64,000 nt of DNA from an uncultured Anaerolineales bacterium (GTDB lineage: Bacteria; Chloroflexota; Anaerolineae; Anaerolineales; UBA6663). The position numbers and the translations under genes were made by a program. Positions within the stretch are counted from its first letter, which is position 1. Each line of letters starts with the position of its first letter. The stretch lies in contig CALFZO010000166.1 of assembly GCA_937952305.1 (NCBI GenBank), positions 1,487 through 65,486 of the forward strand. Direction: 5' to 3'. The notes below the pieces were generated by a model. That model was not told where the DNA came from and made no database searches. It saw only the letters and a program-made list of their open reading frames with translations. This document shows positions 1 to 64,000 of this stretch, piece by piece.

Positions 1-1617
1 CCGCGGGTGCACGCGGCCCTTGCGCACCAGGTACTCGGTCAGGCGCAGGGCGGCCTGCAGCGTCTCGCGCAGGTCGCGCACCCCCATCTCGGGCGTGGAC
101 TGGCGCGCGAACTTGAGCAGGTCGCTGACGATGGTATTGGCGCGGGAGGCGTTGTCCCGGATGAGCACCAACTGCTCGCGCGTGAAGGCCGTCAGGTCAT
201 CCTCTTCCTGGAGGATCTCGGACAGGCCCTTGATGACGGCCAGCGGGTTCTTGACGTCATGGACGATGCCGGCCGTCAGTTGACCCACGGCGGCCAGTTT
301 CTCGGACTGAACCAGCTGCTGCTGGGCCGACTGCAGCTTGGCGTTGCTGTCGGCCAGCTCACGATTGCGCTGGACGGTCTCCTGGTACAGCCGGCGCGCC
401 TCGGCCGTCCGCTCGCGCAGGCGCGCGATCATCGTGTCAAAGGCCTTGGCCAGGTCGCCGATCTCGTCCCGGCGCTGAACCTTGGATTGCTGGTCCAGGT
501 CGCCGCCAGCGACCGCCTGCGAGACTGAGCGCAGGCGCAGGATCGGCGCGGCGATGTAGTGCGAGAGCGCCAGCCCGGCCACGATCATCACCGCCGTGCC
601 CACGCCGAAGATCAGCGCGAAGGTGTCCCGGCTGGTGATCTCGGTAGAGACGATGTAGTCGCTGCGCAAAGCCACGGCTACCACGCCCACGCGCTGCTCG
701 CGCACGATCAGCGGCGCATACAGCAGCTGGTACTGATAACCGTACAGCGTGCGCTCTTTGATCACCGAGGCGCCCAGGAAATCGGCCTCCACCGCCGTCA
801 GTTCCAGCAGGCCGGTGCCCTCGTCCGGCGGGATCAGGGTCATGGCCGTGATCTTGCCGTTCTCGTCCAGGGCGATCACGCCGTGGGATTGGGCCTGCGT
901 GTTCAGCTCGGCGAGCAAGGTCTCCAGACGGGTGCCCATCAGCATCCCGCCGACGATCTGTCCGGCCGCGTCCCGGACGGGCGCGCTCGTGAACAAGAAG
1001 GCGCCGCTTTGCAGGCCGCGCACGCCCGCGAACTTGTCACCCACCTCATCCAGGTCGCCGTTTAACACCCGGGTCACCAGCGGCTCGCGCGACAGGTCGG
1101 CCTTGCTGGTGAGCGTGTAGCTGATTTCATCCGGGTTAAGGATGTAGGTCCGTTCCTCGATCCCGGCGCGGTTCACGACGGTCAGGACCTCGATCCGGTC
1201 ATTGAGGACCAGCGGGCCGAGCAGACGGTCCAGAGCGTCCAGGTCCTCGTCGGCCATGGCCTGGGGCACGCCGTCGGTATTGGCCAGGCGGCGCAGCGTG
1301 TCCAGGTGGGCGCGCTCCCGGCGGACGAGGCCGTCCGCGACCACGCGGCTGGCCTCGCTCAACTGGCTGAAGAAGCGCTCGCGGGCCGAGGCCGCCACCA
1401 ACCGCATGACGATAAAGATGCCGATGATGGCCGTCAGCAGCGTTAACAGCACATAGGGCACGATCAGCGTGGTCCGCAACGTGCTGGGCAACGCGATCCT
1501 GGGCCGCCGCTGCGCGGGCACCGCCGCGTCTGGGGCCGGGCGCACCACCGACTCCGGGAGTTCTCCGGGTTTGGCGCCAGTGACGGCAGGTTCAGTTGTC
1601 AGAGGTTTCTCAGACAA
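1..1617 (-). CDS. Membrane sensor histidine kinase (TM-extracytoplasmic/Cache-like-TM-HAMP-HisKA), truncated by window edge
   Basis: Not in ORF track because it runs off the left edge. Manual minus-strand translation gives TM1 (LIVPYVLLTLLTAIIGIFIV), TM2 (FALIFGVGTAVMIVAGLAL), HAMP (PILRLRSVSQAVAAGDL...RRDEIGDLAKAFDTM) and H-box (VGQLTAGIVHDVKNPL). Start uncertain (TTG at 1617 or GTG slightly upstream). Confidence 0.9.
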   Translation of the reverse strand, partial: MSEKPLTTEPAVTGAKPGELPESVVRPAPDAAVPAQRRPRIALPSTLRTTLIVPYVLLTLLTAIIGIFIVMRLVAASARERFFSQLSEASRVVADGLVRRERAHLDTLRRLANTDGVPQAMADEDLDALDRLLGPLVLNDRIEVLTVVNRAGIEERTYILNPDEISYTLTSKADLSREPLVTRVLNGDLDEVGDKFAGVRGLQSGAFLFTSAPVRDAAGQIVGGMLMGTRLETLLAELNTQAQSHGVIALDENGKITAMTLIPPDEGTGLLELTAVEADFLGASVIKERTLYGYQYQLLYAPLIVREQRVGVVAVALRSDYIVSTEITSRDTFALIFGVGTAVMIVAGLALSHYIAAPILRLRSVSQAVAGGDLDQQSKVQRRDEIGDLAKAFDTMIARLRERTAEARRLYQETVQRNRELADSNAKLQSAQQQLVQSEKLAAVGQLTAGIVHDVKNPLAVIKGLSEILQEEDDLTAFTREQLVLIRDNASRANTIVSDLLKFARQSTPEMGVRDLRETLQAALRLTEYLVRKGRVHPR

Positions 1618-1916
1618 GGGTGTGACAGCCACAACATTACCTAACGTCCACGATCCTAGGACCCGGCGTTGGCTTACACTTGTACGCCTCGACCATCGTA
1701 TTCTACACCAACCTAATTAAGGATCAGTTGGAGGCTCAATAGAATCAACCAAAGGTCCTACTCGACGGGGCGCCCTCCGGCCGAAGTATTGTTGGGGAAT
1801 CGCTGGTTTTGACCCGGCGCTGGCTTCTCAGCTGGGCGGCTGGCTGGCTGGCCTGGCCAGAACCAGTCGAATCATACTCATAATCTGGAAATGCGCCTCT
1901 ATCAGCCCACGGCGGT

Positions 1917-3176
1917 CTAGCGCAGGCGCAGGGCCACCCACAGCGCCAGGGCATTGGCGACCAACGCCACGCCCAGCAGGGCCGCAAAGCCGAAAGTTGC
2001 CACAACCACGCCGCTCAGGCCGGTGGACAGGAGCGCGAGGCCCAGAAGCGAATTGGTGAAGCCCAGGTACAGGGAGCGGGCCTCGACCGGCGCGATCTCG
2101 AGCAGCAGCGGCTGCGTGGACACGCCCAGCCCGGACTCGCGCACACCGGCCAGCGCATAAGCTGGCAGCAGCCAGGCCGCCGCAACCGCCGGCGCCAGCG
2201 GCTGCCACCACGCGGTGACGAGCAGAGCCGCCACCGTCGCCGACATCAGCAGCCCGGCCAGGGTAGCGGCCCTCAGGATGCCGCGGTTGCCCAGCCGGGC
2301 AGCGAACCGGCCAAACACGACATTGGCCGCCAGGCTGGTGACCGTGTACGTGGCCAGATAGGCACCCACCATCGCCAATGACCCGCCCAGCCGGGTTTGC
2401 ACATAGACCGCAAAGAAGGGTACGGCCGCCCCCGCCACCATCAGGCAGGCGCGCCAGGCCAGGAAGCGGCGGTAGGCGGCATCGCCGCGCAGGATGGCCC
2501 AGCCGCGGCGGACCTGGCTCCACACAGTGGCGCGCGGCTGGACGACCGGGTCAGGCGGTTCGGCAATCGCACTGAAGGTCCACAGCCCGGCCACCGCAAA
2601 CGGGAGACCGAGGCCGAACAGCCAGCCGAAATTCTCCGGGAACTCCAACCCGAGCTGCTGATCCAGCAAGCCGCGCACCACGCCCGCCGCCCCCAGGGCC
2701 GCCAGGCCGCCCAGGAAGAGGCGCCAGGCGAAGAAGACAGCCCGCCGGTTGGGCGGGATGGTCTTGCCGACGACCTCCATGAAAGCCAGGCCGCCGGCCC
2801 CGCTGGCCAGGGCGTACAGGCCGAAAGTCCCGAAGAAAGCCGCCAACAGCCAGCCCGGATCACGGATCACGAAGACGGCCGCCGCCATCGCCGCCCAGGC
2901 GCCGGCTCGCAACAACGCCGTGCGGCGGTAAAGGCCCAGCTTGTGCGGAAGACTCTGGACATAGCCCGACAACCACACCTGGGGCAAGAACCAGCCGCCA
3001 TCGCGCAGCGGGGCCACCAGGCCGATCAGAATGGGCGAGTCGGTGAGGCGGCTGACGAAGGCCACCAGGACCAGGGTCGGGTCGATCAGCGTTTCCGCCA
3101 GGGTGAAGAACAGGCCGTTCAGCACGCCCAACACGAAGTTGCGCGCGCCGGTCTGGGCGGGCCGGAAGGGGATCAC
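1917..3176 (-). CDS. MFS transporter
   Basis: About 12 hydrophobic segments in a ~420-aa ORF with MFS-like spacing. Start placed at GTG 3176, 8 nt below a TGCTATACT extended -10; the ORF track starts at ATG 3194. Confidence 0.8.
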   Translation of the reverse strand: MIPFRPAQTGARNFVLGVLNGLFFTLAETLIDPTLVLVAFVSRLTDSPILIGLVAPLRDGGWFLPQVWLSGYVQSLPHKLGLYRRTALLRAGAWAAMAAAVFVIRDPGWLLAAFFGTFGLYALASGAGGLAFMEVVGKTIPPNRRAVFFAWRLFLGGLAALGAAGVVRGLLDQQLGLEFPENFGWLFGLGLPFAVAGLWTFSAIAEPPDPVVQPRATVWSQVRRGWAILRGDAAYRRFLAWRACLMVAGAAVPFFAVYVQTRLGGSLAMVGAYLATYTVTSLAANVVFGRFAARLGNRGILRAATLAGLLMSATVAALLVTAWWQPLAPAVAAAWLLPAYALAGVRESGLGVSTQPLLLEIAPVEARSLYLGFTNSLLGLALLSTGLSGVVVATFGFAALLGVALVANALALWVALRLR

Positions 3177-3193
3177 AGCCGCCGAGTATAGCA
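3176..3193 (-). promoter_or_regulatory. Extended -10 (TGcTATACT) directly upstream of GTG, candidate leaderless promoter
   Basis: Minus strand reads TGC-TATACT-cggcggct-GTG. Confidence 0.5.
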
Positions 3194-3233
3194 TGGTGCC
3201 CTGGCCCGTCCGACCTATTTCCTACACTTTGGA

Positions 3234-3262
3234 TTGCGCCCCATCCGGGTCACCGCTATAAT
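3234..3262 (+). promoter_or_regulatory. sigma70-type promoter for kinase run
   Basis: TTGCGC (3234-3239), 17-bp spacer, TATAAT (3257-3262). Confidence 0.6.
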
Positions 3263-3323
3263 GGTCGGACACTTTCACGGAGCCGCCGGCGCTGTGTTTG
3301 ACACTCACAAGATAACCCGCTCG

Positions 3324-5261
3324 ATGTCGACGCGCATGCAGGGCCAAGGCGACAGCAGCCTGAAGCCCGGGGCCGTCCTCCAGAACCGCTATTCCATCAT
3401 CCGGGTCCTTGGCGTCGGCGGCATGGGCTCGGTCTACCAGGCCCGTGACCTGCGCTTCCCCAACGCCACCAAGTTCGTGGCCGTCAAAGAGATCATCAAT
3501 ATTGCGGACCCGAGCATGCGCGAGATGGTGGTCCGCATCTTCGAACGCGAGGCCAATACCCTGGCCTCGCTCGACCACCCCGCCATCCCCAAGATCTACG
3601 ATTACTTCAACCAGGGCGACCGCTCCTTCCTGGTCATGGAGTTCATCGACGGCAAAGACCTGGAAACGTACGTCAATGACTCGTCGGAAATGCTGAATGA
3701 GGAGCACGTGGTCGAGTGGGCGATTGAGCTCTGCGACGTGCTCTCCTACCTGCACAACCATAAGACCAAAGACAGCCAGGCCGAACCCATCATCTTCCGC
3801 GACCTCAAGCCGTCTAACCTGATGCTGGATCAGCACGGCAGCATCCGGCTGATCGACTTTGGCATCGCCCGCAACTACCAGGCCGGCCAGAAGGGCACCA
3901 TGATCGGCACCGAGGGCTACTCGCCGCCCGAGCAGTATCGGGGCGAATCCAGCCCGGCCGGCGACATCTACGCCCTGGGGGCCACGCTGCACCATCTGCT
4001 CACCAAGCAGGACCCGCGCATCGAGCCGCCCTTCTCGTTCTCGGAACGGCCAGTGCGCAAGGCCAACCCGAACGTGAGCATGGAGTTGGAGGCCATCATC
4101 AACACGGCCCTCAACTACAACCCGGCCGACCGCTTCCCCAACGCCCAGGCGATGAAGGAAGCCCTGGTGGCCCTGCGCCGGCGCAGTTCCGGGATGCTCA
4201 GCCGCCCGCTGGGCACCGGCCGCCTCGACCTGGGCAACCTGGGCAAGGCGGGCGAGAGCACGGCCAGCCCAACGACGAGCGCGTCCGCCACCCCAGCCCG
4301 GGCCGAGGTCACCCCGCTGTGGGTTTTCAAGTGCGAGGACGAGGTCCGCGGCAGCCCGGTCGTCGGCAACGGCCTGGTCTTCGTCGGCGCTTACGACAAC
4401 AACCTGTACGCGGTGACCGCTGCGGATGGCAAGCTGCTGTGGAAATACGCCACCGACGGCGGCCTGCCGGGCTCGCCGGCCATCCACCAGGACATCGTCT
4501 ACATCGGCTCGGAAGACCGGCGGCTGCACGCCGTCTCGGCCAAGGCCGGCAAACTGCAGTGGACGTACTACGCCGACGCGCCTATCCGCTCCTCGCCGCG
4601 CGTGGCCGAGAACCACGTCTTCATCGGCGCGGACGATCATTACCTGCACGCCGTCAACACCGCCACGGGGCGCAAGGCCTGGCGTTTCCAAGCCAATGAC
4701 GCCGTGCGCTGCCGCCCGGCCGTCACCAACGACCGCCTGTTCTTCGGCTGCGAAAGCGGCGAGTTCTACGCCATCGATCTGCGCGGCGAACGCAAGTGGC
4801 ACTTCAAGGCCAAACGCGGGATCACGTCGTCGCCGCTGCTGGCCAATAACACCCTGTACGTCGGGTCGCTGGATGGCATGGTCTACGCGCTGGATGCCAG
4901 CTCCGGCTGGACGATCTGGCGTTTCCGCACCAACAAACCGATCCTGTCCTCGCCCGCGATCGACGGCAATCTGCTGCTGATCGGCTCAGCCGACAATTAC
5001 CTGTACGCCGTCGACGTCCGCACCGGCCGCGAGGCCTGGAAGTTCCAGGCCGAAGGGCAGTTGAACTCGTCGCCGGCGGTCGGCAAGGGCGTGGTCTACA
5101 TCGGCTCGGTGGACGGCTCCGTCTACGCCATCGAGACCGCCAACGGCAAACTACGCTGGCGCTTCAAGTCCGGCGGACCGGTGACGTCGTCGCCCACGCT
5201 GGCCAACGACATTGTCTACATCGGTTCGTTTGATCATTGCCTGTACGCGCTCACGGCTTAG
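3324..5261 (+). CDS. Hanks-type Ser/Thr protein kinase with C-terminal 8-blade PQQ-like beta-propeller, no TM segment
   Basis: LGVGGMGSVY, VAVK, FRDLKPSN, DFG, GTEGYSPPE motifs, then eight W-x-F...SSP...vyiGS.D..lYAvd...G repeats. Start ATG 3324 or 3336. Confidence 0.95.
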   Translation: MSTRMQGQGDSSLKPGAVLQNRYSIIRVLGVGGMGSVYQARDLRFPNATKFVAVKEIINIADPSMREMVVRIFEREANTLASLDHPAIPKIYDYFNQGDRSFLVMEFIDGKDLETYVNDSSEMLNEEHVVEWAIELCDVLSYLHNHKTKDSQAEPIIFRDLKPSNLMLDQHGSIRLIDFGIARNYQAGQKGTMIGTEGYSPPEQYRGESSPAGDIYALGATLHHLLTKQDPRIEPPFSFSERPVRKANPNVSMELEAIINTALNYNPADRFPNAQAMKEALVALRRRSSGMLSRPLGTGRLDLGNLGKAGESTASPTTSASATPARAEVTPLWVFKCEDEVRGSPVVGNGLVFVGAYDNNLYAVTAADGKLLWKYATDGGLPGSPAIHQDIVYIGSEDRRLHAVSAKAGKLQWTYYADAPIRSSPRVAENHVFIGADDHYLHAVNTATGRKAWRFQANDAVRCRPAVTNDRLFFGCESGEFYAIDLRGERKWHFKAKRGITSSPLLANNTLYVGSLDGMVYALDASSGWTIWRFRTNKPILSSPAIDGNLLLIGSADNYLYAVDVRTGREAWKFQAEGQLNSSPAVGKGVVYIGSVDGSVYAIETANGKLRWRFKSGGPVTSSPTLANDIVYIGSFDHCLYALTA

Positions 5262-5269
5262 TCCCGGAG

Positions 5270-6214
5270 ATGGTCGTGGTCGAATTCTTCAAGAATCTGT
5301 TCCGTCCGAAGGAGCCCCTGGCCGCCCCCGGGGTTGGCTCGGCCGTCCGCCCCAGCGACCCGGATGCGACAGTGCCGCTGCCCGACCTCGGCAGCCGGCC
5401 GTCGCCGGACTCGCTCAAAAGCAAGCTGCCGCCGCCGTCGCGTTCGCGCTTCACGGTGGGCACCGCCCAGGACGTGGGCATGGTGCGTCCGCACAACGAG
5501 GACGTCCTGCTGACATTCACCGGGGAGCTGAACGGCCTGGAGCCGATGCCCAATCTCGGCCTGTTTATCGTGGCCGACGGCATGGGCGGCCACTCGCTCG
5601 GTGAACGCGCCAGTGCGCTGGCGGCGCGCTCCATCGCCCAGGTGGCGCTGCAGCAAATCCTGCCGTCGCTGCTGGCCGACCCGGCCGGCGACGTGGAACG
5701 CCCGCTGCTGACCGAAGTGATGGAGTCCGCGGTGGCGGCCGCCAACCGCACCGTGGTGGCCGGCGTACCCGAAGGCGGCACCACCCTGACCAGCGCGCTG
5801 ATCATCGGCGACCAGCTGGTCCTGTGCCACGTCGGCGACACGCGCGGTTACCTGATCACCGACAACCATTTCGAGCAGCTCACGCGCGACCACTCACTCG
5901 TCCAGCGCCTGAAGGAGCTCGGCCAGATCACCGACGACGAAGCCGCCGTCCACCCGCAGCGCAGCGTGCTCTACCGGGCCGTGGGCCAGGGTGACGGGCT
6001 GGAGGTCGACGTGATTTCGCGCCGGCTGACGCCGGGCACGCTGCTCCTGATCTGTTCGGATGGCCTGTGGAGCCTGGTGCCGGACACCCTGCTGCTGGAG
6101 ATCATCCGGCAGGCCACCAGCCTCCAGGCCGCCTGCGACGCGATGGTGAAAGCCGCCAATGACGCCGGCGGACCCGATAACATCACGGTCGTCATTGTGC
6201 AGATGCCGGGCTGA
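5270..6214 (+). CDS. PP2C/PPM Ser/Thr phosphatase (Stp1/PrpC-like) with Pro/Ser-rich N-terminal extension
   Basis: DVGMVRPHNED, VADGMGGH, GGTT, HVGDTRGY, LTRDHS, CSDGLW and GGPDNIT motifs intact. Starts 8 bp after the kinase stop. Confidence 0.95.
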   Translation: MVVVEFFKNLFRPKEPLAAPGVGSAVRPSDPDATVPLPDLGSRPSPDSLKSKLPPPSRSRFTVGTAQDVGMVRPHNEDVLLTFTGELNGLEPMPNLGLFIVADGMGGHSLGERASALAARSIAQVALQQILPSLLADPAGDVERPLLTEVMESAVAAANRTVVAGVPEGGTTLTSALIIGDQLVLCHVGDTRGYLITDNHFEQLTRDHSLVQRLKELGQITDDEAAVHPQRSVLYRAVGQGDGLEVDVISRRLTPGTLLLICSDGLWSLVPDTLLLEIIRQATSLQAACDAMVKAANDAGGPDNITVVIVQMPG

Positions 6215-6377
6215 GGCCCGGACCGGCGGCCGGTTGGAGCCAAGCGCCCCCGGGGGTGGTGCGCTGGCCGCCACACCGCCGTGGATTCCCGCCGGACGCC
6301 GGCGCCGCAGCGCCTGAGCCCGGCGAATCGAAATTGATGAACCACCACCACGTTCTGCTCGGCTAACTCCGTGGCGT

Positions 6378-7865
6378 ATGCCCAACGCTGACCTGTACGG
6401 CTTGCTCGGCATCCCGGCGTCCGCGACCCCGGACGACATCAAGCTCGCCTACCGCGGGGCGGCCCGCCGCTTTCACCCTGACACCAACGGCGGCCCGGGC
6501 GCTACGGAAGAATTCAAGCTCATCGCCGAAGCGCACGCCATCCTGAGCGACCCGGCCCAGCGCGCCCGTTATGACGCCAGCCTGAAACAGGGCAGCCCCG
6601 GGCCGGCGCTGGCGCTGCGCTCCCTGCTCAGCCGCGAGAAGGTCCCGGTCCTGGCTGAGCCCCAGGTCGTCTATGCGCTGGTGGACGTCCGCCCCACCCT
6701 GCCGGCGGGCGAAATCCCCACGCCGCCCATCAACCTCTCCCTGGTCATCGACCGCTCCACCTCGATGCAGGGCGACCGGCTCGACCAGGTCAAGACCGCG
6801 GTCGCCCAGTTGATCGACAGCCTGCGCGAGAACGACACGCTGGCCGTGATCACGTTCAGCGACAAGGCCGAGGTGATCGTCTCGCCCCAGCGCAGCACGC
6901 CCGAGCAGAAGACGATGGCCAAGGCCAAGGTCAGCACCATCCACGCGGCCGGCGGCACCGAGATCCTGCGCGGCCTCCTGCGCGGCCTGATGGAGCTGCA
7001 CCAGCACCTCAGCCCGAGTTCGGTCAACCATCTGATGCTGCTGACCGACGGGCAGACCTACGGCGACGAGGGCGACTGCCAATTGCTGGCGGCGCTGGCC
7101 GCCGCCGACGGCGTCTCCCTCAGCGGTCTCGGGCTGGGCGACGAGTGGAACGACAAGTTCCTGGATGAGCTCGCCAGCGCCACCGGCGGCTCCACGGCTT
7201 TCCTGGCGGCGCCGGATCAGGTGGCCAAATTCCTGCAAGACAAAGTCCGCGGGCTCGGCGCCGCGTTCGGCGAGCGCCTGGCCCTGCGCATCCTGCCGGA
7301 CCAAGGCGTCAAGCTGCTCCAGGCTTACCGGGTAGCGCCCGAGCCCGGCCCGCTGGCGGTGGACGAGTCGCCGCTGTTGATCGGCAGCCTGCCCAAGGAG
7401 CGGAGCCTGAGCCTGCTGCTCAAGTTCCTGCTGCCGCCGATCAGCGAAGGCCCGCGCCCGATCGCGCGGCTGGCCCTGTACGGCGACGTGCTCAGCCTGA
7501 ACCGGCGCGGCGAACGCGCCACCGAAGACCTGGCCGTGACGGCGCTCGCCAGCTTCCAGGCGGTGGCGCCGCCGCCGGCGCTGGTGGACGCGCTCAGCAA
7601 GCTCTCGCAGTACACGCTCCAGGAGCGGGCCTGGCAGAAGGCGGCCTCCGGCGATATCGGCGGCGCGACCCGCCTGCTTTCCACCCTGGGCACCCGCCTG
7701 CTCTCGGCCGGCCAGGCCGACCTGGCCAAAATGGCGATCGCCGAAGCCAAGCGCCTGGAGCGCACGCACACCCTGTCTGAGGACGCCAAGAAGCGCATCA
7801 AGTACGGGACGCGGGCATTGATGCTGCCCGCCCCGGCTTCCGGCTCCGGCCGCCTGCATTCATGA
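6378..7865 (+). CDS. J-domain (DnaJ-like) + VWA domain fusion protein
   Basis: DLYGLLGI...DIKLAYRGAARRFHPDTN (HPD intact), then VWA with MIDAS DRSTS, GGT and LLTDG. Confidence 0.9.
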   Translation: MPNADLYGLLGIPASATPDDIKLAYRGAARRFHPDTNGGPGATEEFKLIAEAHAILSDPAQRARYDASLKQGSPGPALALRSLLSREKVPVLAEPQVVYALVDVRPTLPAGEIPTPPINLSLVIDRSTSMQGDRLDQVKTAVAQLIDSLRENDTLAVITFSDKAEVIVSPQRSTPEQKTMAKAKVSTIHAAGGTEILRGLLRGLMELHQHLSPSSVNHLMLLTDGQTYGDEGDCQLLAALAAADGVSLSGLGLGDEWNDKFLDELASATGGSTAFLAAPDQVAKFLQDKVRGLGAAFGERLALRILPDQGVKLLQAYRVAPEPGPLAVDESPLLIGSLPKERSLSLLLKFLLPPISEGPRPIARLALYGDVLSLNRRGERATEDLAVTALASFQAVAPPPALVDALSKLSQYTLQERAWQKAASGDIGGATRLLSTLGTRLLSAGQADLAKMAIAEAKRLERTHTLSEDAKKRIKYGTRALMLPAPASGSGRLHS

Positions 7866-8371
7866 TTACGTGTCTGGCCTGCCGCAACCAGGAATACGAA
7901 GGCGAGCTCTTCTGCTCCAACTGCGGCGCGCGCCTGTGGGGCGCGAGCGGCGAGACGCTGCCGACAATCACGTTCGACACCAACCGGCTGCGCGAGATCT
8001 CCAAGCCGCTGGCCACCACGGCGACGACCGGCCACGACCTGAAGCCCGGCCAGATCGCCATCAGCGTCACCGGCACCGGGCAGAGCGTCCTGCTGGAGAG
8101 CCGGCCCGAGTACGTCATCGGCCGGGAGGGCCAGGAGCAGGATGTTCCGGACGTCAACCTGGGACCGTTCGGGGCGCGCGAGAAGGGCGTCTCGCGCAAA
8201 CACGCCGTGCTGCGGGTGGACCGGCGTCAGCTGCTGCTGCTGGATCTGGGCAGCTCCAATGGGACCTGGCTCAACGGCTCCCAACTCGCGCCGCAGGAGC
8301 CGATCCGCCTGGAGAGCGGCGACGAGATCCGGCTAGGCAAGCTGCTCCTGAAAGTGTTCTTCAATTTATGA
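7862..8371 (+). CDS. Zinc-ribbon + FHA domain protein
   Basis: CLAC...CSNCG at N-terminus; FHA phospho-Thr residues IGR, SRKH and SSNGT. ATGA overlap with the upstream stop. Confidence 0.9.
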   Translation: MITCLACRNQEYEGELFCSNCGARLWGASGETLPTITFDTNRLREISKPLATTATTGHDLKPGQIAISVTGTGQSVLLESRPEYVIGREGQEQDVPDVNLGPFGAREKGVSRKHAVLRVDRRQLLLLDLGSSNGTWLNGSQLAPQEPIRLESGDEIRLGKLLLKVFFNL

Positions 8372-8407
8372 CCCCGTGGGGGCGGTGTCACACGAGCGGA
8401 GACCGAC

Positions 8408-8650
8408 ATGGCCATCCAAGTCCTGATCCACATTGCCAATGAAGACCCGATCCTGGGCGAGCTGGAAAAGCTGCCGGCGTCCACGGACCTGATGGTCATG
8501 GTGCTCAACCCGCGCGCCCGCGACAACAAAGACTTGCGCTACCTGGCCCCGAACGTGACCCAGGTGATTTGGCCGATGACCCGGATCACGTTCATCGAAA
8601 TCATGCCCGCCGCCGACGAAGAGAAGCTGGTGGGCTTCGTGCGCGAATGA
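8408..8650 (+). CDS. Small hypothetical protein (80 aa), possibly Sm/LSm-like fold
   Basis: GGAG upstream, strong GC3 codon bias, alternating hydrophobic beta-strand pattern. Confidence 0.75.
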   Translation: MAIQVLIHIANEDPILGELEKLPASTDLMVMVLNPRARDNKDLRYLAPNVTQVIWPMTRITFIEIMPAADEEKLVGFVRE

Positions 8651-8712
8651 CGCGGCCGCGGGTGACGCGGCCGCGCATCAGCGGCGAACACTGCGCCTCC
8701 CTGGTCTGAGCT

Positions 8713-9435
8713 ATGCCTGAAGCCCGCGAACGCCACCGCATCCTGGTCGTGGACGATGAGCCGCGCATGATCCGGTTCATCCGCCTGAACCTCGAGCACG
8801 ACGGTTTCGAGGTGGTGGAGGCGGCGGACGGCCTGGCCGCTCTCAAGCAGGTGCGCGACACGCTGCCGGACCTGGTGCTGCTGGACGTGGCCATGCCGGA
8901 GCTGGACGGCTTTGAGACCCTGCGCCTGCTGCGCGAAGTGGCCAGCGTGCCCGTGATCATGCTGACGGCGCGCGCCGAGGAGGATGACCGGGTACGCGGC
9001 CTGGAGCTGGGCGCCGACGACTACGTCACCAAGCCCTTCAGCCCGCGCGAGCTGGTCAGCCGGGTCCGGGCGGTGCTGCGCCGGACCGAATCACCCGCGC
9101 CGGCCGAGAAATCCACGCTGACGATCGACGACCGGTTGAGCATCAACTTCGACCGGCGCGAGGTCCTCGCCAACGGCCAGCCCGTGAAGCTCCGCCCCAC
9201 CGAGTACCGGCTGCTCTATCACCTCGTGCAGAACGCCGGCTGGGTGGTGCCGCACGACCAGCTGCTGGCCAAGGTCTGGGGCTACGAGTATCGCGAGGAG
9301 ACGCACTACCTGCGGCTGTATATCAACTACCTGCGCCAAAAACTTGAGCCGGATCCCGCCAATCCCCGCTACATCCTGACGGAGCGCGGCGTCGGCTATC
9401 GTTTCGTCGATTTCCGGCGCGCCGACAAGAATTAG
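8713..9435 (+). CDS. OmpR/KdpE-family two-component response regulator
   Basis: [16 protein letters not shown] (phospho-Asp), [14 protein letters not shown], and winged-helix C-terminus ERGVGYRF. Confidence 0.95.
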
Positions 9436-9490
9436 CCGTCGGGCGAGCGCGCCGCCCACCCAACCACCCAACAGAGTCGAGGTAAAACGC

Positions 9491-10645
9491 ATGAGACAAG
9501 CCGCCGCATCACCCATTTGGAGATGGTTACTCATCATCCTCATCGTCCTGCTCGTCGGCGTGCCGGCCGTGCTGGCCGTCACCAGCCAGTTCGCCTATTT
9601 CCTGGAGAGGGTGGAACCGCAAGAGGTGGGCGTGCAGTTTCAGGGCGGCCAGATCAAGGGTATCGTCGGGCCGGGCGTCTACAGCGACTTCGGCCTGTAC
9701 GTCGAGTTGAAGCGCGTGTCCAGCCAGGCCATCCCGTTCAACGTGCGCGACGAGGAGATCATCACCAAGGACAAGCAGCGCATTGGCCTGGTGGTCACCG
9801 GCGACGCGCTGCGGCCCGGCATCGCGCGCACCGACGTGCTGCTGGCGAACTGGGCCCAGTACAGCCAGCTCTACCTAGACGACATCGTCGCCCAGGAGCG
9901 CGTCAAGGCGCTGGCCCAGCAGGCCATGAAGGTCTGCGTCGGCGAGCGCCCGTTCGACGACGCCATCATCGGCACGGCCCGCGACGAGCTGCGCAACTGC
10001 ATCGACGAGGAGTTGAGCAAACTGGCCGAGATCTACGGCTTCGTCATCCAGAACGTGGTGGTGCCGGAAGTGGTCCTCTCGCCGGAGGTCCAGGCCGCGC
10101 TGGACGCCATCGTCCAGAGCCGGCTGGAGACCGAGAAGGCCGCCCAAGACAAGCTGCGGGCCGAGGCCCAGGCGCAGGCCGAACAGGCCCGCCAGGAAGG
10201 CGAGATCCGCGTGGAGCAGAGCCGCATCCAGGAGGAGACCAAGCAGCAGACCATCCTGGCCCAGCTGGAGCGCGATAAGATCCAGGCCCAGCAAGCCGTG
10301 ATCCAGGCCGAGAAAGCCAACGAGCTGGCCCGCGTGGAAGCCGAACGCCAGATCATCGAGGCGCAGAAGTCCAACGACCTGTTCGCGGCGCAGCAAGACC
10401 TGGAGATCAACCGCGCGCTGGCCCTGGCCGCGACCGAGAAGGCCAAGGCCGACCTGGCCATGCAGCTGGCCTTGGCCGAGATCTACGCCGAGAACCCGGC
10501 CTACCTGCAGCTCCAGATCGCCCAGGCCAACGCCAGCGCTCTGCAGCCCACCGACAAGATCATCTTCACACCCGAGGGCACGACGCCCACGATCGTCCTG
10601 CCCGGCCCGGGCATCACGCCCACCGTCAACACCGAGCCGCGTTAA
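9491..10645 (+). CDS. SPFH (band-7/flotillin-like) membrane protein
   Basis: N-terminal TM helix, SPFH-like core (IITKDKQRI...GFVIQNVVV) and a long A/E/Q-rich coiled coil. Confidence 0.85.
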   Translation: MRQAAASPIWRWLLIILIVLLVGVPAVLAVTSQFAYFLERVEPQEVGVQFQGGQIKGIVGPGVYSDFGLYVELKRVSSQAIPFNVRDEEIITKDKQRIGLVVTGDALRPGIARTDVLLANWAQYSQLYLDDIVAQERVKALAQQAMKVCVGERPFDDAIIGTARDELRNCIDEELSKLAEIYGFVIQNVVVPEVVLSPEVQAALDAIVQSRLETEKAAQDKLRAEAQAQAEQARQEGEIRVEQSRIQEETKQQTILAQLERDKIQAQQAVIQAEKANELARVEAERQIIEAQKSNDLFAAQQDLEINRALALAATEKAKADLAMQLALAEIYAENPAYLQLQIAQANASALQPTDKIIFTPEGTTPTIVLPGPGITPTVNTEPR

Positions 10646-10663
10646 CGCGCGCGTGACTGAATC

Positions 10664-10693
10664 AAAAGGGCGGGCCGTGCGGCCCGCCCTTTT
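10664..10693. terminator. Bidirectional intrinsic terminator
   Basis: AAAAGGGCGGGCCG-TG-CGGCCCGCCCTTTT perfect inverted repeat between convergent genes. Confidence 0.85.
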
Positions 10694-10713
10694 GGGTTGC
10701 CAGCCCTCAGCGC

Positions 10714-12783
10714 TCAGCGGCGGCGCGTCGCCTTGGGACGCGCCGCCGGGCCGCAGTGGCGGTCGAACCAGGCCAGCATGCGGTCCAGCCGGTCCACGCG
10801 GTGCAGCGGCTCGCCGGAGCGCGACATCTCATGGCCTTCGCGCGGGTAGCGGATGAAGATCACTGTGCGCTTGAGGCGCTTCAACGCGGCATAGAGCTGT
10901 TCGGCCTCAGACACTGGGCAGCGGTAGTCCTGGTCCTGGTGTTCGATGGCCAGCGGCGTGCGGATGCCGCGCACATAGGCCAGCGGCGACTGCTTCCAGA
11001 GCTTCTCCAAATCGTCGAAGCCCAGCGTCTCGAACTCGCGCTCCACCAGCTGCGGGATGTCGCTGGTGCCGAAGAACGAAGTCAGGTTGTACAGGCCGCG
11101 CTGCGCCCAGGCGCAGGCGAAGCGCTGGTCGCGGCTGACGATCCAGGCCGTCATGTAGCCGGCGTAGCTGCCGCCGGTGAGCGCCAGCCGGCGCTCGTCC
11201 ACAAACCCCTGGGCCACCACCTGCTCCACCCCGGACAGGATGTCGTGCATGACGTGGTCACCCCAGTCGTTGCGGATGATGAGCGAGTGCGCCTCGCCGT
11301 AGCCGTCCGAGCCGCGCGGGTTGCAGAAGTAAACGGCGTAGCCGCGCGCGGCCTGCAGCTGCCATTCAAACCACATGGCCGGGATGGACGGCCCCCACAT
11401 CACCCACGGCCCGCCGTGCATGCTCACCACCAGCGGGACCTTCTGGCCGCGGCGCAGGCCGGGCGGCTTGAGCAGCCAGCCCTGGATGCGGCGGCCGTCC
11501 GGGGCCGTGTGCCAGACTTCCTCGATCGGGGCGACCTGGCGGCCGGCCAGGAATTGGTCATTGAAGCGCGTCAGACGCTGCTCGGCGCGGCCAGCCGGGT
11601 TGGTCAGGTAGACGTCGCCGGGCCGCTCCGGCGTATTGGCCACAAACGCGATCGCGCCGGCCTGATCCAGGCTGAAGGACAGCAGATTGCGCCGGCCCTT
11701 AACCACCGCTTCGATCTTGTCGCCGGCCAGGCTGGCGCGATACAGGTGCGTGCTGCCGCGGTCGTTGACCAGAAAGTAGATCCAGTGTGAATCAGCCGAC
11801 CAGCGGAAATCCCCAACGCCGCGGTCAAAACTGAAGGTCAACTCGCGGGCGGCGCCGCCGCCCACCGGCAGAACCGCCAGCCGTGCGCGCTGGCCCCACG
11901 AGCCCTCGTCCGGCGTCCGCACCGTGGCAATCCAGCGCCCATCCGGCGAGACCCGGGCGTCGAAGTAATCAAAGCCAGGGTTGGTCAGGAACTTGTACGG
12001 TTTGCGGCCCTTGGCCGGCACCGGCACGCGCACCACCGCCCGGTAGTTCCACGGGTCGTGCTCGGGCTCGCGGCCCTGGATGGAGAGGAGGGCGGCGCCG
12101 TCCTTCGTCCACGTGATCGTGTCGAAGTCCAGTTCGCCATCGGTCAGCCGGCGCGCCGGCCCGGGCGCCGGCTCCGGCGTCGACGGGACCGCGATCACAT
12201 AGACGTGCGTGCGTCGGTCGTCGAAGAACTCGGTGCCGGAGCGGTACGGCAGGCGCGTGATGACGCGCGGGTCGGACTTCTTCTTCTCGGCGTCGTCCTG
12301 GCGCTCTTTGCGCTGGCGCGCCTCCAGGGCGTCGGCTGGCGGCGGCGCCGCGGTGCCGGCGTCCTCTTTTGCGCGCTCCTCGGCGTTGACGTCCGCCAGG
12401 AAGGCCAGGCGCCGGCCGTCCGGACTCCAGACCGGGTTGCGCGCGCCGTTGGGCTGGGCCGTGAGCGGCCGGGCCTCGCCGCCGGCCACGTCGATCAGGT
12501 GGATCTGCGGCCGGTCGCCGCGCGCCGACACAAAGGCCAGCGTCCGGCTGTCCGGCGACCAGCGTGGCTGCGTGTCCGACTTCGGCCCAAACGTGAACTG
12601 GCGCGGCTTGGCCGACCGGTCGGCCAGATCAATCAGCCAGATGTGGCGCTCATACTGGTTGCCCAAGCGGTCGATCGTCACGCGGACGAAGGCCAGGCGC
12701 CGGCCGTCCGGGCTGATTTGCGCGTCTTCGACCGATTGCAGTTCATACAGGTCTGGAGCGGTGAAAGGTTGTGGGGTGGCCAA
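10714..12783 (-). CDS. S9-family peptidase (acylaminoacyl/dipeptidyl aminopeptidase) with N-terminal beta-propeller
   Basis: PD40-like repeats (PRWSPDG), GGSYAG nucleophile, QDYRCP Asp and EGHEMSR His. TTG start after AGGAG. Confidence 0.92.
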   Translation of the reverse strand: MATPQPFTAPDLYELQSVEDAQISPDGRRLAFVRVTIDRLGNQYERHIWLIDLADRSAKPRQFTFGPKSDTQPRWSPDSRTLAFVSARGDRPQIHLIDVAGGEARPLTAQPNGARNPVWSPDGRRLAFLADVNAEERAKEDAGTAAPPPADALEARQRKERQDDAEKKKSDPRVITRLPYRSGTEFFDDRRTHVYVIAVPSTPEPAPGPARRLTDGELDFDTITWTKDGAALLSIQGREPEHDPWNYRAVVRVPVPAKGRKPYKFLTNPGFDYFDARVSPDGRWIATVRTPDEGSWGQRARLAVLPVGGGAARELTFSFDRGVGDFRWSADSHWIYFLVNDRGSTHLYRASLAGDKIEAVVKGRRNLLSFSLDQAGAIAFVANTPERPGDVYLTNPAGRAEQRLTRFNDQFLAGRQVAPIEEVWHTAPDGRRIQGWLLKPPGLRRGQKVPLVVSMHGGPWVMWGPSIPAMWFEWQLQAARGYAVYFCNPRGSDGYGEAHSLIIRNDWGDHVMHDILSGVEQVVAQGFVDERRLALTGGSYAGYMTAWIVSRDQRFACAWAQRGLYNLTSFFGTSDIPQLVEREFETLGFDDLEKLWKQSPLAYVRGIRTPLAIEHQDQDYRCPVSEAEQLYAALKRLKRTVIFIRYPREGHEMSRSGEPLHRVDRLDRMLAWFDRHCGPAARPKATRRR

Positions 12784-12829
12784 TGCGGGCTCCTATCTGT
12801 GAACGCCGGGCGGGCGGGCCGAGGGCCGC

Positions 12830-13207
12830 TCACTCGCCCAGCGGTTTGTAGAGTGGTTGGTCCTTGGCCCGGGCGCGGCACTCCGGGCACGGGCAGAGTT
12901 CGCGCAGGTACGGCCAGGTATACAGGCCGGTCTTGTGGCCGTCAGTCCACTCCGGCGCCAGGGCGTAGTTGCCCACCGGCTCCAGGCGCGCGATCTCATA
13001 GCTCTTGGCGCGGGCGAGCGGGATCGTCAGCAGCAGATTGTCGACGTCCGGGGGCTTGCCCATGTTGTCATGGCCGCCGCGGCACTCGACGCACGGGCAG
13101 CCTTCGCGCAGGAAGTCCCAAGGGTAGGTGCTGTGGTGGCCGTCATCCCAGGCCACGTTCAGCAGTCGTTTTCCACGATCGAGGGTGAGGGCAGTTGGTC
13201 TTGGCAT
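12830..13207 (-). CDS. DUF971 / gamma-butyrobetaine hydroxylase N-terminal-like metal-binding protein
   Basis: L.v.WDDGH.S.YPW..LR..CPC.EC and VGNYAL...WTDGH.TGLYTW.YLR.LCPC motifs. Confidence 0.85.
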   Translation of the reverse strand: MPRPTALTLDRGKRLLNVAWDDGHHSTYPWDFLREGCPCVECRGGHDNMGKPPDVDNLLLTIPLARAKSYEIARLEPVGNYALAPEWTDGHKTGLYTWPYLRELCPCPECRARAKDQPLYKPLGE

Positions 13208-13238
13208 AGCGGTTGGATTCGGACAGGAGGGCTGGCGC

Positions 13239-13760
13239 TCAGGGGCCCTGGACGACCTGTAAGTAGTTCTGAACACCCCAGCCGAAACGTGAGCCGGTGG
13301 CGGGGTCCACCAAGTACCACCAGACGAAGCCGTCCGCTTCGGTCGGGCCGGCCTGCACCTGGAAGACCTCGCGCTCGAGGGCCAGATAGTTGACGCCGGC
13401 CTGCAGGCTCGGCTCCGAGCGCAGGTTCAGGAAACCGGCATCGCCGGTCCCGGTGACCTGGACGTAGGCGCCGATCTGGACGTCGCCGGGCGGAGGCGCC
13501 GGCGGGGTTGCGGTGGGTGGTTCGGCCACGCCCCCCGGAGGCGTAATCGGAACGGCCGGCGCGGTGGCGGCGGCCGGGACGGCGGGCGCCGTCACCAGCG
13601 CCACGGTCGCGGTCGGCCGCGGGAGGTCGGCGCTGCGCGTCAACGCGGCGGCGGCCGCGAAGACGAGCGCGGCCAGCAGGCAGGCCGCCGCCACCAGTCC
13701 CAGCAGCCACCAGGGGATAAAGCCGGCCGAGTCGCGCGGCGGCGGCGCTGCGGATCGCAC
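13239..13760 (-). CDS. Membrane-anchored protein with C-terminal SH3b-like domain
   Basis: TM helix (WWLLGLVAAACLLAALVFAAAA), P/A/T-rich linker, then LNLRSEPS...V..GP.EADGFVWW.L pattern. Confidence 0.7.
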   Translation of the reverse strand: MRSAAPPPRDSAGFIPWWLLGLVAAACLLAALVFAAAAALTRSADLPRPTATVALVTAPAVPAAATAPAVPITPPGGVAEPPTATPPAPPPGDVQIGAYVQVTGTGDAGFLNLRSEPSLQAGVNYLALEREVFQVQAGPTEADGFVWWYLVDPATGSRFGWGVQNYLQVVQGP

Positions 13761-13763
13761 GGG

Positions 13764-15050
13764 TCAGGCCTCGGCGTCGAAACGCGCCACCAGGACGGTG
13801 ATGTCGTCGAAGGCCGGCGCGTCGCCGCGAAACTCAAAGACGTCGTTGAAGATGGCCGAGCACACGATCTTGGCCGAGGCCGTGCGCTGGCGCTCCACCA
13901 GGGCCACCAGGCGCTCTTCCGTGTAGGCGTTGTTGTCGCGGTCCACGGCGTCCGGCACCCCATCGGAGTAGGCCACCAACAGGTCGCCGGGCCGCAGGTC
14001 CACCTGACGCTCCTCCAGGCTGAGGTCCGGCCACATGCCCAGGAAGCGCCCATCCGCGTCCAGGTGCTCCGGCGGGCCGCCGGCGGCCCGGAAGAGCAGC
14101 GGCTTGTCCTGGCCGGCGCGCACATAGCGCAGGCGGCCGGTGTTCACGTCCAGGAGGCCATAGAAGACGGTGACGAACATGTCGTCGTTGGTGGAGACTT
14201 CCATCAGGCCGTTGTGCACGGCCAGCGCCACCTCGGCCGGCGACAGGCTGCGCCGGGCATGGGCCAGAAAGAGCGTGCGGGTGACGGCCATGATCAGGGC
14301 GGCGTGGACGCTCTTGTCTGAGACATCGGCCATCAGCAGACCAAGATGGTCGTCGTCCACGCGGATCACGTCATACAGGTCGCCGCCGACGTGGCGGGCC
14401 GGCACGTTGCGGCCGAAAAACGAATAGCCCTGGGCGGCCGGAAACTTGGACGGCAGCAAGCTGCGCTGAACCTCGCCCGCGATCTCCATCTCGTGCTCGA
14501 GCTTCTCCTTTTGCACCAGCTCGGCCTGGGCGGCCTTGAGCTCGTCGTAGGCGCGCCGCAGCTCGTCGTTCTTGCGCGTCAGATCGGCGATGGTGGCCTG
14601 GCCGGAGGCGCGCACATTCGAGACGAAGCGCCGGATCATGGCCATGGCCAGCTGCGGGCTGTTGCTGAGCAGCTGCTGGAACTCGTCTTCCGAGATCTCC
14701 AGCAGCGTGGACTTGGTCGTGGTGGTGACGGTGGCCGTGCGCGCCTTCTTCTCCAGCAGGGCCATCTCGCCGAAGAACTCGCCGGGGCCGCGCATCGTCA
14801 GCAGCCGCTTGGCGTGATCGCCAAGCTTCTGGGTGATCTCCACCTGGCCGTCGGCGACGATGTAGAAGATGTGCTCCAGCTCGCCTTCATAACAGAGGGT
14901 GTGCTCGGCCGGATAGACTTGCGCCACGCAGGCGGCGGTCAGCGCCTGCACATCGGCTTCGGCGACGCCCGGAAACGCCTGGCGGAGGATGGCCGGGATA
15001 TCGGGCGCGGTACGGAGCGGGGCGCCGTCAGATTGGTTGGCTTGAGTCAT
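13764..15050 (-). CDS. cNMP-binding domain + coiled coil + SpoIIE/RsbU-type PP2C phosphatase
   Basis: FFGEMALL...RTATV cyclic-nucleotide cassette; VGGDLYD, MADVSDK, YSDGVPD and DDITV phosphatase motifs. Confidence 0.92.
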   Translation of the reverse strand: MTQANQSDGAPLRTAPDIPAILRQAFPGVAEADVQALTAACVAQVYPAEHTLCYEGELEHIFYIVADGQVEITQKLGDHAKRLLTMRGPGEFFGEMALLEKKARTATVTTTTKSTLLEISEDEFQQLLSNSPQLAMAMIRRFVSNVRASGQATIADLTRKNDELRRAYDELKAAQAELVQKEKLEHEMEIAGEVQRSLLPSKFPAAQGYSFFGRNVPARHVGGDLYDVIRVDDDHLGLLMADVSDKSVHAALIMAVTRTLFLAHARRSLSPAEVALAVHNGLMEVSTNDDMFVTVFYGLLDVNTGRLRYVRAGQDKPLLFRAAGGPPEHLDADGRFLGMWPDLSLEERQVDLRPGDLLVAYSDGVPDAVDRDNNAYTEERLVALVERQRTASAKIVCSAIFNDVFEFRGDAPAFDDITVLVARFDAEA

Positions 15051-15069
15051 GGCTGGCGCTCCCCGACGC

Positions 15070-17106
15070 TTAACCCCGGCGCTTGGCGGGCTTGGCGCCG
15101 CGCCCGGCGGTCGTCGGCTTCTTGGGCTTAGGGTTGGCCTTGGCCGGCTGGCTCGGCCGCGCCGAGGCGTTGCCGCCCTTGGCCTTGGTCTTGGTCTTGG
15201 ACGAGGCCGCGGCCGCCGCGCCCTGGCTGGCGGCGGGCTTAGCGGGCTTAGCGGGTTTGGCCGGTTTGGCGTTGGGACGAGCCGGGGCCGCCGCCTTGCC
15301 GATGGCCGGCGGAGCTTCAGCCGGAGCAGCGGCGGGGGCCGGCGCCGAACTCAATTCCGCCGGGCGGGCCGTGCGCGGGCGCCGGTGGCCGCGTTCATCC
15401 AGCCATTGCAGCAGCCGTTCGATCGGCCAGGCGTTGATGACGTTCTCGGCCGTGGCCCAGCCGCGCCGGGCCGTGCCGACTCCGTAGTGGGCGAAGTTGA
15501 AGTGGTCCGGGTGGTGGGCGTCGGTGTTGATGGCCAGCCGGCAGCCCAACTCCAACGCGCGCTTGATGTGGACGTCGTCCAGGTCCAGGCGCTGCGGGTT
15601 GGCGTTGACTTCCAGGGCCACGCCGCTCTCGGCCGCCGCGCGCAGCACGGCCTCCATGTCCAGATCGGCCCCTTCCCGATCCGGCAGCAGGCGGCCGCTG
15701 GGATGGCCGATGATGTCCACGTGCCGGTTGCGGATGGCGTTGAGCAAGCGCTCGGTGATGCGGTGCCGGTCCTGGCGCAAGGAGGTGTGCAGCGAGGCCA
15801 CGACGATATCCAGGTCCTCGAGCACGTCGTCGCTGTAATCCAGGTGGCCGTCGGCGCGGATCTCCACCTCGGCCCCTTGCAGCAGGCTGAAACTGGTGCC
15901 CAGCTCGGCCTGGACGCTGTCGATCTCGCGGCGCTGCTGGCGCAGGCGCTCCACCGTCAGCCCGCCGGTCACCCCCAGGCTCTGGGAGTGGTCGGTGATC
16001 GCCAGGCAGCGCAGGCCGCGGGAGCGCGCCGCCTGAGCCATCTCGCGGATGCTGGCCTGCCCGTCGCTCCACGTCGAATGGGCGTGCAGGTCGCTCTGCA
16101 ATTCGCGCAGCTCCACCAGCTTGGGCAGCTTGCCCAGGCGGGCGGCCTGGATCTCGCCGCGGTCCTCGCGCATTTCCGGCGGGATGTAGGCCAGCCCGAC
16201 CGTGCGGTAGACTTCGGCTTCGGTGGCGCACAAGAGCTCGCCGCCATCTTTGCGCTGGAAGGCGTTCTCGCTCAGCGACAGGCCCTTCTCCAGGGCCAGC
16301 TCCCGGACGCGGACGTTGTGGTCCTTGCTGCCGGAGAAATACTGCAGCGCCGTGCCGAAACGGTCCGGCGACAACACGCGCAGGTCGGCTTGCAGGCCGA
16401 GATCCAGCTCCACCGAAGTCTTGGTGGGGCCTTGGGCCAGCACCCGCGCCACCTGCGGATGGGTGACGAAAGCCGCCATCACCGGCCGGGCATCTTCGGC
16501 GCCCACCAGAAAATCCATGTCGCCGATGGTAGCGCGCATCCGGCGCAGGCTGCCGGCCACTTCGGCGACCTTGACGCCCGGCAGGCCGCGCAGGTACTTG
16601 AGGATATCCTGGGCCACCGGCCAGACCTGCCCGAGCGGCATCCGGCCAGTGGCGTGGCGCCGCGCCTCGATGCCGGTCAGGATCTTGGCCTCGGTCTTTT
16701 CGCCCAGGCCGGCCAGGTTGCGCAGCTTGCCGGTGCGGGCCGCCAATTCCAACTCTGGCAGCGTGGTGACGCCCAGCTTCTTCCAGATCAGGGCCACCCG
16801 CTTGGGGCCGAGGTCCGGCACGGTGAGCAGCTCGGCCAGGCTGACCGGCACCTCCTGCTTCAGACGCTCAAAGAAGGTCAGCCGGCCGGAATTGAGCAGC
16901 TCGTCCACTTTGTCGGCGATGGCCGGGCCGATGCCCGGGATCTCGCGCAGCCCGCCCTCGCGCCAGACGTCGCGGATCGGCCGCGAGAACTCGCGGAAAG
17001 TGTCGGCCGCGCGCCGGTAGGCGAGCACCTTGAAGATGACCTCACCCTTGATCTCCAGCAAATCGGCGATGGTGGCGAAAATGTGGGCGAGTTCTTTGTT
17101 GGTCAT
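15070..17106 (-). CDS. polX: DNA polymerase X / PHP 3'-5' exonuclease with ~105-aa basic low-complexity tail
   Basis: MTNKEL...HhH IPGIG, GSLRR...GDMDFLV and QADLRV catalytic Asps, FSGSKDHN, PHP motifs DLHAH, TDHS, IGHP and NTDAH. Confidence 0.95.
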   Translation of the reverse strand: MTNKELAHIFATIADLLEIKGEVIFKVLAYRRAADTFREFSRPIRDVWREGGLREIPGIGPAIADKVDELLNSGRLTFFERLKQEVPVSLAELLTVPDLGPKRVALIWKKLGVTTLPELELAARTGKLRNLAGLGEKTEAKILTGIEARRHATGRMPLGQVWPVAQDILKYLRGLPGVKVAEVAGSLRRMRATIGDMDFLVGAEDARPVMAAFVTHPQVARVLAQGPTKTSVELDLGLQADLRVLSPDRFGTALQYFSGSKDHNVRVRELALEKGLSLSENAFQRKDGGELLCATEAEVYRTVGLAYIPPEMREDRGEIQAARLGKLPKLVELRELQSDLHAHSTWSDGQASIREMAQAARSRGLRCLAITDHSQSLGVTGGLTVERLRQQRREIDSVQAELGTSFSLLQGAEVEIRADGHLDYSDDVLEDLDIVVASLHTSLRQDRHRITERLLNAIRNRHVDIIGHPSGRLLPDREGADLDMEAVLRAAAESGVALEVNANPQRLDLDDVHIKRALELGCRLAINTDAHHPDHFNFAHYGVGTARRGWATAENVINAWPIERLLQWLDERGHRRPRTARPAELSSAPAPAAAPAEAPPAIGKAAAPARPNAKPAKPAKPAKPAASQGAAAAASSKTKTKAKGGNASARPSQPAKANPKPKKPTTAGRGAKPAKRRG

Positions 17107-17149
17107 AGGGATCCCAACCCGCTGTTCGTCGGCCACAGCCAGGGTGCGC

Positions 17150-17899
17150 TTACTGATTAGGCCCCGCGAAGTTCTGGATCAACAGCCACTGCCGGCCGTT
17201 ATAGCCAATCCCGATGCCGACCGCCACGTAGTTCGGGCTGAGGATATTGCGGGCATGCGGCGGGTCCGTCATGAACCACCCCATGGCCACATCCACAATC
17301 GCCGGCGGACTCTTGATCGAACCGTACCAGTTTTCGCCCAGATAGGGGCTGGTGTAGCCGGCCGCTCGCATCCACTCACGGGCGAGCGGCGCGCCCGTGA
17401 CCGGGTCGTTATGACCAGTGTAACCGCGGGCGACCATGTCGGCGACGCGGGCGCGCGCGATTCCCATCAACGTCTCGTCCCGCGCCAAGGGCGCCACGCC
17501 TGCCGCCGCCCGCTGGGCGTTGATCAAGTCGATGGTGTATTGCTCCGCTGCGGCAGCGTCGCCGTCCAGCCCAGCCGTGGGCGCGACGGGCGTCGGCAGC
17601 GGGGCCTGGACCACTTCCGGCGCGGTCGTGGGCGCCGGCACGATGACGTCTGGCGCGGCGGGCTGGACCAGGGCAGCCACCGCCGTCGCGCTGGGTTCGG
17701 TTGTCGCCGTGGCCGTCGCAGCCAGAACAGGTGTTTCGGTCGCCCTCGGCGTCACTGTCGCCGTAAAGGTCGCCACGGCCATGGCGAACGCTGGTAAGGT
17801 GGCCGTGGCCGCCGGCGTTGGCGTCAACGGCTGGATGGTGCAGGCCGCCAGGCTCAACGCCGTCGCCGCCAGCGCACCAGTCAGGATCGGCCCTTTCAC
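17150..17899 (-). CDS. CAP/SCP-domain lipoprotein
   Basis: Lipobox LAAC at residues 17-20, T/A/P-rich linker, then LINAQR..AG...L, YTGH, GENW and HARNIL motifs. Confidence 0.88.
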   Translation of the reverse strand: MKGPILTGALAATALSLAACTIQPLTPTPAATATLPAFAMAVATFTATVTPRATETPVLAATATATTEPSATAVAALVQPAAPDVIVPAPTTAPEVVQAPLPTPVAPTAGLDGDAAAAEQYTIDLINAQRAAAGVAPLARDETLMGIARARVADMVARGYTGHNDPVTGAPLAREWMRAAGYTSPYLGENWYGSIKSPPAIVDVAMGWFMTDPPHARNILSPNYVAVGIGIGYNGRQWLLIQNFAGPNQ

Positions 17900-17945
17900 G
17901 CGGGGATTATACTGGATTTCAAATCTGACGCCCGTGTTATACTGG
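17897..17945. promoter_or_regulatory. Divergent promoter region between CAP gene and ATL gene
   Basis: Minus strand: TATAAT-ccccgc-GTG (6-nt spacer). Plus strand: TGtTATACT at 17935-17943. TTATACTGG occurs twice (17907 and 17937). Confidence 0.55.
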
Positions 17946-17987
17946 GCTCGCCGCCGGGCCCACCGCCGCCAACTGCTGGAGGCCGGA

Positions 17988-18374
17988 GTGCGATATTCCT
18001 CCCCACCTGATCCAAAATCCTATGCCGAACAAGTGTATGCCTGGGTACGCCAGATACCGGCCGGCCGGGTAGCCACCTATGGTCAGATCGCGCTGCTGAT
18101 CCCGCCGCCGGCCGGCGTCACCGCCGACGATTATCGCCGGGCAGGCGCAATCTGGACCGGCGGCGCGATGGCGAATGCCCCGGACGACGTCCCCTGGCAG
18201 CGCGTCATCAACAGCCAGGGCAAGATCAGCACCCGCCCGGGCCTTGGGCCGGCCGTCCAGCGCAACCTTCTGGAACAGGAGGGCGTCGTCTTCGACGCCA
18301 AGGACCGGGTGGATCTCAAGCGGTACGGCTGGACCCCCGGCCAGGACAGCGCCGACCAGCCCAGCCTGCTCTAG
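17988..18374 (+). CDS. Alkyltransferase-like protein (MGMT family, Atl/YbaZ)
   Basis: VRQIPAGRVATYGQIA and VPWQRV (Trp replaces the catalytic Cys of PCHRV), EQEGV. GTG start after GGAGG. Confidence 0.9.
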   Translation: MRYSSPPDPKSYAEQVYAWVRQIPAGRVATYGQIALLIPPPAGVTADDYRRAGAIWTGGAMANAPDDVPWQRVINSQGKISTRPGLGPAVQRNLLEQEGVVFDAKDRVDLKRYGWTPGQDSADQPSLL

Positions 18375-18449
18375 GCCTCCGGCCGCCGGGCCGGTGTTTT
18401 CCGCGCCCAATCAGCCTCCAGCCAAAACCCGTGTTCAGGGACCGGAAGC

Positions 18450-19517
18450 ATGCCGTTGCACGAGTCGGTCGCCAACCTGCACTGCCACACGCCTTACTCG
18501 GATGGGGAGTGGTATCACGCCGAGATCGCCCAGGCGGCCCTGGCCGCCGGCCTGGACATGGTCTGCGTGACCGACCACAACGTATGGGTGAAGGGGCCGG
18601 AGCGTTACTACCACAAAGAGGACCGGCGCGTTTTGTTGCTGGTCGGCGAAGAGATCCACGACCCCACCCGGCGCCCCCAGGTCAACCACCTGCTCGCCTA
18701 CAACCACCAGAGCGAACTCGCCGACCGGGCCGCGGACCCGCAGCGCCTGATCGACGCCGTGCGGGCCGCGGGCGGCCTGGCCTTTCTGGCCCACCCCTTC
18801 GATAGCTCGGTCTTCGGCGCGGACCCCATCCGCTGGGTGGACTGGGACGTGGACGCGTACACCGGGTTGGAAATCTGGAACTACATGTCGGACTGGGCGC
18901 GGCTGCTCACGTCCCGGCCGAACGCCATCCGCTACGCGTTCAACCCCGAGCTCGGAGTGAGCGGACCGGCGCCCGAGACGCTGGCCAAATGGGACGCGCT
19001 CACGCTGGCCGGGCGGCGCGTGGTGGGCATCGGCAACGCCGACGCCCATGCCAACGTCTACAGCCTGTGGGGGCTGACGCGCTGCCTGTTTCCCTACGAG
19101 TTCCTGTTTCGCCAGGTCAACACCCACCTGCTCACGCCGGCGCCGCTGACGGGCGAGGCCGCCGCCGACCGCGATCTGCTGATGCAGGCGCTGGCGCAGG
19201 GCCACGCCTTCGTCGGCTACGACGGTCTGGCTGACACGCGCGGCTTCCGGTTCACGGCCAGCGGCGACCGCGGCGCGCTGCTGATGGGCGACGAGGCCGC
19301 CAACCGCGGCGGCCTGACGCTCCAGATCGCGGCCCCGCAACCCGCCCGGCTGCGCCTGCTGCGCGACGGGCGCGAAGTGCTGCAGCGCGAGGCCCAGACT
19401 CTGACGCACGTCCTGCCGCCCGGCGAGACCGGCGTGTTCCGGGCCGAGGCGCACCTGGCCTTCAAGGGGCGGCTGCGCGGCTGGATTTACAGCAACCCCA
19501 TCTACATCCGCGCCTGA
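18450..19517 (+). CDS. PHP-domain metallohydrolase (CehA/McbA-like)
   Basis: LHCHTPYSDG, VTDHN, GEEI, AHP, LEIWN and GNADAH metal-ligand motifs. Confidence 0.85.
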   Translation: MPLHESVANLHCHTPYSDGEWYHAEIAQAALAAGLDMVCVTDHNVWVKGPERYYHKEDRRVLLLVGEEIHDPTRRPQVNHLLAYNHQSELADRAADPQRLIDAVRAAGGLAFLAHPFDSSVFGADPIRWVDWDVDAYTGLEIWNYMSDWARLLTSRPNAIRYAFNPELGVSGPAPETLAKWDALTLAGRRVVGIGNADAHANVYSLWGLTRCLFPYEFLFRQVNTHLLTPAPLTGEAAADRDLLMQALAQGHAFVGYDGLADTRGFRFTASGDRGALLMGDEAANRGGLTLQIAAPQPARLRLLRDGREVLQREAQTLTHVLPPGETGVFRAEAHLAFKGRLRGWIYSNPIYIRA

Positions 19518-19574
19518 GCGCGGCCGATCAGCACAGCGTGGCCGGCCCGCCCGGCGCGCCGAGGAGACACGACT

Positions 19575-20366
19575 ATGGAGTTGGGACTGAAGAACCGGGT
19601 GGCGCTGGTGGCCGCCTCGTCTAAGGGGCTGGGGCGGGCCTGCGCCCACGAGCTGGCCAACGAGGGCGCGCGGGTGGCCATCTGCGCCCGGGACGGCGCC
19701 GTCCTGAACGCGGCTCGGGACGCCATCGCCGGGGACACCGGAGCGGAGGTGCTGGCCGTCGTCGCCGACCTGACCAAGCCGGATGATTGCGCGCGCGTGG
19801 TGGCTGAGACCGTGGCGCGCTTCGGCGGCCTGCACATCCTGGTGACCAACGCCGGCGGCCCGCCGGCTGGCTACTTCATGGAGTTCGACGACAGCGCCTG
19901 GCAGGCGGCGGTCAACCTGTCGCTGATGAGCACCGTGCGCCTGATCCGCGCCGCCCTGCCCCACCTCAAAGCCGCGCGCTGGGGCCGCCTCATCAACATC
20001 ACCAGCCTGAGCGTCAAAGAACCGCTGGACAACCTGATCCTGTCTAACTCGGTGCGCGCCGCCGTGCACGGGCTGGCCAAGACCCTGGCCAACCAGCTGG
20101 CGCCGGACGGCATCACGGTCAACAACGTCATGCCCGGCTACACCCAGACCGACCGCATCAACCAGCTGGCGGCCGCCAACGCGGCCAAGAGCGGCCAGAC
20201 GGCCGAGGCGGTGTTGGCGGAGATGGGCAAGCCCATCCCCATGGGGCGCGTCGGCCAGCCGGAGGAGTTCGCGGCGCTGGTGGCCTTCCTGGCCTCCGAG
20301 CGCGCCAGCTACATCACGGGCGTCAGCGTGCCCGTGGACGGCGGCCGCATCCGGGCTTCGTTCTGA
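19575..20366 (+). CDS. SDR-family oxidoreductase (atypical subgroup)
   Basis: VALVAASSKGLG, NAGGP, NNVMPG. SNSVR in place of the canonical YxxxK. Confidence 0.9.
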   Translation: MELGLKNRVALVAASSKGLGRACAHELANEGARVAICARDGAVLNAARDAIAGDTGAEVLAVVADLTKPDDCARVVAETVARFGGLHILVTNAGGPPAGYFMEFDDSAWQAAVNLSLMSTVRLIRAALPHLKAARWGRLINITSLSVKEPLDNLILSNSVRAAVHGLAKTLANQLAPDGITVNNVMPGYTQTDRINQLAAANAAKSGQTAEAVLAEMGKPIPMGRVGQPEEFAALVAFLASERASYITGVSVPVDGGRIRASF

Positions 20367-20377
20367 GCGGCGCCGCG

Positions 20378-20527
20378 CTAACGCGGCGGATCATCGCCGG
20401 CGCGGTCCAGGCAGATCAGCCGGAACATGATCACCAGGAACACGGCCGTCCCGGCCAGGGCGACGGCCACTTCCCAGGGTCCCGGGGCGGCGCCATGCAG
20501 AAGCGGGCGGAGATAGACGGGGCTCAT
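20378..20527 (-). CDS. Putative 49-aa single-pass membrane protein
   Basis: Manual translation MSPVYLRPLLHGAAPGPWEVAVALAGTAVFLVIMFRLICLDRAGDDPPR, with GC3-biased codons and one TM helix. Below the ORF-track cutoff. Confidence 0.5.
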   Translation of the reverse strand: MSPVYLRPLLHGAAPGPWEVAVALAGTAVFLVIMFRLICLDRAGDDPPR

Positions 20528-20565
20528 GGGCCGGGGTGCGGCGCTCTCAGAGTGTCTGTCCGCTG

Positions 20566-20608
20566 AAAAACGGGCCGAAGTCGGCCAATGCCATTGACTT
20601 CGACCCGT
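20566..20608 (-). terminator. Intrinsic terminator downstream of gyrB
   Basis: ACGGGCCGAAGTC...GACTTCGACCCGT stem followed by a T-run on the minus strand. Confidence 0.75.
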
Positions 20609-20637
20609 CCAGGGCCACTATCTTTGAGTTCTGACAC

Positions 20638-23633
<2,996 letters not shown>

Positions 23634-23740
23634 AGCCTGTGATTCTACCACACCTGGCCGTCGGTCACCGGCGCGAATCACCGCATTTTTCCGGGTTTTT
23701 TTGCGGTTTCTGGGTCCGCCGCGCGTAGGCTGATCGTTGG

Positions 23741-23769
23741 TTGACCCGCCCCGCCGCCCTGGCTAAAAT
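23741..23769 (+). promoter_or_regulatory. sigma70 promoter of murA
   Basis: TTGACC, 17 bp, TAAAAT. Confidence 0.75.
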
Positions 23770-23815
23770 TCCCGCGCCGGCAGGGGGCACCTCAAAGCGA
23801 AAGAACACAAACCGC

Positions 23816-26439
<2,624 letters not shown>

Positions 26440-26467
26440 CCGCCGGGTTCAAACCGCCCGCCGCCAC

Positions 26468-26514
26468 GCAAGACGGAAGACGACGGACCGCCCCGCCCGC
26501 GTCTTCCGTCTTGC
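26468..26514 (+). terminator. Strong stem-loop after eno
   Basis: 15-bp perfect inverted repeat GCAAGACGGAAGACG...CGTCTTCCGTCTTGC with only a weak T-tail. Confidence 0.6.
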
Positions 26515-26546
26515 TCTATTGAGCCGACCAGCCTGGAGGTCCCGCT

Positions 26547-27347
26547 ATGCAGTCCGCCAACCCGTCGCCGTTCGCGGCCGTCGTCGGCCTGGGTCCGCTG
26601 CAGTCCCAGCACCCGCTCAAGAACTCCAACCGCCTGAGCAGCCTGGGCTGCGGCGGCGCGAGCCTGGTGGCTGGGCCCGTGCTCTTCGGCATCGCCCTGT
26701 TCATCGTGTGGGACACGCTGGATAAGTTCGGGCCGGCCCGGCTGGACAACGAACTACCCACCATCCTGGTGTTCGCGGGCTTCGGCCTGCTGGCGCTGTT
26801 CCTGGCGGCCTACTCGTTGTACTCGGCCTGGAAGAACTGGGGCTCGGCGGCCGCCCTGTACGAGGCCGGCTTCGCCTATGTGGACCGGCAGGGCCTGCAG
26901 CAGGTGCGCTGGGATCAAGTGGAGGCGGTCTGGCAGGCGATCACCAAGCACTATCGCAACGGCATCTACACCGGCACCACCCACGTCTACACGGTCCAGA
27001 CCAAGGACAAGCGCCGGCTGACGCTGGACGACAAGTTCGACAAGATCGAGGATTTGGGCAACGCCGTGCAGCGCGGCGCCACCCAGGCGCTGTTCCCGCA
27101 CTACGCCCAGGCGGTGCAGAACGGCCAGCGCGTCAGCTTTGGCCCGCTGGCCCTGGACGCGCGCGGCCTGTACTCCGGGGATAAGTCGCTGGCCTGGAAC
27201 GAGATCAAGGCCGTCAAGCTGGACCGCGGCAGCCTGTCTATCAAGAAAGAGGGCGGCTGGTTCAACTGGTCCACCGTCACCGTGCCGCAGATCCCAAACT
27301 TTTTTATCTTCTACGATCTGCTCAGCCGCTTCACCAAGATCGAATAG
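26547..27347 (+). CDS. Membrane protein of unknown function (DUF6585-like, PH-like C-terminal domains)
   Basis: Two TM helices, then GP(L)ALD..GL...K.L.WNEI..V.L..G.L.I pattern and IPN. GGAGG upstream. Confidence 0.7.
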   Translation: MQSANPSPFAAVVGLGPLQSQHPLKNSNRLSSLGCGGASLVAGPVLFGIALFIVWDTLDKFGPARLDNELPTILVFAGFGLLALFLAAYSLYSAWKNWGSAAALYEAGFAYVDRQGLQQVRWDQVEAVWQAITKHYRNGIYTGTTHVYTVQTKDKRRLTLDDKFDKIEDLGNAVQRGATQALFPHYAQAVQNGQRVSFGPLALDARGLYSGDKSLAWNEIKAVKLDRGSLSIKKEGGWFNWSTVTVPQIPNFFIFYDLLSRFTKIE

Positions 27348-27351
27348 CCGC

Positions 27352-30300
27352 TCACGCCTCGGCCACGCGCTTGAGCGCGACCATCGTCATGTCGTCGAAG
27401 GCCTCGCCGGCGCCGACGTGCGCCTGGACCGCGGCCTCCGTCACCGCCATGATGATCTGCGCCGGCTGGTGGCGCGTCTGGTCCATGATCTCCTTGACGC
27501 GCCCCAGGCCGAACTCCTGCCGCTCGGCGTCGATGGCGTCCGTCAGGCCGTCGGTGTAGAGCAAGACCGCGTCGCCGGGCGCCAGAACCAGTTCGTGCTC
27601 GGCGTACAGGTACTCGGCGAAGACCCCCAGCGCCGCGCCGCGCGCCGGCAGCGTGAAGGGGTCACCTTCGGCACAGACCATCACCGGCGGATTGTGGCCG
27701 GCATTGGCGAAGATCAGGCGGCCGGTGGCCGGCTCCCAGACGGCATAGAACACGGTGACGAACTGTTGTGAACGCGCGTCCGCCAGGATCAGCTCGTTGA
27801 CGCGCGTCAGCGTGGCCGCCGGCGAGGTCCGGCTCATGGCCGCCGAGCGCAGCAGCGTGCGCGAGAGGGCCATGAACAGCGCCGCCGGCACGCCTTTGTC
27901 GGAGACGTCGGCGATGGCGATGCCCCAGCGTTCCACCCCGTCCGGCGAGCGCAGCCGGATGAAGTCGTAGAAGTCTCCGCCCACCAGCCGGGCCGACCGG
28001 TAGAAGGCCGCCAGCTCCCAGCCCGGCACCTGCGGGCAGGCCTCCGGCAGGAAGCTGGCCTGGATGTCGCGGCCGAGCGCCATCTCCTGCTCCAGGCGCT
28101 GCTGCAGAACCACCTCGGCGGCCAGGGCCGCGCTCTCCATGGCCATCGCCAGCTGATGGGCGATGCCGTTCAGCAGGTTGAGGCGCCGCCCCAGACCGGG
28201 CACATGTCCCACCACCAACGCGCCGCGCAGGTCCTGGCGCGCCCACAGCGGCCAGACCATGGCCAGCTCGCCGTCGAACACCGCCGCCAGGCCGTTCGGC
28301 AGCCGCGTCAGGGTGGCGCTGCTGGTGGCGGTAAACGGGTCGATCTCCAGGTCAGACGCCGCCGCTGTCAAGACCGCGCCGTTGGCGGCCAGGCCCACGC
28401 TGTGGCGCAGCGTGAAATAGCCGGCGGTGTGGTCCCAGGCGAAGATGCCGGCGTGCTCCACACCCACCAGCATCGGCATCAGCCGCACCACCATCTCCAG
28501 CGCCTCGCTCAGGGTCGGCTGCCCAGCCACAGACTCGGCCACCTGGAGCAGGGCGGCGTTGACCCAGGCCTCCTCCTGCTGAGCTTCATCCAGCAGCGCG
28601 CTCTCCAGCGCCAGCGAGGCCTGGTTGGCGATGCCGCCGATCAGGCGGATGCGATGCGTGGTGAACGGCGTTTCGCCCGGCGCCTGACCTACCACCAGCG
28701 CGCCCTGCACCTGGCCGCGCACCCACAGCGGCAGCAGGATCACCACCCCCTGCAGCAGATCATGCAAGGCGTCTGGGGCCGCGTCGTCCGGCTCCACCAC
28801 CACCGGCTCCTCGGTCAGCACCATCTCGCCCAGCTTCGGCCAGTCCGCGGCCGCCAGCCCGTCCGGCAGCGCCGGCGCCGGCTGATCACCGGCATGGTGA
28901 TGGGCGCGCCAGGCGAACCGGTTCTCCTCGGCCAGCAGCACCGCGCACCAGTCGACGCCCACCAGCATCGGCGTGACGCGCACCACCGTGGCCAGGGCCT
29001 CTTCCAGGCCGGGGGCTTCGGCCATCGCTTCGGCCACCTGCAGCAGGGCCGTGCTCACCCAGGCCTGCTCGCGCTGGGCCGTGTACAGGCGCGCATTCTC
29101 TATCGCCACCGAGGCCTGCGCGGCGAAGGCCGTGATCAGCTCAGCCTCCTCCGTCGGGAAATGCTCGGCCCCGGCTCGGTCCACCACCAGGTAACCGAGG
29201 TGCTCGTCCTGCACGACCAGGCTGGCGGCCAGGCAGGCATGCGGGTCTGGCAGCCGGAACAGGTCATGGTAGACGCCCTGCCGATCCAGCTGTTGAAAGT
29301 CGACGGCGGCGGGGGCCGGATCGCCGCGCGCGAAGAGCGGGATCTCCAGCGGCTGGCCGATCTGGGCGTCCACGGGCAGGTCGCGCGGGGCGCGCACCGC
29401 CCGCAGGCACAGCTCGTTCACGTCGTTGACCAGCAGGATCGAAGCGACGTCGTAGCCGACCACCCGCGCCAGCCCGCTCAGGATCAGGTCCAGCACGCCA
29501 TCCAGGCTGAGCGTGGACGTGAGCGCCCCGGATACCTCGCGCAGGGTCTCGGCCAGGCGCCGGCGGCGGCGCTCGGCCTCGAACAGCCGCGCGTTGCGGA
29601 TAGCGACCGCCAGCGTGTCGGCCAGCGTCTGCAGGGTCTGCACATCCTCATCACTGAAGGCGCCCACCTGCTCCGACTGCACGTCGAAGACGCCCAGCAG
29701 ATGCCCGGCCATCACCAGCGGCACGGCCATCTCGGCGCGGCTGTCGCCCAGGCCCGGCCCGGGCACGTAGTCCGGGCGGGTGTGGACGTCCGGGACCACC
29801 ACCGCTTTCTGGTTGCGCCCCACGGCCGCAATCAGGCCGGGGCCGTTCAGGTCGTAGCTGAGCGGCTGATGGCCCCAGCGCGCCTCCCAGGCTTCGCTGC
29901 CGGCGCGGAAGACCAACCGGCCCTCGCTGACCAGGAAGATGCGCGCCCGCGTGTAGCCGAAGCGCTCCTCCACCAGGTCCAGGACATCGCCGAGGACATC
30001 GTCCAGTTCGAGCGTGGAGACCACGGACCGGGACGTCCGCGCGATAGCGGCCAACTGCTCGGCCCGGCGCTGCTCGGCGGTGTAGACCTGGGCCTCCAGC
30101 GTCGCGAACGCGATCTGCGCGGCCAGCGAGTCGAAGAGCGAGCGCATGGCCTCGTCCACCGCCGCGCGCTGGCTTTGCACGCTCAGCACGCCCAGGACGC
30201 GGTCCTCGATTTGCAGCGGCACGGCCAACTCGCTCAACGTCGTGTCCGTCGCCGGCGGGCTGCCCTCGTCCGGCAGGTTCTGCTGGACGACGGTCCGGCG

Positions 30301-31200
30301 CGTCTGAGCGGCCTGGCCCACCAGTCCGGCGTTGAGCGGCACCAGCAGCGTCTGGCCCTTCCAATCGGTGCGCGTGGTGGCCACCAGACGCAGGGTGTCA
30401 CCTTCCAGGATGAACAGGCTCACCAGGTATTCGCCAAACTGCTCGCCGACCAGGTCGACGGCCTGGCGGTAGAAGGCCGGCAGGGGCTGGAGGACGTTGA
30501 TGCGCCGGGCGATGGCGGCCAGCAGCTGCAGCTGGGCGGCGCGCCGCTCGGTCTGCTCGAACAGGCGCGCCGTCTCGAAGGCCGCCGCCGCGTTGTTGGC
30601 GATGATCGACAGCAGGCGCAGGTCTGGCTCGCTGAAGGCCTCCGGGCGGCGGCTCTGGATGGCCATGGCGCCCAGCACCCGGTCGCCGGCCAGCAGCGGC
30701 ACAAACACGGCCGAACGCGGCGGGTCGTTCGAGATGTAGCGCGGCCGGGCCGGCAGCTGGTCCATCTCGGCTTCAAAATCGCGCACGCGCAGCGGCTGGC
30801 GGCTGTCGCGCAGCCAGCCGACGATGCCCAGCGACTCGGGCGTCAGGTGCACGGTCAGCGGCGGACTCGGCTGCCCGTCCACGACCCAGATCAGCATCCG
30901 GTACAGGTCGCCTTCAAACAAGCCGAGCTGGAAGAAAGTGGTGTCCACAATCTGGCCGGCCTGGCGGTAGACGAGTTCAGCCAGCCGCGCCGAGTCCAGG
31001 CGGGCGTTGAGGATCGCCCGGCCCAGGTCGGCCAGCTGCGACAGCTCCGCCAGGCGCTGTTCCAGGGCGCGCCGGGACAGCCAGCGGCGGTAAAGCACAT
31101 ACCCCGCCACGGCCAGGACCAGCGCCAGCAGGAGCGCCGGAAAGAGAAGCGCAGGCCCGACCGGGTCAACCGTGGTCGGGCCTGGGGCTTGCATCAGCAT
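27352..31200 (-). CDS. TM + about six GAF domains + SpoIIE/RsbU-type PP2C phosphatase
   Basis: Repeated VPL...lGVl.V....F...D..LL..lA.Q.a.A.eNA.L units; VGGDFYD, IADVSDKG, YTDGLTD and DDMT motifs. Confidence 0.92.
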   Translation of the reverse strand: MLMQAPGPTTVDPVGPALLFPALLLALVLAVAGYVLYRRWLSRRALEQRLAELSQLADLGRAILNARLDSARLAELVYRQAGQIVDTTFFQLGLFEGDLYRMLIWVVDGQPSPPLTVHLTPESLGIVGWLRDSRQPLRVRDFEAEMDQLPARPRYISNDPPRSAVFVPLLAGDRVLGAMAIQSRRPEAFSEPDLRLLSIIANNAAAAFETARLFEQTERRAAQLQLLAAIARRINVLQPLPAFYRQAVDLVGEQFGEYLVSLFILEGDTLRLVATTRTDWKGQTLLVPLNAGLVGQAAQTRRTVVQQNLPDEGSPPATDTTLSELAVPLQIEDRVLGVLSVQSQRAAVDEAMRSLFDSLAAQIAFATLEAQVYTAEQRRAEQLAAIARTSRSVVSTLELDDVLGDVLDLVEERFGYTRARIFLVSEGRLVFRAGSEAWEARWGHQPLSYDLNGPGLIAAVGRNQKAVVVPDVHTRPDYVPGPGLGDSRAEMAVPLVMAGHLLGVFDVQSEQVGAFSDEDVQTLQTLADTLAVAIRNARLFEAERRRRRLAETLREVSGALTSTLSLDGVLDLILSGLARVVGYDVASILLVNDVNELCLRAVRAPRDLPVDAQIGQPLEIPLFARGDPAPAAVDFQQLDRQGVYHDLFRLPDPHACLAASLVVQDEHLGYLVVDRAGAEHFPTEEAELITAFAAQASVAIENARLYTAQREQAWVSTALLQVAEAMAEAPGLEEALATVVRVTPMLVGVDWCAVLLAEENRFAWRAHHHAGDQPAPALPDGLAAADWPKLGEMVLTEEPVVVEPDDAAPDALHDLLQGVVILLPLWVRGQVQGALVVGQAPGETPFTTHRIRLIGGIANQASLALESALLDEAQQEEAWVNAALLQVAESVAGQPTLSEALEMVVRLMPMLVGVEHAGIFAWDHTAGYFTLRHSVGLAANGAVLTAAASDLEIDPFTATSSATLTRLPNGLAAVFDGELAMVWPLWARQDLRGALVVGHVPGLGRRLNLLNGIAHQLAMAMESAALAAEVVLQQRLEQEMALGRDIQASFLPEACPQVPGWELAAFYRSARLVGGDFYDFIRLRSPDGVERWGIAIADVSDKGVPAALFMALSRTLLRSAAMSRTSPAATLTRVNELILADARSQQFVTVFYAVWEPATGRLIFANAGHNPPVMVCAEGDPFTLPARGAALGVFAEYLYAEHELVLAPGDAVLLYTDGLTDAIDAERQEFGLGRVKEIMDQTRHQPAQIIMAVTEAAVQAHVGAGEAFDDMTMVALKRVAEA

Positions 31201-31230
31201 GGCCTCGTGTGAGCCAAGGGCCGCCCGGGA

Positions 31231-32442
31231 TCAACCACGGACCACCCGCACGAATTTGCGTTTACCCACCTGCACGACCGCCTCGCCTTCAAACTCCAGC
31301 CGGGCACTGATGTCGGTGACGGGCTGGCCAGCCACCTTCACCCCGCCCTGCTCCATGAGCCGGCGGGCCTCGCTCTTGGAGGCCGCCAGCTTGTGCTGGG
31401 CCAGGAACTCGGTCAGCGCCGGCGCGTCGGTGACGGTGATGGTTTCCATGTCCTCGGGCACGGCGCCCTTTTGGAAGACAGCCTGGAAGTGGGCCTCGGC
31501 CGCCGCCACCGTCCCCTCGCCGTGATAAATGGCCACGATCTCGCGCGCCAGCGCCATCTTCACGTCGCGCGGGTGCCGGCTGCCGTCCGCCAGACCGCGC
31601 TCGAAGGTCTCGATCTCGGCCGGCGTGAAGCGCGTGACCAGCCGGAAGAACGTGGGCATGGCGAAGTCCGGCAGCGACATCACTTTGCCGTACATGTCCT
31701 CGGGCGTGGTGTTGATCGGGATGACGTTGCCCGTGGACTTAGACATGCGCTTGACGCCGTCGGTGCCGGGCAGGATGCCGTGGATGATGCCCACCAGCGG
31801 CCGCTGGCCGAGGGCCTCCTGCAGCTTGCGCCCGGCGACGATGATGTTAAAGAGCTGGTCAGACCCGCCCACCTGCACGTCGGTCTGCATCGCCACCGCG
31901 TCGTAGCCCTGCATCAGCGCATAAAAGGTCTCGTGCAGGTAGATCGGCTCGCCGGCCTCCAGGCGCTTGGCGAAGTTCTCGCGCACCAGGAACTGCTGCA
32001 CGGTGAAGTTCTGGCCCAGCCGGATCAGCTCCAGCAGCGAGAGCTCGGCCAGCCACTCGCCGTTGTAGCGCACGCGCGTCCGCTGGGGGTCCAGGATGCG
32101 GAAGGCCTGGTCGGCGTACGTCCGGGCATTGTCGGCCACCTGGTCCTGGGTCAGCACCGGCCGGGCCTTGTTCTTGTCCGACGGGTCGCCCACCAGGGCC
32201 GTGTAAGTGCCGATCAGGAACGTCACGTCGTGGCCCAGGTCCTGGAACTGGCGCAGCTTGCGCATCGAGATGGTGTGGCCCAGGTGCAAGTCCTTGGAGG
32301 TGGGGTCATAGCCGCAGTAGACGCGCAGGGGCCGGCCTTCGGCCAGGCGTTCGCGCAGCTCGCGGGCCATATTCTGTTTGAGGGTCTCGTCGCCGTACTC
32401 GGTGCCCTGCATGAGCAGGGCGACTTGTTCGTCCAGGGTCAT
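31231..32442 (-). CDS. tyrS: Tyrosine--tRNA ligase
   Basis: GYDPTSKDLHLGH (HIGH), GGSDQLFN, RMSKS (KMSKS) and C-terminal S4 domain (QVGKRKF). Confidence 0.97.
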   Translation of the reverse strand: MTLDEQVALLMQGTEYGDETLKQNMARELRERLAEGRPLRVYCGYDPTSKDLHLGHTISMRKLRQFQDLGHDVTFLIGTYTALVGDPSDKNKARPVLTQDQVADNARTYADQAFRILDPQRTRVRYNGEWLAELSLLELIRLGQNFTVQQFLVRENFAKRLEAGEPIYLHETFYALMQGYDAVAMQTDVQVGGSDQLFNIIVAGRKLQEALGQRPLVGIIHGILPGTDGVKRMSKSTGNVIPINTTPEDMYGKVMSLPDFAMPTFFRLVTRFTPAEIETFERGLADGSRHPRDVKMALAREIVAIYHGEGTVAAAEAHFQAVFQKGAVPEDMETITVTDAPALTEFLAQHKLAASKSEARRLMEQGGVKVAGQPVTDISARLEFEGEAVVQVGKRKFVRVVRG

Positions 32443-32593
32443 AGGTTTGCTCGTCGTATGAGGATGCTGGCATTTTACCTCAGCGCGCCGACCAGCGCCG
32501 TTGTAGTACCTCCGCCCTACTGCCGGGTCCCGGCCCCGTTCCTATACTGGATGGATAGACCAGGTGCCCACTGCCAACTGCCGCTTAACCGTG

Positions 32594-35500
32594 ATGAAAC
32601 CTTCGCGTCCCCGTCGTCTGTTACTTGTGGCCGGGCTGGCCGTCTGCGGGCTGGCGTCGGCCGCGGCCGCGCTGGCCGGGCCGGGCGACAACGTCTGGAG
32701 CGCGCTGGGCAGCGGCATCGCCGCTGACGGCGGCGAGGTGCGCGCCCTCGCCTTGTCCGGGAGCAACGTCTACGCGGCCGGCAGCTTCCTCAACGCCGGC
32801 GGCAACCCCGACGCGGACTACGTGGCCCAGTGGACGGGCGCCGCCTGGAACGCGTTGGGCAGCATCCCCATGGACGCCGAGGTCAATGCCCTGGCCGTGG
32901 CCGGCACCAGCCTGTACGCGGGCGGCGGCTTCGCCGACGCCGGCGACCTGGCCACCGCCGACTATATCGCCCGCTGGGATGGCAGCCAGTGGCTGGCGCT
33001 GGGCGCGACACCCATGACCGGCACCACGCCGGTGGTAGCGGCTCTGGCCTATGACGGCGCGACCGGCAAACTCTGGGTCGGCGGCGATTTTCTGGATGCG
33101 GGCGGCGTCGCCAACGCCGACAATCTGGCGGTCTGGAACGGCTCGGCCTGGAGCGCGCCGACCGGCACGCCGCTCAACGGCCCGATCTACGCCCTGGCCG
33201 TGACCGGGACGAACGTCTACGTCGGCGGCAACTTCACCAACGCCGGCGGCCTGGCGGACGCCGATTTCCTCGCCCGCTGGGATGGCAGCCAGTGGCAGGC
33301 GCTCGGGGCGACGCCCCTGGCCGGCCCGGTGCGCGCGCTGGCCGTCTCCGGCACCGACGTCTACGTCGGCGGCAGCTTCGCCGACGCCGGCGGCCTGGCC
33401 AACGCCGACAACGTCGCGCGCTGGGACAGCGCGGGCGGCGCCTGGAACGCGCTGGGCGCCGGGGTCAACGGCGAGGTGCGCGCCGTCGCCGGGCTGGGCG
33501 CCAGCGACGTGTTTGTGGGCGGCAGTTTCACGGCGGCCGGCGACAACACCCTGGCCCAACGCGTCGCCCGCTGGAACGGCGTCGGCTGGATGGCGCTCAA
33601 CCCCACCGCCAACAACACGGTGGCGGCGCTGGCCGTCACCGGCCAGCAAGTGTACGTCGGCGGCCGCTTCACCGATGCCGGCGGCCTGACCGCCGCCGAC
33701 CGGATCGCCCTGTGGACGGCCCTGGCCACCAACCCGGCCAACACGGCCCCGGCGGCCGTGGACGACGCGGTCTCCCTGTATGAGGACAACGCCAAGTCCA
33801 TCGCCGTGCTCGGCAACGACAGCGACCCGGACGGTGACGGCCTCAACCTGATCGGCTTCAGCTCGCCGGTCAGCGGTTCGCTGTACACCAGCGACGGCGT
33901 CAACGCCGTCTACACCCCGCCCGCCAACTTCGTCGGCCTGACGACCTTCAGCTACACGGCCCAGGACACCGGCGCCCTCACCGACACGGCCCTGGTCTCC
34001 GTGACGGTCCTGCCCGTCAATGATTCGCCCAGCCTGAGCCTGGGCGCTGATCAGTTCATCAACGAGGACAACGGCGCGCCGCAGTCGGTGTCCAACTGGG
34101 TCAGCAATCCCTCGCCCGGCCCGGCCGACGAGGTGGCCGCCGGCCAGACCGTCAGCTGCTCGCTGGCCTATTCCAACCCCAGCCTGTTCGCTACGCCGCC
34201 GAGCGTGGGCGCCAATTGCACCAGCGCCCTGACCTACCAGATCGCGACGCCAGACCTGTTCGGGATCGCCGTCATCACGGTCACCGTCGTGGACAGCGGC
34301 GACACCGCCAACGGCGGCGCGAACACGCGCGTCTACCCGGCCTACATCGTCGTCAACGCCGTCAACGATGCGCCGTCTTTCACCAAAGGGCCGGATCAGG
34401 CGGTCCTGGAAGACGCGGGCACGCAGACCGTCGCCGGCTGGGCCACCAACCTCGCGCGCGGGCCGGCCAACGAGGCGGGCCAGGCGCTGTCCTTTGTCGT
34501 CACGAACACCCTGCCGGCTCTGTTCAGCACCCAGCCGGCCGTGGCCGCGGACGGCACGCTGACGTATACGCCGGCCGCCAACGCCAACGGCTCAGCCTCG
34601 GTCTCGGTGACCGTCAAAGACAACGGCGGCACGCTGTACGGCGGCGATGACACCGGCAACGCGGAGACGTTCACCATCACGGTGACGGCCGTGAACGACA
34701 TGCCGACCTTCAGCAAGGGCGCGAACCAAGCCGTCAATGAGGACGCCGGCACCCAGACCGTGGCCGGTTGGGCCACGGCCATCTCGGCCGGCGCCGCCGA
34801 CGAAGGCGGGCAGGCGCTGACCTTCACGGCCACCAACACCAACACGGCCCTGTTCGAGGCGCAGCCGGCCGTCGCCGCAAACGGCACGCTCACCTACAAG
34901 CCGGCCGCCAACCAGTTCGGCAACGCCGTCGTCTCGGTGAGGCTGAGCGACAACGGCGGGACGGCCAACGGCGGTGTGGACACCAGCCCCACGCAGACCT
35001 TCACGATCACGGTCAACTCCGTCAACGACGCGCCGTCGTTCACCAAGGGCGGCAACCAGACCGTCAACGAGGACGCCGGCACCCAGACCGTGACCGGCTG
35101 GGCCACGGCGATCTCGCCCGGCCCGTCCAACGAGTCCAGCCAGACCGTCACCTTCACGGTCAGCACCAACAACACCGGCCTGTTCTCCACCCTGCCGGCT
35201 GTCGCCTCCAACGGCACACTGACCTATCGCTCCGGGAGCAACCTGTCCGGCACGGCCGCCGTCACGGTCACGGCCACGGACAACGGCGGCACTGCCAACG
35301 GCGGCATCAACGTCAGCGGCCCGCAGACCTTCTCCATCACCGTCACCGCCGTCAACGACGCGCCCGTCAACACCGTGCCGCCCGGCCAGACCACCATGCA
35401 GGGCCAGCCGTTGACCTTCTCCAGCGCCAACGGCAACGCTATCTCCGTCAGCGACGTGGATGCCAATAGCAGCCCGTTGAGTGTCACCGTCGCCATCAGC

Positions 35501-36562
35501 GGCGCCAACCTGGGCACCCTCAGCCTGGGCGGCACCGCCGGCCTGACGTTCTCGGCCGGCGACGGCAGCGCCGATGCGAGCATGACCTTCACCGGCTCCC
35601 AATCCGCCATCCGCACGGCCCTCAACGGGACCGTCTTCGCGCCCGACCCCGGCTTCCAGGACGGCCTGGTGACCATCCGCCTGGTCACCAACGACCAGGG
35701 CGCCAGCGGCAGCGGCGGCGCGAAGTCGGACACCGACACCTTCCAGGTGGACGTCGGCGCCATCAACGACGCGCCCGAGGTCCGGCTGCCGGCCGGCCCG
35801 CTGACGCTGTCTGAGGACACGGTCCTGGTCTTCACCGGCGCCGCCGGCAACGCCCTCAGCCTGGACGACCGGGACGCCGCCGCTGGCGCCATCAGCGTCA
35901 CAGTGACGGCCACCCACGGCGTGTTCAGCCTGAACAGCGTCGCCGGGTTGACGTTCCTCACCGGGGACGGCGCTGGCGATCCCGTCGTCGTGTTCACGGG
36001 CACGCTCGCCAACGCCAACGCGGCCCTGGACGGGCTGGCGTTCACGCCTGCCGCCGATTACCACGGGCCGGCCGTCATCGCCCTGGCCGTCGACGACCAG
36101 GGCAGCACTGGCACCGGCCCAGCGCCGGACTTCACGCCCTTCTATCCGCTCGGAGATACCGGGTCGGTGGACCTGACGATCACGCCCGTCAACGACGCGC
36201 CCAGTTTCAGCAAAGGCGCCGACCTCAGCGTCTACCGCGAGGACGGCCCGCAGGTGTTCTCCGGCTGGGCCACCGCCATCTCGCCCGGCCCGGCCGACGA
36301 AGCTGGCCAGGCGCTCGCGTTCACGCTCAGCGTGGACGTCCCGGCCCTGTTCACGGTCCCGCCGGCCCTGGACCCGGCCACCGGCACACTCACGTTTACG
36401 CCGGCCGAAGACCAGCAGGGCACAGCCACAATCCAGGTGAGCCTGAGCGATGACGGCGGCACTGCCGATGGCGGCGCCGACACCAGCGCCCCGCAGACGT
36501 TCACCCTGACCACGTCCAAACGCCCCATCTACTACGTCTTCGCCCCCATCGCGCGGCGTTAG
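32594..36562 (+). CDS. Large secreted/surface protein: signal peptide, 7-blade beta-propeller, about 8 cadherin/Ig-like repeats, C-terminal F-A-P-I-A-R-R tail
   Basis: Seven V.ALAV.G..vYVGG.F..AGG....D.vArW.G..W repeats; eight V/I-NDAP or related repeat starts; terminal YYVFAPIARR. Confidence 0.9.
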   Translation: MKPSRPRRLLLVAGLAVCGLASAAAALAGPGDNVWSALGSGIAADGGEVRALALSGSNVYAAGSFLNAGGNPDADYVAQWTGAAWNALGSIPMDAEVNALAVAGTSLYAGGGFADAGDLATADYIARWDGSQWLALGATPMTGTTPVVAALAYDGATGKLWVGGDFLDAGGVANADNLAVWNGSAWSAPTGTPLNGPIYALAVTGTNVYVGGNFTNAGGLADADFLARWDGSQWQALGATPLAGPVRALAVSGTDVYVGGSFADAGGLANADNVARWDSAGGAWNALGAGVNGEVRAVAGLGASDVFVGGSFTAAGDNTLAQRVARWNGVGWMALNPTANNTVAALAVTGQQVYVGGRFTDAGGLTAADRIALWTALATNPANTAPAAVDDAVSLYEDNAKSIAVLGNDSDPDGDGLNLIGFSSPVSGSLYTSDGVNAVYTPPANFVGLTTFSYTAQDTGALTDTALVSVTVLPVNDSPSLSLGADQFINEDNGAPQSVSNWVSNPSPGPADEVAAGQTVSCSLAYSNPSLFATPPSVGANCTSALTYQIATPDLFGIAVITVTVVDSGDTANGGANTRVYPAYIVVNAVNDAPSFTKGPDQAVLEDAGTQTVAGWATNLARGPANEAGQALSFVVTNTLPALFSTQPAVAADGTLTYTPAANANGSASVSVTVKDNGGTLYGGDDTGNAETFTITVTAVNDMPTFSKGANQAVNEDAGTQTVAGWATAISAGAADEGGQALTFTATNTNTALFEAQPAVAANGTLTYKPAANQFGNAVVSVRLSDNGGTANGGVDTSPTQTFTITVNSVNDAPSFTKGGNQTVNEDAGTQTVTGWATAISPGPSNESSQTVTFTVSTNNTGLFSTLPAVASNGTLTYRSGSNLSGTAAVTVTATDNGGTANGGINVSGPQTFSITVTAVNDAPVNTVPPGQTTMQGQPLTFSSANGNAISVSDVDANSSPLSVTVAISGANLGTLSLGGTAGLTFSAGDGSADASMTFTGSQSAIRTALNGTVFAPDPGFQDGLVTIRLVTNDQGASGSGGAKSDTDTFQVDVGAINDAPEVRLPAGPLTLSEDTVLVFTGAAGNALSLDDRDAAAGAISVTVTATHGVFSLNSVAGLTFLTGDGAGDPVVVFTGTLANANAALDGLAFTPAADYHGPAVIALAVDDQGSTGTGPAPDFTPFYPLGDTGSVDLTITPVNDAPSFSKGADLSVYREDGPQVFSGWATAISPGPADEAGQALAFTLSVDVPALFTVPPALDPATGTLTFTPAEDQQGTATIQVSLSDDGGTADGGADTSAPQTFTLTTSKRPIYYVFAPIARR

Positions 36563-36689
36563 CCAGGCCGGTCCCGCTGGCCCAGGGCGCCCTGCCGTGG
36601 GCCAGCGCAATTCCCCTGCTGCCGGTCGTTTTTCCGGCCTTTCAATCTAGCGTATAATTTCTCACCGATATTCGCCCGTGGAGTTCAAC

Positions 36690-39452
<2,763 letters not shown>

Positions 39453-39501
39453 GACCGGGGTTGTGTACGCCGCCGTTCCTCGGCGTGGGGAGACCGTCAC
39501 T

Positions 39502-39765
39502 ATGGCCAACGACCTGAAAGCCCGCTTCGAGAAAGCCGCCCAGGAGGCGCAGAGCCTCGCCAAGCGGCCGGACAACGACACTTTGCTGCAGTTGTACGCG
39601 CTCTACAAGCAAGCCACCACCGGCGACGTCAAAGGCACGCGCCCGGGCGGCATGGACTTCGTCGGCCGCGCCAAGTACGATGCCTGGGTCAAGCTCAAGG
39701 GCAAGGCGCCGGCCGAGGCCATGACCGCCTACGTCGCCCTGGTGGACAAACTCAAAGGCAAATAG
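39502..39765 (+). CDS. Acyl-CoA-binding protein (ACBP)
   Basis: LLQLYALYKQATTGD...RPG..D..GRAKYDAW..LKG....AM..YV, the ACBP signature. Confidence 0.92.
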   Translation: MANDLKARFEKAAQEAQSLAKRPDNDTLLQLYALYKQATTGDVKGTRPGGMDFVGRAKYDAWVKLKGKAPAEAMTAYVALVDKLKGK

Positions 39766-39796
39766 CGCGGCCCGGCGATCGTCGGACCCAAAAGAA

Positions 39797-39825
39797 AAGA
39801 GACCGGCCGCGCGGGCCGGTCTCTT
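39797..39825. terminator. Bidirectional intrinsic terminator
   Basis: AAGAGACCGGCC-GCGCG-GGCCGGTCTCTT, flanked by A- and T-runs, between convergent genes. Confidence 0.8.
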
Positions 39826-39836
39826 CGTTTATCCGC

Positions 39837-40409
39837 TCACACCATCAGCTTGCGCCGATAGGCCTCCGGCACGAACGCCAGGCTCACGTCCCAGGGCTCG
39901 CCGGAGGCCGGCCGCGTCAGCTTCCACACGCCGCCCGGCGGCACCGGGTTGCTCCGGTCGAAGGTGCGCTTGTAATAGGCCAGGGTGTCCTTGGGCAGCC
40001 CCAATTCGTCCAGGAAGAAGCCGATCGGGCCGCCGTGCGTCACCCAGGCCAGCGGCCCGGCCTGCAGGCTGTGCGCCACTGTCTGCTCCCGCACCGGCCA
40101 GAAACGGGCGCGGATGTCCTCGGGTTTCTCGGTCGGCTGCCACTCGGCCAGCGCCGCCTCCACCACAAAAGGCCGCTCAGCCACGCCGGCCGCGATCTCG
40201 GCCGTGTGGCGGGCGCGCTCCAGCGGGCTGGCCAGCAGCCGCACCACGCCGGCCTCGCGTAGAAATCGCCCCATCTCAGCCGCCTCCGCCTCGCCTTGCG
40301 GCACCAGCGGCGGTCCCGGCGGGACGTGGTACGGCAAATCGGTGCGGCTCCAGTCCGGGGTGGCGTGCCGCGCCAGATACAGGGTCGGTGTCGTCACAGT
40401 CATCGGCAT
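39837..40409 (-). CDS. Histidine phosphatase superfamily protein
   Basis: LYLARHA, SPLERA.HTA, LAEW and VTHGG motifs. Start ATG 40409 or 40403. Confidence 0.85.
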   Translation of the reverse strand: MPMTVTTPTLYLARHATPDWSRTDLPYHVPPGPPLVPQGEAEAAEMGRFLREAGVVRLLASPLERARHTAEIAAGVAERPFVVEAALAEWQPTEKPEDIRARFWPVREQTVAHSLQAGPLAWVTHGGPIGFFLDELGLPKDTLAYYKRTFDRSNPVPPGGVWKLTRPASGEPWDVSLAFVPEAYRRKLMV

Positions 40410-40521
40410 AAATATCCCAGGCACAACGCGCTCCATGATAGCGCAGTCCGGCGGGCCTGTCGCCCTGCCCAATTGGCTATTGTGTTGCCGGCCGGCCCCA
40501 GCCCGGCTATACTCCGGCCCG

Positions 40522-41037
40522 ATGTCCATCGTGCGCCTCGACGCCGCCCAGGCCGCTCAGGCTGTCCCCGAGCTGGCCGGCCTCCTGCAGAACGCCGTCC
40601 ACGCCGGCGCCGCGCTCGGCTTCCTGCCGCCCGTCACCGACGCGGCCGCCCACGCTTACTGGCACAGCGTGGCCGCGGCCGTGACCGACGGCTCACGGCT
40701 GCTGTGGGTGGCGCGCGTGGGGGAGACGCTGGCCGGCACGGTGCAGTTGGACCTGGCGCTGCGCCCCAACGGTCTCCACCGCGCCGAGGTGATGAAGGTG
40801 ATGGTCCACGCCGCCCACCGGCGGCGCGGTCTGGGGCGGGCGCTGCTGCTGGCGGTGGAGGCCGAGGCGCGCCGGATCGGGCGGACCACCTTGGTGTTGG
40901 ACACGCGCCAGGGCGACGCGGCCGAGGCCCTCTACGCGGGCCTGGGCTGGGTCCGGGCCGGCGTCATCCCCGACTTCGCCCGCAGCGCCGACGGCAGCCT
41001 GCACGCCACCGTCATCTACTACCGCCTGCTGGCCTGA
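40522..41037 (+). CDS. GNAT-family N-acetyltransferase
   Basis: HRAEVMKVMVH..HRRRGLG..LL, LVLDT..GD.AE.LY..LGW. TATACT 8 nt upstream of ATG. Confidence 0.92.
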   Translation: MSIVRLDAAQAAQAVPELAGLLQNAVHAGAALGFLPPVTDAAAHAYWHSVAAAVTDGSRLLWVARVGETLAGTVQLDLALRPNGLHRAEVMKVMVHAAHRRRGLGRALLLAVEAEARRIGRTTLVLDTRQGDAAEALYAGLGWVRAGVIPDFARSADGSLHATVIYYRLLA

Positions 41038-41044
41038 AGCGCCG

Positions 41045-41650
41045 ATGGTCTTCTTCCTGCAGGGCCTCACCCTCGGCTTCTCGGCCTCCGTCGCGCCCGG
41101 CCCCTTCCAGGCTTACCTGCTGACCCAGGCCCTCAAGCTCGGCGCGCGCCGCGCCCTGCCCCTGGCCGTGGTGCCCTTGCTCAGCGACGGCCCCATCGTG
41201 ACGCTGGTGCTCATCGCGCTCAGCCAAATGCCGTCCGGCCTGCTGCGCGCCTTGCAGATCGCCGGCGGCGTCTTCCTGCTCTACCTGGCCTGGAGCGCCT
41301 TCCAGGCCGCGCGGGCGGCCTCCGCCCCGGCCAGCGCCGGCGTCACCGCCCAGCGCAGCCTGGGCCAGGGCGTGCTCATGAACCTGCTCAACCCCAACCC
41401 GTGGCTTTTCTGGAGCGTCATCGGCGGCCCGCTGATCCTGGCCGCCTGGGCGCAAGCCCCGGCCAACGCCCTGCTCTTCGGCCTCGGCTTCTACCTGACC
41501 CTGATCACGGGGACGGGCGCGCTGATCCTGCTCTTCGCCACCGCGCACCGCCTGGACCCGCGCCTCGCCCGCGGCCTCAACCTCGTCGCGGCCCTCGCCC
41601 TGGCCGTCTTCGGGCTGCTCCAACTCGGGCGAGGCCTGGGCTGGGGATGA
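41045..41650 (+). CDS. LysE-family translocator
   Basis: APGP, GGVFLLYLAW and NLLNPNP motifs with about six TM helices. Confidence 0.9.
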   Translation: MVFFLQGLTLGFSASVAPGPFQAYLLTQALKLGARRALPLAVVPLLSDGPIVTLVLIALSQMPSGLLRALQIAGGVFLLYLAWSAFQAARAASAPASAGVTAQRSLGQGVLMNLLNPNPWLFWSVIGGPLILAAWAQAPANALLFGLGFYLTLITGTGALILLFATAHRLDPRLARGLNLVAALALAVFGLLQLGRGLGWG

Positions 41651-42711
41651 CAGAGGTGATCGGGTCGGCCGCCTCCGCGCCGGAGGCCCCGGATCTGCGG
41701 AACCGTCTCGCCGCCGCACTGGCGGCCCGGGCTCCGGTCCTGGAGTCGGACCCGCGCCACGAGTCCGCCTGGCGCCTCCTGAACGGCTTCGTGGAAGGCG
41801 CGCCCGATCTCGTGGCCGAGGTCTACGCTCGCACCCTCGTCCTGCACGACCACTCCCGGCCGGACGCGCCCGATCACCAGTCGGCGGTGGAGCAAGCGTT
41901 GGCCTTCTACCGTGGCGCGCTGCCCTGGCTGGCCGCCGGCCTCGTCAAGCACCGCTACGCCGAAGCGCCCGAGGCTCGGCGCGGCGGCCTCGCTTTCGGC
42001 CCTGCGCCCGATACGCGTCTGCGTGAGGCCGGCGTGCGCTACGCGCTCGACTTGCGCCTCAACCAAGACACCAGCTTCTACCCGGATACGCGCGCGCTGC
42101 GCGCCTGGGTCCAGGCCCATCTCAGCGGCCGGACGGTGCTCAACGCCTTCGCCTACACCGGCAGCCTGGGCGTGGCGGCGCTGGCCGGCGGCGCCGCCCG
42201 CGTCGTCCAGTTGGACCGCAACCGCAATTTTCTCAATGTCGCCAAGACCTCTTACACGCTCAACGGCTTCCCCATCCGCAAGCCGGATTTTCTGGCCGGC
42301 GACTTCTTCCAGGTGGCTGGCCAGCTCCGCCACGGCCGCGCCCTGTTTGACTGCGTCCTGCTGGACCCGCCGCTGTTCGCCGACAGCGACGGCGGGCGCG
42401 TCGACCTCGTCAACGCCAGCGCGCGCCTGATCAACAAGGCCCGGCCGCTGGTGGCCGACGGCGGCTGGCTGGTAACGGTCAACAATGCCCTGTTCGTCAG
42501 CGGTCGCGATTACCTGCAGGCGCTGGAAGCGCTCTGCGCCGACGGCTACCTGTCGCTGGAAGAGCTGCTCCCGGTGCCGCTGGATTGCGCGGGCTATCCG
42601 GCCGCCATCGTCCGCGCCCTGCCCGCCGATCCGGCCCCGTTCAATCACGCCACCAAGATCGCGGTGTTGCGCGTCCGGCGCAAAGACGGCGCGCCGGCCG
42701 GCCGGACCTAG
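41647..42711 (+). CDS. Class I SAM-dependent methyltransferase (RlmI/YwbD-like, no PUA domain)
   Basis: VLNAFAYTGSLG SAM motif and LLDPP catalytic motif. Confidence 0.85.
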   Translation: MTEVIGSAASAPEAPDLRNRLAAALAARAPVLESDPRHESAWRLLNGFVEGAPDLVAEVYARTLVLHDHSRPDAPDHQSAVEQALAFYRGALPWLAAGLVKHRYAEAPEARRGGLAFGPAPDTRLREAGVRYALDLRLNQDTSFYPDTRALRAWVQAHLSGRTVLNAFAYTGSLGVAALAGGAARVVQLDRNRNFLNVAKTSYTLNGFPIRKPDFLAGDFFQVAGQLRHGRALFDCVLLDPPLFADSDGGRVDLVNASARLINKARPLVADGGWLVTVNNALFVSGRDYLQALEALCADGYLSLEELLPVPLDCAGYPAAIVRALPADPAPFNHATKIAVLRVRRKDGAPAGRT

Positions 42712-42820
42712 CATGCGTTAGGGCCTCAAGACCGGATAAATGTCATTCGTCAAGTCTGGCGAGGCGGGTTATACTTGGATCGTCATCTTCTCCGAAATCC
42801 CAGATCGCAAGGAGCGAAAC

Positions 42821-43750
42821 ATGGCTACCGAACGTGTTAAGGAGATTCTGTCCTGGTACCGGAGCGACAATCCGGGCACCCTGACCAATCTCGCGCGCTT
42901 GCTCAATTCCGGCTCGCTGGCCGGCACCGGCAAGCTGGTCATCCTGCCCGTGGACCAGGGCTTCGAGCATGGGCCAGCCCGCAGCTTCGCGGCCAACTCG
43001 GCCGGCTACGACCCCCGCTACCACGTCGAGCTGGCGATCGATTCCGGCTGCAATGCCTACGCCGCGCCGCTCGGCTTCCTGGAAGCCGTCGCCGCCGATT
43101 ACGCCGGCGATATCCCCCTGATTCTCAAGCTCAACAACCACGACGTTCTGCAGGACGAGAAAGACCCGCTCGGCGCGGTCACGGCCAGCGTGGACGATGC
43201 CTTGCGCCTGGGCTGCGTGGCCATCGGCTACACCATCTACCCCGGCACGCTGGACCGGCGCCTGCAGTACGAGCAGCTCCAGGAACTCACCCTGGAGGCC
43301 AAGTCGGCCGGCCTGGCCGTGGTGGTCTGGTCCTACCCGCGCGGCGGCGCGCTCAGCAAAGCCGGCGAGACCGGCGTGGACGTCACCGCCTACGCCGCCC
43401 AGATCGCGGCCCAGCTCGGCGCCCACATCATCAAGATCAAGCTGTCCACCGAGCACGTGGAGCAGCCCGAGGCCAAGAAGGTCTACGACAAGTACCAGAT
43501 CCCGGTCAGCACGCTGGCGGATCGCGTCCGGCACATGACCCAGGCCTCCTTCGGCGGCCGCCGCATCGTCATCTTCTCGGGCGGCGCCACCAAGGACGAC
43601 CCCAATGCCGTGCTCGATGAGGCCCGCGCCATCCGCGACGGCGGCGGCTTCGGCTCGATCATGGGCCGCAACGCCTTCCAGCGCCCCAAGCCGGAGGCCC
43701 TCAAGCTGCTCGGCGATATGATGAAGATCTACAAGGGCGAGCTCAAGTAG
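42821..43750 (+). CDS. fbaB: Class I fructose-bisphosphate aldolase (FbaB/DhnA type)
   Basis: ILPVDQGFEHGP, ILKLN, WSYPRG, HIIKIK (Schiff-base Lys), FSGG and GRNAFQR motifs. Confidence 0.93.
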   Translation: MATERVKEILSWYRSDNPGTLTNLARLLNSGSLAGTGKLVILPVDQGFEHGPARSFAANSAGYDPRYHVELAIDSGCNAYAAPLGFLEAVAADYAGDIPLILKLNNHDVLQDEKDPLGAVTASVDDALRLGCVAIGYTIYPGTLDRRLQYEQLQELTLEAKSAGLAVVVWSYPRGGALSKAGETGVDVTAYAAQIAAQLGAHIIKIKLSTEHVEQPEAKKVYDKYQIPVSTLADRVRHMTQASFGGRRIVIFSGGATKDDPNAVLDEARAIRDGGGFGSIMGRNAFQRPKPEALKLLGDMMKIYKGELK

Positions 43751-43782
43751 TACAACGCTGCGGCCGCTGTAGACCAAACAAA

Positions 43783-43817
43783 AAAAGCGAGGCGCGCCAA
43801 GCGCGTGCCTCGCTTTT
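43783..43817. terminator. Bidirectional intrinsic terminator
   Basis: AAAAGCGAGGC...GCCTCGCTTTT between convergent genes. Confidence 0.8.
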
Positions 43818-43832
43818 CAGTTAAGCGCCGCC

Positions 43833-45455
<1,623 letters not shown>

Positions 45456-45472
45456 CGGCGGTTCCTGGCGGA

Positions 45473-46933
45473 TCAGTCTTCGGCCACGGACTTAGCCTGT
45501 TCCCACAGGGTGTCCAGCTCGGCCAACGTCATGGCGCTCAGCTCGCGGCCTTGGGCGCGGGCCGCCGTCTCGATGTAAGCAAAACGCCCGGCGAAGCGGG
45601 CATTGGCCGCCCGCAGCGCCGACTCGGGGTCGATCTCCAGCCAGCGCGCCCAGTTGACCACGGCGAAGAGCAGGTCGCCCACTTCCAGGAATTGCTCCTC
45701 GGGCGCGGCGGCGGCCTCGATCTCGGCGATCTCCTCGTCCACCTTAGCCCGCGGCCCGCTGACATCCGGCCAGTCGAAGCCCACGCGCGCCGCCCGCTGC
45801 TGGTAAGTCTCGGCCTGGGCCAGCGCCGGCAGGCCGCGCGGCACGTCGCCCAGCACGCCGGTCTTGGTCTTCTTCGGTTTAGCCTTGCGCTCCTCGGCCT
45901 TGAGCTGCTCCCAATTCTTGACCACGTCCTGCGCGCCGGCGACGTGCACGTCGCCGAAGACATGGGGGTGGCGCCGGATGATCTTGGCCTGGATGTCGGC
46001 GATGACGTCGGCCAGCGAGTACTCGCCGGCCTCGATCGCGATCTGGGCATGCAGCACGATCTGCAGCAGCAGGTCGCCGAACTCCTCGCGCATCGCCTGG
46101 GCGTCGTCGCTGTCGATGGCGTGCAGGACCTCGTAGGTCTCCTCCAGCAGATTGCGGCGCAGGGTCTGGTGGGTCTGCTCGCGGTCCCACGGGCAGCCCT
46201 CCGGCGCGCGCAGGTGCGCGATGGTCTCCTGGAACGACTCCAACGCCGACTCGCGCGGCAGCGGCGGCACGTACAGGGTGGTCAGGTGGGCGATGTGCGG
46301 GCTGCGGTCCACCTCGTAAAGCGGCCCGGCCTCCACCAGTTCGTCGGCTGTCCCGGCGGCGTGGATCAGCGTCACCGGGTGCTCATCCGGATACTGGTTC
46401 ATCAAGGTGAGCTTGACGTCGCTGGCCAGGCGCGCGGAGTAGACTTGCGCCACCAGCGCCGGCGCGTCCGGGTGAAAAGGCGGATGGTGGCGCCCGGCCA
46501 ACTCCAGGGCATCGGCCAGTTGCAGGCGCGGCAGCGCGTCGGTGTTGAGCGCCTGCAGAGCCGGCTCCACGAACGACAATCCGGCCACCAGGCGCACCGG
46601 CAGCCCGCGTTCGGCCGCCCGCGCGCGGATGAGCTGCACCGAGGCTTCGGCCACGCACGGATGGCCCGGAACGGCGTAGACCACGCCCGCCGGCCGGGCG
46701 CCTAGCTCGAGCACGCGCTCAGCGATCGTGGCATAGACCTGCTCCGGCCGCTCCACGGTTTCGTAGAGCTCGTCGAAGCTGAAGCGCGCGACGCTGGCCG
46801 GGAGGCCGGCGACGGTGGGATGGCGGGCGGTGCGCAGGTGCACCTCGTCGGCGGCGCTGAGCACGTCCCAGGCCGCCCGCGTCAGCTGGCTGGGGTCGCC
46901 AGGACCGAGGCCGACAATAGTGATTCCGGGCAT
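45473..46933 (-). CDS. mazG: Tetrapyrrole-methylase-like + MazG nucleoside triphosphate pyrophosphohydrolase (YabN-like)
   Basis: ITIVGLGPG, YAVPGHP, LRAPEGCPWDREQT, EETYE, EEFGDLL and RRHPHVF motifs. Confidence 0.92.
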   Translation of the reverse strand: MPGITIVGLGPGDPSQLTRAAWDVLSAADEVHLRTARHPTVAGLPASVARFSFDELYETVERPEQVYATIAERVLELGARPAGVVYAVPGHPCVAEASVQLIRARAAERGLPVRLVAGLSFVEPALQALNTDALPRLQLADALELAGRHHPPFHPDAPALVAQVYSARLASDVKLTLMNQYPDEHPVTLIHAAGTADELVEAGPLYEVDRSPHIAHLTTLYVPPLPRESALESFQETIAHLRAPEGCPWDREQTHQTLRRNLLEETYEVLHAIDSDDAQAMREEFGDLLLQIVLHAQIAIEAGEYSLADVIADIQAKIIRRHPHVFGDVHVAGAQDVVKNWEQLKAEERKAKPKKTKTGVLGDVPRGLPALAQAETYQQRAARVGFDWPDVSGPRAKVDEEIAEIEAAAAPEEQFLEVGDLLFAVVNWARWLEIDPESALRAANARFAGRFAYIETAARAQGRELSAMTLAELDTLWEQAKSVAED

Positions 46934-46961
46934 AGGCATCTCCACAAGACACTCACCCAAC

Positions 46962-46995
46962 AAAAAAGGGATTAGGGCATCTTACCCTAATCCCT
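46962..46995 (-). terminator. Intrinsic terminator after rpsI
   Basis: AGGGATTAGGG...CCCTAATCCCT 11-bp stem with a T6 tail on the minus strand. Confidence 0.85.
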
Positions 46996-47022
46996 GGAAA
47001 CACGAAGCCAACGCCGGCGCGT

Positions 47023-47415
47023 TTAGCGCTTGGTGTAGGTCGGCGCCTTGCGCGCGCGCTTGAGACCCGGCTTCTTGCGTTCCTTCTCGCGGTCGTCGCG
47101 TGTCAGGAAGCCGCCCTTGCGCAGCGGTTTGCGGTAGTCCGGGTTGAACTTGAGCAGCGCACGCGCAATGGCCATGCGCGCCGCGCCCACCTGACCGGTG
47201 ACGCCGCCGCCCACCAGTTTCAGCGTCACGTTGTAGCGGCCGAGCGTGCCGGTCACCTTGAGCGGCGCCTGAATGGACTCAAGGTCGCCGATGCGCCCGA
47301 AGTACTCCAGGCCGGGCTTGTCATTGCACGTGATGGCGCCATCGCCAGCCATCACGCGGGCCCGAGCGGTGCTGGTCTTGCGGCGGCCGACGCCTTCGTA
47401 GTATTGAACAGTCAT
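47023..47415 (-). CDS. rpsI: 30S ribosomal protein S9
   Basis: GVGRRKTS, GGGVTGQ, KPGLKRARKAPTYTKR. Confidence 0.98.
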   Translation of the reverse strand: MTVQYYEGVGRRKTSTARARVMAGDGAITCNDKPGLEYFGRIGDLESIQAPLKVTGTLGRYNVTLKLVGGGVTGQVGAARMAIARALLKFNPDYRKPLRKGGFLTRDDREKERKKPGLKRARKAPTYTKR

Positions 47416-47419
47416 AGCA

Positions 47420-47854
47420 TTACTCCAGCTTCATTTCCTTCGGTTGCTGCGCCTGATGCGGGTGCTCCGGCCCGGCGTAGATCTTGAGCTTCTTGAGCAT
47501 GGCCCGGCCCAACCGGTTGTGCGGCAGCATGCCCTTCACCGCGTGGGTCAGCACACGGTCCGGGTGCTTGCTCAGCTGCTCGCGCAGCGTCGTGGTGCGC
47601 AGGCCGCCCGGGTAGCCGGAGTAGTCAAAGTACTCCTTGTCCTCGAGCTTGGCGCCGGTCACCGTGATTTTTTCCACGTTGATGACCACGACAAAGTCGC
47701 CGGTGTCCAGGCTGGGGGTAAAGATGGGCTTGTGCTTGCCCCGCAAGACCGCGGCCACGCGGGTGGCCAAGCGGCCCAGGTTCTGGCCCGCCGCATCCAC
47801 GACATACCAGTCGTGCTGGATCGCGTCCTTTTTGGTGACGTATGTCTTCTGCAC
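47420..47854 (-). CDS. rplM: 50S ribosomal protein L13
   Basis: WYVVDA...LGRLAT, GKHKP, GMLP...LGR, HPHQAQQP. Confidence 0.98.
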   Translation of the reverse strand: MQKTYVTKKDAIQHDWYVVDAAGQNLGRLATRVAAVLRGKHKPIFTPSLDTGDFVVVINVEKITVTGAKLEDKEYFDYSGYPGGLRTTTLREQLSKHPDRVLTHAVKGMLPHNRLGRAMLKKLKIYAGPEHPHQAQQPKEMKLE

Positions 47855-47866
47855 GTTCCGTTCCTC

Positions 47867-48601
47867 TCAGTAGAGTACTTCCATCAAGCACAGCCCGTTC
47901 GGCGGCGCCAGCGGCGGGCATTGGGCCCGGTTGCGGGCACTCAGCAGGTCGGCCAGGGCGTCTGGCGTTAGCTCGCCCGTGCCGACCAGTTTGAGGGCGC
48001 CGGTCACGCTGCGCACCATCCGATACAAGAAGGCATCGGCCTGGATTTCAAAGATCAGGTCAGCGTCCCGAGCCGACCACTCCGCCCGGCTGACCGTGCG
48101 GACCGTATTGCTGCCTTCGTCCGGGTCCGTCCCGAACGTCGCAAAGTCATGGCGCCCCACCAGCGCGCGGCTGGCAGCCTGGAGGGCAGCCCCGTCCAGG
48201 GGTCGCGCCACATGCCAGGCGTATCGGTCGCGCAGGGGCGAACGAGTCGGCGCATTGTAAATCGTGTAGCGGTACCGGCGCGCCCGGGCCGCAAACCGCG
48301 GCTGGAAACCGGCCGCACACTCGCTGGCTGAGCAGATCGCCAAGTCAACCGGCAAATTCACGTTCAGCGCGCGGACCAGCGCCGCGTCGCCGTGGCCCCA
48401 CTCTAGATCGAAGGCCACCACCTGCCCGGCGGCGTGGACGCCCGTGTCGGTGCGTCCGGCGCCCCAGAGCGTCCGCCCGGTCCAACCTATCCGGCCGAGG
48501 GCCGCTTCGAGCTCTCCCTGGACCGTCCGGCCGTGCGCCTGTCTTTGGAAGCCCAGGAACTCCGTGCCGTCGTACTCAACAACCGCCCGATAGCGGGCCA
48601 T
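47867..48601 (-). CDS. truA: tRNA pseudouridine(38-40) synthase
   Basis: YDGTEFLGFQ, AGRTDTGVHA, FLYRMVR and APPNGL motifs. Confidence 0.96.
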   Translation of the reverse strand: MARYRAVVEYDGTEFLGFQRQAHGRTVQGELEAALGRIGWTGRTLWGAGRTDTGVHAAGQVVAFDLEWGHGDAALVRALNVNLPVDLAICSASECAAGFQPRFAARARRYRYTIYNAPTRSPLRDRYAWHVARPLDGAALQAASRALVGRHDFATFGTDPDEGSNTVRTVSRAEWSARDADLIFEIQADAFLYRMVRSVTGALKLVGTGELTPDALADLLSARNRAQCPPLAPPNGLCLMEVLY

Positions 48602-48629
48602 GGGCCGCCGGCGGCTGACCGCGCCGCCG

Positions 48630-49028
48630 CTATTCCTCCACCATCTCGAGCAGCACCATGTCGGCGGCGTCGCCCAGGCGCGGACCCAGCTTTCGGATGC
48701 GCGTGTAGCCGCCCGGGCGCCGTTCGTAACGCGGCGCGATGGTGTCGAACAACTTCTTGACGAGCTTCGGGTCGTCCACCTTGGTCGCGGCCATGCGGCG
48801 CGCGTGCACCAGGCGGGCCTTGGCTTCCGGCGTTTCCCCGGTGCCGGACTTCAGCCCGCGCTTGGCGACCGTGATCAGGCGCTCCAGCTCACCGCGAATG
48901 AACTTGGCCTTGGCCTCGGTGGTCTTGATGCGCTCATGCTCGAGCAGTTGCTTGAGCATGGTGCGCCGCAGGCCATTACGTTGGGTCAGACTCCGGCCGA
49001 GCTTGCGGCCAGCGACTTGATGTTTCAT
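48630..49028 (-). CDS. rplQ: 50S ribosomal protein L17
   Basis: RKLGR...R, ERIKTTEAKAK, RPGGYTRI. Confidence 0.98.
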   Translation of the reverse strand: MKHQVAGRKLGRSLTQRNGLRRTMLKQLLEHERIKTTEAKAKFIRGELERLITVAKRGLKSGTGETPEAKARLVHARRMAATKVDDPKLVKKLFDTIAPRYERRPGGYTRIRKLGPRLGDAADMVLLEMVEE

Positions 49029-50002
49029 GCTGTCTTCTCCGACTCGGGCTTGGGCTCGCCGTCTTTCAGGTAGCCCTTCTCGCGCAGCTTCGTCCGCAGC
49101 TCATCCAGGCTCTTATCGCCGAAGTTGCGGATGGCCAACATGGCCTCCTCGCCCTTGCCGAGCATATCCAGAACTTCGCCGATCGTGGTGATGCCGGTGC
49201 GCTTCAACGAGTTGAAGACCCGCACCGACAGATCCAGGTTTTCGATCGGCAGCTCATAGATTTCGCTGGACATCTTCGGCGCCTCTTCGGTCGGGGCGGC
49301 CGGGGCCAGCGACTCTTCGGTGACGCCCGCAATCAGGCGCAGGTGCGCCATCAGGACTTGGGCGCTCTGTTTCAGGGCGGCCTCCGGGCGGATCGTGCCG
49401 TCCGTCCAGACCTCCATCACCAGCTTGTCGTAGTTGGTGTTCTGTCCGACGCGGGCCCGCTGCACCTCAAAGGCCACGCGTTTGATCGGGCTGTAGATCG
49501 CGTCGACCGGCACCTCGCCGATCGGCAGGCGGCCGCGCTCCTCGGCCGGCGAATAGCCACGACCGCGCTGGACCGTCATCTCGATTTCCAGGCGCGTCTT
49601 GTCGTTGTCAACCGTGAACAGGTACAGGTCCGGGTTGACGATCTCGACCTCGGACGGGCAGATGATGTCGGCCGCGGTCACTTCGCCTTCACCCTGCACG
49701 TCCAGGCGCAGACGCGCGGTCTCGCCCTCGTGCAGGATCAAGCGCAGTTGTTTGACCTGCAGCAGCACCTGCGTCATGTCCTCTTTCACGCCCGGAATAT
49801 CCGAGAACTCGTGCGGGACATCCGAGACGCGGATGGACGAAACGGCGGCGCCGTCCAGGGAGGCCAGCAGCACCCGGCGCAACGCATTGCCCACCGTGAC
49901 GCCGTAGCCGCTTTCCAGCGGGCTGATGATGAACTTGCCGTAGTTCCGCGAAATACTCTCGCCCTCGATCTTGGGCAAGACCATATTGTTGGTGACGTTC
50001 AT
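49025..50002 (-). CDS. rpoA: RNA polymerase alpha subunit
   Basis: PLESGYGVTVGNALRRVLL, HEFS.IPGV.ED and LSVR..N.LKR motifs. Confidence 0.98.
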   Translation of the reverse strand: MNVTNNMVLPKIEGESISRNYGKFIISPLESGYGVTVGNALRRVLLASLDGAAVSSIRVSDVPHEFSDIPGVKEDMTQVLLQVKQLRLILHEGETARLRLDVQGEGEVTAADIICPSEVEIVNPDLYLFTVDNDKTRLEIEMTVQRGRGYSPAEERGRLPIGEVPVDAIYSPIKRVAFEVQRARVGQNTNYDKLVMEVWTDGTIRPEAALKQSAQVLMAHLRLIAGVTEESLAPAAPTEEAPKMSSEIYELPIENLDLSVRVFNSLKRTGITTIGEVLDMLGKGEEAMLAIRNFGDKSLDELRTKLREKGYLKDGEPKPESEKTA

Positions 50003-50096
50003 GTCGCTCCCTTTCCCCCCGGCGCCGGCCGGTCGCGGCTGGGTGTCCAGACGCTGCGGCGAGCGGCGCGCGCGGGGCCAATCCGATCAGGGTCGC

Positions 50097-50747
50097 TTAC
50101 CGCGAGTAGTACTCGACGATCAGCTGCTCGTTCAGGTTGGCGTCGATGTCCTCACGCGCGGGGAGCTTGGCGACCTGGGCCGAGAGCGTGGTCCAATTCC
50201 GAATCAGCCAACCCGGCGCCGAACGCGGCTCGTCCGACTCTTTGAGCGTCTTGAAGTAGGTGAGCTTCTGGGATCCCAGTCTGACTTCCAGCGTATCGCC
50301 TGGCTTGACGAGCTGGGACGGGATGCTCGACCGCCGGCCGTTGACATTGAAGTGGCCATGGGTCACCAACTGGCGGGCCTGCGCCCGGCTGTCGGCATAA
50401 CCCAACCGGAAGACCACGTTGTCCAGGCGGCGCTCCAGCAGCTGGAGCATCATCTGGCCGGTCACGCCGCGGCTCTTCAGCGCCATGCTGTAGTAGCGTC
50501 GGAACTGCCGCTCCATCACGCCGTAGACCCGGCGCGCCTTCTGCTTCTCGCGCAGCTGAAGCAAGTAGTCCGACGAGCGATTGCGCTTGAACTGCGCGTC
50601 ACGGCCGTGCTGGCCGGGCGCGAAGTCGCGGCGGTTGTCCTGCTTCTCAAACGGGCACTTGGCCGAAAGGCAGCGCGCGCCCTTGAGGTAGAGCTTCTCA
50701 CCTTCACGCCGGCATAGCCTGCAAACCGGCCCCGTGTACTTTGCCAT
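50097..50747 (-). CDS. rpsD: 30S ribosomal protein S4
   Basis: MAKYTGPVCRLCRREG, QLREKQK, LERRLDNVV. Confidence 0.98.
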   Translation of the reverse strand: MAKYTGPVCRLCRREGEKLYLKGARCLSAKCPFEKQDNRRDFAPGQHGRDAQFKRNRSSDYLLQLREKQKARRVYGVMERQFRRYYSMALKSRGVTGQMMLQLLERRLDNVVFRLGYADSRAQARQLVTHGHFNVNGRRSSIPSQLVKPGDTLEVRLGSQKLTYFKTLKESDEPRSAPGWLIRNWTTLSAQVAKLPAREDIDANLNEQLIVEYYSR

Positions 50748-50822
50748 ACGTTCGTTTTCCTTCCACTGCCGCCGCGTGCGCCCACCGGCGCCGCGCAGCG
50801 GCCATGCCATTCGACTGGTGGA

Positions 50823-51224
50823 TCAGACGCGGCGGCGCTTCGGCGGCCGGCAGCCGTTGTGCGGGATGGGCGTCTCGTCATTGATCGAGCGGACCCGCAG
50901 CCCAACGCTCTGGATGGCGCGGATGGCGGACTCGCGGCCGGGGCCAGGCCCCTTCACGAACAATTCCACCTCAGCCATGCCCAAGTTCTGGGCCTGTTGA
51001 GCGGCCTGTTGCGCCGCCATCCGGGCGGCGTACGGCGTGCTCTTGCGCGAGCCCTTGAACCCGGCCGTGCCGGCCGAAGCCCAACAGACCGTCTGGCCCT
51101 GCTGGTCGGTGAAGGTCACGATGGTGTTATTGAAGGACGCGAACACATGCGCCTGTCCCAACGCGGGCGCGTTCTTGGCCTTCTTGCCGGTGTTACGCCG
51201 TGCAACTTTGGTAGGACGAGCCAT
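50823..51224 (-). CDS. rpsK: 30S ribosomal protein S11
   Basis: [32 protein letters not shown]. Confidence 0.98.
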
Positions 51225-51346
51225 TCTGCCTCACTATCTGATCCTGAGTAGTGCCTACGAACCGCCAGCTCAACCGATCGGGACGCAGCCGCGGGCTGGA
51301 AGGATGCCCAACGTCCCGGTCGCCGCACTGGCAGCCACGTCTTCGA

Positions 51347-51733
51347 TTACTTCTTCTTGGCGCCGCGCCGGCGACCGCGCCCGGCCACTGTCTTCTTGGT
51401 GCCTTTGCGCGTGCGGGCGTTGGTGCGGGTGCGCTGGCCGCGCGCCGGCAGGTTGCGGCGATGGCGCAAGCCGCGATAGCAGCCGATTTCCATCAGGCGC
51501 TTGATATTCAGCTGCACCTCGCGGCGCAGGTCGCCCTCCACCACGAAATGCTGCGAAATGTAGTCGCGGATCGCGGACGCTTCGGTCTCGGTCAGGTCGC
51601 GGATACGCTTGTCCGGGCTGATTTTGGTCGAGGCCAGGATATCACTGACCGACTTCGGCCCGATGCCGTACAGGTAGGTGAGCCCGATCTCGACGCGCTT
51701 ATCGCGCGGCAGGTCAACGCCTTCAATACGCAT
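51347..51733 (-). CDS. rpsM: 30S ribosomal protein S13
   Basis: [35 protein letters not shown]. Confidence 0.98.
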
Positions 51734-51757
51734 AGCTTGCTTCGCTCCTCAATCAAC

Positions 51758-51871
51758 TCAACCCTGGCGCTGCTTGTGCGTCGGGTCCGAACAAATCACG
51801 TACACACGGCCGCGCCGGCGCACAATCTTGCACTTGGCGCAGCGCTTGCGAATAGACGCCTGGACTTTCAT
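51758..51871 (-). CDS. rpmJ: 50S ribosomal protein L36 (Zn-binding C+ form)
   Basis: Manual translation [37 protein letters not shown]. Absent from the ORF track. Confidence 0.97.
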
Positions 51872-51907
51872 CGATGCAACTCCCAATTTGAATGAGCGCA
51901 AACCTAA

Positions 51908-51913
51908 ATTATA
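51908..51913 (-). promoter_or_regulatory. -10 element upstream of rpmJ (internal alpha-operon promoter candidate)
   Basis: Perfect TATAAT on the minus strand in the AT-richer map-rpmJ spacer. Confidence 0.5.
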
Positions 51914-51944
51914 CTCGGCACTTGACATTTCGGCTAGGGCCGAT

Positions 51945-52706
51945 TTAGGGCCGGGTCAAGACTTCAGGTGCGCCCTCCGTAATTGCTACGGTATGCTCAA
52001 AATGCGCCGCCAACGACCCATCCGCCGAAACCACCGTCCACTGATCTGGCTGCACCAGAGTGTCTGGCGTCCCGACGATCACCATCGGCTCAACCGCTAG
52101 AACCATCCCCGCGCGCAACAGCCGGCCCGTGCCAGCCTGGCCGAGGTTGGGCACGTCCGGCGGCTCATGCATCGCGCGCCCGACACCGTGCCCGGTATAC
52201 TCATGCGCCAGGCAGTAGCCCTGCCCTTCGACGTGGGCCTGGATCGCCGCCGACACATCGCCAATGCGCCGGCCGGGCCGCAGCTGCTCGATCCCAGCCG
52301 CCAGCGCCTGTTCGGTCACGGTCAGCAGCCGTTCGACTTCAGCCGAGCAGCGCCCCACCCCAACGCTGATAGCCGTGTCGGCATAAAAGCCCTGGTACAC
52401 AACGCCGCAATCCAGGCTGACCAAGTCGCCTTCGCGGATCGCCCGCGGGCCAGGCAGGCCGTGCACCAACTGCTCGTTGATCGAGATGGTGCTGACGAAC
52501 GGATATGGATACGGACCAGGATAGCCCTTGAAGGCCGGCTGGGCCTTGTGGCGGACGATCTCTTTCTCGGCGATCGCGTCCAGCTGCCGGGTAGTGATGC
52601 CGGGCCGGAGCTCGGCCCGCATCGCCGCCAAGGCCTGGGCCGCGATCTGGCCGGCCGCGCGCATGACAGCGATCTCGCGCGGGCTCTTGCGCTCTACAGC
52701 CGGCAT
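51945..52706 (-). CDS. map: Methionine aminopeptidase type I
   Basis: [26 protein letters not shown]...HE.P, AVEPM and AHFEHT motifs. Confidence 0.96.
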
Positions 52707-52737
52707 ACGGCGCTCACGCTGCGGCGGCAGGGTTGCG

Positions 52738-53421
52738 TCACCCGTTCGCCGGCGTCCGGCCCGTGGCCGTGTACACGGCCGCATGCAACTGGGCGGTGAC
52801 ATCTGCCACCGACTGCTCACCCTGGATCTCCACGAGCCGACCGCGGCTCCGGTAGAAATCGATCAGCGGCGCCGTCTGCTCCATAAAGACCCGGATGCGT
52901 TTGGCCTGCACCTCGGCCTTGTCGTCGTCGCGCTGATACAGCTCCGTCCCATCCTCGTCGCAACGGCCGGCGACTTGGGGCGGATTGGTCACTAAGTTGT
53001 ACACGTGCTGCAGCGGCCCGCGGCACACGTAGCGCGACGCCAGCCGCTCCAGCAACACCGCCTCCCGCACGATCATGTACAGGACGGTGTCCACCTGCCC
53101 GCCGAATTCGGACAGCAGCGCGTCCAGCGCGGTAGCCTGCGCCACCGTGCGCGGGAAGCCGTCCAGCAGCGCGCCAGGCCGCGCGTCCGGCTGCAACAGC
53201 CGGTCCCGGATCATCTGGATGGTGACGTCATCCGGCACCAGCTCGCCCTTGTCCATATACCGCTTGGCCAGCTGCCCCAGCGGCGTCATCCGCTTCAGGT
53301 TGTCGCGGAACAGGTCGCCCGAGGCTACCTGGGGCAGCCCGTACTCAACGCTCAGGATGTGCGCCTGCGTGCCCTTGCCGGCGCCCGGTGGACCAAACAG
53401 CAGGAAGTACCTGGGCGTCAT
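52738..53421 (-). CDS. adk: Adenylate kinase
   Basis: GPPGAGKGTQA, GELVPD, LDGFPRT and RDDD motifs. Confidence 0.97.
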   Translation of the reverse strand: MTPRYFLLFGPPGAGKGTQAHILSVEYGLPQVASGDLFRDNLKRMTPLGQLAKRYMDKGELVPDDVTIQMIRDRLLQPDARPGALLDGFPRTVAQATALDALLSEFGGQVDTVLYMIVREAVLLERLASRYVCRGPLQHVYNLVTNPPQVAGRCDEDGTELYQRDDDKAEVQAKRIRVFMEQTAPLIDFYRSRGRLVEIQGEQSVADVTAQLHAAVYTATGRTPANG

Positions 53422-53432
53422 AGGCCCCCCGT

Positions 53433-54764
53433 CTACTTGACCAGAAGCGAGTCATTGAAGCCGCGCAGCTTCAACTCGGCATCCAGGCCGAAGAACGTAT
53501 CCCGCACAACGCCGACCACAATCAGCAGACCGGTGCTCAGGATCGACAGCGAAGTAGCCCCGGGCAACAGCGGCCGCACCAGGAACGGCATGACCGCCAC
53601 GATCCCGAGGAACAGCGCCCCGGGCAGCGTGATCCGGCGCAGCACCTTGGTCAGATACTTCTGGGTCGGTGTGCCTTTAGTCACTCCCGGGATCTGGGCC
53701 CCGGCCCGCTTCAGGTTCTCGCCGTAGTTCTGCTGAGTGAAGAGCACGTCCGTGTAGAAGAACGTGAACGCCACCACCATCAGAAAATACAGCAGCCAGT
53801 ACCATTCGCTCGTGCCGCCGAACAGCCGGCTGACCGCGCTGGCCGCGTCGGCCACCCACTGGGTCGTCGACGTGACAAAGAACTGCGCGATGATGGCCGG
53901 GAAAGACAGCAGCGCCTGGGCGAAGATGATCGGGATCATGCCGGCCATGTTGATCTGCAGCGGCAGATTGCCGCGCACCGGCATGCTCATGCGGTTGCCC
54001 ATGCGCCGGCCGGGATAGAGCACCGGCACATTGCGGCGGCCCTGCTGCACAAACACGATCACGAACACCATCAGCACGACCAGCAGCACGAAGACCACGA
54101 TATACAGCAGCCAGCGGGTCTGATCCTGCAGCAGCGTCAGCAGCTGGGTGGGGATGCGCGCCACGATACCGGCGAAGATGATCAGCGACAGGCCCTGCTT
54201 GCGCAGGCCGTACTCTGAGATCAACTCACCCAGCCAGATGGCGAACATGGTCCCGCCGGTCATCGAGATGATCATGGTGATCGTCGGCAGGTTAAACCCA
54301 AGCTCGCCAAACGTCAGGATGGGCGTAGTCGCCGACGGCTGCAGCGTGCGGATCAGCTGGATCTGGCCGAAGGCGTTCAAGGCCGCCATCGGCACCGCCA
54401 GGTAATAGGTCCACCGCTCCATCAACTCGCGGCCGCGGGTGGGGTCTTCTTCCATCACGCGCTGCAGGCGCGGGATGATCGGCACGAGCAACTGCAGGAT
54501 GATCTGGGCGGTGATGTAGGGGTACACCCCCATCGCCAGCACCGAGAAGTTGGACACCGTGCCGCCCGAGAGCAGATCCAGGATGCCCAAGAAATTGCCG
54601 CCCGCGCCGCCGGAGTTCAAGATCGCGCGCACCGCCTCCACATTCACGCCCGGCACCGGGACGTGCGCTGCCAGCCGGTAGACAACCAGCAAGGCGATCG
54701 TAATCAGGATTCGGTTGCGCAGGTCTTCAGCGGTCCAGATGTACCGCCAAGCCGATAGTTTCAT
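53433..54764 (-). CDS. secY: Preprotein translocase SecY
   Basis: FSVLAMGVYPYITAQII, WLGELISE, G.SLIIFAGI, AGMIPIIFA. Confidence 0.97.
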   Translation of the reverse strand: MKLSAWRYIWTAEDLRNRILITIALLVVYRLAAHVPVPGVNVEAVRAILNSGGAGGNFLGILDLLSGGTVSNFSVLAMGVYPYITAQIILQLLVPIIPRLQRVMEEDPTRGRELMERWTYYLAVPMAALNAFGQIQLIRTLQPSATTPILTFGELGFNLPTITMIISMTGGTMFAIWLGELISEYGLRKQGLSLIIFAGIVARIPTQLLTLLQDQTRWLLYIVVFVLLVVLMVFVIVFVQQGRRNVPVLYPGRRMGNRMSMPVRGNLPLQINMAGMIPIIFAQALLSFPAIIAQFFVTSTTQWVADAASAVSRLFGGTSEWYWLLYFLMVVAFTFFYTDVLFTQQNYGENLKRAGAQIPGVTKGTPTQKYLTKVLRRITLPGALFLGIVAVMPFLVRPLLPGATSLSILSTGLLIVVGVVRDTFFGLDAELKLRGFNDSLLVK

Positions 54765-54777
54765 CGCCTAGCTCCGC

Positions 54778-55224
54778 TTACGCGAGGATCACGACTTTGC
54801 CGCCGGCGGCCTCGACTTTGGCCACAGCCGACTTGCTGGCGCGGTGGACCTGGATCGTCAGGGCCTTCTGCAGGTCCCCTTCGCCCAGCAGGACGATGGG
54901 CTGGCTGAGATCACGCACCACCCCGGCCGCCACCAACGCCTCTGGCGTGACCTCGGCGCCGGCTTCAAAGCCCGCCAGCCGGGCCAGGTTGACCTCGACG
55001 AAGTCGGTTCGGAAGATGTTGATGAAACCGCGCTTGAACGGCAAGCTGCGGTAGAACGGCAGGTTGCCGCCTTGGCGGTACAGCTTGCCGCCGCTGCCCG
55101 TCCGGGCGCCCTCGCCTTTGGTGCCGCGCCCGGCGGTCTTGCCCTGGCCGGCCGAGATACCGCGCCCGACGCGGCGTTTCTTACGGTTAGCCCCGGCATT
55201 CGGGGCCAGATCGTGCAACTTCAT
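54778..55224 (-). CDS. rplO: 50S ribosomal protein L15
   Basis: RVGRGISAGQGKTAGRGTKG. Confidence 0.98.
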   Translation of the reverse strand: MKLHDLAPNAGANRKKRRVGRGISAGQGKTAGRGTKGEGARTGSGGKLYRQGGNLPFYRSLPFKRGFINIFRTDFVEVNLARLAGFEAGAEVTPEALVAAGVVRDLSQPIVLLGEGDLQKALTIQVHRASKSAVAKVEAAGGKVVILA

Positions 55225-55290
55225 GAGTGCCTCCGGAATTCGGACAGCGGCGTTTCGGCGCGGACGCGCCCACCGCCGACCGGACTACCG

Positions 55291-55491
55291 TTACGCTGCC
55301 TCTACCTTTACCAGCCGTGCCACCTTAGCCAGCATCCCGCGGAGCTGCGGCGTATCAGCCTGCTCCACTGTCTGATGCATCCGGCGCAGGCCGAGCGCCC
55401 GCACCGTCGCCTTGTGGCGCTGCGTGAACCCGATCGGGCTGCGCACCAACGTGATGCGCAGCGTCTTGGGGGCTGAACCTTTACTGTCCAT
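55291..55491 (-). CDS. rpmD: 50S ribosomal protein L30
   Basis: [11 protein letters not shown]...TVRALGLRR. Confidence 0.96.
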
Positions 55492-56047
55492 GCTTCTTAT
55501 CCCGGTTCCAGAACGGCGTCACATGGCGGGCGTCCTTGCGGCGGTCAGTGGCCTCGCTGCGCGGGTCCTTGAGTGTGCCGAGCGCGTCCAATGTGGCGTT
55601 GACCACATTCAAGACATTCGAGCTGCCCATCGACTTGGTCAGGATATCGCGCACACCGGCCGCTTCCAGCACCGCACGCACGCCGCCGGCGGCGATCACG
55701 CCCGTGCCGGGTGAAGCCGGCTTGAGCAGGATCTGGGCTCCACCGCGCTTGGCCGTGACCTCGTGCGGGATGGTAGTGCCCATGATCTGGACCGTGCGCA
55801 GATTCTTGCGGGCGCGCTCGGTCGCCTTGCGGATCGCATCCGGGACGGCCCGGCTCTTGCCGATGCCGATGCCAACGCGGCCGCGGTTGTCCCCGGCCAC
55901 CACGATCGTGCGGAAAGCGAAGCGCCGGCCGCCCTTGATCACCTTGGCGACGCGGGTGATATCGATGACGCGCTCGTCGAGCTCGTCGCCGCGCTCGTCC
56001 GTCTGGGGATCGCGGCCTCGGGGTGCTCGGGGTGCTCGTTGTGCCAT
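55481..56047 (-). CDS. rpsE: 30S ribosomal protein S5
   Basis: [24 protein letters not shown]. Confidence 0.98.
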
Positions 56048-56413
56048 TTAGAACTCCAATCCGCCTTCGCGCGCGCCGTCAGCCAGCGCTTTGACGCGCC
56101 CATGATACCGATAGCCGCCGCGGTCAAAGACCACCTGGGTGATACCGTGGGCCTTGGCGCGTTCGGCCATGGCCATCCCCACCAGCTTGGCCTGCTCCGC
56201 CTTCTTCTTACCGGTCAGCTGCACCTTGAGCGCTGTGTCGACGGTGGACGCGGACACCAGGGTCACGCCCTGCTGATCGTCGATGAGTTGCGCATAAATG
56301 TTAGACAGGCTCCGGAAGACGTTCAGCCGCGGGCGGCTGGCCGTCCCAGACACGCGCGCCCGCACCCGGCGGCGACGCCGCTCCCGTCCAGCGAGACGTT
56401 TGTTATCGGGCAT
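56048..56413 (-). CDS. rplR: 50S ribosomal protein L18
   Basis: [22 protein letters not shown]. Confidence 0.98.
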
Positions 56414-56431
56414 TACATCACTCCTGTGGCT

Positions 56432-56977
56432 TTAGCCGACCTTGCCGGCCTTGCCCGCCTTGCGCTTGATCTGCTCGCCCACGTAGCGCAGGCCTTTGCC
56501 CTTGTAGGGCTCCGGCGGGCGCCAGTGGCGGATGTTCGCAGCCACCTGACCGACCAACTCGCGGTCGAAACCCGACACGGTGATCGTGCGGGCCTTCTCG
56601 TCGACGACGAAGGCGATCCCGGCCGGCGGCTCGACTGTGATCGGGTGCGAATAGCCCAGGGCCATCACCAGTTGCTTGCCTTTGACCTCGGCGCGATAAC
56701 CGACGCCCTCGATCTGCAGCGTCTTGGCAAACCCCTGGCTGACGCCGTGGACCATGTTGGCCAGCACCGCGCGCGTTGTGCCGTGCAGCGCCCGTAATTG
56801 GCGCGCATCCGAGGCGCGGGTCACCACCAACTGCCCGTTCTCCAGGCCGATGCCGACCTCGCCCGCAAAGGTGCGCGTCAGCTCGCCTTTGGGACCCTTA
56901 ACTTTGACCGTCTTCTCAGAGACATCGACCGTCACCCCCTTGGGGATGTCGATCGGCTTTTTTCCAATCCGCGACAT
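56432..56977 (-). CDS. rplF: 50S ribosomal protein L6
   Basis: MSRIGKKP, GVGYRA, PEPYKGKG. Confidence 0.98.
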   Translation of the reverse strand: MSRIGKKPIDIPKGVTVDVSEKTVKVKGPKGELTRTFAGEVGIGLENGQLVVTRASDARQLRALHGTTRAVLANMVHGVSQGFAKTLQIEGVGYRAEVKGKQLVMALGYSHPITVEPPAGIAFVVDEKARTITVSGFDRELVGQVAANIRHWRPPEPYKGKGLRYVGEQIKRKAGKAGKVG

Positions 56978-57000
56978 AGTTCACCTCTCCCGGCGCCCGG

Positions 57001-57411
57001 TCACCAGACTTTGCACAAGACTTCGCCGCCGACGCCGAGCTTGCGGGCCTTGGCGCCCGTCATGACCCCGCGCGGCGTGGACAGGATGGAGATGCCCATC
57101 CCCTGCAGCACCCACGGGATCTCGCTGCGGCGAGTATAGACGCGCCGGCCAGGCTTGGAGATGCGCTCCAGCCCCGTGATCACCGGGCGCTTGTCGCGGC
57201 GTTCGCCGACGTACTTCAGCGTCAAGCGCAGGGTCGGCTGCTGCTCGCCCTCCGCCTGCAGCTGCGCGTATTCGTCGATGTAGCCTTCTTCTTTCAGGAT
57301 GTGGGCGATGGCCAGCTTGAGTTTGGAGCTGGGGAACGCCACCGTGCTGTGCCCGGACCGCAGACCGTTGCGGATGCGGGTCAACATATCGGCAATGGGA
57401 TCGCTGTGCAT
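57001..57411 (-). CDS. rpsH: 30S ribosomal protein S8
   Basis: [25 protein letters not shown]. Confidence 0.98.
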
Positions 57412-57430
57412 ACCTGCTCTCCTTGCCCGC

Positions 57431-57613
57431 TTACCAGGACGCCTTTACCACGCCCGGGATCTTCCCGGCCAGGGCCAGCTCACGGAAGCAGATGCGGCAT
57501 AGATGAAACCGGCGGATGAAGCCTCGCGGACGCCCACACAGTTTGCAGCGGTTGCGCACGCGCACCGGGAACTTGCGCCGCATCTCGCGGTAGGTCATGC
57601 ATTTCTTGGCCAT
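57431..57613 (-). CDS. rpsZ: 30S ribosomal protein S14 type Z (Zn-binding)
   Basis: RCKLCGRP...[16 protein letters not shown]. Confidence 0.97.
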
Positions 57614-57619
57614 CGTCTC

Positions 57620-58171
57620 TTACGCGCCTTTCTTGCGGAACGGCATGCCCAGCATCTGCAGCAACCGGCGGCCATGCTCGTCGGTTCTGGCCGTGGTGAC
57701 CACCGTGATCTCCATGCCGCGCAGCTTGTCGATCTTGTCGTAATCGATCTCGGGAAAGACCAGTTGCTCGCGCAGGCCCAGGGTGTAGTTGCCGCGGCCG
57801 TCGAAAGCGTCTGGCGATATGCCGCGGAAGTCACGCACGCGCGGCAGCGCCAAGTTCATCAGGCGGTCCAGGAAGGACCACATCCGCTCGCCGCGCAACG
57901 TCACCTTGACACCGATCGGCTTGCCTTCGCGCAGCTTGAAGTTCGAAATGCTCTTGCGCGCCTTGGCGATGACCGGTTTCTGGCCCGCGATGATCGTCAG
58001 ATCACTGACGGCCGCATCCAGCGCCTTGGAATCGGTCTGGGTCTCCGAACCGACGCCGATGTTGATGACGACTTTCTCAACGCGCGGCACTTCCATGATG
58101 TTCCGGAAGGCGAACTCGCGCGTCAACGCCGGCATCACTTCGTTTTTGTAAAGCTCTTGTAGCCTGTGCAT
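57620..58171 (-). CDS. rplE: 50S ribosomal protein L5
   Basis: GQKPV, FKLREG, FDGRGNY.LG, FPEI. Confidence 0.98.
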
Positions 58172-58197
58172 TGAACGACTGTCTCCTGCCCCGTGCC

Positions 58198-58527
58198 CTA
58201 CTTATCCAGGACTTCGCCGCTCTCTTTGGCCACGCGCACCCAACTATCCCCTTCCCGCCGATAACCAATGCGGGTCGGTTCGTTAGTCTTCGGGTCCACG
58301 ACCATGACGTTCGAGGCGTGAATGGGAGCGTCAAATTCGGCGATTTGCGGCGCGCTCTGCCGGCCGGCAGCTTGTGGGGCGGCCTTCTTGTGCTTCTTGC
58401 GCACATTGACGCCCTGCACCACCACCCGGTTTTCCTTGGGCAACACCTCCAGCACTTCGCCGCGCTTGCCCTTGTCCTTGCCGGCGATCACCACCACGGT
58501 GTCGCCCTTCTTGATCTTCATCTTCAT
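58198..58527 (-). CDS. rplX: 50S ribosomal protein L24
   Basis: [25 protein letters not shown]. Confidence 0.98.
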
Positions 58528-58546
58528 TGCGCTCTGGCCTCCCGCC

Positions 58547-58918
58547 TCACAACACTTCCGGCGCCAGGGAGACGATCTTCATAAAGCCCTTCTCGCGCAG
58601 TTCGCGCGCCACCGGGCCAAAGATGCGGGTCCCTTTCGGGTTCTCGCCGTCGTCATCCAGGATCACCGCCGCATTGTCGTCAAAGCGGATGTAGGAGCCG
58701 TCGTCCCGCTTGAACTCCTTGGCGCAGCGCACAATCACGGCTTTGACGACGGCGCTTTTCTTGACCGCGCCCTGCGGGGCGGCTTCCTTGACCGACGCCA
58801 CCACCACGTCGCCGACATATCCGTACCGACGCTTGGAACCGCCCAGGATCCGAATCACCAGCAGTTCGCGGGCGCCGGTATTGTCGGCCACCGCCAAACG
58901 CGACTCTTGCTGGATCAT
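58547..58918 (-). CDS. rplN: 50S ribosomal protein L14
   Basis: [27 protein letters not shown]. Confidence 0.98.
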
Positions 58919-59193
58919 GCCGCACCCCCCTCGGGCGCCAGCTCAGACACCTGCACGGCGCGATTGAGGACGCTCTCCACCACCCAACGCTTGCGCCGGC
59001 TGATGGGCTGGCTCTCCACAATCTGCACCGCGTCGCCGACCTGGCACTGGTGCTCGTCGTGGGCCATGAAGCGCGTGGCGCGGTGCACCACCTTGCCGTA
59101 CAGCGGGTGACGGTAGCTGCTCTCGACCTCCACCACCACCGTCTTCATCATCTTGTTGCTGGTCACTCGACCGACTAAGCGACGGCGAGGCAT
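58915..59193 (-). CDS. rpsQ: 30S ribosomal protein S17
   Basis: [28 protein letters not shown]. Confidence 0.97.
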
Positions 59194-59194
59194 G

Positions 59195-59416
59195 TCAACT
59201 CTCCTTCGTGGCCGCGAGCTGGGCCGCAATCGCGCGCTCCCGCAACACGGTGGCCAACTGCGCAATCGTCCGGCGCGAAGCGCGCAGGCGGCTGTAATCG
59301 GTCAACTGGCCGGTGCGATACTGAAAGCGCAACTTGAATAGTTCTTCCCGGGCGTCTTCCAGCTTCGATTCAATCTCAGCTGTGGCCAGCGCCCGAATTT
59401 CGCTTGAACGCATCAC
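59195..59416 (-). CDS. rpmC: 50S ribosomal protein L29
   Basis: [19 protein letters not shown]; position between rplP and rpsQ. Confidence 0.96.
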
Positions 59417-59844
59417 TGACCTCCTGCGGCCCGGACCTCGTCCGACGTCACCATCTTGGTTTTGATGGGCAACTTGTGCGAGGCCAGGCGGATCGCCTCT
59501 TTGGCGATGTCCTCCGGCAAGCCGGCGACTTCAAAAATGATGCGGCCCGGCTTGATCACGGCAACCCAGTGGTCCACCGCGCCCTTGCCCTTGCCCATGC
59601 GGCTCTCGGCCGCACGCTGGGTGACCGGCTTATCCGGGAAAACCCGCACCCACACCTTGCCGCGGCGCTTCATATAGCGCACCAAGGCACGGCGCGCGGC
59701 CTCGATCTGCCGCTGGGTCAGCCAACACGGCTCAAGGGCCTGCAGGCCGTACTCGCCAAACGAAATCTCGACGCCACGGGTTTCATGTCCAGTCATGCGC
59801 CCGCGCATTTGCTTGCGCCATTTGACGCGCTTTGGCATCAACAT
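59413..59844 (-). CDS. rplP: 50S ribosomal protein L16
   Basis: [22 protein letters not shown]. Confidence 0.98.
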
Positions 59845-59910
59845 AGTTCACCTCACGGTCGGCGCTGCCGCCCGGCGCCGTCGCACCGGTCCAACGCCAA
59901 CGTGCTACTC

Positions 59911-60588
59911 CTACTCGCTGACGTACACGTCCTCGGTCACTTCCGGTATTTCAATCGTCTCCGGCAACTTTTCGCCCTTGTATATCCAGACCTTGATGCC
60001 GATCCGGCCGAAAGTGGTCAAGGCCTCGGCGCGGGCGAAGTCAATATCGGCGCGCAGCGTCTGCGACGGCACGCGGCCTTCGCGCGCTGTCTCGCGGCGC
60101 GACATCTCGGCGCCGCCCAGGCGGCCGGAACACACGATCTTGATGCCTTGCGCGCCCTGGCGCATCGCCTGCGTCACCGCGCGCTTCATGGCGCGGCTGT
60201 GGCTGATGCGGCGCACGATCTGGTCCCCGATATTCTCGGCCACCAGCTTGGCCTCCAGGTCCGGCTGCGAGATCTCCTCAACCTCCAGCTTGACCTTGGA
60301 GCCCGTCAGGGATTCGAGCTTGTGGCGCAGCACTTTCACCTGCGCGCCCTTGCGCCCGATCAGGATGCCGGGCTTGGCGGTCCAGATCGTGATCGTCACG
60401 CTGGACGGCGAGCGGTCGATGTCCACACGCGCGACGCCAGCCTTGGGGGCCTCGACATACACCAGCTTGCGGATGGCGAAATCCTGCTGCAGCTGCTGCG
60501 CATAGCGCCCCTTGGGCGCGTACCAGCGCGCTTCCCAGTCCTTGATGATGCCCAGCCGGAAGCCGATCGGATGAACTTTACGACCCAT
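59911..60588 (-). CDS. rpsC: 30S ribosomal protein S3
   Basis: [28 protein letters not shown]. Confidence 0.98.
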   Translation of the reverse strand: MGRKVHPIGFRLGIIKDWEARWYAPKGRYAQQLQQDFAIRKLVYVEAPKAGVARVDIDRSPSSVTITIWTAKPGILIGRKGAQVKVLRHKLESLTGSKVKLEVEEISQPDLEAKLVAENIGDQIVRRISHSRAMKRAVTQAMRQGAQGIKIVCSGRLGGAEMSRRETAREGRVPSQTLRADIDFARAEALTTFGRIGIKVWIYKGEKLPETIEIPEVTEDVYVSE

Positions 60589-60938
60589 TAGGACGCCGCT
60601 CCTTCTTTCTCAGCCACAACGATCGTGATGTGCGACGAACGCCGCAGCAGCGGCTTGAACCGCCCACGCGCGCCAAAGCGGCGCCACTTGCGGGTCGGCC
60701 CCTCGTCCGCGTAAGCTTTCTTGATGTACAGTTCCGCCCGGTTGAGGCCGAAATTCTCTTCGGCGTTGGCAATAGCCGTCCGCACAACCTTATAGACGGC
60801 CTGCGCCGCCGCCTTGGGCGTGAACTTCAGGATGGTCAGGGCCTCGTCGGCGCTCCGGCCGCGCACCAGATCCACGACCAGGCGCGTCTTCTGAGCCGAC
60901 AGGCCGATGTAGCGGGCTTGCGCCTTGACGTCGCTCAT
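60588..60938 (-). CDS. rplV: 50S ribosomal protein L22
   Basis: [18 protein letters not shown]...SHITI. Confidence 0.98.
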
Positions 60939-61231
60939 GCCTTGGCGCCTCCGGCGGTTTCGGTCGTCTTCTCCTTGGACACGTGGCCGCGGAACATGCG
61001 CGTCGGCGCAAATTCGCCCAGCTTGTGGCCGACCATGTTCTCGGTGATGTAGATCGGCACGTGCCGCCGGCCATCATGCACGGCGATGGTGTGGCCGACC
61101 ATCTGCGGGAAGATCGTGCTGGCGCGGCTCCAGGTGCGAACGACCTTCTTCTCGGCGCGCTGGTTCATGGCCTCAATGCGCTTGAGCAGTTTCGGCTCAA
61201 CGAACGGCCCTTTTTTCAGTGATCGCGACAT
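60935..61231 (-). CDS. rpsS: 30S ribosomal protein S19
   Basis: [22 protein letters not shown]. Confidence 0.98.
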
Positions 61232-61256
61232 ACGACGTTCTCCTCGTACCTACAGC

Positions 61257-62090
61257 TTAGCGCTGGCCGCGCCGCTTGACGATGAACTGGCTTGACTTCT
61301 TGTTGCGGCGGGTCTTGTAACCGCGCGTCGGCTTGCCCCACGGGCTGCGCGGGCCAGGCTTGCCCACCGGCTGCCGGCCCTCACCGCCGCCGTGCGGATG
61401 GTCGCGCGGACTCATGGCCGTGCCGCGCACCGTCGGCCGGACACCCAGGTGGCGCTTGCGCCCAGCCTTGCCGAGCTTCACATTGGAGTGATCCAGGTTG
61501 CCGACCACGCCAATGGTGGCCATACATTCCTGACGGATCAGGCGCACTTCCCCGGACGGCAAACGCACCTGGGCGTAATCGCCTTCCTTGCCCAGCAGCT
61601 GCGCGGCCATGCCGGCCGACCGGGCGATCTGGCCGCCCTTGCCCGGCTGAATCTCGATGTTGTGGATCAGCGTGCCCACCGGGATATTGGCGATCGGCAG
61701 CGCATTGCCGCTGCGGATGTCGATTTCCTTGCGGCTGGCCAGCACCCGGTCACCCACCTTCAACTCGAGCGGCGCCACGATGTAGCGCTTCTCGCCGTCG
61801 GCGTAATGCAGCAGCGCGATCCGGGCCGACCGGTTGGGGTCGTACTCGATGGCCGCCACTTTGGCCGGGATGTCCAGCTTGTCACGCTTGAAATCAACCA
61901 AGCGTAACTGGCGCTTGTGGCCGCCGCCGCGATGCCGCACGCTGACCGTGCCCTGATGGTCGCGGCCGCCGGTCTGGCGTTTGGGGGTGATCAGCCGGCG
62001 CTCCGGCTTGTCTTTGGTGATCTCCTCGAAGGTCGGGCTGGTCATCCCGCGCCGGCCGGGCGAGGTCGGTTTGTAGATTTTGACGGCCAT
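61257..62090 (-). CDS. rplB: 50S ribosomal protein L2
   Basis: [16 protein letters not shown]...DHPHGGGEG. Confidence 0.98.
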
Positions 62091-62392
62091 TATTTCACAC
62101 CCTCGAACAGGTCAATGGTCTGGTCGGCGCGGATGGTGACGATGGCCTTCTTGTACTCAGACTTGCGCACCACCTCACGGCGGGTGCGCCCGCGGCGGCC
62201 GCGCTTGGCGGGCACCACGACCACGTTCACCTTCATGACTTCCACATCGAAGAGCGTCTCGACCGCTTCCTTGACCTGGGTCTTGGTCGCGTGCGTATGC
62301 ACTTCAAACACGTACTGGTGCAACTTGGTGTTCTGGTACCGCGACTTCTCGGTTTCGATCGGACGCCGCAGGACGTCGTATACAGTCAACAT
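62090..62392 (-). CDS. rplW: 50S ribosomal protein L23
   Basis: PIETEKS, ATK.QVK.AVE..F, KKAIVT. Confidence 0.97.
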
Positions 62393-62403
62393 GCTCCGTC
62401 TCC

Positions 62404-63024
62404 TCAGCCGAGATAGCCCTGGATCACGTCCAGCGCCGCCACTGGCAGCACCACGCGGTCGTAGCCGAGCAGGTCACGGATGTTCAGGTAGTTGGCGCGC
62501 AGATACTTGGCGTGCTCGATATTGCGGATCGACTTCTCGACAATGTCGTTCTTCTCAGGCAGCAGCACCAGCGCGCTATCGGTGCCGACCAACGCCACCA
62601 GCGCCTTGAGCATCTCGGCCGTCTTGGGTTGGGCCAGCAGCAACTCGTCCACGACAACGATCTGCGCGCCGGCCGCTTTGGCCGACAGCGCCGAACGTAG
62701 CGCGGCGCGCCGCATCTGGCGCGGCATCTTCAGGCTGTAATCGCGCGGCTGGGGCGTGTGCGCCTTGCCGCCGCCCTTCCAGTGCGGGGCGCGCGTGGAG
62801 CCTTGCCGCGCGCGGCCGGTGCCCTTCTGCTTCCAGGGCTTTTTGCCGCCGCCGGACACGTCGCCGCGCGTTTTGGTGGCATGCGTGCCCTGCCGCGCGT
62901 TGGCCAGCTGCCGCACCAGGGCCTGGTGCATCAGGTCCTGACGGATGGGCGCTTCAAAGATGGCCGCCGGCAGCTCGACCGTCCGGACCGTCTCGCCCTT
63001 TAGGTTCTTGACATCGACTTGCAT
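62404..63024 (-). CDS. rplD: 50S ribosomal protein L4
   Basis: KPWKQKGTGRARQGS, GGG..H.P.PR. Confidence 0.98.
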   Translation of the reverse strand: MQVDVKNLKGETVRTVELPAAIFEAPIRQDLMHQALVRQLANARQGTHATKTRGDVSGGGKKPWKQKGTGRARQGSTRAPHWKGGGKAHTPQPRDYSLKMPRQMRRAALRSALSAKAAGAQIVVVDELLLAQPKTAEMLKALVALVGTDSALVLLPEKNDIVEKSIRNIEHAKYLRANYLNIRDLLGYDRVVLPVAALDVIQGYLG

Positions 63025-63050
63025 GGTCGTCTCTCTCTAGTGCGCCGCGC

Positions 63051-63686
63051 TTACTTGGCCTTGCGCGCCGGGCGGATATAGACGATCGCGCCACTCGCGC
63101 CCGGAACGCTGCCGGCAACGCCCAGCAGGTTGCGCTCCGGATCGACCAGGGCGACTTGGATGTTCTGGGAGGTGACGCGGTCGACACCCATGTGGCCGGC
63201 CATCCGCTTGCCCTTGCGCAGGCGGCCAGGCGTGGTGTTGGAGGAGCTGGCGCCGGGAGCGCGGGTGCGGTCAGAGGCGCCGTGGGTCTTGTTCTGGCGC
63301 CGGAAATTGTGGCGCTTGATGCCGCCCTGGAAGCCTTTGCCCTTGCTGACCCCGCTGATATCCACGTGTTCGCCCAGGGCAAACACGTCCACCTGCACTT
63401 TGTCCCCCTCGCTCACATCGGCGGCCTCGAGGCGGAACTCATGCAGGTGGCGCAGCGGCGGCAGATTCAACCCATTGCGCTTCAGGTGCCCCTTTTCGCC
63501 GCCCGTCAGGCGTTTGGGGTTGACCTCTTCAAAGCCGAGCTGTACGGCCACATAGCCGTCCTTCTCAGCCGAGCGCACCTGGGTGACAAAGCATGGCCCA
63601 GCTTGGATCAAGGTAACAGGCGTCACGACGCCCTTCTCCGAGATCAGCTGGGTCATGCCGATCTTCTTCCCAATCAGCCCTTTCAT
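63051..63686 (-). CDS. rplC: 50S ribosomal protein L3
   Basis: GKKIGMTQ, KGKGFQG.IKRH, KRMAGHMG. Confidence 0.98.
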   Translation of the reverse strand: MKGLIGKKIGMTQLISEKGVVTPVTLIQAGPCFVTQVRSAEKDGYVAVQLGFEEVNPKRLTGGEKGHLKRNGLNLPPLRHLHEFRLEAADVSEGDKVQVDVFALGEHVDISGVSKGKGFQGGIKRHNFRRQNKTHGASDRTRAPGASSSNTTPGRLRKGKRMAGHMGVDRVTSQNIQVALVDPERNLLGVAGSVPGASGAIVYIRPARKAK

Positions 63687-63879
63687 CACAAATCTCCTTT
63701 GTGCCAGGCAGTGCACCCAGACAGGGCCACTGCGATTTACGTGGGACTGTATGCCTGGGCAACGGCATCATCATCCCTACAGCGTGGGCGTCAACCCGCC
63801 GGCGCGGCGCTCCGGTTTTGGGACCGCGCTCGGACGAGTTCGTCCCCACGCTAAGCCGCCATTTAACGGCGGCTCAGCA

Positions 63880-64000
63880 TTATAGCTTGATTTCGATATC
63901 CACGCCAGCCGGCAAATTCAACCGGGTCAGCAGGTCAATCGTCTTAGCATCCGGATCCAGCACGTCGATCAGACGCTTGTGGGTCCTAATCTCAAAATGC
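63880..64000 (-). CDS. rpsJ: 30S ribosomal protein S10, 3' end only
   Basis: Manual translation [13 protein letters not shown]...[12 protein letters not shown]. Confidence 0.97.

Follow-up and report, generated by a model that had tools for sequence, protein, structure and literature searches.

The closest described counterpart of the locus analysed here is the archaellum regulatory network of Sulfolobus acidocaldarius, which includes ArnA and ArnB, the Hanks kinases ArnC and ArnD and the phosphatase PP2A (PDB 8S05, 5A8I, 5A8J; PMC12852372, PMC6509490). ArnA and ArnB are encoded by neighbouring genes; the former combines a zinc ribbon with an FHA domain, while in the latter a vWA domain, its MIDAS intact, splits a beta-sandwich and is followed by a C-terminal four-helix bundle with threonines. 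The pair is controlled by Hanks kinases, which are encoded elsewhere, and by PP2A, a Ser/Thr phosphatase of the PPP family.

Among bacteria, the DRA0331-DRA0334 operon of Deinococcus radiodurans is similar by description, since it encodes a vWA protein, an STPK, a FraH-like FHA protein and a KI-FHA-PP2C protein, and its push-pull control by phosphorylation was shown by experiment (bioRxiv 10.64898/2026.01.23.701218). Unlike in our locus, its kinase is anchored in the membrane and lacks a propeller, an FHA-like domain is part of the PP2C itself, and the J domain, the Sm-like protein and the response regulator are missing. TerY-P sets consist of VWA, PP2C and Ser/Thr kinase proteins for which a phosphorylation switch was proposed (Anantharaman et al. 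2012 and Gao et al. 2020, cited in PMC10542128); their kinase ends in a zinc ribbon or OB fold, an FHA partner is absent, and the sets are tied to tellurite-resistance or defence loci. In AfsK of Streptomyces, as in the kinase of our locus, a PQQ-type beta-propeller comes after the kinase domain, although the partners and targets differ.

We studied a stretch of 64,000 nucleotides (the window) from an uncultured Anaerolineales bacterium, in which seven co-oriented ORFs occupy positions 3324-10645 of the forward strand. ORF reading and Pfam bore out the coordinates and domains given for them in the original prediction. Tight coupling, also claimed there, was confirmed from the sequence: 8 bp separate the kinase and PP2C genes, and the J-VWA and FHA genes overlap via ATGA. 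According to hydropathy analysis of all seven proteins, a membrane helix is predicted in the SPFH protein alone, and the six proteins encoded upstream are predicted to be soluble. A putative promoter, TTGCGC-17 nt-TATAAT, was found by direct reading at 3234-3262 (forward strand). Its earlier description as a good sigma70 promoter is justified for the -10 element, which matches perfectly, but is generous for the whole site because the -35 element matches at 3 of 6 positions and a consensus promoter scan made no call there. The bidirectional terminator anticipated at the end of the gene run is present at 10664-10695, between the SPFH gene and a convergent S9 peptidase gene, where AAAAGGGCGGGCC-gtgc-GGCCCGCCCTTTT forms a perfect hairpin (dG -36.3 kcal/mol, z -2.9) with a perfect 9-bp GC stem (14 bp including the A4/T4 flanks) and a loop of 4 nt, although a terminator scan gave no call for it.

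The spacer between the PP2C and J-VWA genes (6215-6377, forward strand) has 163 bp, which is unusual for this operon, since the corresponding gap in other Anaerolineae loci measures 4-66 bp. It gave no match in an Rfam search, has a fold z-score of -0.7, and could contain an internal promoter. RNA evidence from the window's own genome amounts to three short fragments spanning no junctions. For the Chloroflexus ortholog, metatranscriptome contigs (100% identity) bridge the STK/PP2C, PP2C/VWA, VWA/FHA and FHA/small protein junctions, and RNA coverage ends 25 nt upstream of the kinase, with the upstream gene uncovered.

Synteny in related genomes, which the original prediction put forward as its own test, revealed a conserved unit of six genes rather than a self-contained module of seven: kinase-PQQ propeller, PP2C, J-VWA, ZnR-FHA, an 80-aa protein and an OmpR-type regulator. 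Their order is identical, wherever the contig reaches, in 24 related Chloroflexota loci (L001-L025; L026, with a J-domain match only, was left out of the count), and since the flanks of these loci differ, the arrangement exceeds chance. Intergenic gaps are mostly below 60 bp, and 12 loci retain the ATGA overlap of the VWA and FHA genes. Across Anaerolineae, the six genes represent a conserved operon. A full-length J-VWA ortholog exists in about 35 of 40 genomes of the order, and its identity drops with taxonomic distance, matching vertical descent. In Chloroflexia, a five-gene core is found (kinase, PP2C, VWA without the J domain, ZnR-FHA and the small protein), the regulator ortholog being located elsewhere in the genome; this is the older core.

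The main evidence on the nature of the locus comes from its VWA and FHA proteins. The product of 6378..7865 (forward strand) is a J domain fused to an ArnB-like VWA protein (Pfam DnaJ E 9e-20, VWA E 8e-20). As was predicted earlier, an intact HPD (residues 33-35) and an intact MIDAS (D125-x-S-x-S, T194, D224) are combined in one protein, and the MIDAS is invariant among orthologs. The J domain (1-70) is followed by a VWA domain (118-294) set between beta-sandwich strands (78-106 and 296-390) and by a four-helix bundle (400-480). The AF2 model (pLDDT 87.5, pTM 0.83) matched 4fx5 (E 4e-28), ArnB in 8s05 (8s05_A; E 8e-26, TM 0.77) and the ArnB paralog 5a8j (E 2e-20) in Foldseek, the alignment spanning essentially all of ArnB and 5a8j. 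In a profile search of the PDB, ArnB (E 2e-19) was among the best VWA matches. The C-terminal 206 residues, comprising beta-sandwich and helical bundle, differ from ArnB in matching no Pfam family, a result that covers ArnB_C only if it was in the copy searched. Given this and an identity of about 17%, common descent of the two helical bundles is not proven.

The adjacent gene (7862..8371, forward strand) encodes an ArnA-like protein with an N-terminal four-Cys zinc ribbon (Cys 4, 7, 18, 21), a linker and a C-terminal FHA domain (Pfam E 2e-17; motifs GR, SRxH and NG). C4, C7, C18, C21 and the phosphothreonine-binding residues of the FHA domain are invariant among orthologs, and the linker has a conserved T35-x-x-F/L/I/M motif. 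The two top PDB matches of its ortholog profile were both ArnA (5a8i, E 3e-14; 8s05_C, E 4e-14). ArnA and ArnB together provide the best structural and sequence matches for the pair in the PDB. The published descriptions of both proteins agree with ours domain for domain (PMC12852372, PMC6509490). Judging from sequence and modelling, the pair is the bacterial counterpart of ArnB/ArnA, and while the original prediction did not recognise this exact combination as a named system, the locus does resemble a described one. The locus differs from the archaeal one in that it is bacterial, has the VWA gene before the FHA gene, has no archaellum to regulate, has a J domain fused to its VWA protein, and encodes in addition an Sm-like protein and an OmpR regulator.

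Control by a Hanks kinase and a Ser/Thr phosphatase is predicted for our locus from its genes, which in contrast to Sulfolobus specify a PP2C and a PQQ-propeller kinase in the same operon. The kinase (3324..5261, forward strand; Pfam Pkinase E 4e-41, Beta-prop_ACSF4 E 2e-84, PQQ_2 E 9e-56) possesses Lys55, F-R-D at 158-160, DFG at 178 and eight C-terminal propeller repeats; these features, together with the lack of a membrane helix by hydropathy, agree with the proposed cytoplasmic RD kinase with an 8-blade propeller. Its top NCBIfam match is AfsK, over the propeller, at 223 bits, far under the cut-off of 1300, and its orthologs in 29 loci are 42-87% identical. The PP2C-type phosphatase (5270..6214, forward strand; Pfam PP2C E 1e-13) reaches 209 bits in the NCBIfam Stp1/IreP family (cut-off 230) and has a variable N-terminal extension of about 60 aa, alignment with distant orthologs starting only at residue ~61. 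The suggested logic of writer (kinase), eraser (PP2C) and reader (FHA) acting with a VWA protein holds.

The 80-aa protein (8408..8650, forward strand) belongs to an unnamed family with no match in Pfam, NCBIfam or PADLOC. Its AF2 model (pLDDT 85.7) is a five-strand barrel, and every top Foldseek match is Sm/LSm (E ~1e-2, TM 0.5-0.6); we predict that it is a new small protein with an Sm-like fold. The family has 291 matches among 1.84 billion representatives, so far in Chloroflexota alone, and 86 of 301 Chloroflexota genomes carry one copy each. Its gene adjoins the FHA gene or the PQQ kinase in the examined loci that retain the kinase/VWA/FHA module or a part of it.

The OmpR-family response regulator (8713..9435, forward strand; Pfam Response_reg and Trans_reg_C) has an ortholog in 6 of 6 Chloroflexota genomes checked. 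Its in-operon orthologs in Anaerolineae are 68-95% identical; those located away from the module in four genomes (three sized like Chloroflexus, Roseiflexus and Herpetosiphon, and one from an Anaerolineae family) are 67-69% identical and clearly distinct from paralogs (at most 52%). No histidine kinase is adjacent to the gene in the window, and a rough ORF reading gave no obvious neighbouring one at the four out-of-module loci. The regulator scores under the NCBIfam RpaB and MtrA cut-offs. Its acidic pocket is preserved along with Asp, Thr and Lys, and since all residues for ordinary His-Asp phosphorylation are retained, an unlinked histidine kinase may control it and its tie to the switch is perhaps loose.

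The locus was initially interpreted as a seven-gene system in which the J-VWA protein delivers clients to DnaK in a phosphorylation-gated manner and the SPFH protein (9491..10645, forward strand; Pfam Band_7 E 7e-12, N-terminal membrane helix predicted) organises it at the membrane. In the window's genome a full-length J domain with intact HPD is combined with an intact MIDAS, almost all of the 120 closest homologs have Pfam J-domain matches, and the SPFH gene begins 55 bp after the regulator, the sole strong terminator coming after it. However, the J domain is missing in Chloroflexia orthologs, L022, L024 and L025, and six loci that do have it (L007, L008, L017, L014, L021, L019) have lost HPD while the rest of the operon is conserved, which suggests that Hsp70 recruitment is an add-on and argues against client targeting as the conserved function. 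Only in L001, L005, L007, L008 and L017, that is, in the window's own family, does an SPFH gene come after the regulator; it lies outside the conserved module and is probably a local passenger. As the conserved core does without both, we consider this interpretation unlikely. A triad of the TerY-P kind with accessory genes, serving in stress or in defence against phages, appears very improbable. The locus and the triads share VWA, PP2C and kinase domains, the triads are described as phosphorylation switches with some anti-phage variants (PMC10542128), and the kinase domain has matches among the PADLOC kinase models, e.g., PD-T4-6 and mad6. These matches, however, cover the generic catalytic domain only, no PADLOC model matches the VWA, FHA or small proteins, and the kinase bears a PQQ propeller in place of the C-terminal zinc ribbon or OB fold. 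Moreover, almost all relatives have one copy of the operon, with identity following taxonomy, and it lies among housekeeping genes without mobile elements, unlike patchy defence islands; TerY-P, cited originally, is a looser match.

A general Ser/Thr signalling cassette, in which the FHA protein acts chiefly by regulating the kinase and phosphatase themselves, with the regulator and small protein no more than co-expressed, finds a precedent in the Deinococcus operon, where kinase phosphorylation is tuned by FHA and antagonised by PP2C (bioRxiv 10.64898/2026.01.23.701218). Several paralogous PP2C, STK, VWA and FHA clusters in Chloroflexia, as well as the T35 motif of the FHA protein itself, are in line with such a cassette. 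Nevertheless, the ATGA coupling, and ArnB and ArnA being the best solved relatives of the respective proteins, favour a direct VWA-FHA pair, and the invariant TRxL of the VWA protein would be hard to account for otherwise. We regard a cassette lacking a specific ArnA/ArnB-like pairing as improbable, although the two models are compatible rather than exclusive.

Most probably, the locus specifies an ArnA/ArnB-type phosphothreonine switch that is cytoplasmic and comes with a kinase and a phosphatase of its own. By analogy with the Sulfolobus pair, the soluble Hanks kinase, using its eight-repeat propeller for sensing or docking, would phosphorylate the VWA protein at threonines of its C-terminal helical bundle. 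Two G-T-R-x-L motifs are the best candidates, at the mostly conserved T439 and at T478, where the second copy ends the bundle. T478-R-x-L, with the hydrophobic residue preferred by FHA at +3, is kept in all orthologs, Chloroflexia included; T478 sits at the end of a predicted helix in the AF2 model and would need exposure to serve as a phosphosite. T35 of the FHA protein may be an additional site. We suppose that the zinc ribbon keeps the VWA/FHA pair loosely together, that phosphothreonine binding by FHA would convert it into a tight complex, and that PP2C would undo this. In Anaerolineae, with weaker grounds, the J domain may bring DnaK to the complex or to a MIDAS-held partner, the Sm-like protein may be an obligate accessory of the kinase or FHA protein, and the OmpR-family regulator probably serves as the transcriptional output or a co-regulated partner.

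Between nucleotides 3324 and 10645, the window carries seven open reading frames in one orientation, which encode a kinase with a PQQ-type propeller (3324-5261), a PP2C phosphatase (5270-6214), a protein joining a J domain to a VWA domain (J-VWA; 6378-7865), an FHA protein (7862-8371), a small protein of 80 aa (8408-8650), an OmpR-type response regulator (8713-9435) and an SPFH/Band 7 protein (9491-10645). The domains named in the original prediction are all borne out by Pfam (kinase/PQQ, PP2C, DnaJ-VWA, FHA, OmpR-type regulator and Band 7), and the 80-aa protein has no Pfam family. The motifs described as intact are so when read directly: the kinase Lys, RD and DFG, the HPD at residues 33-35, the MIDAS, and the GR, SRxH and NG of the FHA domain. 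Sequence repeats indicate that the C-terminus of the kinase is an eight-repeat PQQ-type propeller. A hydropathy scan predicted a membrane helix in the SPFH protein alone of the seven, and hence the first six proteins are predicted to be cytoplasmic.

Scanning the J-VWA protein against species-representative genomes yielded 25 Chloroflexota loci, labelled as Anaerolineales, Aggregatilineales, Leptolinea, Phototrophicaceae and “Chloroflexia” MAGs. The kinase, PP2C, J-VWA, FHA, small protein and regulator genes follow in identical order wherever the locus reaches far enough, while the flanking genes on either side vary by lineage. The gene-neighbourhood search proposed earlier has thus revealed synteny in related Chloroflexota, and the six-gene operon is real and class-wide. 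The SPFH gene lies 3' of the regulator in five loci, all from the window's own family, which makes it a neighbour and not a component of the operon. Therefore, the proposed module of seven genes is reduced to six conserved ones, and the role of SPFH as its membrane scaffold is ruled out by synteny. Most gaps in the related operons measure less than 60 bp, and in 12 loci the VWA and FHA genes again share the ATGA overlap. In two loci the VWA-FHA coupling is loosened, with gaps of 114 bp (L014:11500-11620) and 222 bp (L021:11500-11730) and no overlap; the same two loci also lack HPD, having HLNSNP and HLQANP, respectively.

The VWA domain is recognised by Pfam with E 8e-20, and across 20 orthologs its MIDAS residues D125, S127, S129, T194 and D224 do not vary. 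In the AlphaFold2 model built on 20 orthologs (pLDDT 87.5, pTM 0.83), the J domain (residues 1-70) is followed by beta strands (78-106), the VWA fold (118-294), further strands of a beta-sandwich (296-390) and four helices predicted with high confidence (400-480), the VWA domain of this predicted structure being inserted in the sandwich as in ArnB. ArnB, the VWA partner of the FHA protein ArnA in the phosphothreonine switch of Sulfolobus acidocaldarius, has a vWA domain within an eight-stranded sandwich; a four-helix bundle with a regulatory role comes next, and the Hanks kinase ArnC phosphorylates threonines in it (PMC12852372, PMC6509490). The modelled architecture of J-VWA corresponds to that reported for ArnB, its four helices being the candidate counterpart of the bundle. 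Foldseek against the PDB placed in the best group the Catenulispora vWA protein 4FX5 (E 4e-28), followed by ArnB in the ArnA/ArnB complex 8S05 (8s05_A; E 8e-26, TM 0.77, 420 columns) and the ArnB paralog 5A8J (E 2e-20), whereas inter-alpha-inhibitor and Sec23/24 were far weaker. The four helices fall inside the structural alignment with ArnB, and the profile of VWA orthologs also finds ArnB in the PDB (E 2e-19). Residues 290-495 (the C-terminal 206 aa) matched no Pfam family even at E 10, including ArnB_C (IPR040929) if it was present in the copy searched. Chloroflexus- and Roseiflexus-type genomes (L050:5400-12300 and L051:3300-10300) carry 3-4 full-length ArnB-like VWA paralogs, 32-39% identical, some of them within clusters of PP2C, PP2C, propeller-less kinase, VWA and FHA genes, which suggests that a family of such switches exists in Chloroflexota.

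The protein encoded next to J-VWA, with the ATGA overlap between the two genes, consists of an N-terminal zinc ribbon, weakly matched by the zinc-ribbon families of Pfam, and a C-terminal FHA domain. C4, C7, C18, C21, G87-R88, S111-R112-x-H114 and N133-G134 are invariant among its orthologs, and their profile has ArnA as its two best matches in the PDB (E 3e-14), above all bacterial FHA proteins. ArnA is likewise a zinc-ribbon and FHA protein, of which the zinc finger binds ArnB weakly and the FHA domain binds the phosphorylated ArnB bundle tightly (PMC12852372, PMC6509490). In every VWA ortholog, those of Chloroflexia included, the helical bundle is closed by the motif [KR]-I-[KR]-[YFL]-G-T-R-x-L, the threonine of which is T478 in the window; a second motif, G-T-R-L-L with T439, is located in helix two of the bundle, and most orthologs keep it. 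Leu at position +3 is commonly preferred by FHA domains. T478-R-x-L and T439-R-L-L may represent phosphosites for the Hanks kinase and for FHA binding. The FHA protein itself has a conserved T35-x-x-[F/L/I/M] directly after the zinc ribbon, which may serve for self-binding, as in GarA/OdhI, or for docking of the kinase.

By analogy, the core of the operon is a predicted phosphothreonine switch of the ArnA/ArnB type, and ArnA/ArnB with ArnC/ArnD and PP2A is the closest known system. It differs in that the propeller kinase is encoded within the operon, PP2C stands in place of PP2A and the host is a bacterium, while the J domain, the Sm-like small protein (described below) and the regulator are extra. 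Push-pull regulation was described for a Deinococcus operon (DRA0331-DRA0334) of vWA, STPK, FHA and PP2C genes (bioRxiv 10.64898/2026.01.23.701218, 2026 preprint), and Chloroflexia also carry paralogous PP2C, STK, VWA and FHA clusters, so the general cassette is a recurrent bacterial theme. The alternative raised earlier, a TerY-P stress or defence locus, shares three domain types with the operon. However, the TerY-P kinase has a zinc ribbon or an OB fold as its C-terminal fusion partner (PMC10542128), whereas here this position is occupied by the PQQ-type propeller. PADLOC left the VWA, FHA and small proteins unmatched and gave only generic matches to the kinase domain, for which reason we reject the defence reading. 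In contrast to defence islands, the operon is single-copy and has housekeeping flanks, with a full-length J-VWA ortholog in approximately 35 of 40 relatives within the order; identity to these orthologs is 81% within the genus and drops to 35-50% at the level of the order. This distribution fits the vertical descent of a core gene and not a mobile defence island, so TerY-P fails on kinase fusion, PADLOC matches and distribution alike. With AfsK (NF053615) the kinase has only architecture in common, scoring 223 bits against a cut-off of 1300.

Outside Anaerolineae the ArnA/ArnB-like core occurs in a simpler form. Of 301 evenly sampled Chloroflexota genomes, 86 encode the small protein, each in single copy, and in other classes the order is kinase-PQQ, PP2C, VWA, ZnR-FHA and small protein. 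This holds for three complete genomes, which we take to be those of Chloroflexus aurantiacus J-10-fl, Roseiflexus sp. RS-1 and Herpetosiphon aurantiacus; in them the VWA protein (417-443 aa) has no J domain, and no regulator lies downstream. The J-domain fusion and the linkage to the regulator are therefore features of the Anaerolineae operon that are missing from the Chloroflexia form: the five-gene core is older, and both the putative recruitment of Hsp70 and the regulator were added in particular lineages. In the window, the J domain matches Pfam DnaJ across the whole model (71 bits), and the protein has no G/F region and no DnaJ zinc-finger domain, which means that it is not an ortholog of DnaJ or CbpA. 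The HPD noted in the original prediction is intact in the window but is not stable across lineages, being lost in six loci (L007, L008, L017, L014, L021 and L019), while the whole J domain is missing in L022, L024 and L025; the other operon genes are kept in both cases. The original observation was confirmed and its interpretation proved right in part, Hsp70 and SPFH not belonging to the core. A literature search for J-domain/vWA fusions in bacteria yielded nothing relevant, and no literature on this operon was found.

The operon has also been broken up. In one family the cluster is split, with the kinase-PQQ gene adjoining the small gene, and elsewhere just the FHA and small genes remain paired. 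In the split family, PQQ kinase and small genes are adjacent at L034:9926-12122 (-), and on a separate contig L053:7938-9536 (-) encodes a longer VWA homolog, with a match that extends over the J-domain region; its gene adjoins that of a propeller-less kinase in divergent orientation, and the genome search marked an in-frame TAG in its open frame.

The small gene stays with the kinase gene in L034 and with the FHA gene in L031 and L039. Its product matched nothing in Pfam (LSM included), NCBIfam or PADLOC; its profile matches only 291 of 1.84 billion representative proteins, and the named relatives are all “hypothetical protein” from Anaerolineae or Chloroflexi. The AlphaFold2 model (pLDDT 85.7) is a five-strand barrel with no N-terminal helix, for which the best PDB matches in Foldseek are all Sm/LSm proteins, weakly scored (E ~1e-2, TM 0.5-0.6). 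The protein may bind RNA or, as the LSm domain of Edc3 does, a partner protein; its family is new and carries no annotation. Another Chloroflexota family has distant homologs of the Sm-like protein (E 1e-8 to 1e-13) forming the N-terminal domain of proteins of ~110-190 aa, at L029:9492-10031 (-), where a long acidic low-complexity tail follows, and in L035 near 9900-10110. Both directly adjoin a DNA topoisomerase I gene, and their surroundings contain neither kinase nor FHA genes.

Co-transcription of the core in a relative is supported by assembled, strandless metatranscriptome contigs of the Chloroflexus locus, which do not bear on the 163-bp spacer in the window. Mat contigs with 100% identity to this ortholog bridge STK/PP2C, PP2C/VWA, VWA/FHA, FHA/small and small/arginase; their coverage ends 25 nt 5' of the kinase start, with nothing on the upstream gene, and a second, independent sample (~95% identity) bridges two junctions. 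For the window's own genome, the single metatranscriptome that contains it gave three short fragments (98-99% identity) within the kinase, PP2C and J-VWA genes and spanning no junction. The spacing described earlier is all present, with 8 bp between the kinase and PP2C genes, the ATGA overlap and a spacer of 163 bp. This GC-rich spacer (6215-6377) corresponds to gaps of 4-66 bp in other Anaerolineae loci and of 5 bp in L001, the relative with 81% identity; it matched no Rfam family and folds no better than shuffled sequence. Perhaps it could harbour an internal promoter. The putative sigma70 promoter TTGCGC-17-TATAAT has a perfect -10 but was too generously called good, as its -35 is weak. Consensus scans of the window called neither promoter nor terminator, both having been read by eye, and folding then upheld the bidirectional terminator as a strong hairpin at 10664-10695 (dG -36 kcal/mol, z -2.9). 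Beyond it lies a convergent S9 peptidase gene, and 3 kb 3' of the operon a second signalling gene of the Ser/Thr-phosphatase type (13764-15050, -) encodes a SpoIIE/PP2C-type phosphatase joined to a cyclic-nucleotide-binding domain.

The response regulator has a receiver and a winged helix (Pfam E 7e-33 and 3e-26), with all receiver residues kept and DD, D, T and K conserved in 25 orthologs. It is not an equivalog of RpaB, MtrA, PhoB or WalR, scoring 208-224 bits against cut-offs of 296-340. A clear single ortholog was found in 6 of 6 genomes checked. In four of these, three from Chloroflexia and the fourth from another Anaerolineae family, the ortholog shows 67-69% identity, with paralogs at 52% or below, and sits away from the module; a rough reading of open frames revealed no obvious histidine kinase adjoining it there. 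In the window, the 5' flank of the operon comprises, on the opposite strand, an MFS transporter gene and a dCache-HAMP-HisKA histidine kinase gene (1-1632, -) truncated at the window edge. Within the window's family, L001, L007, L008 and L017 also have the kinase gene 5' of the operon, whereas other families do not; it is possibly a local partner of the regulator. A bolder suggestion, which we consider rather improbable, is that the phosphorylation state of the VWA/FHA pair is passed directly to the OmpR-family regulator, with DnaK engaged through the J domain and the Sm-like protein as adaptor of the kinase. The signal would reach the regulator if the FHA domain or the MIDAS binds it, or if it is itself phosphorylated on Ser/Thr; the J domain would recruit DnaK for assembling or dismantling the VWA/FHA complex, and the propeller kinase would have an adaptor of a new kind in the Sm-like protein. 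If true, this would mean a class-wide, histidine-kinase-independent control of a response regulator in filamentous Chloroflexota, and the operon would reveal the path from ArnA/ArnB-type switches to their targets.

Few phosphothreonine switches have been worked out in archaea, and ArnA/ArnB is among them. Its downstream mechanism in archaea is unresolved (PMC12852372), and the bacterial counterpart, a single operon that encodes a kinase, a phosphatase, a transcription factor and a domain predicted to recruit Hsp70, points to candidate partners open to direct testing. This operon belongs to the conserved gene set of Anaerolineae. These filamentous bacteria abound in activated sludge and in sediments, and to our knowledge almost nothing is known of their signalling. 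The simpler five-gene form, present in what we take to be the cultured Chloroflexus, Roseiflexus and Herpetosiphon, offers a route to experiments.
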